Shown: piece after piece, positions 1-60,000 of the stretch | Numbering within the stretch: the first letter of the stretch is position 1 | How the letters are laid out: each line of letters starts with the position of its first letter | Origin: Botryllus schlosseri | Lineage: Eukaryota | Reading direction: 5' to 3' | Length of the DNA stretch: 60,000 nt | NCBI GenBank assembly: GCA_051294905.1 | Contig: CM119371.1 | Coordinates: 34,908,001-34,968,000 of the forward strand | The notes under the pieces: generated by a model | The model's input: only the letters and a program-made list of their open reading frames with translations | Database searches by the model: none | Told to the model about the DNA's origin: nothing | Made by a program: the position numbers and the translations under genes

Positions 1-160
1 ACGGAAAACAAAAGTTCTTTTCGAACAAACCTAGAACTTATTACGCTAAGTACAGTTCTATATCAAACTTTAAATGGATTTGATATTTTTTCGACCACGC
101 ACATTTCATTTTTCCCGTGTTACAATGCTGTGTGTTGGTCAAGACTTGATAGAAATGTTA

Positions 161-590
161 CCGTGGTTTTCTATGTATGTTAGGCAAAATTTCATCGATT
201 TTTTTGTCCTAAAATCGGGGAGGGGAGGGGGGTGCGTATCATGTTTGGGTAGAACAAGCCTTTAAAAAAATCTCCCTCGTAATGAAACTTGAAATCAAAC
301 CTTCATGTTTGTTTTCAATCGCGCATCGCCAAAATTAGGTCATCGATTGTTGCACAGCGTGCGGCAATCCCGCTAATTCATCGCATCAACGACAGGCCTG
401 AACAACCGCATATACGACACGCTGACCTAAACACTACAGCCGCATCTCCAACAAGCCTGGTGCGCACGACATAATCGTTGGCCCGAGCAACCGCATCTGT
501 AATAGGCCTCGTGCGCAAGATATTGTAGCTGGCCTGAACTATCGCACCGCGGGCCTAGCAGGGTTCGGCTGCTATTTACTATCGTTTAGA
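161..590. mobile_element. Partial TA-flanked MITE, same family as 23503-24430, opposite orientation
   Basis: TA-CCGTGGTTTTC start; reverse-complement similarity to 23830-24430. Confidence 0.6.
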
Positions 591-959
591 GACAATGGTT
601 GCCAACCTTTTTGGATGTCGGAGCCGTATTAAAACACACGAGTAGGCTGTAGACTTATAACGAATATTCAAAGGTAGCCAGCCTACCTCTGAATCTCACC
701 ATCCAGCCAATTCGAAAGCACACACATTGCACATAAATTTCTATAGATTCTACATCGGTTATTTTAGCGTCGATGGACGCAGATTAGCGAGTGCTCACAT
801 TGAAATTAACCGAAAATGCATATCATCACTCCAACATGCTATTATGTCGCTATGTTACACTTGCCTTTGAGCCGTTATTTTAATGTTACTGAATTTGTTT
901 AAAAATTTACTCTTCACAAAGACGATATGTAAATGTCTATGACCAGCATAACTCCAGAT

Positions 960-1385
960 TAGGGCCGTTCAAAAAAAATTTTCCTTCATATTTCACAGGC
1001 TGCTTGATAAAATTGTTAGGTTGGTTAAAAAAACGCCGCACACCAACTTTGGCTCCATTCCAACCGGTAGAAGCGAGATTCGTGCAGCTAGAAAGTTTTG
1101 AATTTATCATTAAAAAATAAAATTTCTAAATTTTTCCGCCGACCCCATAAAATTGTTAGGCTCTCAGTAGATATCATACACACCAAATTTGGCTCAATTC
1201 CAACCATTAGAAGCGAAGTTATTGTAGTAGAAAAATTTCGATTTGAATAAAATAGTATTTACTGCGACCGACTCTTTATTATTTATTATAAAATCATGGA
1301 ATTAGAAATCTTTCTACTGCAATAGCTTCGCTTCTAGTGGTCGGAATTGAGCCAAATTTGGTGTGCACCATCTCTACTGAGACGG
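960..1385. mobile_element. Truncated TAGGG-family foldback MITE
   Basis: TAGGGCCGTTCAAAA terminus and CCAAATTTGGCTCAATTCC subrepeats. Confidence 0.65.
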
Positions 1386-1542
1386 TGTTTCCTGTAATAC
1401 GCGTGGCTTTGCACTAGGTGTTACGTATGCTGCAACACAACCGATCACAGTTCACAACCTTCAACAGCGGAAAACAATATCAAAACTAGTAGTTTCGTTG
1501 GTATAATTCCACTACACAACACACGGCTAACACGCGACTCAC

Positions 1543-1687
1543 CATGGGTTTGGGATCATCGCCATCCAGCAGCCTGCGAATGTTATCGACAATGTCGCGA
1601 ACGTCGTGGTTGGGCACAAAAGTGGACCACCCCGTACCGATACCTTGAGTGCCGTTGACCAAAATCATGGGGATAATCGGACAGTAC
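1543..1687 (-). CDS. TOP2: TOP2 exon 21
   Basis: [27 protein letters not shown]. Confidence 0.95.
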
Positions 1688-4600
1688 CTGCGCACACAAA
1701 ATCAGAACCGGTAAGACACATTTTTTTCATCCGTTTTCAATCCATTATTGCGGCCGAAAATTCGCTTTCATCAAGTATACAAAGCATGCGTAAACTACGT
1801 CATGCAGAAAAGCGTTCCGGTCATATTTCCAGATATTTACTTGTTCAGTCACCACTATGAGGAGTCTGCATATATTCTAATCATCCCGGAATGCGAAATT
1901 ATACCAAAAAGTATCCGATTCGAACACTTGGAATGAAACACGGGCGTTGAAGACGCTACACACGACAATAAATAGTCCACGATACTGAAAACACTCACCA
2001 TTCCGGCTCCACTCTTTGATTATCGTCGTAGCACCAGGTGAGCACGTTGTCGTCGAGAGCTGGGAACAGCAGTCGAGTCAGTGGGCTGTATATCAAAATA
2101 TAAAAACCAATGAAAATAACCGTAAATATTTAAAAAAAGAATCAGAAAATAGGCGTCTCTTAAAACGACACTCGGAAATGAAGAAAATATCAGCATTCAC
2201 TAAAATAATCGGAAGGGTCTTTTTTTGACACGTCAAAACAAGCCAAAATTTTGTCGAAATCGTAGCCTTAGGTCAAAAATTGTCAATTACTTACTAAGGA
2301 CAGTTTCAACCAGAAATGAAGATAAATAGTGCAATTTCAACATTATGTGCGAAAACACCCAATTTGCGTACCCGAGGTCGAAATTAAGATTTTTTAGGTC
2401 AAAATCTTTAGGTTTTAGGTAAAAAATCGCCTAATAATCAGTATAATATGAATCTATAAATCATAAAAAATGATAATTGTAAAAATAATAGTCTCGTGGG
2501 AACAGTAATATCGGAAAAATGTAGTTAAATTCACAATTTTAACATCGGAACAGGTGTTCGTAAAAATATTTCTCTACCGATGTAATCGGAAAAACGACCG
2601 TTTCGTGAAAATACATTCGGTATTTTTCAAAATATCTCATAATTTGCAAACCTAAAACTTTCGCAAAATTGGTAATGGTAATTTTTTCAAACGATCTGAT
2701 AATGTGGCAAAACTAAAACATTCGCAAAATTTTGATACATGGTGCAATATGAAAAAACACAATCTGAATTTTTTTAAATTATCGGAAAATTAATCGCTAT
2801 GTGGATGACAATCGAAAAAACATAATATAAGAAAGATTGTCTCGTCAAATTACCTCAGCATTGTGAAGATGTAACGGGGCGAGGCCGCGTCTTTGCCCCC
2901 GTGCAGCCTGGTGCCAAACTGCCCGATCGGCTGCAGCAGGTTGATGTTGTTGGACCCCACGTAGTTCTGGGCCATGTTGATGATTGTCGTCATTAGAGAC
3001 GCCTGCGACAATACAATACAAACTATAGAAGGAGCTACTGTGACATGCCAGCTTTTCCAAATTTAGATTACGATCAGAATCGTAGCTACACATTTTTTTC
3101 CAAATCAGTTAACAATCAGTTATTATAGCTACATACTTTTTTTTTCCAAATTATATAATATTAGACTAGATTAGAATTGGAATTGCAGCAACAGTTTTTA
3201 TTCAAATTAGTTTGGAATTAGAATTATAGCTACAGTTTTTTTTCCAAATTAGATTAAAATCAAAATTATAGATACTCAGCCCTATTGCTTCGTACACAAT
3301 TCATGTCCGAAACCCGGGCAATAGAATAATCTCGACTGCGTCCGAGACATTCTGCGAATGGTTTCGCGTCAATAATATCGCACATTGAATATTCTTCCCC
3401 CGCGTCGCCGCACGGAAACGCTAGGACGCGGTCTGCTGATGTGCTCATTGTGATACGATTGTTGACGGATGCTTTTTTCCAATTCTCTACCAATTGCTGA
3501 CAATCAACCCTGACGAGTGTCAGCCAAAAAATATTCGGGTTCATTTCAATGTGAATATACTATTGATTATATACTATAGATTATTCCACAGGTGGAAAAA
3601 CTCCGGTAACATCAAACGAGCGGGTGCAGGTTACCAATATCCTTACCTCTCCGTGATGGTACGCAGATAATTCGGCCACAGAGCCCGCCAGCTGTGCCAC
3701 TTTGACCTCGCGCTTATCGTTCCTCTTGAGGCACGTGAACAGCACTTTCCTCTGACCCGGTTTCAGCCCTGGAGGAAGTAGAACATTGCGTCGGCACACG
3801 CTCAATTCGGGGCATGCCTTTCAAGAGCTCTACGTATCGGAACTGTAACGATTCTGGTCATATTTTCAGTATTGCGCTTCAAACACTGCGGACAGCGTCA
3901 GATAGACAGTAAGCAAACGTTATCATCCCAGAACGCTACCACAACCAGCACACAATACTCACGGCGCAAAGCAACAAGATCAGCACTTTTAAATCTTTTG
4001 AATCGAGCGTTTCAAGCTACGAATGACTCGAACCAAGTCGTAAGACTCGAGACTCAGACGGCCAAATGCAAATCATTCGATATCACCAAACGGAGTTATG
4101 AAAAGTGGGTTTACAAGACTTTATCCGGAAACTGAGCGGTAAACACAACGACTTGGACTCGAGTCATATTACCATGACTCGGACTCGACCCTCTGCTCGC
4201 TGACTTGACTCGGTGGCGGGTTAAAATGACTCGACTTGACTCGAGTCAAAACTAAAAAAGTGAGATTGGCTTGCGACTCGCAGCCTAGTGACTCGATTAC
4301 AGCCCCGCCCTCTACCCCATCTCCGAGTTGGACTCCACCCTCTTAAAATCCCTTATTTTCTTCAAGAGAGAGTAAACCGCTCATCACTTATTCTCAAGGA
4401 CCGGAATCTTTACAATTAACCATTCATAATACTAGAATATGACCCCGCATTTAGTCGTCGATAGCTCACCAAAACATGTTTGTGATTCAGTTCCTCTGTC
4501 GGTACTGAATATACCAAAATTTATGTTTCAATATACCTAACTGGCATATGCTTATGTGTACACAGAAGTTTCACAGGCAAGATTATATGATCCTTGTGGC

Positions 4601-7600
4601 ATTGCCATCTGTACATGGATTTAAACCGATTAGTCTACTCTAATTTAGAACATAGTCTGTCTCCAAAACATGCCTTCTCTGCCCTTTTTTGTTTTACCAC
4701 TTGGTAGCACTAGCACTGTCAATTTCTTTTCTAGCACAAGTTTTGTTCAAATTTGCCTAAAAATGCAAAACTAAAGCAAAGCTACTCGCATACATCGTGT
4801 ATATACCAGACTCACCGTCGAGTAACGAAGGCAAGGACCTCTCCACGTCCGCGCAAGAGTACAGGATCAGTTCCCTGTTGACAAACTCCGAGTAGGTCAG
4901 CGACTTTACGTTAGCGTTGTACAGCACGTCCTCGGGACGCCCGTCCTCTCTCCGCTGCCGCCTGGACGCCATAAAGTTGGACAGCCACTCCTTGCGGTCG
5001 TCTGCGCGCTTCTTGTTGAAGGCCTGGGCGTGATTTCAAGTTACTTCATCATGCTCACAATATATACAAATCGCAAAAAAGAAGGTAGTTCCGCATAAAA
5101 GACAGTCGGGCTGAAATGGAATCGGTCAAAAAACGCAACCGTCGGGGCAAGTAACCCGACTCCCGATTTTCTGATGACTCAACGGGAGCCATTGCGCATG
5201 ACTCGAACCAAGTCACACGACTCAGACGGCCAAGACCGACATTTCATTGTAATTTTGAAGAATACTAAAGTAACCACACTATCGGGATTTCGTCTATTGC
5301 CACTGGTACTTGAAAATGCGACCAGAAACTGCTAAAAGTAAGGAAAACTTGTATACTATAACTTCGAACCATTCGATATCACCAAACAGAGTTATAAAAA
5401 GTGGGTTTAACAAGACTTTACTGGAAACCGAGCAGTCAACACTATGACTGGACTCGGTGGCGAATTAAAAATGACTCGACTTGTCTCGAGTCAAAACTAT
5501 ACAAGAGAGATTGACTTGCGACTCGAAGCCTTGGGACTTGGCAACAACCCTGCTGTGGGAAAGCCAAGAATTGTTCACGAAAACCTAACGTACCTTCGCT
5601 TCTACGGGTGGGAATCGCTTCAAATTTGTTTCGGACCGTTTTCGTAGACAGCTCACACTTTAACAGGGTTGAAAGTAATATTTTAATTCACAAATTTCAA
5701 TTGTCAAAAAAAATCCAAATTTCAAAACGGACTCTCGATATTTGGTCCCAAGTCTAAAATGAACAACTTCTATCATGATTTCAGCTTCTTGCGGCCTCTA
5801 GTGACAGAGTAATTTCACCAAACGAGCCGAAAACTGCTAACTTTGCCGTATCTTGACGACCGCTTATGCTAGAAAGCCAGCGTTGGGTTTAAAATCTGCG
5901 GAAGCGACACGTTCGTCTTGGGAATGTCCGCAAAACACCCACCAAATCGATATTCCCGTCGTCGTCAGGGCCGCCGTATTTGAACCGGATCCTGTGGCGC
6001 GCCATGTCCGCGAAATATTCTTTCGCCTCCTTCGCGGTCGACGTGCCCAAACCTGCCAAAAAGCGGAGATCAGTCCCGGTCCAAGAGAGCGTTTCCACAG
6101 CAGACTCATTCCATTATGATTTGGCAAATTTTCTGACATTTGTAACGCACACCCTCAGAATAGTCCGTTATTTACATTTTTCGAATTCCGAGTAAGCAAA
6201 TTGTACTTTGAAGCAGTGTGGTTGATATAAAATTGGATTTTAAAAACAAACTCGACAATCGCTCGGTGTATCGCACCGACACGAAACTTCATTCAAAGAC
6301 AGCGGGTTCGAATCCAAATCCGCGATATCGGAAAATACAAACCTTTGTAGTACTTTACTTTCCAGGATTTCGAGTTTGCCGTGGAATTCTCCCAGTCCTC
6401 AAACTCCGGGACGGAATAGAACGACAGCACCTGGCTGCCCTTCGACACCTTGACGATGGGCGTGATGAACTCTTCCACCACCCTGAACGAAACGCAAAAA
6501 CAGTGTCAGGGCTATTTTTGGCAATACGATAGTTGATATACAACGTCCTTTCCAATTCTCTACTAGTCGCTGACGATTGCCCCTGACGAGTTTCAGGTTG
6601 ATTTCAATATAAATATAGTAATAAATACCTATTGCAAAGCGATTGCAAGCCAAAAATTAAACACTAGAGACCGATTTTTGTCAGAAAATCAGGAAAATTG
6701 TGCATTGCGATGGACCGGCCCATATCTAGTTCCGACGGACAAGAGAGTGTTGCACACTAGATTTAGACAACCAGATAATTCTAGGTTTTAGTCAAACTGA
6801 TTACAGCAAAATGTCTGAATTATAATTACAATCTAAATTTGTGAAATGTTTTTATGCTTCAATTTTAATTCTAAAAAAGCTCTCAAGTCAATCTCGCTTT
6901 GACAGTTTCGACTCGAGTCAAGTCATTTTCAATTCATCAAGTCCGAGTCCAAGTCAGCGAGCAGAGGGTCGAGTTCGAGTCACTGCGTTGACTGCTCAGT
7001 TTTGAGTTAAAGTCTTGATGAAACCACTTTTTATAACACTGTTCGGTGACATCGAATGGTTCGCAGTTAAAATACACTGATTTTCCTCACTTTTAGGGGT
7101 TTCTGGTCGCATTTTCAAGTACCAGTACCAATAGACGAAATCTCGATAGTATGGTTACCAAACTATTCTTCGAAATTACAATGAAATGTCGGTCTTGGCC
7201 GGCTGAGACTCAGAGTCACGCGCAATGACTCAAGTCCAAGTTGAGTCAATACACAGATCAAGTCGAGTCATTTCCGTATTTTGAGACCTCAAGTCGAGTC
7301 ATTACAACCCTGTGATGGTAATTTTAGACTATCATATTTGGAACGGGGTGCCGACAGCAGACGATACAGATAATATCAACGTTGCTTCAACACCATATTA
7401 AACGTCCACTTGATAAGTAATGATTTTATTCATCACACGAACTTTTAAAGGACCGCTCCTTCATCAAGAAGATTTAGAATTTAAATGTAGTAAGCTAAAT
7501 GCAACGCCTTCCATACAGATGGAAATTTTGCACCGGCGTACCGCGGTTTAATATGCCCTGCGTATGAAACCTGCCGGTAGTTATGCATTCACCGACAGGG

Positions 7601-10600
7601 CAGAAAACAGGGCCTGTGTTTTCATCAATTCGTAATTTGTGTCTATTTCCTGAGTTTTTACGAATTCAGTAGTTCTATTCTAATACAATTCGAAAAAACT
7701 GCAGGTATAATTCAAATTCTAATCTAAACTTGGCACGTCCGAAAATATCTCAGGTGTCCAACTCTTCCATACATAATCAGGTACGCCTACCAGGGTTGCA
7801 ATGACTCGATGCGCAAAATGACTAGACTCGAGTCGTTGCGCATGACTCGGTGCCCAAGTCATATGACTCGAGACTAGGACGGCCAAGACAGACATCTCGT
7901 AACTTCGAATAGTTAGTCGCTACAATATCGGTATTTCGTCTATCAGTACTGATACTTGGAAAATAAGGTCAGAAACTGCTAAGACTGAGGAAAATTACGA
8001 TATTATGAATGCGAGCCATTCTATATAACTCGAGCAGAGTTGAAAAATGTGGATTGAACTCAGAACTGAACAGTAGGGTTGTCCATAATTTGGAAAATCT
8101 CAAAATTTATGCGTATCCATGTCTCATTCTATAGATTATACTTGAAAAACGTCAATGAACCTGCAATAAGCTCACAGAAAAGTCGTTAACATTTGTCTAA
8201 ATGCGTTTCAAAGTAGCTGCCGTAGATTGGGCGTGTCAGCGACCATAGAGCGGCAAGCAGACTAGTAATCACAAAATCACGGCGTTAGATTGACTAATCT
8301 GCTATGCTTCAATGATCACGATGTTGGCGGCTTGTTGATCAGCTGGTCAAGGAGTCGGCTGATGGCGGTGATTCTGTCAGTGCATTGTCGGTTGGTCCGC
8401 AACTAATGATTTAGGATTAATTCAGAACATGTTGAGTAACGAAATACATGATGAACTATAAGAACAGCTGCTTCACAATATCTTTAAATACATGACTGGA
8501 TGGCTTATTGCGCAGGTAACCGCTGTAGCCTGTATGCCTTGATTTCATTGATGGAAAGCAAAAAAACACACGGAAAAATACTGCAAAGGCTCTTATGCAA
8601 GTGGCAAACGAATTTCTAGTTTCAGAGGGGATGTACCATCATTGAATACAACTATAAAGCTTGACATTGACACTGCTTTGTCTGATCTTATTAGGCTGTT
8701 GTCGTGGTACATAATTGAAGTCTTGAATGCTGTAAGGGCTGGATGAACCAGTCATTTACGCTTGGCACTTGTCAGATTCCAGCATAACGAATCATACCCG
8801 CAAGTGCTATCAAAGTCCTCAATGATGCCGGGCAAAGAGGTCTAAAGATAAGCAAAAACTGTGTGGTAGGACCAGCAAAAAGACAGTTTGCTTGCATTGC
8901 TTAGCATGTCCTTAATGAATGTTAGATCATTACCGGCTGCATAACGACTAATGCTTGAATCAAACCAGACATGGACAAAAAAGGATGGATTGAAGCGGTG
9001 CGGTAGTTACACTCTTCTTGGGAAATCCAATGTAAGCTACCTGGTCGGCCCACATATCTTCTGAGCATACGGGATTGTGTCCAGCATCCATCTCACATGT
9101 TATGCTGCACCAGTTTGGTGATGTCTAATATGCCTTACCTGCACCCAGAAAAGCAGGACCACTTGGCGTAATCTCAAGCATATAATATATGTATTTCTTG
9201 GATCTATACTTAGTTCTATAAGTTCACAATTATTCGCTGCTTCACCTCTGTCATGCCTGTAAGAGGCTATTGCTGCTCTAGACCTATCGTTACCTAGTTT
9301 TAACACTAAAACATTCAATGACCGGATGTCTCATTTTATTATTAAATCACCAATGTACAATGCGCTTACATAATCATTGCCGTTAGCGATCTCCTTGGAC
9401 TAATAGAAGCACATAATCAGCAAGCCGCTGTGGTCGTGATCATTCAAGCATAGCTGAATAACCAATCAAGAGACGTGATTTTGTCATTACTGGTCTTCTC
9501 GTCGTTCTATGGTTGCTAACACGCCCACTCTACGGCAGCTTCTTTCAGACGCATTTAGACAAATGTTACCGACTTTACTATGAGCTTATTGCAGGCTCAT
9601 TGACGTTTTTTATAAATTATCTACAGAATGAGACATGGATACGCATATATTTTGAGATTTTTCAAATTATGGACAACCCTACTGAACAGTCAACACTATG
9701 ACTCGGACTCGACCCTCTACTAGACTCGGGTTGACTGGTGAATTGAAAATGACTCGACTTGACTCGAGTAAAACTATAAAAATGAGATCGAGTCGCGACT
9801 CGGAACCTTGCGACTTGGCTGCAAAATCAGGTACGCCTACCTTTGATGCAGCAGTTTGGGCCAGTTGGCGTGGATGAAGTTGATCAGCAGGCCTTTGATG
9901 TGAGACCCGTCGTGATCCTGAAACACAGAGACGATAACATATTGTTCCGCACGCAACCGACTACGTCCTCGCGGCCGGAGATAACCCCCGTTCAGACAGT
10001 ATGAATACAGTTCAGCAGTCATGTACCCGCGCAAGGTATACTGCACCGAAGTCTAATCATTCAGGGTGATGCTGATTTTTCAATGCCTATCTCAACACAG
10101 GGTTAGAATCAAGGCCGTTACCTGATCTGTCATAATCATCAGTCTCCCGTAACGCAGACTCTTAACGTCCGTCTCGTCGGCGTACTGTTTGGTGTACTGC
10201 AGGCCCATGATCTTGATAATGTTGTTGATCTCGCTGTTCTGCATGATCTGCCAAGCACAAAATAGTCTCGTCTACAATTCCATGTAAATTATAGGGTTGG
10301 GAACAACAATTCACGCGCCTCGAGTCTGCTTTGCAGAGCACCGAAACTTATGAAGTCATATTTAGCGACAAACTTTAAATATGCCATGTTCTTTTCAATT
10401 CTCTACTAGTCGCCGACAATTGACCCCTGTAAATATTCGGGATTGTTTCAATATGAATAAGGGCTGTTGAAAAAAAACTTTTCCTTCAGATTTCACTAGC
10501 TACTTGATATAATTGGCAGGCTGGTTAAAAAAAACGGTGCACACCAAATCTGGCTCATTTCCTACCACCAGAAGCAAAGTTATTGCGGTGGAAAAATTTG

Positions 10601-13600
10601 GATTTGAATAAAATAGTATTTACAATGACCAACTCTTCAATCACTTATTATGAAATCATGGAATCGCAAATCTTTCTACCGAAATAACTTCGCTGCCGTC
10701 GGCTGGAATTGAGTCAAATTTGGTGTGTATCATTAGGGGTTTTCAAAAATGACTTTTTTTCTCAAATCGTACCAGGCTACTTGATAAAATTGTTAGGTTA
10801 CCTAATTTAAGCCTACACACTAAATTTGGTTCAATTCCAAACATTTGAAAATTGTCTTTTCACCCCATGAAAGTGTTAGGTTGTGTATAGAAACGATGTT
10901 CACCAAATTTGGTTCAATTCCAACCAGCGAAAGCGGAGTTATTGCCATCGAAAAATTTGGATCATGAATAAAATAGTATTTACGATTACCCATTCTTCAA
11001 TTATTTATTGTAGTGTAAATACTAAATACTATTTTATTCAAATCCAAATTTTTCGACAGCAATAACTTCGCTTCCGTCGGCTGGAATTGAACCAAATTTG
11101 ATGACCATCGTTTCTATAGACAACCTAACACTTTCATGGGGTTAACAGAAAATTTTCAAATTTTTTGTTATTTATTTTTATGTAATAAATAGAAACTTTC
11201 TTCTCCTGTAGCAATGCGGCCACTGGTTGGAATGGAACCGAATTTGGTGCGTAAGCTTAAATTAGGTAACCTAACAATTTCATCAAGTAGCCTGGTACGA
11301 TTTGAGAAAAAATTCATTTTTGAAGACCCCTACTGACTAGCCTAACAATTTTATCGGGTCAACTGAAAAATTTTGAAATTTTTTTTTTCATTTTTTAACG
11401 ATAGATTCAAAACGTTTTACTGAAGTCTGAAGGAAGAGTTTGATTTTGAACAGCCCTAACGAATATATCGTTCAATCGCATATCAAAGTTCTATAACTTA
11501 AAGACTCTCGCCAAAACTTGAAACAATCTAGGTCATACAGTATGAATACTTGTACATTCATCGACAAAACACTTTGCCTTCCGCCATCCGATATAATCAT
11601 TCCCAGACATAGCCTAGCTTAAATCAAGGGAGGGGGCAAAAATCGGACCCACCTGATTGTGGGTGGCATCCCGCACGTTGAGCACCTTACCCCGCAGCGG
11701 AAACACCCCGAATTTATCCCGGCCCACCACCGAGAGCCCCGACACGGCCAGCGTCTTGGCCGAGTCTCCCTCGGTCAGGATCAGGGTGCAGTCCTCGGAG
11801 AGCCTGGTGCCGGCGTCGTTGGCGTCGTCAAGTTTTGGAATACCTACGAAAAAATATATGGTTGAAAAAATGGAATTAAAAATAATATTTAAATTGATAA
11901 TAATGATGGCAAAACGGAAAACTTAGTGTCAAGTTTTGCAATACCTCGACTTTATCAACCACTTGAAACAATAAACAATGATCGTAAAAAGACAACCTCC
12001 CGTCGTCAAGTTTCAGAATACCATTCTAAAATATTATTATTAAAAAATAATTTCAAGATGTTAATAAAACAACAGGTATTGAAAAATAAACATCTATGGC
12101 AAAGGGACAACAATGTCCCTAATAAAAAATACACTATTTTTTTCTTTTTAATTCGTTTAGAATCGAGAATTATAGCTATAAAGTGTTTTTTCCAAATAGA
12201 TTGAAATTATAATTATAGCTACAGTTTTTTGTAAATTAGATTAGAATTAGAATCAGCTATAATTTCTTTACAAAATCAGTTTAGAATTACATTTACAGCC
12301 ACACAGTTTTTTTCCAAATTAGATTAGAATCAGAATTATAGCTATAGTTTCTTTCCAAATTAGTTTAGAATTACATTTATAGCCACACAGTTTTTTTCCA
12401 AATTAGATTAGAATCAGAATTATAGCTATAGTTTCTTTACAAATTACTTCAGAATTACATTTATAGCTACACAGTTTTTTCCAAATTAGATTAGAATCAG
12501 AATTATAGCTAAAGTTTCTTTCCAAATTAGTTTAGAATTACATTTATAGCCACAGTTTTTTTCCAAATTAGAATAGAATCAGAACTATAGCTATAGTTTC
12601 TTTCCAAATTAGTTTAGAATCACAATTATTGCCTCACATACAATTCATGTACGAAACCCGGGCAATAGAATAATTTCGACTGTGTCCGAGACATTCTGCG
12701 AATGGTTTCAAGTAATGTCGCACATTGGATATTCTTCCCCCGCGTCGCCGCACGGAAACGCAAGGGCGCGGTCTGCTGATGTGCAAGATACCAAAAAATT
12801 TAACCGTCAAACTATTGAAACAACCTCGAATAATTTCGACCGACACTCATCGGGGGGGGGCAATCATCATTTGTGTGTCAACAATCGTATAACAAAACAT
12901 AACTCCACAGTAGTAGGGTTACAGCCTGTTGCCTTTTGCATCAACTGTTTTATTAAAGATTAACAATTTTTGCTGAAAGAAAGCAAACGATGAAAGATGA
13001 CAAAAGGAACAAGCTTGAAATTATTGGAAAATAATTAATAAATTTAAAAAATCCTAATTTAAAACAAACAGATCGCAAAAAATGACGCGGTCCGACCTTT
13101 GATCTTGTTCGATTTCGCCCCGGACATTTTCTTGGACATCTGCGACAGCGTCTTAAACTTCACCCAGTTCATGATGCCGTCCACTATACCGCACGAAGAG
13201 GCCTGCCAACACAAATCACATTTGACACATCTCATAACGTTACCGAGCATCAGGGTTGTAAATTAAAATTGTAAATTTGGAAAATTGACTCAAGTCGAGT
13301 CATTACAACTTGTAATGACTCGACTTGAGTCAATTTTCCAAATGCGTATAACGACTCGAGTCAATTCGTGCATTGACTGGATTTGCACTCGAGCCCATTG
13401 TGAATGACTCACCAAGTCATATGACTAGAGACTAGGACGGCCAAGACAGACATTTCATTGTAACTTATAAGGACGCTAAATTTACCATGTTATTGGTATA
13501 CCGTCTATCAGTCCTGATACTTGGAAAACAGGGCCAGAAACTGTTAAGGGGAGTAGCAAGCCAAAATTTAGAAAAAACATCAAAATTTTCACAATTTATT

Positions 13601-16600
13601 TTTCTTGGCCTGAAATATAGACTTAGCACCTACACCAGGGCTGTTCAAAAATAACTTTTTTTCCCGTATTCCAGCCATTCACTGATTAAATTGTCAGGTT
13701 ACCCTAAAAAACGCTGCACGCCAAATTTGGTTCAATTCTTACAAGTATAGGACTCCGCAGATCCAATTAAAATTTTCAATTTATTGGGAAAAATTTCAAA
13801 AAAAAAAAAATTAGAATTATTTTGCCAACCCCATCAAATTGTTGAGCTGTCTTCAAAGACGATGCAAAACAAATTCGACTCAATTCCGACCAGTAGAAGC
13901 GGAGTTATGTGAGCTTTTCGATGATAGTCCTCGGATTATCCTTGATCGGTGGATAATCCAAGAATAATCATCGAAAAACTCGCATATCTCCGCTTCTACT
14001 GGTCGGAATTGAGTCGAATTTGTAAATCAAAAATTTGTACGACATATATGTCGACTAGTATTCGCCGAGGGTTTTTCGAAAAGGTAACATAGAGACCTGT
14101 GTCATGCCAAGGGACGTTCGGCCTAGGTCTACCTTACTCCTAGTTACAGAGCTTCGCAGCAAGCTTTTCGAAAAAATGTCTTGGAAATTTGAAATTTCAA
14201 AGTGGGATTTCTCCAAGAGGGGTTACGCGTATTCCTTCAAATTTTAGCGTGACACGGCGCCGTCCTAGTACTTCTGAAAGAAGGCGTTAGATTGAAAAAA
14301 GGGCTTCGCAGTACTGAGATTTTGCATTCCCAGTGTCGGTGCGTTTTTTCTCCTTCAAATCCCTAATCTGCAGGGCAGGACTAAATTTTCTTTTGTAAAA
14401 AGCATAGCGACATCTAGCGACTGAAAAGTTCATGGTGTTGGGGGCGGCCGTCTGAGAGTCGGGTTTTTGACTTGCTAGTCCCAGTAAGGGTGAGGAAACT
14501 TACCATATTACCAACGCGAGACATTCTATGTCACTCGAGCATAGTTGAAAATATTGGATGACTCATTCCATTATAATTTAGCAAATTTTCTGACATTTGT
14601 AATACATACTCTCAGAATTGTCCAATATTTACAAATGTTGTTCTTTTTTGAATTCTGAGTTCATTGAAAAAAATTAAATCGAAAAATTTCCAGCGGTTCA
14701 AAAGATAAGGCGATTCAAAATTCTCATGGCGCTGCATGGCGCTGCATGCAAAAAACTTTAAAGTCCATCATTTTTACCGTAACGATCGTGGAGAATCAAT
14801 TAAAATGCCTAACCATACAATTTCGAGGCCGAGGAATTGAAAAAAATCAACTTTTTCGCTCTAAACTCGAAGGAAAAAGAGGTACGGATGAAACAAAATT
14901 GGAGGGGGGGGCGGACTCAAAAAATCCATGTAGGATTCCATTTACATAGATAAAATTAATGCAAAATGTACTTTAACACAGTATGATTGATAAAAAATTG
15001 GATTATCAAATTATTCTTTATTCCAGAATAGTATCACAAAAAAATTGGTCTTTGCAATATGTAATTGGTCATAATAATAGTAGTCGTGGTGGGCAGCAGT
15101 GCAATGCTGCTCACCGTAACTACTATTATGACCAATTACTGTTGATATTGGACAATTCTGAGGTTATGCATTTCAGCCCCTGTCAAATTGTATCAGACTC
15201 GGATGTGAATTGAAAATGACTCGACTCGACTTGAGTCAAAACTATAAAAGCGAGATTGACTCGCGACTCGGTTACAACCTTGTCGGGCGTCTCCGAACAC
15301 TCACCGATTTCAGAAACTTTTCGCTCAACGAGCAAGTGGAGCCAAACTTTTTCGCCACCAGCGTCATGTTCTCTTTGGTCTGCGAGTCGAACGTGGGGTT
15401 CTCGATGAGGCAGTTCACGAAAATCCAGCAATGGTTCTTGATCTGGAAAAGTAGGCGGCAATTGAGAGAAAGGAATTTAATACAGAACGCTCCGAGTTAG
15501 CTTAGAACGAGAATTATAGCGACAGTTTTTCCCAAATAAGACCGAATTCGCGGGCTCTAGGAAATTAAATTCAAATCCAAACTGGAGAGGAATGCAACAA
15601 AATCAACTTTGGTTCATATGAGACCAGAGCTCACTCCCGCTAGCATGAGGATGGCAAATGTCTGCGCTATCATACAATAGGGGGGGTTCAAAAATGACTT
15701 TTTTTCCTCAAATTCTAATGGCTACTCGATACAATTGTGAGGGGTACCTAATTAAAGCCTGCACACCAAATTTGGTACAATTCCAACCAGTAGCCGCATT
15801 GCTACAGAAGAAAGTTTCAATATATTATAGAAAAATAAATAACAAAAATTTGAAAATTTCCTGTTCACCCCGTGAAAGTGTTAGGTTGTCTATAGAAACG
15901 ATGCTCACCAAATTTGGTTCAATTCCAACCAGTGGAAACGGAGTTATTGCCGTCGAAAAATTTGGATTATGAATAAAATAGTATTTACGGTGACCAATTC
16001 TTTAATTATTTATTATAGTGGTGCCCACCGTAGATACTATTTTATTCAAATCCAAATTTTTTAACGACAATAACTCCACTACCACTGGTTGGAATTGAAC
16101 CAAACTTGGTGAACATCGTTTCCATAGACAGCCGAACACTTCCATGGGGTGAACAGAGAATTTTCTGTTATTTATTTTTATATAATAAATAGAAACTTTC
16201 TTCTCCTGTAGCAATGCGGTTACTGGTTGGAATTGTACCAAATTTGGTGTGCAGACTTCAATTAGGTAACCTAACAATTTTATCGAGTAGCCAGCAGGAT
16301 TTGAGACGCCTATTGCACAAGAAACGAGCTAGCAATTACCTGGAACGGCTTAACGTCGACGCCCTTGCCGCCTTTGTTTTTCTTCTTCACGATCTCCGAT
16401 ATCTTCTTCACCACCTGGTCGGTGATGTAGTCTACATGCCGGCCCCCTTTCGTGGTGGCTATGCTGTTCACAAACGACAGGTGCTGGAAACCCTTTTCCG
16501 ATAACGTGATGCAGACCTAAAAAGGCAGGCGACTGATGATTGTGCTTTGGAGTCGCAGCTAATTTGAGATTTAAGATGATACGTTGTAACTATTGTCGTG

Positions 16601-19600
16601 AGTTCACAACAAACGTTACAGCCGCAGTTTTTTAATCAGATAAAAACCATCACTATAGCGAGTTTTCTTCAGAATTATATCTATAGTTTTCTATCCAAAT
16701 TTGTTTAAAATCACAGATTTTCCAAATTAGACCAGAATTGTAGCTACAGTTTTTCAAAATTAGAATATAATTAGAATTATGACTACACAGTTTTTGAAAA
16801 TTGGATTCAAATTAGAATTACATCTAGTTTTTTTCAAATTAGTTCAAAATCAGAAATGTATCTACAGTTTTCTGTCCGAATTTGTTTAGAATCACAGTTT
16901 TTCCAAATTAGACCAGAATTATAGCTACAGTTTTTTGAAAATTAGAATAAAATTAGAATTATAGCTAGTTTTTTCAAATTAGTTTAGAATCAGAATTATA
17001 GCTGGTTTTTCTAAATTACATCAGAAACAGAATTTTACCGAATTTTTTCAAAATTAGTTTAGCATCCAGAATTACAGCTACAGTTTATTATAAATTAGTT
17101 TACAATTAGAGTCACAGCTACACAGTTTTCAAAATAAGACGAGGATGAATTACAGCTAGCGTCTAGTTTCCAAATTAGTTTAGAATCAGAATTATGGCAA
17201 CAGTTTTTATTCAAATTAGCTTGAAACTAGAATTAGACACAAATTTTTACTGCATTAGATTACGATCAGAATTATAGCTACACGGTTTTTCCAAACTAGA
17301 CTCGAATCAGAATTATAGCTCTACGGTTTTTCTGAATTGGATTAAAATTTGAATTATAGCTACTTTTCTTCCAGATCATATGAAAATTAGAATCATAGCT
17401 ACAGTATTTTCAAATTAGATTAGAATCCTAATTATAGCTACACGGCCTATCGCTTCATATACAGTTCATGTACGAAACCCGGGCAATAGAATAATCTCGA
17501 CTGCGTCAGAGACATTCTGCGAATGGTTTCGCGTCAATAATATCGCACATTGGATATTCTTCCCCCGCGTCGCCGCACGGAATGGCAAGGACGCGGTCTG
17601 CTGATGTGCTGGATAGCAGGCAAAGCCCACACAAGATTTTTGAGATAGTAAAGTACTATCTTAACCCCATCTGCATATATATATATCTAGCTACTACAAT
17701 AGCACAGCAGACACTCACTTCCCAACGCGGATTCACTTGTTCGTACACGGTCTTGTAGGGATCCCCGTTTTCATCCGTGCATTTTTTCGTGTACAGCTCC
17801 ACGTAATCTTTAAAATTTTTCACCTAAAACCAAATCAAAGTCAGACCGATTTAACATAGGAATAGGACGTGGTATATTTTTTATCCTTGACGTTTTTACG
17901 GCATATGCACCCGCCGACGATACACAGACACACGATCTATGCGTATGCACACCATGAGTGTATAATGTGCGTTAGGGTCTTCAAAAATGACTTTTTTTCT
18001 CAAATCGTACAGGCTAGTAGTATTTACGATAAGCACCACTCAACTATAACAAATAATTAAAGAATTACTCACCGTAAATACTATTTTATTCATAATCCAA
18101 ATTTTCGACGGCAATAACTCCGCTTCTACTGGTTGGAATTGAACCAAATTTGGTGTGCAGGCTTAAATTAGGTAACCTAACAATTTTATCAAGTAGCCAG
18201 TACGATTTGAGAAAAAAAGTCATTTTTGAATACCCCTAATGTGCATATGCTACCGTAGGGTGGAGTTTTAATTTCAAAAAGTGCCTTCGATATTTGGTCC
18301 CAAATCTCAAACGAATTACTTCTATCATCATTTCAGGTTCCCGCGCCCTCCAGTGGCCGTGCAATTTCACCGAACGCGCCTAAAATAGTTAATTCCGTCT
18401 TATCTTGATAACCGATTATGCTTGAAAGCTGGTTTTTAGCTTAAAAGCTGCGGAAGCAACATGTTCCTATCTCACTTCCGTAGAACTTTGTCTCGAAAAC
18501 GTACAGAAAAAAAGTTACAAGCAAATTATTGATTTTCATCAAGATATCACAATATTAGATATTTTTGGCTCGTTCGGTTAAATTGCACGGCCACTAGAGG
18601 GTGCAGGAACCTGAAATGACGATAGAAGTAAGGCGCTTTTTCAGATATAAATTTTTCTTCTTTTCACTCCGTCCCAATGCTACTGGGCCAAGGACGGACC
18701 AGATATAGCCTCGCAAGGCTTTCCAAGTCTCGGAGCAAAGGGTCGAATATTTTTCAGCTTACCGGTAACCGAGTGCCATTGAGATAGACTGTGACGCCTT
18801 TTGTTGCCCCGGCAATGTCGTAGGCGCGTCTAGACAGTAACGCCACCGTGTCGGCATCTAATTTGTCCATGCCGAATTTCTTCAAATCGGGCTGAAAAAG
18901 TTCAAACACACAGACTATTAGTCTTTTACACAATACTGCTCAAGTACAGGATACCCATTAAAAAATACCTACATAAATTTGACTTCTTATATGAAAGAAT
19001 AGTCCATTTTGGCATTCTCTGCGTTCAAATTTCTACTATTTCAAAGCTAGCATTAGTAACTTATTAGAATAATCGCCAACTGAAATTATTTGATCAACTT
19101 TACTGCCCCATTCTCAAATCATACGGTAACATAACGTTGTGCTACAGGGGTACATTTCAATGTCATAGCCAGCAAGCCATCTCGAATGCACACAGCTACG
19201 CTCGCAATACGAAATAAAATTATTAAATGTGAATGTTACTTCAGAGATGGTTCATTTCTCGCCGATAATCAGGAAAAAGATATTCTATAACTACTTTTCA
19301 TGCCACGTCTGCTTTTCCGTCGAATCAATCAATCTAATAAACCTCAGGGTCTGTATAAGTTGCGTACATGGTGATATTGGTCGCAATTGGCTTGCGATTT
19401 TACAAACTTTGCATTAAAACCAACGCGCTCATCCAATGTAGATCACAGTAATTGTTCACAAAATTAGCAAGATAAAGTGGGTCATAGGTCGCTTCCAATC
19501 AACTAGCCCAATCAACATTTTGATGTGTTTTTAGACACTATAAATGACACGAATGTACCGTATTTGCGTTATTATATATTAAATACTATACGAAACTGAT

Positions 19601-22600
19601 AAATGAGCAATTAATACCGGGCCAATTTTAGAAATAATTGCAGTGTCTGTGAAATTAGCAAAATAAAGTGACCTCCCAATCAGCTAGAATCATTTTGAGC
19701 TAAATTATAATATTTACAATGTTTTTGATCCCCTAATCACACGAGGATACCATCCATACCTGCATTATTATAGAAAAAATACTATATCGAACTGATAAAT
19801 GAGCCATACGCACTATCTGACATCAATTTCATGCATGATTCCACACATTACCACGGAGACTAGAGCCCTTATCTTCTACCGAAATCAAAACATTACACCA
19901 CCAATCACCGCTGCCCTCAGATCTCATAATCTCATAGAGTCATTGGAAGGGCCGCAAGCAAAGTCCGTCCAGCAGTCACTGGACAGTGGACAACGCCGAC
20001 CGACTCAACGATCAAAGTTGCGTGCAAAGTATCTGCTGGGCCGGACTCGGAAAGCAGCCCGCTTCCTCTAGGCATGGTTGTCATCATTGGGCAAGCAGCA
20101 GATTGAGCGTTGCATTATAAAATCACATAATTGCGACCATTAACCGACAGTTGAGCATGTGATTTCACAATCCCCCCAAGATTAACCCCTACCATCACCG
20201 TAACAATCTTAAACCCACCACATGTCCAACGTCATATGTAGGGTAGGGGTGTTCTAAAATGACTTTTTTCTCAAATTGTACTGGCTACTTGATAAAATTG
20301 TTAGGTTATCTAATTTTTAAGCCTACACACCAAATTTGGTTCAATTCCAGCCAGTAGCCGCATTGCTACAGGAGAATAAAATTTCTATATATTATTATTA
20401 TTATTATTATTTCAAAATTTTCTGTGCACCCCATGAAAGTGCAAGGTTGTCTATAGAAACGATGTTCACCAAATTTGGTTCAATTCCGACCAGCGGAAGC
20501 GGAGTTATCGCCGTCAAAAAATTTGGATTTGAATAAAATAGTATTTACGGTGGGCACACCCATAATATATAATTAAAGAATTGGTCACCGTAAATACTAT
20601 TTCATTGTTGATTAAACTTTTTCGACAGCAATAACTCCGCTTCCATTGCTTGAAATTGAACCAAATTTGGTGAACATCGTTTCTAAAGGCAACCTGACAC
20701 ATTCATGGGGTGAACAGAAAATTTTAAAAATTTTTGCTATCTATTTTTATATAATAAATAGAAACTTTCTTCCCTTGTAGCAATGCGGCTACTGGTTGGA
20801 ATTGAACCAAATTTGGTGTGTAGGCTTAAATCATGTAACCTAACAATTTTATCAAGTAGCCAGTACGATCTGAGAAAAAAAAAACTCATTTTTGACCACC
20901 CCTAATGTAGGGCTGAGAAAAACCTAGTACCGTGACAAATTTTCACCATTTTGCTCAATATTTTGGCAAAGAGGAACAAGATATGTGCTTTTCGGGGGTT
21001 AGATCAGATTAGTTACTTAAAATTAAAATTCGCTAATCCAAAATCCGTGTTCGTCAATCAGCACCGTGTATTTTGAAGCAATTGTGGCCGAGGCAGTTTT
21101 TTGTAAGTCTATTCACTGCAGTGTCAGTGAGGATTATTTGGACAGAGCCGAGAGCAGTGTCTGAATAGGAAGAAAGAAATAGTCTAGACCAGTACCATGG
21201 TAAGGTTTGCTTAGGATATGGCTTAGATTTTCTGGTTACAAAATACGTTAGGGGCAAGGTTACAATTACGAGTCTGGAAATCCATAGTTACGTAACAAAG
21301 CTGGGATATCTAAAAATATTTACAAAAGTTGATAAAACAGCAATGCTTCCGTATACTTACCATAAAACTGATACAAGTGTAGTCCTTTTCATCGTTGGAA
21401 GACAGCTTCAAGGACCCGGCCTGGGCCATATTACCAGTCCATGTCTGAAAAACATAGCCAGTAAGAAACCTAGCTTGTCAATCCTAATAGAAACAAACAA
21501 TTCACGATTATCGAACTTATAATCAGCCCTCAGATCTCATAATCTCAATTGGTCATCGGAACCGCACGCAGCCAAAGCCCGGCCTAGAGTGACCACAAAA
21601 TTTAGAACCAATTACGACCTCGTACTATTGCGGTTAGGAAATGTCTCTATAGAACAGGCTTTGATTGCGGCAAGTTTCCTCAAGGCATTGCTGTCATCAC
21701 AGGGCTTGAAAAAGACTTACACAAAGGCACTTATTCGAGTTTGAGACTAAATATAGAATAGTTGTCATTATCATAAGATTACTATATCCACGTAAGATTA
21801 ATCTATTCATATATATGGTCAAATTTTTGCAGCTATTTGATCAAATCATTGGGTTGTATAAAAAAAAACGTATCACACCAAACTCAACTCGAGTCCAACT
21901 GGTTGATGTCAAGCTGCAGGAGTTTGAATAATTTGAAATTGTTATAAAAATACTTGAAATATATTTTACAAATTCTATTGTCCACCCTATGAAATTGATA
22001 AATTGTCTACAAGTAAAATGCTCAACAAATTTTGCTAACTTCCAACCGACGGAACTGAAGTTATTGCAGATGAAAATTTGGGATACATCAAAAATAACAT
22101 TGACGGTGGGTAATCCCAGAATGAAAAGCACAAATAATTTAGTTTCTACGGGTTGGAATTGCGTCAGATTTGTTTTGCATCGTTTTTGTAGACGACTCAA
22201 CACTTTCACACAGAGTAGATGGTAAACTTTGAAAAAAAAGCTGCGTTTTTTATAATAAATTCAGAATTTTCAAACTCCTGTAGTTCACATCTACAAATTG
22301 GAATTGAACCATATTTGGGCGTGCAGCGTTTTTTTTTAGCCAATCTACCAATTTTATCAAATAGCCGCTAAAATCTGAAAAAAAATGATTTTTCAACAAC
22401 CCAAGTGGCCAGTAATCAAGTAGGCCTACTAATTTTTATAGTATTTCGCCTATTCCTCAGTTTCTTGACAAAAACTGGGACTAGAACACTTCCGATAGCA
22501 ACTAGTTCGACTACATCTGTTACTATTCATCAAATCACGTACCATCTTAAACTTTTTCCTATATTCCTTCGAAGACGTCTCCACAGTGAACTTGGTGCTG

Positions 22601-25600
22601 AAGATATTGCACAGTTTCGCCCCGTATCCGTTACGGCCGCCTGACAACAACAAAAAACACACGTTTCAGCACGAAACGTCGCGAGACTGTCCATCTGCTC
22701 TCGGAAATTACCGGTGACTTTTTTTTGGTCGTCGTCATAGTTACTGGAAGTGAGCAGGTGTCCGAAAATGAGTTCCGGCACAAACAGTTTTTCCTCCTTG
22801 TGCTCCACGACGGGTATGCCTTTGCCGTCGTTCCATACCGAGATCAGGTTGCGTTCTCTGCAAGACAACTAGTTAATATCTATCTTTTCAGAATTATACT
22901 AGAATTACAGCTGTAGTTTCTACCAAATCAGATTCTTGTTAAAATTACTGAACTCGCAAAATCACAAAAAACAGGGATTAGATTGTAATTATAATGGGAG
23001 CAGATAAATATCTCAAAAATTAGATTAGTAATTGAGTTCAGATCATCAAATCAAATCGGCAAATACATGTAAAGCAAGCTTGGCTTGTTTAGCACCAGGG
23101 TTGTAATGACTCGCATCACGACTCGACTCAAGTCATTTTCTCAAAATACGGAAGTGACTCGAGTCGATATGTGAATTGACTCGACTCTGACATTCGAGTC
23201 ATTTTCTCAAAATACGGAAATGACTCGAGTCGATAAGTGAATTGACTCGACTTGGACTCGACTCGAACATTTTTTAAAAATACGGAAATGACTCGAGTCG
23301 GCATGTGAATTGACTCGACTTGGACTCGAGTCATTGCGCGTGACTGGAACCAAGTTATATGACTCGAGACTCAGACGGCCAAGAGCGACGTTTCATTGTA
23401 ATTTTGAAGAATAGTTAAGTAACTACCCTATTGGGAGTTCGTTTATTGGTACTGGTACTTGAAAATGCAACCAGAAACTGGTAAAATTGAGGAAAATTAG
23501 TACCGTAATTTTCCAAGTATAGTACGCCCCCACGTATAATACGCACCCTTAAAATGGCATGCAAATTCTGGGAAAAAGCCTGTACCCATGTATAGTACGC
23601 CCCCATGTATAATACGCACCCTTAAAATGGCATGCAAATTCTGGGAAAAAGCCTGTACCCATGTATAGTACGCACCCTGCATTCGCAGTACATGAATAGC
23701 TGTGTTTTAGTACGCGATGTTGTTCCGTTTTGTGATGTCACTGTCGAACAATCATGACATAACCATCGCTAATCATTATGCAATTAACGGCATTGTCTCT
23801 AATCGATAGTACAGAACAGCCAAAGCCTGCGAGGCCAGCGACACAACGTCTTGCGCACGAGGCCTATTACAGATGCGATTGCTAATCATTATACAAGTAA
23901 CGGCATTGCCTCTATACGAGTGTAGATAGCAGCCAAAGCCTGCGAGGCCGGCGACGCGACATCTTGCGCACTAGGTCAGATGCGATTGCTCAGGCCAACG
24001 GTTATGTCGTGCACACCACGCCTGTTGGAGGTGCGACTGATCAGTGATCACGCAAGCGATTATATTTTGCGCAACATGGCCTGTCCATGAATTAGCGAGG
24101 ATTGCAATCAATGAATGACCTAATTTCGCTCGCGTGCAAACGGCAAACTAACTCAAGCAGGAGATTGCGTGCTGTGCAGACGATTATCGTTAATTGGCAA
24201 CACGCATTTTGGTAATTGGTAGCGCGTTACACTGATAATACGAATTACTGGGCACGATGGCTGAAAGTGATGCGCGATTGGAAACAAATACGAAGAAAAG
24301 GTGTGATTTCAAGTTTTTTTATCGAGGGAGATTTTTTTTCAAGTGTTGTTCCCATGTATAATACACTCCCCCCCCGACTTTAGGGCAAAAAATCATGAAA
24401 ATTTTGCGGATTATACATGGAAAATTACGGTATATTATGAATGCAAACTATTCGATATCAAGAAACAGAGTTATAACAATGGGTTTAACAAGACTTTATC
24501 CGGAAACTGAGCAGTCAGTCATGGGACTCGAACCTCTTCTCGATGACTTGGACTCGGACTTGACTTAGTGGCGAATTGAAAATGACTCGACTCGCGACTT
24601 GACTCGAGTCAAAACTATAAAAGTTTGTGACTTGGAGCCTTGTGACTTGGTTTGTTTGCCTAAGCACTATAACGTTCTCGGCAGGATTTCAAGGAACAGC
24701 AGAAATTAGATTAGAAATAAAATTAGAGCAAAGAAACATTTCCAAAATTGGATTACAATTAGAATACAAGCATTTCGCTCTAATTAGTCTAATTACACAA
24801 CTGAAATAATCCACTTGTCAAGTCCGACTCGCACACCAGTTCCATAAAATCGACTTTTGTAACCCCCTAATTTTGACTTACCCGTTGATCTCAATTTTTA
24901 TCTTCGACATTTTCGGGTCCCGCTGCTTGTTGTCGGCGGCGTTCACCAAAATTTCATCGAAGATCTTGTACAGCCCCGGAACGAACGTGATTTCTCGGTT
25001 TACCATGCCGTTCTCTCCGTCCCAAACCCACATCGGCTGAAATTAATCGTTCAAGAATAATTTGAGGTTCAAAAAAAATAACGAAATAATCTGATATTGT
25101 CAATAGTTAGTCGGTTGATTCATGAATTTTGTCACAAATAATAATAAAAGAGCTTCATGATGTACAGAGGAGAATAATATTATATTCGTATTGAAATAAC
25201 ACGAATATTTTCGGCCGACCCTCGTCCATGGTAATCGTCAGCGACTAGTAAAATGTTCTATCCAATTCTCTACTAGTTGCTGACGATTACCCCTGATGAG
25301 CGTCAGCCGAATATATTCATTATTATTACTTCAATATGAAAATAATATTCGATTCATAACAGACGCAGCAAATGCAAACAGCAAACAATAGTAAAACTCC
25401 ACGAGGGCATAAATGTCCGTGTGACTAACCAGCTGTGTATCTCCATGTTTAGTAGACTGAGATAGCCACCATCAAAATCAATCTAAAACCAGAGGCGGTC
25501 AGTAACTAAGTATTTCTGTTTTGTCAGAGCACTAGGTTTGCATAAATTGATGTCACTTTGACTTCAGTGATAACACTGGCTAATTTGACCACATCTGCCC

Positions 25601-27894
25601 AAAAGAACACACAAATCAACATACAAATACACGCCACCACCCTCAGATCTCATAATCTCATTGGGTTATCGGTACGTCCGCTAGCAAAGTCTAGAATCGG
25701 GTGACTTGGCGATATTGCTCGCAGTCTCACCAGGCCAGACTTTTTATCGTTTTCAAAAGATGAATCAGTTTTGAAGAATTTTTTGACGCTTTAAATAACT
25801 CAAAGGCATCATATTGGCCTTATAATAAAACAGATAAATAAGCAATTAATACCAGGCAATATTTGACACAACTTTCAGGAATAATTGCAGACGACCCAGT
25901 CCCGTTATACACACTACCACAGGGACTAGTGCCATTATCTTCTATCAAAATCCAAATATTTCCATAAAAATCACCGCTGCCCTCAGATCTCATAATCTCA
26001 TCGAGTCATTGGAAGGGCCTCGATCAACGTCCGTCTCGCAGTCACTGGACAACACAGATCGAATCAACGATCAAAGTTGCGTGCAAAGCGTCCGCAGGGC
26101 CAGACTTGGAAGCAGCCTATTTCCTCAAGGCATGGTTGTCATCATCGGGCAAGCGGGCAGTGTAGAAATATTAATCGAAGGCAACATTACTAGACATTGG
26201 GACTGTTTGGAATCATCAAAATTGTATCTGATGAGTTGCTTTGGTTCATAACTTACGTGAAAAATAACACCCGGGTTAGTGTAATTTCTAATCCACACAG
26301 TCAAGTGTTCTTCACAAATATGTCAGATTTTATGGTATTTCATGAGATCATCAACTTGATGTGGATGAGACTCAATATATGCAATCATAAAGGGAGGCCA
26401 ATCGTATTGATAAAGAACCCCCAAGTGTACTTTCCTGCCCAGACAAAGATTCACGCTATAGAATAGCTTGGGGATTAGGGTATTGTAGGATCAAGGTTGG
26501 AAGCAGATTGTATTGACTCGAGACAAGTCACATTTTTTTAGTGGATAGATTTTACTCTAATCACTTCCTGTATTTAATTAGAGCCATTGCGAATAACTCG
26601 ACCAGGACATTAGACTCGAGACTTTCTATAATATTTTGCCGTAATTCAAGTCATATATTTTATTAGTCTTTCTCGGGTGTCTAGCGGTGAAGTCAAGTTG
26701 AGTTTAAGCTTGACTTGAATAATATTCCGTGCTCAAATCGTGAGGAATTGCAGGTTTACAAAAAAACATGTAAAATTGTGCAATTTTCGCACTCACATTG
26801 GGCGCCATTACAACCTTGTAAATGAGTGAGTTTAAACAAGTCGAAATCGATATTCAACACTCTACACTATGATTTGGACTCGGACCTTCTCAGCCTGACT
26901 TATAGACTCGGACTCGACTCCGTGGTGAGTTCAAAGACTTGACTTGACTTGAGTCACGAGTCAAAACTAAAAACGCGATATTGACTTGCGACTCGGAACC
27001 TCGTAATTTGGTAACAGCTCTAGTTGGTGGTAACCGTAATTAACGATCTTACGTAATACAACCCTAAGCCAATTATATACACACAGATTTTAAACTTCTA
27101 TAGCCTAATATATCAGGTTTCGCAGAGAACACAGTCGCGATCACGTGTAACAACACGAATTTCAAAATATTTTTGACGTAAAAAAATTGGTGATGCTTAA
27201 GGTCGGAACAATACTTGATTTTCATAAGAAAGTGCACTCAAGACTAAAAAAACATAGGCGCTTGATAGCAAGCAATATTTGGTCCTTCATGCCCGTGTTA
27301 CATACTGCAGGTCTGAATGTCAAAGTGACTTTTCATCAAAAAGTCTTAGAAAAGCAATAAAACTCGTGTTGAAATATATTTTATGGTACTTGTGGAGGGC
27401 AAGATAGCATTTTTGTGTTTATTTTTAGCAAATGGTGTAGCACCAATAATACGCACATATAGGCTGTTCAATAATGTGGTCTATGGTCACAAGGAAGATA
27501 TGATGTGCAGAAGCAGTAAAATGTGGAATCATGAGCAAACAGCAAAGAATATGTGCAAAGAGATTCGTGAAACGTGAATAACTATAACTGATATCTAAAA
27601 TCTAACAAACAAAAAAAGCCAATTCGAATCAATGGATAGAACCAAACCTGTGTCACAGTCTCAACAGATCCGATGTAAGTATCTGGACGGAGCAAAATAT
27701 GTTCCAACTGTGTTTTCTTCTGATAAATCCTTTCCACAGACATTCGCTTGTTGCCGCCGCCATCTTTTTTCGAGTCTGGCGTCTTTATCATCGGCTGCGG
27801 ACGCGAGAAAAATTCGTGAAGGCCGCGTATTTTTGCAAAAGCAAATAACACTTACCGAGAAGGTCAGTTTCTGTATCTTGTCTTCCGAGTCCAT
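1543..27894 (-). CDS. TOP2: DNA topoisomerase II (type IIA), 21 exons in window, 3' part beyond left edge
   Basis: Manually spliced exons give 2679 nt/893 codons with consistent phases and GT-AG introns. Motifs: [92 protein letters not shown], catalytic [16 protein letters not shown]. Confidence 0.97.
1999..2085 (-). CDS. TOP2: TOP2 exon 20
   Basis: PLTRLLFP...[10 protein letters not shown]. Confidence 0.94.
2854..3002 (-). CDS. TOP2: TOP2 exon 19 (catalytic Tyr)
   Basis: [37 protein letters not shown]. Confidence 0.96.
3040..3445. repeat. Satellite-bearing dispersed element copy 1
   Basis: ~40-bp TAGCTACAGTTTTTTCCAAATTAGATTAGAATCAGAATTA-like array plus ~160-bp conserved GC-rich tail. Confidence 0.8.
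3647..3768 (-). CDS. TOP2: TOP2 exon 18
   Basis: [10 protein letters not shown]...VAQLAG...YHHGE. Confidence 0.96.
4816..5023 (-). CDS. TOP2: TOP2 exon 17
   Basis: [14 protein letters not shown]...[10 protein letters not shown]...RSLPSLLD. Confidence 0.95.
5943..6052 (-). CDS. TOP2: TOP2 exon 16
   Basis: [17 protein letters not shown]. Confidence 0.95.
6343..6482 (-). CDS. TOP2: TOP2 exon 15
   Basis: [10 protein letters not shown]...WKVKYYK. Confidence 0.95.
7791..9824. mobile_element. GACTCGAGTC-family MITE with nested long-TIR element
   Basis: CAGGGTTGCAATGACTCG left end; right end lacks terminal CCCTG; flanked by a 16-nt duplication. Confidence 0.75.
8074..9681. mobile_element. Non-autonomous DNA transposon with ~270-bp TIRs
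   Basis: TAGGGTTGTCCATAATTT / AAATTATGGACAACCCTA; perfect TSD CTGAACAG. Confidence 0.9.
9841..9917 (-). CDS. TOP2: TOP2 exon 14
   Basis: [20 protein letters not shown]. Confidence 0.95.
10122..10247 (-). CDS. TOP2: TOP2 exon 13
   Basis: [13 protein letters not shown]...[12 protein letters not shown]. Confidence 0.95.
10460..11458. mobile_element. Two nested TAGGG-family foldback MITEs (inner 10734-11332)
   Basis: GGGCTGTT...AACAGCCCTA outer termini, TAGGGG...CCCCTA inner termini. Confidence 0.75.
11653..11843 (-). CDS. TOP2: TOP2 exon 12 (TOPRIM)
   Basis: [12 protein letters not shown]...LTEGDSAK...[11 protein letters not shown]. Confidence 0.96.
12150..12785. repeat. Satellite-bearing dispersed element copy 2
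   Basis: Array with ~80-bp dimeric periodicity plus the same tail. Confidence 0.85.
13097..13202 (-). CDS. TOP2: TOP2 exon 11
   Basis: [17 protein letters not shown]...SNKIK. Confidence 0.92.
13251..15280. mobile_element. Nested stack in intron 10: GACTCGAGTC MITE > TTAA-inserted element (13548-14483) > TAGGG MITE fragment (13637-14020)
   Basis: GGGAGTAGCAAGCCAAAA / TTTTGACTTGCTAGTCCC TIRs after TTAA; the host MITE resumes after the insertion. Confidence 0.6.
15305..15442 (-). CDS. TOP2: TOP2 exon 10
   Basis: [27 protein letters not shown]. Confidence 0.95.
15678..16300. mobile_element. TAGGG-family foldback MITE (right end truncated)
   Basis: Palindromic arms similar to 20244-20904. Confidence 0.75.
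16340..16516 (-). CDS. TOP2: TOP2 exon 9
   Basis: [17 protein letters not shown]...VKPFQ. Confidence 0.95.
16620..17610. repeat. Satellite-bearing dispersed element copy 3
   Basis: ~800-bp diverged array plus the same tail. Confidence 0.85.
17719..17823 (-). CDS. TOP2: TOP2 exon 8
   Basis: [11 protein letters not shown]...EQVNPRWE. Confidence 0.93.
17973..18238. mobile_element. Short TAGGG-family MITE
   Basis: TIRs; TSD ATGTGCGT/ATGTGCAT; inserted in a CGGCATATGCAC mini-MITE. Confidence 0.8.
18763..18891 (-). CDS. TOP2: TOP2 exon 7
   Basis: [12 protein letters not shown]...RRAYDIAG...VYLNG. Confidence 0.95.
19912..20093 (-). ncRNA. Intronic box C/D RNA, SNORD97/SCARNA97-like (TOP2 intron 6)
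   Basis: Minus strand: TGCCC-A-ATGATGA (C box) ... GAGATTATGAGAT-CTGA (D box)-GGGCA terminal stem; guide complementary to tRNA-Met(e) GUCUCAUAAUCU. Confidence 0.8.
20244..20904. mobile_element. TAGGG-family foldback MITE (hAT-type)
   Basis: Palindromic; perfect TSD ATGTAGGG. Confidence 0.9.
21361..21444 (-). CDS. TOP2: TOP2 exon 6
   Basis: [10 protein letters not shown]...DYTCISFM; cag/gtaag. Confidence 0.9.
21525..21706 (-). ncRNA. Intronic box C/D RNA, SNORD97/SCARNA97-like (TOP2 intron 5)
   Basis: AGCCC-T-GTGATGA ... GAGATTATGAGAT-CTGA-GGGCT; compensatory stem change relative to the other copies; 3' end 80 nt upstream of the exon 6 acceptor. Confidence 0.85.
22543..22640 (-). CDS. TOP2: TOP2 exon 5
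   Basis: [22 protein letters not shown]. Confidence 0.95.
22712..22857 (-). CDS. TOP2: TOP2 exon 4
   Basis: [11 protein letters not shown]...[12 protein letters not shown]. Confidence 0.95.
23096..24650. mobile_element. GACTCGAGTC-family MITE containing a nested TA-flanked element
   Basis: CAGGGTTGTAATGACTCG start; ~60-bp internal tandem repeats at 23130-23330. Confidence 0.7.
23503..24430. mobile_element. Tc1/mariner(pogo)-type MITE
   Basis: TA-CCGTAATTTTCC ... GGAAAATTACGG-TA; 71-bp tandem duplication at 23518-23680. Confidence 0.8.
24882..25036 (-). CDS. TOP2: TOP2 exon 3
   Basis: PMWVWD...[22 protein letters not shown]; cag/gtaag. Confidence 0.95.
25640..25815 (-). pseudogene. Degenerate SNORD97-like copy (intron 2)
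   Basis: Guide and D box intact (GAGATTATGAGATCTGA), C box and terminal stem degenerate. Confidence 0.55.
25978..26151 (-). ncRNA. Intronic box C/D RNA, SNORD97/SCARNA97-like (TOP2 intron 2)
   Basis: TGCCC-G-ATGATGA ... GAGATTATGAGAT-CTGA-GGGCA, extendable stem CCGC/GCGG. Confidence 0.82.
27648..27794 (-). CDS. TOP2: TOP2 exon 2
   Basis: PMIKTPDS...[29 protein letters not shown]; cag/gt bounds. Confidence 0.92.
27856..27894 (-). CDS. TOP2: TOP2 exon 1 ([13 protein letters not shown])
   Basis: ATG at 27894, GTAAG donor, 61-nt intron; identical in copy 2. Confidence 0.8.
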
Positions 27895-28589
27895 GCCGCT
27901 TTTGCCGCGATTGCGGACTGAAAATACTCGATTCGACACAAACCCGACTGCGAATTTTCGGCAACCACGAGGAAAGACAGCGCGCATCGACAGATTCGAG
28001 GCTGGAGAGATTTTCCGCCAAATTACTGTAACACCGGTGGCGCACTTTTCTCGGTGCCTTCTGTTCTGAGTTCCTTGGTGTATTTGGGATTTTCAGCAGT
28101 TCAAAACACCGCAAGATTGCGACATAATGAAATTGTAGGGAGGTACAGTTCAGTTTATTACCACTATCAAATCAATACACCACAATATTGCGTTAAAATT
28201 TAAAGATTAGAAGGTGTAGCGATGACTTGGAGTAGTCTTTGAAATCAGACATGCACCAACCTCATCAGCATTTTATTAATTTTTTTACCAAATCAATACA
28301 CCACATGATTGCAATATCATGAGCAGGAGGGTGGCGAAACGACTTGGAATAATCTTTTCATCAGACACCCACCTTATCCTATAACATGTAAATAATAGAC
28401 ATGCACAATAGATAGAAGAAATAGGATAACATAAAAGTAAGCGACAAAAATGAATGCTGCATGTGTCGGTAGGCGAGGTCGATGTGTCAGATTGTGGTCC
28501 AGTAATCTTGATAGCAGACTAGTATTGATTCAGTAGAAATTGCTGTGTGTTGCTGTTTGTAGTATTCATAGTGTTTGTCTACTACTGTG

Positions 28590-28805
28590 GTCATTTACAC
28601 CGGGACAATTTTCATCATTCCTATTACGTAGCTGCCGGCTAGTATGGCCCACTTCTAGGCTTTTATAAGACATCGCTTACACGGATGAGATGACGAGGAG
28701 GAGCCTAGATAAACCCCCAATACTTAAGTTGAAATTATTCTGGAATCGAACCCGCAACCCATTGGTGTTGCAGCTACTGTGGATTCTACCACTACGCTAT
28801 CTCGC
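28590..28805 (-). mobile_element. tRNA-derived SINE
   Basis: A box TAGCGTAGTGG, B box GGTTCGATTCC; homologous to 49030-49252. Confidence 0.7.
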
Positions 28806-28877
28806 GACAAAAGAAGGTGGCATGTGACGGTGTGAGATCAATATGTCAGGTCGTTGTCCGGTAAAGCAGAGGGCTGA

Positions 28878-29042
28878 CTAATATTGATTCAGTAGAAATT
28901 GCTTGTATTTCGATTTGAATGTGGACATGCTCGACGACTGTCGGATAGCCGGCGAGATGCTGCTCCACACTACAGGTCCGACAAAGGTCTAGATACTTGA
29001 TAAAGCGATGCGAGTCTTCTTGCACTCCGTCCTGATCAAATG
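28878..29042 (-). pseudogene. Old LINE ORF2 C-terminus (3' part)
   Basis: FVGPVVWSSISPAIRQSSSMSTFKSKYKQFLLNQY* parallels the C-terminus of the intact ORF2 (YQGPLIWNSIP...FK...FLIESY). Confidence 0.7.
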
Positions 29043-31310
29043 GTATAGTTCAGTGCTTTTCAACCTGTGTGACGGTTCGCACTAGTGCGATTGAAAAGAA
29101 TTTCAGTGCGAATGACGAGCGTGGTGCGAATGAAAAGTCCGGATTAGTGCGAACGGCAAGCGTGGGGCGAATGGTGCAAATGAAACATCCGGATGAGTGC
29201 GAATGAAAATTGTCCATGTTTCTCACTTTTTTCGACGTGGAATAATTCAAATAAACACGATATTAAGTACAGTGAGCCCGTAAATTTTGTCGCTTGGAAG
29301 CAATTCTAAAAACTTGTTGGTAGCTCGGATTTTCTGGTTCACAAGTGAGGAACGCTCCCGATGCGTGTATAATGCAAAGTTTGAGATAATATTTCCGCGC
29401 GGGAGGATTACGTCACTGCTCACTTGCTCACTTGTTCGAAAGCATCCACCGTGCATGGATATTGTATACGGACCTTATTGTAGGAATGTAGGTAATAGTA
29501 GCAGATGCTAGTGTTGACATTTGGCATATTTGAATGCAAAATATTGGAATTTTGGCACACATTGATGTTGGTTAACAGAAGAATTTAGCGTTTATTCAAC
29601 TATAACAATTAGCACATCAGATCTATAACAAGTGTTGTCTACTCGTGTACCTAACCAAGGAGTAGAGGCTGTTGTAAATAAAATTAGCGTAAGCAGATTA
29701 GTGTCTTACGTCCTATGAATATTTATCTTGCATCACATCGAATTATCAAGTCACTGGGCAGTTTAACTACTGACCAGTGCAATGGCCTATTTGTAATGCG
29801 AACTCCACAATTTAGGCTTAGACACGCTTTCCTGTTCTTGGACTGATAATCTCAGGCCAAGTCTATATCGTAAAGGCATAGACCTGTATATAACATATTG
29901 GCGATTCCACTAAGCTTGCTGATCCATAGGAAAAGTTTACCTAGTTCGTGTTCGTACCGCCTTTGTACTACAAACTTTGTAATACTCCTCACTCTACCGG
30001 TTTAGCTTGAGCAGATGAGCAGTGATCAGTCTGAGCACCCTCTGTAGTGCAAAATGAAACCCATCGAATCGTATGTCTTACGATATTCCTTATGCAGCCT
30101 AATTTAAGCTTAATTAGACTGTTGAACCGGGGCCTACGATACTTACGATACTACCCAGCAAACACTCGATGTCCAGTTGACTTCCGGTGGAATTGCCGGC
30201 AGGACGTCCGGTAACTTACGGCCGTCACCTCCCTGGAGTGAGTTTGTCGACAACTAGGGACGTCCTGTCTGCTCTCTGAGTACGTCCGCAATGACGTGTT
30301 GTGGACATGAAGCGACTCCTCATGGACGCGGCTGACCTATCCTGGACGTCACGTGGTTCCCTATGGACGCGTCTGACGTACTGTGGACGTGACGCCACTC
30401 CCTGTGGACGTCATGCCACTCCCTATGAACGCGCCTGACGTACTGTGGACTTGACGCCACTCCCTATGGACGCCAGTCCACGTACTGCGGACGTCTTATT
30501 CGCCCCTGTTCAAGTCCTCAGGACTCCCTGTGGAAAACTTAATGATCTCTATGATTACCTCCTCCACTTCGATACCTGCTCTGCTCCCACTACATGGAAT
30601 CCAACATCATATAAGCTCACAAACTGTTTATATTGGGTTACTGGAAAACGACAATTGCAAATTTCAAGTAAAACATTAATTAAAGAACTCTTATTATTTA
30701 ATTTAACAAAGTTAAGGATTAAGTGAAAATTCGATCACAAAATTATAAATATATGAAATAAATGTGTCACATGAATTTTGGAAATATCAGCTAGTTTTAA
30801 CTAACTAACATGACAAACATTCCAATTGAGGTGCATACGAGAAATTTGAAAGAAACATGTCAAAGGAATTTGACAAAGGACAACCGCTAAGACAATTAAA
30901 AACAGACATAAGCAATCATAAGTAGGAACTACCATTGCAAGACGTAAAACGATGCATCGGCTGTACCGCATCATGTTAAGAGCGCGAGCGCGTATTCGTC
31001 TTTGGCAATAAACTTTGGTTGCAACAACAGGTTTCTTCTCAGTCCTTGTTTTGTCTGAAGCACATAAAAACAATGTCAGCAAATTGTATGTAGATACACT
31101 CTTCATAGCACATGAAATATGTATCAGAACTTCACTATATATTTCCACTTGCATTAATTGTAATATGTCTTGTAAATCGCTACTTCTATTTGTACTTGAG
31201 TGAAAATTTACGACGATACTATGACTACTGCGTCTATTTGAGTGTGGAGAGCTTCTGAACTAGCGATACAGAGTATGCGTCAGCCAATCAAATCAACTTG
31301 TGGAAACACC

Positions 31311-31778
31311 CAGGGCTGTAATTGCAATGAGTCGAGTTGCGATTTCTGGTGACTCGAGTCTTTTTCTCAAAATTCGGAAATGACTCGACTCGAGTCAATC
31401 TATGTAATGACTCGGACGGCTAAGACCGATAACACACTAGTGTAACCACACTATTGGTATTTCGTCTAATGGTAGCAGTACTTGAAAATGCGACCAGAAA
31501 CTGTTAAAGGTGAGAAAAATCAGTAGCCTATATTATATATTATAAATGCGAACCGTTGATATCACCGAACAGAGTTATAAAAACTGGATTAAACAAGAAT
31601 TTAGCTGGAAACTGAGCAGTCAACGCAATGGTTGAACTTGAGTCATAACACCATGACTCGGGCTCGACCCTATACTCGCTAACTTGGACTTGACTCGGTG
31701 GTGAATTGGAAATGACTCGACTTGACTCGAGTCAAAACTATATAAGTGAGATTGACTTGTGACTTGGCTACAACCCTG
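31311..31778. mobile_element. GACTCGAGTC-family hAT MITE
   Basis: CAGGG...CCCTG; TSD GAAACACC/GAAACATC. Confidence 0.85.
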
Positions 31779-31995
31779 GAAACATCTAAAGTACATACTT
31801 GAGTACTTTTCAGAAATTATACTTTCACATCAATTAGTTTGGACAAGACTTGTAAATCACTGCTTGTACCAGAGTGGAAATACATGGCGTTACTACTACT
31901 TCTACTCCATTGATGACACAACAAATACTTCTACTTGAGTGCTGAAAATAACTACGTTTTTGACTATCTCTGTTCAGAAGCATGCACCTACGACT

Positions 31996-32492
31996 CAGGG
32001 TTGTAACCAAGTCACAAGTCAATCTCAATTTTATAGTTTTGACCCGAGTCAATTTGAGTCATTTTCAATTCACCACCGAGTCCAAGTCATTGTGTTGACG
32101 CTCAGTTTCCAGTTGAAGCCTTGTTAACCCACTTGTTATAACTGTGTTTGGTGATATCGAATGGTTCTCAATTCTCATTCAAAATATAGCCTACTAATTT
32201 TCCTCACTTTTAGCAGTTTCTGGTCGCATTTTCGAATACAAGTACCAATAGATGAATTCCTAATAGTGTGGTCACTTTACTATACTTCGAAATTGCAATG
32301 AAATGTTGGTCTCGAGTCATATGACTTGGTTCGAGTCATGCGCAATGACTCGAGTCCGAGTCGAGTCAATATACAGATTGACTCGAGTAGAGTCAAATCA
32401 TTTCCGAATTTTGCGAAAATGACTCGAGTCAAGTCAAGTCATCAGAAAATGGGGACACGAGTCGAGTCATGACTCGATTCATTACAACCCTG
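31996..32492. mobile_element. GACTCGAGTC-family hAT MITE (opposite orientation)
   Basis: CAGGGTTGTAA...TTACAACCCTG; perfect TSD CTACGACT. Confidence 0.9.
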
Positions 32493-32996
32493 CTACGACT
32501 ACATACAATAAGCCTCGACATTTCGACTGTGTCCACTTTTTGAAACTACTCACCCCAGTAGCCTACTTTTTCGAACTTCACTTTCTACTTATACTTGAAA
32601 GGTAGTTTGATGTCTTGTAAATCGCTATTGATACTTAAGTACTAACTACGACTACTCCGAGTCTCCGACCATCTTTGTTTGGAAGCGACCACCAAGAATA
32701 ACTAGGGCTGGCCAGTGGCCACAATGATTCTAGTACTTGAATCTGAATTGAGTATTAATTCCAATGATTCGAGTCGAGTAAGTGAAAGTAAATTTCGTGT
32801 ACGAATATAGAATCGAAATTCTAATTCTCAGTAAAGTATTATATATTCTCAGTATTCGAAACTATATAATACTTTACCGAGAATTCGAATTTCGATTCTA
32901 TATATCACACACTGTGCAATCCTTATATTAATGAAGATTTCAAGGCGTTCGATAAGCCCGGTACCCCAAATTTACCAAGATATCAATTCATTAGGG

Positions 32997-34398
32997 CAGC
33001 GGTTCTCAACCGGGGGTCCGCGAGACCTCTAAATTTCAAAATGGTTGATATACTAATTCTTATTTTATTTTTTAATTTGAGAAAAGAATGAGGCAGTTTC
33101 ACACCACAACTGCTAAAACCTCATGAATCATATCATCATAATAATCGTCTGACATGAACTATCGTAGTGTGGAAATTCATTTTCCTTGCCAATTTTCCAA
33201 TAACCTGCTGATACAAACATATTGCTGTTTAGAGACGTTCAGTTTGGGTGTGTGGGAAAAATAAAAATATGGAGATATTTACGTCAATCAGGGTGACTTC
33301 GTAATTTCTGCAAAACCTTCTGAATTTGAAGTTGTCAGTCTCATCAAATTAGTGAACAGTTGTTTAAAATAAATATTTTCGATTTTTTTTTAAATTTGTT
33401 CCAATGCAGGGATTGAAACCTCGCCATGAAATCCATTGTATCCTGTTATATACATAACCACTATTTGAACAGCTTCTTGGAGGTACATTACTTTAATGTA
33501 CAATTGAATAGTATATTCATATTGAAATGAACCCGAATATTTTTGGCTGACACTCGTGATAAATCGAACAATGATATACCTGCTCTTAAAGTTCGGCTAT
33601 CAGATTCGGTGCATTTTTACTGCGGATGCCCTATTGACAAGGCTGGTTTTTTGATGAACAAGGAGTGTTTCGTTGCTATCAAAGCATTACGCTCCAACCC
33701 TGAAATTCATATCACCAGTTTTATTGGTATGCAGCCTTGTCTTGTTAATGTTCAATTGTTCATGGTCGAAAATGTTTGATCGTAAATATACATGTAAAAC
33801 GAACAGAACAAGTTATTTCTCAGGTTGGAAAACTTGGATCCATTGTTTGGCGCACAAAATTTGTCTATACGTTTAGATTGAGATTTCACTTTGACAGTAG
33901 TAACTCTCTGCGGGCCGTATGTTGCCCGTCCCTGCGCTAGATGCTGGACGTGATATATTCATTAAATAAATGTTTCTTCATTTTGGTGTCATAAATGTTG
34001 CGATCACACCATAAGTATCGTCGGAAGCGTTGTGCGTTAATATTCCATTAGCCTCCATCTATCTTTGTGGAAATGATTTTTGGCACTCCTCGTTTATGTC
34101 ATAACGAAGACGCGGATTTACAAGACACGGCCACCGGGCCACGTACTTCAAGAAATACAGCAACAAAATTAGCTTTGGGATAATAAAAATCTACCAACTT
34201 CCACATAAATAGTATGATGTTATTTTCAAGAAAAATCATTATTTCGCTGTTTATCATAAGCCTACAGTTCATATTTGCACAAGATGGATGAAGGTTGCAC
34301 CATGATAGATCTAAAATTGAACTAAAACTTGAGGGGGTCCGCGAGAGCCCGTGACGGTCAAAAGGGGTCCGCGAAGCCAAAAAGGTTGAGAACCACTG
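32997..34398. mobile_element. hAT non-autonomous element
   Basis: CAGCGGTTCTCAACC / GGTTGAGAACCACTG; perfect TSD CATTAGGG. Confidence 0.85.
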
Positions 34399-37300
34399 CA
34401 TTAGGGGTTAGTATAGGTGACAAGATAGCGTGGTTGTTCAACTGTGTGGCCTATTTTATCTCGATATTGAATTCATGCGGCCAGCGGCTTCGGAATTTGA
34501 AAGTGGCGCGCGACCCGTTTTTAGTTGACGACCCCTGGCATAAGCGGTGTCTTACAAAAGGCCAGGAGTGTGCCGTGCTATAAGTCGACGGTTACGGAAT
34601 CAAAAATAAGAAATATCGGCGTGGTGTAAATGACCATTGTAGTCGACAAAAACCGTGATTACCACAAATGACATTAGGATTGTGTACATCGTAAGTGCCG
34701 ATAATGCATGTCTTCTCGCTTCGACGAACTACGCGTAAGCTCCACTGTCGCCTTGTGAACCACTAATTATACTGGAGTAGATGTTAACAGCGTTGCTACT
34801 ACTTCTACTCAAGTGCAAACAATGATTACTTTGATCACCCTACCAACTATTGAGTATGCAACGGTCTGTGGACATACGGGCATGCGACACATGAGCATGC
34901 GAGTTAAATTACGGGTTAGGGTTGAATTTAAGCTTGGGTTAGGGTAGGGCTTGGGGTCGGGATATATAGCGATTAATTTCAGTGTTATGTTTCGGGTTAG
35001 GGTTAGTTTTGGGGTTATGAAGTCACATACTGAAGTGACGCATGCTAAACTGTTCCATGCTCATGCTCAACTGTCGTTTTCCATTGTGTCGCATGCTCAT
35101 ATGTCGGGCAATCGTATGCAACACATCGACCAAATCTACTTTTTAAAAGTAATTAATAGAGCATATTTCAGAACTTCATTTTCGACTTCCATTTCAAATA
35201 GATTTGACACACCTTGTAGCTTGTTACATCTACGTGTGTATAAATTCATGACATTACTTCAACTTCAGTACAAAAGATGATTACTTTGACCACCTCTGGT
35301 TTCTATATAGTCTGTTCAACGTTTTTTACCTTTGATTGCTTTCTGAGTTTTTCCCGAGCATGGCGCAGCACCGATTTTGTAGAGTAAAAGCAACGCTTGT
35401 TCTAGGTCACAGTAGTTCTTCCAAACGATCTCGGCCCCAGTCTAGAAGGCATTCTTCGTACAGCCTGCTTGACGTTGTTGCCATCAGACATTGTCGATCT
35501 AGAAAATTTAAATGATTAGAATAGGTTTAGTGAAGGCATTTGTCAAGAACTGAAGCCAGGTATCCATAACATCCTGTTGAAAAAACAAAAACAATGGTGT
35601 ACAAGTACTAGCTTGGCACATGAGTACTCGAATCTAAATCGAGTATTAAATTGATTACCAGTAAACTCAGCCCATTGAACCCAGCCTACGGTAAACTCGG
35701 CCTAAACCTAAACCTCTCCAACCCTAATCTTGGGATGCACCTAATTCACGATGTGCGATATGATCCTTGACGTTCTGCACTCTTCGTCGACATTATACAG
35801 CTCCGTACGTTCAATATAACATTTTATACATCCGACATACGATACCGCCCTCAGTGGGAATAACATTCATGCGACATATCCGCCACCACCAATTCGCCAT
35901 TGCCTTCAATTATTAATACGATTCACGACATTTATAATAATTTGTATTGACAAAGTCACCATGGGCCCAGTTCACCGAAGGCCGAGTTCAATAGGCCGAA
36001 TTCGTCATGGGCCGAGTTCACTGGTCACCACTAATTCTATTGATTCGAGCCAACTAGAGGACTTTTTCAAGTAGGCCTTCTGAAATTATACGCTCTTTGC
36101 CACCAAGAGTACAGTTATCAATAAAATTACATCTTTGATACCATTTTCCAATGTGGAAGTAGCATACAAAATACGTAGTACAAAGCTATTCACTTTAGTG
36201 GAAATGACATATCTGTGAAGTCATGATTAACCCACAGCATAGTCACAAAGTGCAATGAAATAGGTATCGGTCGAAAATATACCAAATTATCTGTAATTTA
36301 GTGTGATGTAAAACTAGCATTGCATCATTGTATGTTCTTAGTAGAAACATAAAAGATACGTTTTCAACTTTCCATAATACTCATACTGTTATGACTGTTA
36401 TCAGTATAACATCATAATGAGTGATTATCGAATACTTGACACTTAACACCAGATTCAGAATCAATCACTCTTCACTCAGGTGCTCGATTTTGCCAAGCCC
36501 TACTAATCAGAACAGAAGTGATGCAGCCAACCTGAGATATTTATGGATATCATGTATACCAGATTAGCGTCACTGTGAATTATGGCACACTTGGATTCAA
36601 CGAAACATCAGGTCGTAGAGTTACAATATCAAAATATCATGCAGCAATCCTGAGCACCACTGGCGAAATCCTGATCGGGAACCACCGTCACAGAGTCTAT
36701 TTGCGCATCATTTATGACACTTTTTTCAGGCTAATAAATCGCTGATTAATGAACATGAACAATCATAAATCATCACTCCAACTTACATGATTCATCTTCT
36801 TAATCCATGGACAATGCACGACTGGGATGCGTTGCTCCGAAGTTGTAAAGTACTATATAACATTGCCTGTTCCATATTTAGACTCCTGCTAAAAATGAAG
36901 CGATGTTGTATACGCAGACCCATATATGCCCCTGCCTCATCCGCATTAAGAGTCCATTGATAATAAGGGTCAATAGTGTGCTTTCTTATTCATGACAACA
37001 TGACTATCAGCAATCAGTCTTCCCTAGGGCCCATCTACTTTGTGAATGTCGCTGTAATGTAGGCAATGTTATTGCCGTGCAATATATTTTGTGAATGTCG
37101 GCATAATGTCTCCGTGCAATATACTTATTGGAAGGTAATGGGCGAAATATCAAGATCAATGTCAACTCAAGGTCCGAGAAGAAGTGAAAATTCAAATGGA
37201 ATAAGTATCTACTTTCACCAATTTTAAACTTTCATAATACATGACAAGGAACGCGCAAGATATCCAATGAGCTATAAATGCGACTATAATTTTTGTGACT

Positions 37301-38498
37301 ACTATTTCTTACCAGGGATTTCAAGATATCGTATAGATAAGCTATATGTAAATTATAAGTTATCGTTATATTGCAAGTTATAAGTAAGCATTTTAAGTAT
37401 GTTGCACGGCGACATTGCCAACATTGCGACAACCCGTCTGCCCCATGAACATGTTAAAATCCATGTAGTATATAATTGGTTTAGCATTAGGGTATCATTA
37501 AATTAGGCTGAGGTTCAAGTTGGGTTAACTATAATGATTGTTCCTAGAATACCCTAACATTAAACTAATAATAAAGCCATACATTTTGACATGTTCACCG
37601 AAAACCTCGACTAGTTTCAATGGCTATAATGTTGTTGTGGACACAACACAAAATTACAACGAATACAATAATAAATATGCCAGTCAATAGGATGCAAATA
37701 TTCATTACCATAGGTGCAACAATAGTTTTCAGCCACAAATTCAGCAATCTCACATTCCGTAAAGGAACATCCTATAATACACTTTCAAATTATGTAGCTA
37801 TATAAACCAAGGCTATAATACATTCATCGATGCTGCATCTGGTTTGCTGCATGGATCTTGCAGTCTTTGGAAATTCTTTTCAAAGTTTTAATAGTATATA
37901 CCGTACACATCAAACAGAAGTTGGATATTACAACAACATGAAACCCACTGTGCTGCAAATCGAACTTCAATGATTGCACATAATTAAATATTATCATGAT
38001 CATGCTCATCGCTATATAGTATTTCAAGTACTGCATAGGTTTACGATTAGCGGCGGGTCGATTAGTTTCGTTCGTACATGAGAGAGAGAGAGAGAGAGAA
38101 TTTTTTATTCATCATCGCAAAATAACAAAACAGTAAAAAAAAAAAAAATAGCATAAACTTCAGAATCACGGACACATACAAAAAAAATGGTGACAGTGTC
38201 AATTTCAAAGCAAATGAGATGTGTACGAATACGATATACAGTTCATAGAATTGACCAATATGTTTTACGATTGCAAGATGAAGCTGCAGCGAAGTGATCT
38301 GTTGATCATCGAGTCTACTGCAGCTGATCGAAGTAGATTGGCTATAAATTGCATACATCGTACTGCAACAGTGAATTGTAAGACTGACAGGGTAAATGTA
38401 AGAGCACATGTTAGGATAAATGGAGGAAAAGAACAAATTGTACTGGTCTGAAACAAACAAGATAGATTGACCGGTACTAGTTCGCACTAAAATATATT

Positions 38499-41400
38499 TT
38501 AGCTTTTGTATGATTCAATAAGGAAGGCACGATACATGGTTTTAAATACATATAAAGTATTGCTCCTAATATGCGAAGGAATGGAGTTCCATATTAGAGG
38601 ACCTTGATAGGCAATGGTTTTGTGATGAGCCTTAGGTAAATACAGATTCATAACAGAACCTCTTGTAAAATGAGAATGATGTTCACTGATAGGTGTGAAA
38701 TAGTCCGAGAAAATGTCAGGTAGGGTGTTATTGTAGAACTTATGCATCAAGATGCCGACTTCAAATCTATAAATATCATCAATTTTCAAAATTTTTAAAT
38801 TATAATATAAAGGGTTAACGTGATCTCTACGGTTGGCAAGGCATATTAGCTTGATGGCTTTATTTTGCAGGCTCCTAACTCGATTCAAATGTTTCTCCCA
38901 TGTGGATCCCCAGAGAATGATACCATAAGTTAGATGAGAGTGAAATAAGGTATGATAAATCATTATCCGAGTGGACTGTGGTAAGATAAAACGTGACTTT
39001 CGAATGATACCTATAGTTCTAGATAGCTTGATGCAAATAGAGGTTATATGTTCACCCCATGTCAGATTGTTATCAATAACTATACCTAAATAATGTATGC
39101 TTTTCTGTAGAATCAGGCTTTCCCTATTCAGCCTTATATCAATCTTACTATTCGAGTTCCTTCCAAAGAGCATACAGTGAGTTTTTGAGGTATTTATGGT
39201 TAATCTATTTTTATTCATCCAATCCAATATTTTTTGCAGGTTTGAGTTGCAAGAGCACTCCAAGTCAGTTATATTGTTTGACGACAGCATCAGAGATGTG
39301 TCATCTGCAAATAACTGGATAGTAAACTCAGAGGCATTATTTAAGTCATTTATGTAGATCAAAAACAAGAAGGGACCTAGAACGGATCCTTGTGGTACAC
39401 CCATTTCAACTATTGATTTATCAGATGAAAATTCGTTACTTTTGACAAATTGACTTCTATTATTCAAGTAAGACTCCAAAAGTTTATACATCACTCCTCT
39501 AAATCCATAGTGATGTAATTTTCCTAGTAGTATAGTTCTATCGACAGTGTCAAATGCCTTTTGCAGATCTAGATAAACACAAATGGTTGATAGCTTCTTA
39601 AACAGGCTCTGATAGATGTTATCAACACTGTCAATTACAGCATGCAAGGTTGAGTGGTTTTCTCTAAACCCAAACTGGTTTTTAGATAATATATTAAATT
39701 CATCTGTGAAGTTGGTTAATCTAATAAGCATTAATTTTTCTAAAATTTTAGAAAAGACTGGTAATATTGATATTGGTCTATAGTTGGATAACTTGAGTGG
39801 ATCTCCTTTTTTGAAAACTGGAGTCACACGTGCTACTTTGAGACAATCAGGAAAGATCCCAAGTTCGAAACATTTGTTAATCAATACAGTGAGGGTTGGC
39901 GCTGTTATGAATATGGTTTCCTTCAAAATATTAACAGGAACACCATCAGGCCCCGTTGCCGAGTTTTTTTTTAGATTGTGCACAATTGTTATGATCTCAT
40001 TCTCTGTTGTTGGTTCAATAAAAATTGAGTTAGGTTGGGGCCTACCTAGGTAGTTCTTGTAGGTTCTAGATAACACATGTTTATCTGCAAGATTTTTTCC
40101 AATGTTCGCAAAGTATTGATTAAACTCATTGCATATGTCTTTCTCAGCAGTAATAAAGACATTTTCATTACTGATTTTCGATGGAAATTTTTTTGGTTTG
40201 GAGGTTTTGAATAATTGATTAAAGAGATTCCAGATTTCTTGTTGATTCCCTTGAATCTTCTGGAATTGGTCCCGGTAATAATTACCTTTAGATTTTTTCT
40301 TCAATTTGGTAAGAATATTGGTGTACTTTTTGTAAAAAATTATTTTATCAGCATTGCCTGATAAAAAGTGACTTTTATATAGTTTACGTCGAGTTGCTAT
40401 GGATTTACGGATTGCATGTGTGAACCAAGGTTTGGTCGAGAACCGGCGTTCTTTGCGCGTTAGTTTGCGAAGAGGTGCGTATTTGTCCAAAAGTGAATTA
40501 ATACAACTAATGAATGAGGTAAAGCATTGGTTAATGGTATTGGGTTCGGAACTGCAGACGGGTTGTAGGTCAGTTAACGCTTCAGTAAGTTCGGATGAAA
40601 ACAAATCAAGTGAGAGTCTTCTATAGTCGCGAATAAAAGATATTTTTGGTTTAACTCCTGGAGAGGTATTAGCAATCTTACAGAATATTGGCAGGTGATC
40701 AGATATATCACTGATCAATATACCAGAGTCATGCTGAGAGTAGTTGTTCGTAAAGATATGATCAATTAGCGACTGAGTCTTTTGAGTTATTCTAGTAGGG
40801 TCATTTATCAGTGATTGACAAGAATAGTTAGTTATAAGATCAGCTAGTTCCCTAGAGTATTTATTTGATGTTTTAAGAAGGTCTATGTTGAAATCTCCTA
40901 GCAGGTAAAATTTCTTATGCTGTGCAGTAAGCTTTTCTAGGCAATTCTCAAGAGCTTCAATAAACTGAACCAGTGGTTGGTGGGGGTGTCTATAGATAGC
41001 TCCTATGACAATATTAGATCTATTTTTGTTGCAGATCAAGGGGGTCTCTATCCAAAGTTCTTCACAACTTTTTAGTTTTAGATCAAATTCAGTGATAGTT
41101 TGAAATTGGATACTGCTTCTAATGTAGAACCCCACTCCCCCAACTACGTTTGGAGAGTTCGCATTTATGAATGAGTATTCATCTAAGCCAATTTCATATG
41201 GTAGGACCGAGGCTAGTCGAGTTTCACTGATTGCAATTATGTCAGGTTTATGACTAAGATCTGAAATTATTGAGGAAAGAATCCCTATGTTCCTAGGTAG
41301 AGATCTCACATTTGCATGTAATAACAACATAGAAGGACTATCATCAAACAAGCAATTGAGGTTTTCAATGTTATGATAACTAGTACCAATAGGTAGGCTC

Positions 41401-41645
41401 ATTCTCGGTGACCAAAGGTATTCTTGTGAAAGTTGCACATTGTCAAGCAAAGAAAAAGGTAATATGGAGTTAACACATTGAAAACAATAGTAGTTCGCTT
41501 CGGATGATCCAAGACAATTAAATTGAAGAATAGTCAAATTACTACACTTAAGATGGAGCCAAGAATCACATAAATCACAGCAAATAGCTCTCTGATTTGA
41601 TTTACAGGGTTGTCGGCAGAAGCCGCAAGGAAACCTAATAGGCAT
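38499..41645 (-). CDS. LINE ORF2: PHD finger + APE endonuclease + reverse transcriptase (1048 aa)
   Basis: C4HC3 PHD; HANVRSL, ISET, GDFN, IDHIF, SDHLPI; YRPISIL, DLQKAFD, GVPQGSVLGP, FADD, YLG. Confidence 0.96.
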   Translation of the reverse strand: MPIRFPCGFCRQPCKSNQRAICCDLCDSWLHLKCSNLTILQFNCLGSSEANYYCFQCVNSILPFSLLDNVQLSQEYLWSPRMSLPIGTSYHNIENLNCLFDDSPSMLLLHANVRSLPRNIGILSSIISDLSHKPDIIAISETRLASVLPYEIGLDEYSFINANSPNVVGGVGFYIRSSIQFQTITEFDLKLKSCEELWIETPLICNKNRSNIVIGAIYRHPHQPLVQFIEALENCLEKLTAQHKKFYLLGDFNIDLLKTSNKYSRELADLITNYSCQSLINDPTRITQKTQSLIDHIFTNNYSQHDSGILISDISDHLPIFCKIANTSPGVKPKISFIRDYRRLSLDLFSSELTEALTDLQPVCSSEPNTINQCFTSFISCINSLLDKYAPLRKLTRKERRFSTKPWFTHAIRKSIATRRKLYKSHFLSGNADKIIFYKKYTNILTKLKKKSKGNYYRDQFQKIQGNQQEIWNLFNQLFKTSKPKKFPSKISNENVFITAEKDICNEFNQYFANIGKNLADKHVLSRTYKNYLGRPQPNSIFIEPTTENEIITIVHNLKKNSATGPDGVPVNILKETIFITAPTLTVLINKCFELGIFPDCLKVARVTPVFKKGDPLKLSNYRPISILPVFSKILEKLMLIRLTNFTDEFNILSKNQFGFRENHSTLHAVIDSVDNIYQSLFKKLSTICVYLDLQKAFDTVDRTILLGKLHHYGFRGVMYKLLESYLNNRSQFVKSNEFSSDKSIVEMGVPQGSVLGPFLFLIYINDLNNASEFTIQLFADDTSLMLSSNNITDLECSCNSNLQKILDWMNKNRLTINTSKTHCMLFGRNSNSKIDIRLNRESLILQKSIHYLGIVIDNNLTWGEHITSICIKLSRTIGIIRKSRFILPQSTRIMIYHTLFHSHLTYGIILWGSTWEKHLNRVRSLQNKAIKLICLANRRDHVNPLYYNLKILKIDDIYRFEVGILMHKFYNNTLPDIFSDYFTPISEHHSHFTRGSVMNLYLPKAHHKTIAYQGPLIWNSIPSHIRSNTLYVFKTMYRAFLIESYKS

Positions 41646-41687
41646 GGCTATCAGACAATCTCATCATCATAGATCCACTTTTTCGTA

Positions 41688-42443
41688 TTATAGGAAAATG
41701 TTGTACCTTGATAAGTCCTCATCATTTTTGATTGACATAGCTCGGTCATCGTCATTCTTTTTCAGGTAGGTAACTCCATGTCTTGTCCAAATGTATTTAA
41801 ATGCATTGGCTTTTTTGTACTTGTGACAGGCATTGAATCTAGTACGGTTGGACTTTGTGAGGCTTTCATTGATATAAATTTCTCGTTCTTTATGTAATAT
41901 TGATCTGTTGCTGAAGATTGCGTCTCTGACTCTCCTCGAGCAGAATTTGGCTAGTATGACCGGATGTGGATAGTCTTCGGTGGGTTTCCCAAGTCTGTGG
42001 CATACACTTATGTCATGTTTGCTGATGTTCACTTCCAATTTTTTAGCTACAGTGATTACTAGATCGTCAGTACATTCATTCTTGTTGTAGGGAATTCCTT
42101 TTATTTCTATACATTCTCTTCTCCCATACTGGTCAAGGTCATTGATTGCTCTGCATGCTTCATTATTTGAAGACTGTAGGTCGTAAACCATTTTCCTTAG
42201 TTCACAATTTTGAGATTTGACTTCGGATAGTTCCCGGTCTGACGTGTCGAGTTTTTCTTTGATTTCTTCATACTTCGCGCTTAGGAACTCAGCACTCTTT
42301 TTAAGTTCTTGCACTTCATTCATCAGATCAGCAAATTTCTGTCCAGTTTGATCTTTTTGTTCGTCAATTTTCTCTGTCAGTATATCCAGCTTTGACAGGA
42401 TGGTCTCATAGTCCACATTTTTCTTGATGGTCCTTTGTGTCAT
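41688..42443 (-). CDS. LINE ORF1: coiled coil + RRM-like/C-terminal domain (251 aa)
   Basis: N-terminal heptad-rich helix, LDQYGRRECIEIKGIP, CHRL, IYINESLT, KYIWTRHG; directly upstream of ORF2. Confidence 0.9.
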   Translation of the reverse strand: MTQRTIKKNVDYETILSKLDILTEKIDEQKDQTGQKFADLMNEVQELKKSAEFLSAKYEEIKEKLDTSDRELSEVKSQNCELRKMVYDLQSSNNEACRAINDLDQYGRRECIEIKGIPYNKNECTDDLVITVAKKLEVNISKHDISVCHRLGKPTEDYPHPVILAKFCSRRVRDAIFSNRSILHKEREIYINESLTKSNRTRFNACHKYKKANAFKYIWTRHGVTYLKKNDDDRAMSIKNDEDLSRYNIFL

Positions 42444-43796
42444 CTTCGAGCATCACAGTTCAGTACAATGCACATATAGGTATATATGTAGGCATATAAC
42501 CTTAACGCAATCAATGATCATGATAAACCGCGGCGCAGACGTGCCACTAGAATCATAGTGAAATTCATGACGGTTATCGCAGTTGATGATGACCGAGGCT
42601 GTTGCTGTTCAATAAATATAGCACTCAAATACCAAGCTTCCCCGCTCTCTGCCTTTCTAGTACTCATGACAGCGACAATATCAATAATAATCAATAGCAC
42701 GCACAATCCATCCACGCCGTTAAGTATCCTATTCTAAACTAAACCTTTCCTGTGATAAACCCGTCACTCCGCCATTACTACAAAACCTGTTCTTTCAAAT
42801 TCAAACTGAATCACGCGCGCGCATGCTCGCCAGACAGAAGAACGCAGTCTTTATTGGTTTTATGGTTGAATGAATTTCAAGCAACAGGCGTGCTCGGCTC
42901 GACACTCGAGACTCGACAGGTATCGGAATGCCTCATATCACTGAGCTATATGCATTATCGCTGGCCTCTTGCGCAATACGGCCTCAATTATCGATAATAG
43001 CCGGGCAGACTGAGTAGTTCCGTGATTGGAATAGTCATCACCATACCATTATAACGGATGTCAAGTTTTCATTTCGGAAGATTTCACATGCATTGGGTAT
43101 ACGGTATATTTGAAATATTAACATATATTTTGCCTTGATGTGGACATTTCGATCCAGTAATGTCACAATAAAATAGCTGTATGTCTCTATATCGTACATT
43201 ATATCTCTAACAATGTACAACCGCGATCATCGATAGCCGGGCTTCTGAAGTTCCGCGCGATAGAAAATCATCGCCATATCATCAATCAACATTCTCGTAT
43301 TCACTCCGATAGATTACAAATGGTGAAATGTATCATGACATTCATGAGTGTATTCAGAAAACTATTTTGCATTGATTGCACAATGCACACTTGAATTCAT
43401 AGAAAGTAGGGACATCCTGACGAACTCCTGTGTAGGTGGCATCCAGGCATCACACCATTATGACATCCACTGGAATGGTCAATGGTGACTGGCACAGGAG
43501 CATTCTAAAATTCACTTCCTCTGGTAGTCACCTGGAGTTACATAAATTGACGTCCAATGTTGGGCATACTGAGCAAGTCCTCCGTAACTGAGGGTGGGAG
43601 GTGGGACGAGTGGGAACAATTGTGGACATACCAGTAACTCCACGGGATATCGGGTGTTTGCTGGGTACGATACTTACTTACGATACCAACCGGTTGAACC
43701 TTACTATACTCTTTATATATAAGGATATGTGGGAGAGTAAAGATAATTTGGCATTATTTCAGTCAGTTTTCCAATATTGTACGATTGACCTAAGAG

Positions 43797-44901
43797 TAGG
43801 GTTACCATATTTTTGTGAAGCAAATTCCGGACACTCTTTAGCGCCCAGTAGCGGATTTCAAAATAAGGTTTAACACATTGACCGTCAATATGACGTCACA
43901 CTAGCAAAGCATTGCCCATCGACTGTATATACACTATACAGGAATGAAGTGGAACATAGGTCATGAATTAGGCCATCTGTAATGTGAGCTCTGGTGATTG
44001 CTACTTACTAGGGTTTGCAATAGATTCCGCCACGGGCCGGATGAAATCATCTGGCGGGCCGTGTCTGACCTGTCAGGATTGTGTTTGACAGCCCTGCTAC
44101 ACAGTTAGGTCGGTGCGGCTATCTGTTTATGTGTTTTAATTAGGTGTGAAACAACATTTTTTCTCCCCCGTTCCGCCAAAAAAAGCACTGATCTTGGGCC
44201 CACCATGGTAGTTGATGTAACTTGTTAACTTGTTAGGCACTTACTATATGCATTTGGCTGTTAAATTTTATGTATGAATTCTGTCAATAATATTGATTCT
44301 TCGATAGGCTACTATAAAATGCACCAATAGGTTGCACATCCGGTGATTTCCAACCTTTTATGGTCGCGACCTCATTTCCCACTTGAAAATGTTCCGTGGC
44401 AAAGCTTAAAACTCGATAAGCTGATTACTAAAACAATTCAGCTTGTCCACACTTACTCACGGCCTAGGTAGCTGATTACGTCCAACATCATCACGATTCC
44501 CTGATAAAGGCTGACGACCCCAAGATTTGGAACCACTGTCTGTGATTGAAGCATTCAATCGGCTTTAACCAACCCTACGAATATACCGTTAGCTTATAAT
44601 TGCAATTACAAACAGACTTATTTCAGTAAATGATGGTTATTTATATTCATTGTGATTGCATTTTTTGGCGAGGGTGGTGGTGCCCATACTAATATCATTA
44701 TACGTTGCATTAACCCGCGCGCGGCGCGAAGAACAATTTTGAATAGCATAAATCTGCTTGAAAATAATATTGTTTATGTTGATTTACGAAAAACTTTTGA
44801 GCCTGCCTCCAGCCTTCAAAATTCCGGACATTTAGGCATATTTCAGAAATTCCTCCCGGACGCAGATTTTTCAGTGAAATTCCGGACGTATGGCAACCCT
44901 A
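43797..44901. mobile_element. hAT non-autonomous element
   Basis: TAGGGTTACCATA / TATGGCAACCCTA; perfect TSD CCTAAGAG. Confidence 0.88.
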
Positions 44902-45188
44902 CCTAAGAGTCATCCCGCAGTTGGCTACCCGGGCCGATATAACTGTGTGTTAATCATGAATCTTATGCGAGTAATAATTATTCAAGGTGAAAGTGTTGGC
45001 TTTGACAACACGAGGATGCCGAACGTAGTTATTAAAAGATATGTTGATTTGTGTACTGCATAGATAAGAAGTGAATGAAGCCTAAGCTTATCCATAAACA
45101 ACAGTCATCAATTACTCGGATTGTGTGGGTTTGTATAGCAATGCATTCCTGATTTTAACGTCCACCGTACCATCCAATCGTCTAACAT

Positions 45189-45544
45189 TAGGGTTACCAT
45201 ATTTTGGAATCGGGAAAGGAGGACATTATTTCAAAATTTTCAAACACAGAATACCGGTGGAAAATCCTGAAAAAGTGGTAAATTTTTACCACTTCGTAGT
45301 CGGTTGACTAAAATAAAAAAAAAAGGTCAACTTTCGCTCAGCTGCCGAAATACCCTACGGAGCGTCACTTCGGTGCTGATTTACAGCATCTCAGTCAAAT
45401 TTTGCTATAAATTTGACAAAAATTCCTAAAAAAAAAGAGGACAAAATCTCAAAAAGTAGGACATTTAGGCGTCCTCAGAGGACGTTTTCAAAAACCCGAA
45501 AAAGGAGGACAAATCCTCCTAAAGGAGGACGTATGGTAACCCTA
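45189..45544. mobile_element. hAT MITE
   Basis: TAGGGTTACCATA / TATGGTAACCCTA; perfect TSD TCTAACAT. Confidence 0.9.
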
Positions 45545-45793
45545 TCTAACATACCTTAGTAAGCGAAGCATGTTTTCGAATGTTGTCAGAAAAATGAACC
45601 AAACGTGCTATTATAGTCGCAACATTGATGCTACGATTCAAGTACAGTTTCACTATTTTGTGCGTTCTAAATACAAACACATTCACATCGCGATGACGTA
45701 TAACATGTGGATTTAGTGGCAAAGTGATATTGTTGCGAGTGAATATTGTTCTTGGGTTCGCCCTTTAAGCTTCCAAGGAAATCACAGCACGCA

Positions 45794-45990
45794 ACCGACA
45801 AGATAGCGTAATGGTTAAGCGTCCGGCTTCTTGATCGGTAGGTCGTGGGTTCGATCCCCGGCCGGGTCAGACCAAAGACCTGATTAGTAACACTGGTAGG
45901 CCTATCCATGGCTTCCCTGCTTGGCGCTCATGCATTACTGGGATATCATGGAGGGGTAGTGCATGACTTAGAAAACCCTAAAAGGCTATA
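45794..45990 (+). mobile_element. tRNA-derived SINE (possibly MetaSINE-type core)
   Basis: A box TAGCGTAATGG, B box GGTTCGATCC, followed by ACCAAAGAC...GCTTCCCTGCTTGGCGCTCA. Confidence 0.75.
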
Positions 45991-46413
45991 TCTGCACTTC
46001 CTTGTCCAGCGGCATATGCACATCATGTACACATGGTATGCATATGCGCAGATCGTGTGTATGTGTATCATGAGTCGGTGTATATGCCGCAAATAAACAT
46101 CAAGGACAAAAATAAACTACGTCCTTCCTTAGTGACGTTACCCCCGGAAAATGCAACGAACTTCTTGAGAACAACGTCAGTGCGATATCTCTGATTTTGC
46201 AGTGATTTTAGTGCTTGATTAGTCAATAATACGATACGCTGAATGCAAAATAATGAAGCTCTGTACCTCCAAGAAGCTCTTCTAATACAAAAGTGATAAG
46301 TTTCTTCATTTTCTTTTCGTGTACTAAATTTCGGCTGACTGGTGCGGATGAAATTATTTTTCAAACAAAAGTGCGAATGGAGCTCAAAAAGGTTGAAAAG
46401 CACTGGTATAGTT

Positions 46414-46667
46414 GTTTTTCGAGGACGCACTGGCGCCGTCGTTTTGCGATTTTGATTCCGATAGGTGAAGTAGTTGCAATTTGTGGGGCTGTGGCAACAA
46501 TGGAACTGATACATAAACTTGGCAAATTCCAGCTTCCTCGTGGGCCTGGGCCATGTAAAGAAGAGACATGCGCATTGTACAAGCACATGCACAGCTGATT
46601 GTCTTGGCGTTCGCTGCGTCGATGAATGAAAACCTAATTTGTTCTGCGAGTTAAATTGGACGCCCAC
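46414..46667 (-). pseudogene. Old LINE ORF2 fragment (5' part of the split LINE)
   Basis: SQNK...KLEFAKFMYQFH...NYFT parallels LQNK...RFEVGILMHKFY...DYFT of the intact ORF2; frameshifted. Confidence 0.6.
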
Positions 46668-47611
46668 GAGTAAAATTGCGATTCCATTCGAGAATACGAT
46701 TGTATCAAACTTATGAATACACGTATTCGTGACAATCGAGAAAGCGCATATTCAAGCAGTAATTCGTCTTTTACGTCAAACAGCACGAAGGGTACCCGAG
46801 ATGCGTCGAGGCAATTATCTGCTGATTATAATCATGCCGGATTGCATTTTCCAATCAACGTACTCAAAGTCTGGTAACGGGAAAGGAGGACGCTTTTTCA
46901 ATATGTTCAAACTTGAAACACCAAATCTTGGAAAAATGGTAAATTTTTCCCAATGGTCGCTTCCAAAATACAGTTTTTTTTCTTTCTCATTAGGCTATCA
47001 GTTTCTGGTTATCTAAAAAAAATCGTCACTTTCGTTTGGACCACGAATTTCCTATTTATGTCCATAGTGTACTGACCTGATAGCATTTATACTAAACGGT
47101 CTGAACCTTCCTATCTTTAAATTCTGCCACAATCTAGTGGCGTTTTGAACTGCTAAAAATCCTAAATACACCAACAAACTCAGAAGGCTTATTCCAGGGG
47201 TTCTCATCCTCGGGGGCTCGGGAGGCTCTCCATGTGGGCGCAAGAAATTTTTGTCGATTTTGTCAATGTCTGTATACATTGTGACTAAACATGCGTTTCA
47301 CAACCATTCTGAAGAGAAGATATTCGCTGTTAGTCGCTCAAACCCGTGGTTGCAGCCGCGGATTATACCACTGCGCTATCTCGCCACACACCCACCATCT
47401 GTCTTTTTCGCTTAATTGTCATTCTCGGCTCGGCTCACCACCACTCTCACTCTGCACTGCTTTTCAAATCACTGCTAAGGCAGTGAGGTCAGCGACGAGG
47501 ACCCCGATAAACCTCCAGCAAATAGAAACGTGGCAGAGTCGAGACACGAACTAACAATTGGTGTCGTGACGGTGTCGCTTAGCATACTTAGCCAACGGTC
47601 TTCATAATAAC

Positions 47612-48081
47612 TAGGGCCAGTTTTTGCAACTTTTGCAACTTTTTTTTAAAGCTTCCGGCAGCTTCCTAAATACTCGGAAGATATATAGAATGCTGTTTTA
47701 AGGAATCTTATAGTGCAACTTTTTGCAACTTTTGTCCATTTTTTTTCATGCAACTTTTTGCAACATTTTGCAGCTTTTTCGATTTTTCATGAAAGTATTT
47801 TCGATTTTGGTGAAATACACGACGAAATTCGACTGAAATACCATAAATCAGCACTGAAGTCACGATCTTACGGGTATTTCGGGAGCTGAGCCGGAAAGTT
47901 GACCTTTTTTTTATTTGGTCAGTCTGGGAAGTTGACCTTTTATTTATTTTTTAGTCAACCGAGCAAAATGTGGTCTTTTAGTGCAACTTTTGTGAAAAAA
48001 GAAATGCAACTTTTTACTGCAACTTTTGTCAAAAATAAATGCAACTTTCCACGGATTTAACTGCAACAAAAACTTGCCCTA
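47612..48081. mobile_element. hAT MITE with TGCAACTTTT repeats
   Basis: TAGGGC...GCCCTA; TSD ATAATAAC/ATAAAAAC; empty site in the opposite palindrome arm. Confidence 0.85.
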
Positions 48082-49029
48082 ATAAAAACCATCCAGCACT
48101 TAAAACACAGCGTAATTTCCGCAAGTGAAAAATACTTGCTGAAATCGTTTTAATGACACACAGGTCTCGGAGGCTCCAGTACGTATCGTAGGGGTGCAAA
48201 ACCCACATGTTTGTTTAATGCTTCTGCCTGCATGAGCTTGAAAACAAGCTCCGATATCAAGGACAGTAGGCACATTATGAGCTTGCTACCTTATGGTTAT
48301 GATACGCTTCTTCAATTTTGTTATACTGTTTTTTGTTTTGAATTTGCCATTTTCTCTCTGGCCAGTAAATAAGAAGCACAAAGAAATGTCACGATACAGT
48401 GTGTTCGGCTCTTTAGCTCAATCTAACTTGTACGCTTACAAGTTACAACAGGGGTTCTCAAATTTGTTGGACCGCGACCAAGATCTTAGTTTTAGTGAAT
48501 GATTAGCCACCGCAGCCTCGCGCATCAAAAAGAAAGCGTGTTCATCATAATAATATGCTGCGATTTTACAGGAATGTAGGCTAGAGAGAACTCGCAGACA
48601 ACAATTGTACGTAACACAGCTCCGCGAAATATATGTCTGACACATGCGGTTTCAAATTGGGGACAATTATTTTCCTCTGCGCGCCGTATTTTATTTGAAT
48701 GTGTACTCTGATTGCGAGGGCGGGACTACACGATACCGACTGCCGACCATTTCGACGACCGAGCATATCAATATCGAAAGCTCTGGCCAACCAGCAAGCA
48801 AAAGGTTTTGTCGCCGCTGGCCCTTTTGGCATCGCACTTTCCTTGCAGTATGTTGGCCAAAACGTCACGTCTCCATGTGTCCCGGCGCATAAGGGATTGG
48901 CCTCGAAATGAACTTATCTCATAGGACGGCACCCGCCCGCGTTGCACAAAGCATTCCGACGGTTATTGTTGTTGTTGCTGTTGTTCGTGGTATTCATGGT
49001 GTTAATGTCGACGCTATGGTCATTGCATG

Positions 49030-49252
49030 GTCATTAACACCAGGCCAATTCTCTTCATTTTTATTGCGTAGCTGTCGACTTACTACCATGGCTTACCTCT
49101 AGGCTTTCGGACACCGCTTACACGGAGGAAATGACGAGGAGAATCCTAGATAAACGTCCAACACTTAGGTAGGAATTATGGAGTCGACCTCGGTCGGACT
49201 CGAACCCACAACCCATTGGTGTTGCAGCTGTGGATTATACACCACCGCATCC
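49030..49252 (-). mobile_element. tRNA-derived SINE
   Basis: Homologous to 28590-28805; B box GGTTCGAGTCC. Confidence 0.7.
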
Positions 49253-49448
49253 ATACGGTCTTCGACGGTGTTTAGAAACCAGTCGAACAAATCTTATGGT
49301 GAATTCAAACCAAATTGTGTAATAAAAAGGTCGGCAAACTTTCATGATCAAGCCATATTTTCTGCGTGTCTCGCTTTGGCTACTGCACCCAGCACAGTAT
49401 AACCTTGCAGGTACAAACTATTCACATCAAATCGCGTGAAGAAATCTA

Positions 49449-49612
49449 TTTGCACGAAATTCAACACATTTTGCATACACATATCAACAGATAGCTCTGG
49501 TGACGTGGCGACCTAAAAGTATATGCCCTTTGCACGAAATTCAACACATATTGCATACATATAGTAACAGTAACAGAGAGCTCTGGTGACATGGCGAACT
49601 AAAAGTATGCCC
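49449..49612. repeat. ~80-bp tandem duplication
   Basis: TTTGCACGAAATTCAACACA...CTAAAAGTATGCCC x2. Confidence 0.8.
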
Positions 49613-52070
49613 TCTGCGACGTATGCTTTGAGAAGAAGGGGGAAATATGCGTTACAGTAACTTGCAACTGTGAGCCTCTATTTACTATACTCTCTTCTTT
49701 TCCGTACCAATCAAACTGTTTATTACGAAATTATGATGATTGTTCAGAGAAAGAGAGCAGAAAGTCAATTTAAGGTCATTTTGGTCCCGCGTGTCGCAGG
49801 CTCAGACGGGCTGATGCACTGTAGGTCAGCCACTACACATACACTTGCTAATCAAACCCAAACCTTTGATTATACGTCACAGTGCGCAAATATTAATTCA
49901 CTACGGCTGGTGCGAGAGACGTCATTGTAAAAGCTACGATTAGTGGTGCGTCGTAAGTCCAGCCATGTTTTTACAATTGCCTGACAACGACAAAGGTATG
50001 GGAGCCACTGCACTTGAATTCCCTATTAGGTTTATTTGAATAATTCCACGTAAAAAAGTAATAATTATTTACGATTTTCGTCCACACCACGTTGGTCATC
50101 CGCACTGCAATTATTTTCATCCGCACAAGTCTGCATACCAGTCCACAGATTGAAAAGCACTGCGCTAGGCTTAAGTGGGTCTTCTGGTTGAAAGAGAACT
50201 CCAAATGTCGCTTCGGCATTCCGATCATATACCGATTTCATTACACTTTTGACAATGCTGTGGATTGATCCTGCTGACTTCAAAATAATGTTTTTTTCAC
50301 CAAAGTCCGTAGCTCTGTATATACTATATCAATCGAGGTTTCAAGGCTTAACAGTGGAAAATAGTGTCATTCAACGAAGCGATGATCCCGCCTTCCACCT
50401 TTGCTCCAACGACAATTCGAGTTTCCTGAATACTAACGCACAACATGCACGAGTAGTGCTCTTTGAGCATTGCGCACGAGCTCGTCCACTCAGGTACTGT
50501 TAACATTGCACTTGCAGTCGTGCACTTGTACAGTTTGCAGGGTAATCTACCACAACTAATTTTCAGTTTTCTCTTTGAAAATACTTTGGAACAATGGTGA
50601 ACTCGAGCGGCCTCAAACTATTCTGTAGTGGCATGTGCATTCAAGTCGAAATACAAACAATTACTACTAAATAAATACAGTCCATCCTCAAGATTACCGG
50701 ACCACGACTGACCTATCGATCTCGCTTCCCATGACATGCCGCCCTATTTCTTGTCGCATTCTTTTTCTATACTATCTTCTTTACTTTCATTCAGTGTGCA
50801 TGCCTCCTCTTTACATCGCCTAGGCCAAGGTGGGTGTCAGATTCCATAGACTACTCCTTGTCGCTTCGACATCTTCCTGTCTTTTCATTGTATCGCATTT
50901 TTTGTGGTGTATTGAACTGATAAAATTGCTAATAAACCAATGATGATGATGATGCAGGAGGAGGTAAGGAGGAGGGATGCGCTGGATTGCTAAACCGTTA
51001 TGGTAAAACTTTTGCTGCAGAGACGAAAATCTCTGCACATGCTATATACTGCAGAATAGTTTGAGGCCGCTCGAGTTCACCATTGTTCCAAAGTATTTTC
51101 AAAGAGAAAACTGAAAATTAGTTGTGGTAGATTACCCTGCAAACTGTACAAATGCACGACTGCACGTGCAATGTTGACAGTAGCCTACCTGAGTGGACGA
51201 GCTCGTACTCAATGCTCAAAGAGCACTACTCGTGAATGCTGTATGCGTTAGTATTCAGGAAACTTGAATTGTCGTGGAGCAAAGGTGGAAGGAGGGATCA
51301 TCGCTTCATTGAATAATACAATTTTCCACTGTCAATAAGCCTTGAAACCTCGATTGATATAAAAGCTATACAGACTTTGGTAGAAATAACATATTTTTTA
51401 AGTCACGATCAATCCACAGCATTACTGTCACAAAGTGCAATGAAATCGGTATGATCGGATTGCCGAAGCAAATTTTGGAGTTGTCTTTTAACCAGAAAAC
51501 CCACCTAAGCCTGGAACAGTGCTTTTCAATCTGTGGAATGGTACGCAGACTTGTGCGGATGAAAATAATTGCAGTGCTGCGGATGACCAACGTGGTGTGG
51601 ATGAGTACCGATGAAAATCGCAAATAATTATTACTTTATTACGTGGAATTATTCAAATAAATCTAATAGGAAATTCAAGTGCACTGGCTCCCATACTTTT
51701 GTCGTTGCAGGGCAATTGTAAGAACATGGTTGGACTTACGACGCACCACTAATCGTAGCTTTTACAATGACTTCTTTCGCACCAGCCGTAGTGAATGAAT
51801 ATTTGCGCACTTTCACGTAATCAAAGGTTTGATTCGAAAGCGTGTGTAGTGGCTGACATACAGTGCATCAGTCCGTATGAGCCTGCGACACGCGGGACCA
51901 AAATGACCTAATATTGATTTTCTGCTTTCTTTCTCTGAACAATCATCATAATTTCGTAATAAACGGTTTGATTGGTACGGAAAAGAAGAGAGTATATAGG
52001 TAGCCTATAGCAAGCTCGAATAATGTGCTCATTCGAGGCATCTCCTTGATATTGGAGCTTGTTTTCGAGC

Positions 52071-52636
52071 CAGTGGTGACAACCGCGCGGTTTTCCCGCG
52101 AATTTGAGCTTGTCGTTTTCGCGATTCGCGGTTTATTTTCAGGAGTCGCGGGTTGCTTGTTTTTGGGCTTGTTTGATTTTTTATCAAACATGTATGGTGA
52201 GCCTGTTAACAAGTTGTATTCGCAGTTTTTGACACCAATCTTGCAACAATTCAACAAAATCAACAAGCTTTTTCAGTCCGAATCTGGAGATTATCTTGAA
52301 ATACAGGATGATCTGTTACTATTCTTTCGCTCCTTGGTGTCAAGGTTTGTGATACCCTCGTACAAAATGTTTACTGTACCGACTTCAAACCTACGAAATG
52401 CATGCTGGAGCGGTTTAATGAAAGCATGTATCAGGACACTGTGGATATTGGACAGGAAAATGACATCGTTTCACATGTTAGGCCTATATCTGAGTGAATT
52501 GTATTGTAAATACAATGTTTTGCATTCTAAAAATTGTTGCTTGTTTTTGGGCTTGTCTCGGCTAAAAATTCACTTGTTTTGGGCTTGTTTTTCAGATTTT
52601 TTTTGCTTGTTGTTGTAAAATAACCTGGCAACACTG
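52071..52636 (+). mobile_element. Internally deleted hAT element with transposase fragment
   Basis: CAGTG...CACTG; TSD TTTCGAGC/TTTCAAGC; peptide NKLYSQFLTPILQQFNKINKLFQSE...DLLLFFRSL resembles hAT transposases. Confidence 0.75.
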
Positions 52637-53041
52637 TTTCAAGCCCAGGCAGTAGCATTAAGCAAACAGTGGGTTTTGCACTGCTTCAGCGAACTGGAGC
52701 CTCCGAGACCTGTGTGTCGATTAAAACGATTTCAGCAAGTATTTTTCAATTGCGGAAATTACGCTGTGTTTTGAGTGTTGGATGGTTATTATAAAGACCG
52801 TCGGCGCAGTGTGCTAAGCGACACCGTCACGACACCAATGGTTGTTAGTTTGAGTCCCGACTCTGCCACGTTTTCATGTGCCGGAGGGTTATCTGGGCTC
52901 CTCATCGCTGACCTCATTGCCTTAGCAATGTTTTGAGAAGCAGAGTGCAGAGTCGTGGTGAGCCGAGCCGAGAAAGTCGGCAGTAATGATTAAGTTATAG
53001 TGGCGCATGACAAGCGAAAGAGACCGATCGTGGGTTGGAAG

Positions 53042-55185
53042 CAATGTTCCCTCTAATTTTTCAAGAGTCTGCGCAAACACGCCAACTCACTGCGCAGGCC
53101 CTCGGACAACAGTGCGCAACCACCCTCCAATAGGGTGATAAAACTAACTACTGGGGGGCTTAGCCCCCCAGACCCCCCTACGGCTCTAGGCTTCTTTCGG
53201 TACTTATCATGTACATTGGGTGGCCATTTAGTAGTCGCGTCCCTAAACGCGCGAAGCGCGAAAAAATTTCTATAATTCATGATTGCATCGGCCAATATGA
53301 TCGGGAATTGAATATATATTGCTATCAATTTTTATCCTCTCCCTGCTCACATAATCAGATTTACCGGTAGAGCTGATCCAGGGAGGTGTGTTGGAATAGA
53401 TAGGCCCTTAAATAATAATAAAACATCTTCGGGCGTACCCGTTGATATAATGACTTCGTTACATGATGCTATTTCGTGACCCCCTATCTGCTATGTCAAA
53501 AGATATTGAAATCGCCAAAGCGTACTAAAGTAAAAGACGTACACGATTTCAAATTGGTATTTCTTAACTGGAAAATAATGTTCCCTCGATATGGCATTTG
53601 TCTTGTTGTGGGACTCGGATCGCAGGACAGGAACATTCGGCGCCAGCCATTTAGGCGCCCATGGACATTAGGGCTGTTCAAAAATAACTTTTTTTCCTGA
53701 ATCTTGCTGGTTACTTGATTAAATCGTTAGGTTGCCTTAAAAAACGACGCATACCAAATTTGAATTCATTCCGACAAATATTCGCGGGTTACGTAGAGTT
53801 TGAAAATTTTGGATTTGCCCAAAAACGCAAAATAAAAATTTTCTCAAATTTTTTTGCCAACCCCATGAAATTGTTGGGCTGTCTTCAAAACCTATGCAAA
53901 ACAAATTTGACTCAATTCCTAGCTGTAGAACCGGAGTTATTTCAGTTTTTATTCGAAAATTCTGGGATTATCCTTGATTGGTGGATAATTCATGAATTAT
54001 CACCGAAAAACTGGAATAACTCCGCTTCTACGGCTTGGAATTGAGTCAAATTTGTTTTGCATAGTTTTTGAAGACAGCCCAACAATTTCATGGGGTTGGC
54101 AAAAAAATTTGAGAAAATTTTTTTTTTGCGTTTTTGGGCAAATCCAAAATTTTCAAACTCTACGTAACCCGCGAATATTTGTCGGAATGAATTCAAATTT
54201 GGTATGCGTCGTTTTTTAAGGCAACCTAACGATTTAATCAAGTAACCAGCAATATTCAGGAAAAAAAGTTATTTTTGAACAGCCCTAATGGACATGAACA
54301 ATTACACATATAGTTGTATATATCGAAGTTTTCGGTCAGCACCAGGGCAGTCTTTTTCGCCCAAGGTTTTTTCGCTGCTGATCGTTCTGGCGCACTTCTT
54401 GGATTCGCATGTTACATAGCCTTTAGCTTCATATGTCTTGGCGCGTCATGATGTGGTAACGACCGACGCCCAACTGCCCATTTCTATAAATCATGCCTAA
54501 GTTTTGTTGGGAAAGGGTACCCAATAATCAGATATCTTACAATAATAAAACGCGCGTAGCGCGAAAAAAAAATCCTGAAAAATTTCAAAAAATACACCAT
54601 GATTTATGTTAATTCTCGAAATAATTTTGGACCCCCTTCGAGCTCGGCCCCTCCAATTGGGGGGTTTGGGGTGCGAAAGTGACGGTCCTGAGTAAATCTT
54701 ACGCAATATTCATGCCACGCGGAGAAGACTATCATTCGTTAGTTTCTCGCAGATTAACTTCGAGCTAGCCCATTGTTATTTATAACTTTGTTAAACCATC
54801 TTATTTCGCCATTCCCAGAAAATAATGCGCTATTGAAATGATATCAGTATCGCTCACGTGTACGAGGCCATACTAAAAAAATATCTTCCGTGAGGCGCAG
54901 GTGATTGTGAACTCTCATTTCACCACGGAGCGCAATAGTTACCTTTGCGGGGCGCACTTGTACCTCGGTTTCAGACTTCAGTGATAACACTATTTGGCCC
55001 TGGCAATGTTCCATCTTAATTTTCACGAATCTGCGCGCCTGCGTGGTCCATTGGACAACAGTGCGCACCAACTATAAAAAAAAAGCATCACTTCTGATTT
55101 TTTGTGCGCAGCGTAGATTTTCTGTGCGCAGAGACCGTTTCAGCACTGCGCATTTGCGCACGTGCGCAGCTTAGAGGGAACATTA
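53042..55185. mobile_element. hAT non-autonomous element
   Basis: CAATGTTCCCTCTAA / TTAGAGGGAACATTA; perfect TSD GTTGGAAG. Confidence 0.9.
53669..54287. mobile_element. Young near-perfect foldback MITE (TAGGG family)
   Basis: ~280-bp nearly identical arms; perfect TSD ATGGACAT. Confidence 0.93.
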
Positions 55186-55738
55186 GTTGGAAGTCTTCCG
55201 TAATGTGACGAAAGACCGTAAAGACTTCCGAAATTACTGAAATTAATGTGTTGGCCGCAAATACAATACAATCAAAAATAAAAGAATAAAATAAAAAATC
55301 TCATAAAGACCGGGCCATCTAAGGACTATATATAAGTCGTTTTTGTACAAAATCCAACACGTAATTGGCCGTGAAGGGTTTTAGTGCTTTATAGTTGAAA
55401 TCAAAACGAGGCTTTTTTAATGAGACATCCTGATGGCATAAACCGTAAGTATGTACGGATGAAACTCTTTTCACAAAAATTGCGGGACGTGCTCATAAAG
55501 GTAGATTAAGCACTGCTAGTCTAGAGCAGTGCTTCCCATAACGGTGGGTCACGAAGATATTTCAGGTGCGTTGCGAAGAAATTTTTAAATGATACAATTT
55601 CCTATTCAATTTACCAAATACGCATCAGTGGGTCCCGAACAATGTTCCCTCTAAATTTTCGCGAGTCTGCGCGCGCTCACCAACTCACTGCGCGGTCCAT
55701 TGTACAACAGTGAGTAACGAATAAAAAAGGGTCATCAC

Positions 55739-57089
55739 CAGGCCGTGTTATTTTTGGCATTTCAGGAGCCAGATGCCAAAACTGCCAAAAATAAAAATTT
55801 GAAAATGCCAAAAATAAGCAATTTTTGGCATATGCCAAAAATAACGCGGCCTGCCAAATAGTGTATTTCGTTCATGGTGTTGTGTTAAAAGGACCGCGTT
55901 ACAAGCGAGAAGAGCGTTTGTGACAGGCAGGTTTCTTAATCTGGGTCCAGCCCACCCATTAGGGGTGAAAGCATGGTGTCCTAAATGGCGTGGGCACAGC
56001 GTGATTGAACGGCGGACTTCATTTGGTTTACGTCATACTTTCCATTTGTCCAAAGGCAATTTTACGACCATTTTTGACCGGCTTGTCGAGCACTAAATTT
56101 GATAAAACGGGCATCAATGAGAAGCTGCCGCAGTACTGATTATTAAAATATAAATTATATTCTGCTCATGGAGCTGGAACCCCGAAAATCAACCACGATT
56201 TTTGCATTGTGATCGAGTTGAACATTGTGACGCAACAAACTGTCTGGCTATTTCTGAGCTGCATAGTCTCGTTTTACAAGACATAGTCTTGTTGCGTCAA
56301 TGTTCTTAAACAAGATAATCTTCCCAGGACTCTTCCATGCGAGTTAGTAATATTAATGCCACCTGAAGTGACAAAAGTCCTCCGAAAATATATCGGTAGA
56401 CTGAAGGAGAAATGATAGTCGGGCTACTAAATGGAATGTGTTGAGAGACAACATAGGAAACTCCTGGAAAAGGATCAGGAAGAAAATTCTTTCCACGATG
56501 AGATCGATGGCACTGACGAAGTGATCTCTTTTCATGATGCATGGAAGCCGGTTCGGCCCTCCAAAGATTTTGAAGCTCGGAAAACCTTTTGTGGATGACT
56601 GGCAACATTCTTTCCCTCAACGGCTACTGTTGAAGCGGATATTTCCCAGATTCGCTGGGCGAGAAATGAATTTAGGAGAAACTTAGCTGACCTGAGTTTG
56701 GAAGCACTGTTACAGTGCAAACGATTTAAGTCTATTCAACAGCTGTAACAATCAGCTGTTGAGCGTGTTTGTTAGGCTTTTTTTTGCTTATTGGCACCGA
56801 GTCCGATGGATACTGCACATTTTGTGGTTTCGTTTGATATTTTTAACCTATGAAATCGTTAGGTTTTTTCTTCTTCTTATAGTTTGTTGGCACTGATTAT
56901 ACGTGGATGCTGCACATTTTGTGGTGTCTTTTGACAAACTAGCCCAAATAAAGCGTTTTTGTGACTAATTCGAGGCTGAAACTATTTATTTAGAGGACGA
57001 TGCCAAAACTGCCAAAAATAAAAATAGAAAAATGCCAAAAATAAGTTATTTTTGGCAGTTTTGGCATATGCCAAAAATAACACGGCCTG
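55739..57089 (+). mobile_element. Internally deleted hAT element
   Basis: CAGGCCGTGTTATTTTTGGCAT TIRs; perfect TSD GTCATCAC; nested in two other hAT-type MITEs (~55527-57330). Confidence 0.9.
56323..56748 (+). pseudogene. hAT transposase C-terminal (dimerisation) fragment with in-frame stops
   Basis: PRTLPCELV...FHDAW...TFCG*LATFFPSTATVEADISQIRWARNEFRRNLADLSLEALLQCK. Confidence 0.8.
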
Positions 57090-58777
57090 GTCATCACATT
57101 GATTGGACTGCCGATTTATCCACTTTTTTCGTTAATTTTGTGGTGTTGACTACAACAAAATGTCATCACTTCGGCTTTCTTGTGCGCATCTTACATTTTC
57201 TGTGCACAGAGACCGTGTCAGAACTGCCCGATTGCGCACGCGAGCAATAGTGGTCACAAACCTATTTCGGGTGAGTCGTGAAGAATTTTATAAATAGTGC
57301 ACAGTTCCCTATTCACCTTGCCAAATGTGCGAAACGCCTTATCTTCTCACGATTACACGAGAAATAGCCTACCAGCTATCCTATTTAAGTTTGTTTTTGG
57401 CCCGCTAGTTAGGGTTACTATATTTTGAGATCCGATAGTGCTATAGACAGGGCAAGGTTTGGGTGGTATGGAATTGGAGTTTTCCATACTCCATACCCGC
57501 CCAATCGTTCCATACCATAATCTACTTAACAATTTCCATACCATAGCAACCTTCTTCCATACCATATTTGATACTTTTTCCATACTTCCGCAACTTGCCC
57601 AGCCTCTCAAGTGATATTCTATTTTTGATATGTGGAAATGTTGCGGCGTTTTTATTCTAATTATTTAGATGAAATTATCCATTTAAACAGCCCTGATACA
57701 CCATTGATATCCCCAGTTTCTTTATATCATACGTCGTCAGCAATGTATGTTGCCTAATCATCGAATACGGAACGTTTATTATAGGCCTACACACATGGGA
57801 TTATTTGGAAATCACAAAATAATCTCATGACATGTAATATCTATATAGTGTTGTAACGGAATGCTAGCAGTAACATTATCTACAAAATAAGCCATAAGCT
57901 ACACTTTCGCACGCTGCATAACTCGAGAAGAAATATATTATTTCATCTGTAATGAGTCAGGCTATGCTATCAATTAGCAAGTCCGCGATCTACCTGAATA
58001 CATATTCAATTCACATACATGAGAACTCTTATTATAACGAGTCAGGTGATTTCAATCACACCATTTCGCATGCGACTGAATAACAACGTATATATGCGGG
58101 AGATCGCGTGCCGCTGTCCAGTCGATTCTCGCTAATTGGAGGCACTGATAATGAATACGATTGCTGAATTGCAAATGAGCTAATAGGCCTAAATATTAGA
58201 GGTACGGTCGGAATTCCATACAGATGTTTAATTACCTAAATTACCCACCGGTTCGAAACCACTGCATTATAATATATCTTAGAATATAAATTTACATCAC
58301 TACAATCATTTCGGTACAGCGGATCAAATGTCCATTTTCCCCGCCAATCTGTGGGCCATACACACTATAGATGCATTAGCTAAGATCAGGGTGTCTATTC
58401 TTTTATCAGAGATAACCAAATTTTATGAAGTTTATTGCGTGTTGTAGACCGGCATATCGTAACGTCGCTCCAAGACAAGCTACATATTTTCGAATGACCG
58501 ATGGTTATGTCAAATAGATATTGCGTATGACTATAGAGTATGACGATCATCCTACCAAAGCGCAGAAATTGATGTCGACTGGGGTGGGTGATGGATAAAT
58601 CGCAACTTGAGATATGAACATAAGAGAGTGAACGATTTTCTGAGGTATGCAATCAATTTGACAAATCGAAAGTAGGATCATTGCCATGATTCTGGAAAAA
58701 CTGACTAAACAACTGAAATGCGGATTCAAAATTGGCGTAAGATATAGGCCTACCTTATGTAGGCTATACTATCAGAT

Positions 58778-59292
58778 CAGGGGTGGGCAGCCCGTGCGGG
58801 CGCATGCGGTCGTAGAAGGGAATTTGTGCGGCCGTCGACGCCTAATTCTATTAGTATGTGTTGGCAGCCGTAGACATGCAAATTGCAATTACGAAGTCAC
58901 TCCCGAATTTTCGAGAGATTTTATATATGATCTTGAAATTTTCTTCGCGCTCCGCGCAATTCAAAAAAACTTCATTTTTCGATTCTGACGCAATAGCGCC
59001 CTTCTAATTGGAGCAGGAATGGGAATCCTCATTCGCGGCTCTGAACAATTTTCGCGCTCCGCGCGACTATGCACTACTCCCTGCAACTATTCATAACATT
59101 GCCACTCGCGATTTCGGTTCGTACAATAGGCCGTTGTGAAAAGTAGAATAGTTCGGAGTTCACCGGGAATGGATATGGACAGTTTACTATAGGTATTTTG
59201 CGTCCGGATCGTTCATTGCGGTTACGCCCTGGAAAGCGGCCTTAGGCTGCATTATCTGCATAACTAATCGAAATGCGGGTTGCCCACCTCTG
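58778..59292. mobile_element. hAT MITE
   Basis: CAGGGGTGGGCA / TGCCCACCTCTG; TSD TATCAGAT/TATTAGAT. Confidence 0.8.
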
Positions 59293-59638
59293 TATTAGAT
59301 GATGTGCTGTTTTGACATGACGATAAATGTAAGGGGGTCAGGGGCGCGCGATTTTTCTGACTATCGCCAAGGGGGGCGCCTGTCAAAAAAGGTTGAGAAC
59401 CGCTGGCCTATTCCCATTGAACAAAAGTGCGCCACCGGTGTTACAGAAATTTGTGGGAAATTTTTTTCTCGAATCTTGAGTTTCTTGAGCTCAGTGGTCA
59501 TTCCTCGTGGTTGCCGAAAATTCGCTGTGGGGTTTGTGTCGAATCGAGTATTTTCGGTCTGCAATCGGTCTACATATACCTGATTTAACACCTGTTGAGT
59601 ATTTTTAAATTGCTGAATAAAAATAATAAGAAGGCGGC

Positions 59639-59870
59639 ATGGACTCGGAAGACAAGATACAGAAACTGACCTTCTCGGTAAGTGTTATCTATTTTTGCAA
59701 AAATACGCGGCCTTGACCAATTTTTCTCGCGTCCGCAGCCGATGATAGAGACGCCAGACTCGAAAAAAGATGGCGTGTCTGTGGAGAGGAGTTATCAGAA
59801 AAAAACACAGTTGGAACATATTTTACTCCGGCCAGATACTTATATCGGATCTGTTGAGACCGTGACACAG
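59639..59870 (+). CDS. TOP2: Second TOP2 copy, exons 1-2 (59639-59677, 59739-59870); gene or pseudogene, continues beyond window
   Basis: [13 protein letters not shown] / [44 protein letters not shown]; same 61-nt intron; in-frame 15-nt deletion vs copy 1. Confidence 0.85.
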
Positions 59871-60000
59871 GTTTGTTTATTGTTTCTAATCAAGTATCAA
59901 TGGATTCAAATTAGCTTTTTTTTTGTTATATTAGTTATTCACGAATCGCCTTGCACATTCTTTGCTGTTTGCTCATGATTCCACATTTTATTGCTTCTGC

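Follow-up and report, generated by a model that had tools for sequence, protein, structure and literature searches.

The 60,000-nt window of the Botryllus schlosseri genome analysed here contains four related elements in the introns of a TOP2 gene, all carrying the same short sequence antisense to elongator tRNA-Met, which raises the question of what these elements are and how they came to be multiplied in this host. With a probability of about 0.8, the intact ones are genes for intronic box C/D guide RNAs that belong to the SNORD97/SCARNA97 family and are predicted to guide methylation of C34 of tRNA-Met.

Placement in TOP2, Anatomy, and Distribution

The first copy of TOP2 lies on the minus strand of the window, as shown by an exon map obtained by tblastn with the TOP2A-like protein of Styela clava (P0001) and by spliced joints with CT..AC ends in RNA contigs, which mark the minus strand as the sense strand of TOP2. 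Two such joints, 22639>22711 and 22857>24882 (the latter between exons 4 and 3), were seen in RNA runs X1 and X3, and one RNA contig spans 21361-21445 at exon 6. All four elements are sense to TOP2 and are located in introns 2 (c4 and c3), 5 (c2), and 6 (c1) (Table 1). The first-pass annotation had placed them in TOP2 introns on the sense strand, and the exon map and the joints bear this out; the intronic, sense location in a protein-coding host is a trait of SNORD97 and SCARNA97. Its further statement that the intron 5 copy ends 80 nt from the acceptor is exact by coordinates, the acceptor being the CAG|AC of exon 6. Between c4 and the acceptor of exon 3 downstream there are about 940 nt, and between c1 and that of exon 7 about 1 kb.

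Table 1. Features of the locus and related genes on metagenome contigs
Feature	Position in the window	Strand	Remarks
c4, type A box C/D RNA, intron 2	25978..26151	-	Stem UGCCC/GGGCA, C box AUGAUGA, D box CUGA
c3, decayed relic ("type C"), intron 2	about 25637..25820	-	Guide and D box intact
c2, type B box C/D RNA, intron 5	21525..21706	-	Stem AGCCC/GGGCU, C box GUGAUGA
c1, type A box C/D RNA, intron 6	19912..20093	-	Stem UGCCC/GGGCA
Guide UGAGAUUAUGAGAU followed by D box CUGA, in c1	19917..19934	-	Identical 18 nt at 21530-21547, 25643-25660, and 25983-26000
TOP2 exon 2	27636..27797	-	tblastn; upstream border of intron 2
TOP2 exon 3	24882..25039	-	tblastn; downstream of the intron with c4 and c3
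TOP2 exon 4	22711..22857	-	tblastn
TOP2 exon 6	21346..21444	-	tblastn; acceptor 80 nt downstream of c2
TOP2 copy 2, first coding exons	59639..59870	+	Head to head with copy 1; gene leaves the window
Eukaryotic SNORD97-like genes on metagenome contigs			L046, L048-L053, L055, L056, L058, L059, L061

Three of the elements (c4, c2, and c1) are intact: 174-182 nt long, they combine C and D boxes with a terminal stem that covaries, a second pair of boxes inside (C' and D'), and an interior hairpin. The first-pass annotation had described four paralogues of about 175-182 nt, three of them with an RTGATGA C box, a CTGA D box, and a terminal stem; these parts are all present in c1, c2, and c4, and the compensatory stem change it had reported separates c1 and c4 from c2 (Table 1), whereas the fourth paralogue, c3, is a relic derived from a full-length copy. 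In c3, AUGAUGC stands for the C box and GAUAAC for the C' box, the GGAA/UUCC stem is absent, and the terminal stem is weak. Its candidacy as a fourth functional copy was rejected on comparison with its orthologues in TOP2 copy 2 and at locus C18. The guide, in agreement with the same annotation, is invariant in all four elements while their interiors diverge: exactly four sites of the 14-mer TGAGATTATGAGAT are present in the window, each of them on the minus strand (19921, 21534, 25647, and 25987), against a mean of 0.75 matches in shuffled sequence with up to two mismatches allowed, four being reached in 1 of 100 shuffles. The external stems of c4, c2, and c1 have energies of -16.4, -9.0, and -17.9 kcal/mol, respectively.

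Across the 495-Mb genome, the exact guide with its D box occurs at only 12 sites; each one is in the sense orientation of TOP2, in homologous introns shared among three or four paralogous TOP2 loci, and 11 of these sites belong to intact copies. Two of the loci, C17 and C18, share 96-100% identity and could represent the two haplotypes of a single locus. The proposed amplification within TOP2 is thus upheld, and the corresponding introns of TOP2 copy 2 also hold a type B copy (C1:34974291) and a type A copy (C1:34975191), the type A copy of intron 2 having been lost there. BLAST with c1 returned eight places, all within TOP2 loci. Elsewhere in the genome, 11 sites match the guide with one mismatch; these were discarded, being without a terminal stem or a convincing C box.

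Available RNA data bear mainly on the host gene. Two raw-read runs cover the exons at about 1x, too sparse for snoRNAs, and two contig runs make TOP2 splicing visible and carry no information on snoRNA size or ends. Over the part of intron 2 with c4 and c3 (5-16x), the snoRNA bodies were not enriched over their flanks in the contig runs. The 3' part of c2 is covered by one contig (21531-21615) and by 12 reads from two start positions, from which neither ends nor sizes can be read.

Predicted Target, Conservation, and Probable Family Membership

The predicted target is encoded many times in the same genome, with 32 exact elongator tRNA-Met genes containing GUCUCAUAAUCUCA, and ARAGORN identified tRNA-Met(CAT) at all three loci examined. 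Against G30-A43 of this tRNA, the guide forms 13 Watson-Crick pairs and one G.U pair, and the fifth nucleotide from the D box stands opposite wobble C34, as in human SNORD97 and SCARNA97; the earlier claim that the guide pairs with elongator tRNA-Met, with the D+5 rule pointing to C34, therefore holds on the genome's own tRNA sequence. No matches to the guide were found in the 18S, ITS, 5.8S, and 28S rRNA sequences. The two additional 5' bases of the guide fit the pair G28:C42 of tRNA-Met, where Ciona and human have C28:G42, and guide and target may have changed together at 28:42. For the 11-nt spacer upstream of the D' box (CAACCAUGCCU or CAGCAAUGCCU), no above-chance target was found in rRNA or tRNA-Met, as 81 of 300 shuffled spacers performed equally. 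The invariant UGCCU of this spacer could pair with AGGCA of the tRNA D-loop, a match of 5 bp that is at chance level.

Among the nine distinct intact copies, the invariant blocks are UGAUGACA, UGCCU, GAGGAA, AUGAC, and the 19 nt comprising guide and D box, that is, exactly the parts predicted to be functional; an invariant run of 19 columns was reached in 1 of 100,000 column shuffles. The C box [AG]TGATGA is found in all 11 intact copies, and CTGA in 12 of the 12 guide-bearing copies, c3 included. The internal boxes (UAGA or UUGA followed by GGAA, and UUCC followed by RAU-GA-C) show no variation among the nine distinct intact copies, where they close off a long hairpin, and their sequence points to a putative C'/D' kink-turn. 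Between types A and B, the interior is 43.5% identical, compared with 75.5% and 82.2% for the two ends.

The structure itself also covaries. All five pairs of the terminal stem are formed in each of the nine distinct copies, and two of the five have changed on both sides, with the states UA (four copies), AU (three), and UG (two) at one pair and CG (seven), UG (one), and UA (one) at another; the type B copies display the series C-G to U.G to U-A. Over the structure as a whole, pairing holds in 95.4% of cells versus 29-49% when the partners are slid, and ten pairs are altered on both sides versus two to four in the slid controls. The covariation score of 0.336, which applies to a structure derived from the very sequences scored, compares with at most 0.109 in the slid controls and was equalled in none of 500 shuffles.

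Assignment to the SNORD97/SCARNA97 family was assessed with covariance models. When 7.1 kb was compared with 4227 Rfam families, SNORD97 (RF01291) was the sole snoRNA family that matched, aligning end to end (UGCCCGAUGAU ... AGAUUAUGAGAU.UGAGGGCA) with scores of 21.6 bits for c4 and 19.6 bits for c1, which correspond to single-family E-values (reported E divided by 4227) of about 8e-4 and 2e-3. The expected covariance-model match was thus only half obtained, for these two copies, and the claimed resemblance of their ends to the human family holds, the ends of c4 and c1 resembling the Rfam consensus; the scores remain under the gathering score of 45, c2 and c3 had no SNORD97 match listed at E up to 10, and the whole window had no match at the Rfam gathering thresholds. 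A search of the whole genome with RF01291 at E up to 10 also gave no matches, an uninformative result given that merely 48 of 68,562 candidates were scored. The D box is immediately preceded in all 12 copies by the unaltered antisense element AGAUUAUGAGAU, which equals the Rfam consensus. A dedicated model (R1), made from c4 among other copies, scored c4 at 182.5, c1 at 174.1, c2 at 161.8, and c3 at 37.2 bits (only the 3' 68 nt of the latter), and found in the window only the four copies and antisense echoes of their hairpins.

Related genes on metagenome contigs help to interpret the low Rfam scores. Among 16 matches to the guide-plus-stem signature, a regular expression identified RNAs of the same box C/D layout in 12, and one more was recognised by eye. 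These genes (Table 1) share the GCCC/GGGC stem, the C box, a D'/C' kink-turn (e.g., UCC-AUU-GA), and the identical guide followed by CUGA. The six homologues detected by the Rfam model scored 23.2-36.2 bits, likewise below threshold, so the 45-bit cut-off is a property of the curated model and not a biological criterion. Differences are found in their location, as one lies between UBM- and HECT-domain exons and others in snoRNA clusters, no TOP2 exons having been found beside them, and in their interiors, which are 60-71% pyrimidines in 10 of 12.

Alternative Explanations

The features that define the elements also bear on other ways of explaining them. A dispersed repeat, such as a SINE or a MITE, possibly derived from tRNA-Met and resembling a box C/D RNA by accident, would fit the repeat-rich surroundings in these introns and the 13-nt stretch on the plus strand that is identical to the tRNA-Met anticodon arm. 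This reading, which the first-pass annotation had named as one that would undo its proposal, is refuted by the copy number and distribution given above (few sites, all of them in TOP2 introns at homologous positions, and no BLAST match of c1 outside TOP2 loci); in addition, conservation of the boxes and covariation of the stems tell against it. It is also very improbable that the elements serve chiefly as cis-acting parts of the TOP2 pre-mRNA, influencing for example splicing or intron stability, with tRNA methylation being incidental. RNA contigs cover the 3' kilobase of intron 2, with c4 and c3 in it, at no less than one third of exon depth, and other unique intron stretches have none; in one study, intronic snoRNAs reportedly regulate the splicing of their hosts. 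However, the invariant element is complementary to tRNA-Met, which is not the case for TOP2 sequence, the long type A stems join the two ends of one and the same molecule, and the same guide occurs elsewhere in unrelated hosts, including the HECT/UBM ligase intron and the snoRNA clusters.

Somewhat less remote, though still unlikely, is that one or a few copies are functional guides and that the rest are silent passengers, recent products of TOP2 duplication that have not yet decayed. The snoRNA bodies are just 82-95% identical between paralogues and their flanks little lower (62-96%), so that the bodies are only moderately more conserved; between copy 2 and C18, the upstream flank equals the body in conservation. 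The possible haplotype relation of C17 and C18 and the loss of one type A copy from TOP2 copy 2 could be read in the same way. Nevertheless, types A and B are old, as judged by their divergent interiors, and have kept boxes, guide, and compensated structure, while a relic under relaxed selection loses its guide, its C' box, or its whole 3' module over the same time span. The type C relic provides this comparison as a built-in control for relaxed selection at a TOP2 snoRNA locus, since it decays differently in each paralogue (two substitutions in the guide in TOP2 copy 2, and in C18 a loss of 41 nt covering the C' box, guide, and D box), and the guide is constant in every intact copy. A set of guide RNA genes of the SNORD97/SCARNA97 family is accordingly the preferred interpretation of the intact copies.

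Two Types of Predicted Guide in One Host Gene

As guide RNA genes, the intact copies would be transcribed within the TOP2 pre-mRNA and would fold through terminal C/D and internal C'/D' kink-turns, recruit the core box C/D proteins, with fibrillarin as the methyltransferase among them, and be released from the intron by trimming. We infer that the 14-15-nt antisense element beside the D box would then pair with the anticodon arm of tRNA-Met, leading to 2'-O-methylation of C34. A single ancestral TOP2 gene probably already held three or four copies (A and C in intron 2, B in intron 5, and A in intron 6), and duplications of this gene in its entirety then raised their number, type C having since decayed.

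The two intact types differ in intron position and external stem. Type B copies end 80, 84, and 94 nt from the acceptor, with flank duplexes of -6.0 to -9.0 kcal/mol, and those of type A lie about 680-1000 nt from it, with duplexes of -12.0 to -20.1 kcal/mol, a contrast that amounts in effect to a single phylogenetic one. It agrees with a rule given in the review PMC5519232. The classical distance to the 3' splice site and the short stem of type B therefore suggest splicing-coupled assembly, and the remote site and long external stems of type A suggest splicing-independent assembly.

In human, according to Vitali and Kiss 2019 (PMC6601510), experiments established that SNORD97 and SCARNA97 direct Cm34; they are encoded in intron 13 of EIF4G2 and intron 10 of LARP4, respectively, the hosts that the first-pass annotation had named. 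Human SNORD97 is likewise an intronic, sense box C/D RNA with the same 12-nt core guide abutting the D box, the terminal stem UGCCC/GGGCA of type A, and C34 of elongator tRNA-Met as its target. In B. schlosseri, the host is instead TOP2, with three intact copies per gene versus one; the guide is longer, at 14-15 bp; CUGA stands in place of the AUGA D box of the Rfam consensus; the length is 174-182 nt compared with the 142 positions of the Rfam model; and the interior folds into a hairpin that covaries and contains 50-58% pyrimidines, in contrast to a pyrimidine-rich unstructured stretch. Human SCARNA97 (formerly SNORD133), a second isoform beside SNORD97, has the same guide and target and, at 216 nt, a length in a similar range. 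Types A and B are without a pyrimidine-rich stretch of the 93-nt kind on which the Cajal-body localisation of SCARNA97 depends, a vertebrate feature that PMC6601510 treats as a localisation element and not as one defining the family.

Outside vertebrates, the same study reports single candidates from Drosophila, silkworm, honey bee, Arabidopsis, rape, and Ciona intestinalis (Supplemental Fig. S3C), a tunicate thus being included, and describes the D-box guide as invariant. Compared by description only, these are members of the same family present once per genome versus 11 intact copies in three or four TOP2 loci. In a similar comparison by description, the haloarchaeal sR-tMet guides of tRNA-Met Cm34 (Joardar et al. 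2011, cited in Vitali and Kiss 2019, PMC6601510) share the chemistry, target nucleotide, and D-box-plus-5 rule; unlike the TOP2 copies, archaeal guides are short sRNAs or elements inside tRNA introns, with no protein-coding host gene. In the literature searched, SNORD97 and Ciona appear together only in Vitali and Kiss 2019 (PMC6601510), nothing relevant to Top2-hosted snoRNAs or to SNORD97 with tunicate names was among the matches listed, and the string "Cm34" in a Drosophila C/D map paper belongs solely to names of rRNA positions.

Since the duplication into SNORD97 and SCARNA97 is said in PMC6601510 to be vertebrate-specific, the A/B split would be independent of the vertebrate pair. A broader proposal, doubtful at present, is that types A and B are a tunicate isoform split convergent with SNORD97/SCARNA97, in which B is assembled in a splicing-coupled and A in a splicing-independent manner, their different interior hairpins direct them to different nuclear compartments, a localisation role that the first-pass annotation had suggested for the divergent interiors, and the TOP2 host ties Cm34 capacity to proliferation.

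The occurrence of the SNORD97/SCARNA97 family in invertebrates, including Ciona, was already known from the single candidates of Vitali and Kiss 2019 (PMC6601510). New are the TOP2 host, the number of copies, the two subtypes with their different intron positions and external stems, and the lack of pyrimidine richness in the interior. Eleven more genes of a tRNA-modifying snoRNA, functional-looking but overlooked by annotation based on thresholds, come out of the analysis, and the Rfam SNORD97 cut-off misses non-vertebrate homologues generally. With both kinds of copy, well placed with a short stem and badly placed with a long one, in one pre-mRNA, the two known assembly routes of intronic box C/D RNAs can be compared directly. 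In the sister group of the vertebrates, the guide is hosted by TOP2 and not by LARP4 or EIF4G2, and its amplification within TOP2 preceded the duplication of TOP2 itself; the family therefore swaps host and copy number freely while the guide stays fixed.

Box C/D RNA copies in the introns of TOP2

Within the 60-kb window, exactly four copies of the 14-mer TGAGATTATGAGAT are present, all of them on the minus strand and each directly followed by CTGA. Three of these occurrences belong to complete units (c1, c2 and c4), which start with UGCCC-(A/G)AUGAUGA in c1 and c4 or AGCCC-UGUGAUGA in c2 and end with CUGA-GGGCA or CUGA-GGGCU. Their coordinates and motifs in the first-pass annotation were reproduced from the raw sequence and an alignment of the four stretches, and its reading of them as tRNA-Met guide RNAs in TOP2 introns described a real observation and was right in substance. 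It had counted four paralogues; the guide is common to all four, but c3 is a relic and three are intact.

The minus-strand open frames encode topoisomerase II, with 18–21 collinear exon matches to full-length TOP2 proteins in tblastn. The best match, by weighted identity, was the TOP2A-like protein of the ascidian Styela clava (75%), with Ciona and Phallusia at 71%, Clavelina at 69%, and the arthropod and echinoderm proteins tried at 62–68%. The resulting exon map agrees with the sense-strand, intronic placement claimed earlier. This gene, TOP2 copy 1, is transcribed and spliced as mapped, since the joints 22639>22711 and 22857>24882, with CT..AC ends, are present in contigs of two RNA runs. 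TOP2 is represented by at least three paralogous loci, two of them head to head on C1 with about 32 kb between their first coding exons. Identity between the loci on C17 and C18 is 96–100% in the compared stretches; a single locus with two haplotypes may account for both.

Locations of the guide RNA copies, TOP2 loci and associated features (window coordinates unless a contig is named)
Feature	Location	Strand	Remarks
c1	20093..19912	minus	intron 6; 14-mer at 19921; complete unit
c2	21706..21525	minus	intron 5; 14-mer at 21534; complete unit
c3	~25820..25637	minus	intron 2; 14-mer at 25647; last ~60 nt align cleanly with other copies, remainder loosely
c4	26151..25978	minus	intron 2; 14-mer at 25987; complete unit
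UGCCU block	20070-20074, 21682-21686, 26128-26132	minus	just upstream of D' box
TOP2 copy 1	1-27942	minus
TOP2 copy 2	59639-60000; C1:34967639-34991302	plus	head to head with copy 1
TOP2, C18	C18:565758-579966
TOP2, C17	C17:1236370-1250829
Exact guide + D box sites beyond window end	C1:34974291, C1:34975191	plus	others: 4 in window, 3 on C17, 3 on C18
Inverted-repeat element	15649-16328, 18040-18240, 20240-20900		several TOP2 introns
Tandem repeats	23100-23360, 23520-23660		intron 3
Hairpin-forming repeat	25225-25441		mir-234-like match at 25224-25294
tRNA-Met array	C15:16979470-17012089		33 kb; mostly alternating orientation
HUWE1-like ligase copy	L053 ~2290-2525		metagenome contig
Tandem copies	L061 26-282, ~1171-1425	minus	metagenome contig; 1.1 kb apart

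The TOP2 introns also hold repeats. One inverted-repeat element, whose stray frames read ...PNLVQFQPV..., looks like a MITE-type family; its copy at 20240-20900 has high RNA-contig depth, as do both tandem repeats of intron 3 (GACTCGAGTC-rich units; two copies of a ~64-nt unit). The hairpin-forming repeat is a transcribed dispersed repeat: its summed depth is 14,345 and 4,732 in the two contig runs, many of its reads match a ~40-nt core only and then continue into unlike sequence, and a similar stretch occurs in an unrelated locus (L024). Its mir-234-like Rfam match is weak (20.6 bits versus a gathering score of 58).

Box architecture, conservation and target

All 11 intact copies in the genome have [AG]TGATGA and CTGA, with 163–171 nt from C box to D box. 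Across an alignment of the nine distinct intact sequences, 83 of 193 columns are invariant; they include the C box (UGAUGACA), GAGGAA at the end of D' and a stem, AUGAC as the C' box, the block UGCCU, and a longest run of 19 columns, UGAGAUUAUGAGAUCUGAG, a length reached in 1 of 100,000 column shuffles. UGCCU is invariant in 9/9 sequences while other bases of the D' spacer vary. For neither the spacer nor this block did a search yield a target above chance, and the complementarity of UGCCU to AGGCA in the tRNA-Met D-loop, being 5 bp, does not exceed chance level. Between type A (c1, c4 and their paralogues) and type B (c2 and its paralogues), identity is 43.5% in the interior, 75.5% in the 5' module and 82.2% in the 3' module.

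The RNAalifold structure has a terminal stem plus a long hairpin in the interior. GGAA/UUCC closes this hairpin and directly adjoins D' (UAGA or UUGA) and C' (RAU-GA-C); together with this stem, the D'/C' region would form a second kink-turn. Paired cells amounted to 95.4%, against 29–49% with partners slid by 1–3 columns (0/500 shuffles equalling the observed value), pairs changed on both sides to 10 against 2–4 (6/500), and the covariation score to 0.336 against at most 0.109 (0/500), all scored, with some circularity, on a structure derived from the same sequences. The compensatory change first noticed in the terminal stem, UGCCC/GGGCA in c1 and c4 versus AGCCC/GGGCU in c2, was confirmed, and the type B copies form a textbook series from c2 through AGCUC/GGGCU (copy 2) to AGCUC/GAGCU (C18). 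Paralogous bodies are 82–95% identical and their 150-nt flanks 62–96%; bodies exceed flanks in comparisons involving copy 1, and between copy 2 and C18 the body is not above the upstream flank.

A tRNA-Met pattern that was taken from a published insect alignment and left the 28:42 pair free matched 32 exact and three one-mismatch sites genome-wide (reversed control, 0). ARAGORN called tRNA-Met(CAT) in all three loci examined, and GUGAGUCUCAUAAUCUCAAGG is read in all 32 exact sites, 14 of which lie in one array on C15. The guide UGAGAUUAUGAGAU forms 13 Watson-Crick pairs and one G.U with G30–A43 of this tRNA, and type B adds a fifteenth pair. Both a pairing scan and direct reading place C34 opposite guide nucleotide 5, counted from the D box, so that the wobble position named earlier from the D+5 rule holds on the genome's own elongator tRNA-Met genes; the same scan gave no comparable match in 18S, ITS, 5.8S or 28S rRNA. 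Compared with the Ciona gene given by Vitali and Kiss (PMC6601510, supplement), the tRNA has 3 differences in 73 positions and, together with the TOP2 protein matches, points to an ascidian tunicate as the probable source organism. Ciona and human have C28:G42 there, against G28:C42 in all 32 exact genes here. The extra 5' UG of the guide pairs with C42 and A43, which would fit a joint change of guide and target, although two bases only could agree by chance.

Amplification with the host gene and decay of one copy

BLAST with c1 found eight places in the genome (495 Mb, 219 contigs), and the 16-nt guide plus D box has 12 exact sites. One-mismatch sites numbered 11, versus eight for the reversed control pattern over the whole genome, and in none of the 11 did a terminal stem and a convincing C box occur together. 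A dispersed repeat was rejected as an explanation, because the exact sites are confined to these 12 and every one falls within a TOP2 locus.

Across the TOP2 loci the copies occupy homologous positions, with type A in introns 2 and 6 and type B in intron 5. TOP2 copy 2, where the first-pass annotation had proposed looking, retains those of introns 5 and 6 and is missing the intron-2 type A copy. Homologous positions in every locus imply that the set predates the duplication and was present in one ancestral gene. The amplification in TOP2 suggested earlier is thus upheld by 11 intact copies in homologous introns, which appear to have arisen inside one TOP2 gene and then multiplied through host-gene duplication.

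The relic c3 has AUGAUGC at the C-box place, GAUAAC for C', no GGAA/UUCC stem and a weak terminal stem. In TOP2 copy 2 the orthologous element still reads GAUGAC, but two guide bases are substituted (TGAGATTACGAAAT) and its 5' half is unrelated. The C18 orthologue retains both the 5' half, with ATGATGCC, and the 3' flank; a 41-nt stretch that formerly held the C' box, guide and D box is gone. Three different lesions in three paralogues identify the c3 lineage as a pseudogene. Over the same period, guide and D box bases changed in none of the 11 intact copies, beside which c3 serves as an internal control.

Expression, biogenesis and family relationships

RNA coverage came from two raw-read and two contig runs. 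In the raw-read runs exon depth is ~1x, and 12 reads with two start positions fall on 21530-21589 with three differences; a different copy or allele of type B is their probable source. In the contig runs, a short contig covers the 3' part of c2 (21531-21615, depth 3.8) beside empty bins of unique intron, and unbroken cover at 25365-26274 spans c3, c4 and their flanks at depth 5–16, versus 11–38 in exons. These data show transcription of the region, not discrete small RNAs. The interval 25365-26274 is the 3' kilobase of intron 2, and other unique intron stretches have no RNA cover; intron retention, an unannotated transcript or a stable intron fragment bounded by two snoRNA-like ends might each account for it.

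Each intact copy would fold on TOP2 pre-mRNA, bind the core box C/D proteins, be trimmed to the terminal stem and guide fibrillarin to C34 of elongator tRNA-Met. Type B copies end 80, 84 or 94 nt upstream of the acceptor (80 nt in c2, as originally reported), and pairing of their 16-nt flanks gives duplexes of -6.0 to -9.0 kcal/mol (4/4 copies), whereas type A copies lie roughly 680–1000 nt from the next acceptor with flank duplexes of -12.0 to -20.1 kcal/mol (7/7). Human C/D snoRNAs favour a site ~50 nt upstream of the branch point, and long external stems can free assembly from splicing (review PMC5519232). The contrast fits this rule and is suggestive of two biogenesis routes, no further, because it rests on one evolutionary split.

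Human SNORD97 (EIF4G2 intron 13) and SCARNA97 (LARP4 intron 10), whose hosts the first-pass annotation had named correctly, jointly direct Cm34 of elongator tRNA-Met; both have pyrimidine-rich interiors, that of SCARNA97 being needed for Cajal-body localisation, and several non-vertebrates, Ciona intestinalis among them, have one described candidate apiece (Vitali and Kiss 2019, PMC6601510). The proposed Rfam check gave a divided answer: in a permissive search of 7.1 kb, SNORD97 (RF01291) was the sole snoRNA family matching among 4227 families, end to end in c4 (21.6 bits, E 3.3) and c1 (19.6 bits, E 9.5), but both scores lie under its gathering score of 45, and nothing matched at gathering thresholds.

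A scan of metagenome contigs with the signature of guide, D box and stem gave 16 matches in 15 distinct stretches. By regular expression, twelve show a GCCC-type stem together with a C box at 167–253 nt; of the other four, one has both by eye, one is cut by the contig end and two have neither. The SNORD97 model was detected in 6/15 stretches (23.2–36.2 bits, all <45), and none of the 15 has TOP2 exons beside it. One homologue lies between exons encoding UBM and HECT domains of a HUWE1-like ligase (L053), and others are clustered with other snoRNAs; the two tandem copies on L061 adjoin matches resembling SNORD27 and U61. Other eukaryotes thus have this guide RNA in different settings, and multiple copies and host changes are not peculiar to this genome. 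Interiors here are structured and 50–58% pyrimidine, whereas 10 of 12 metagenomic homologues have 60–71%; the remaining two, identical in sequence, are likewise structured. Taken together, the metagenome results indicate that the family is widespread, its host gene variable and the Rfam cut-off too stringent for non-vertebrates. The RNAs belong to a known family, already published for invertebrates including a tunicate; what is new is the TOP2 host, the amplification within TOP2 and then together with it, the presence of two subtypes that contrast in position and stem, the structured interior and the longer guide.
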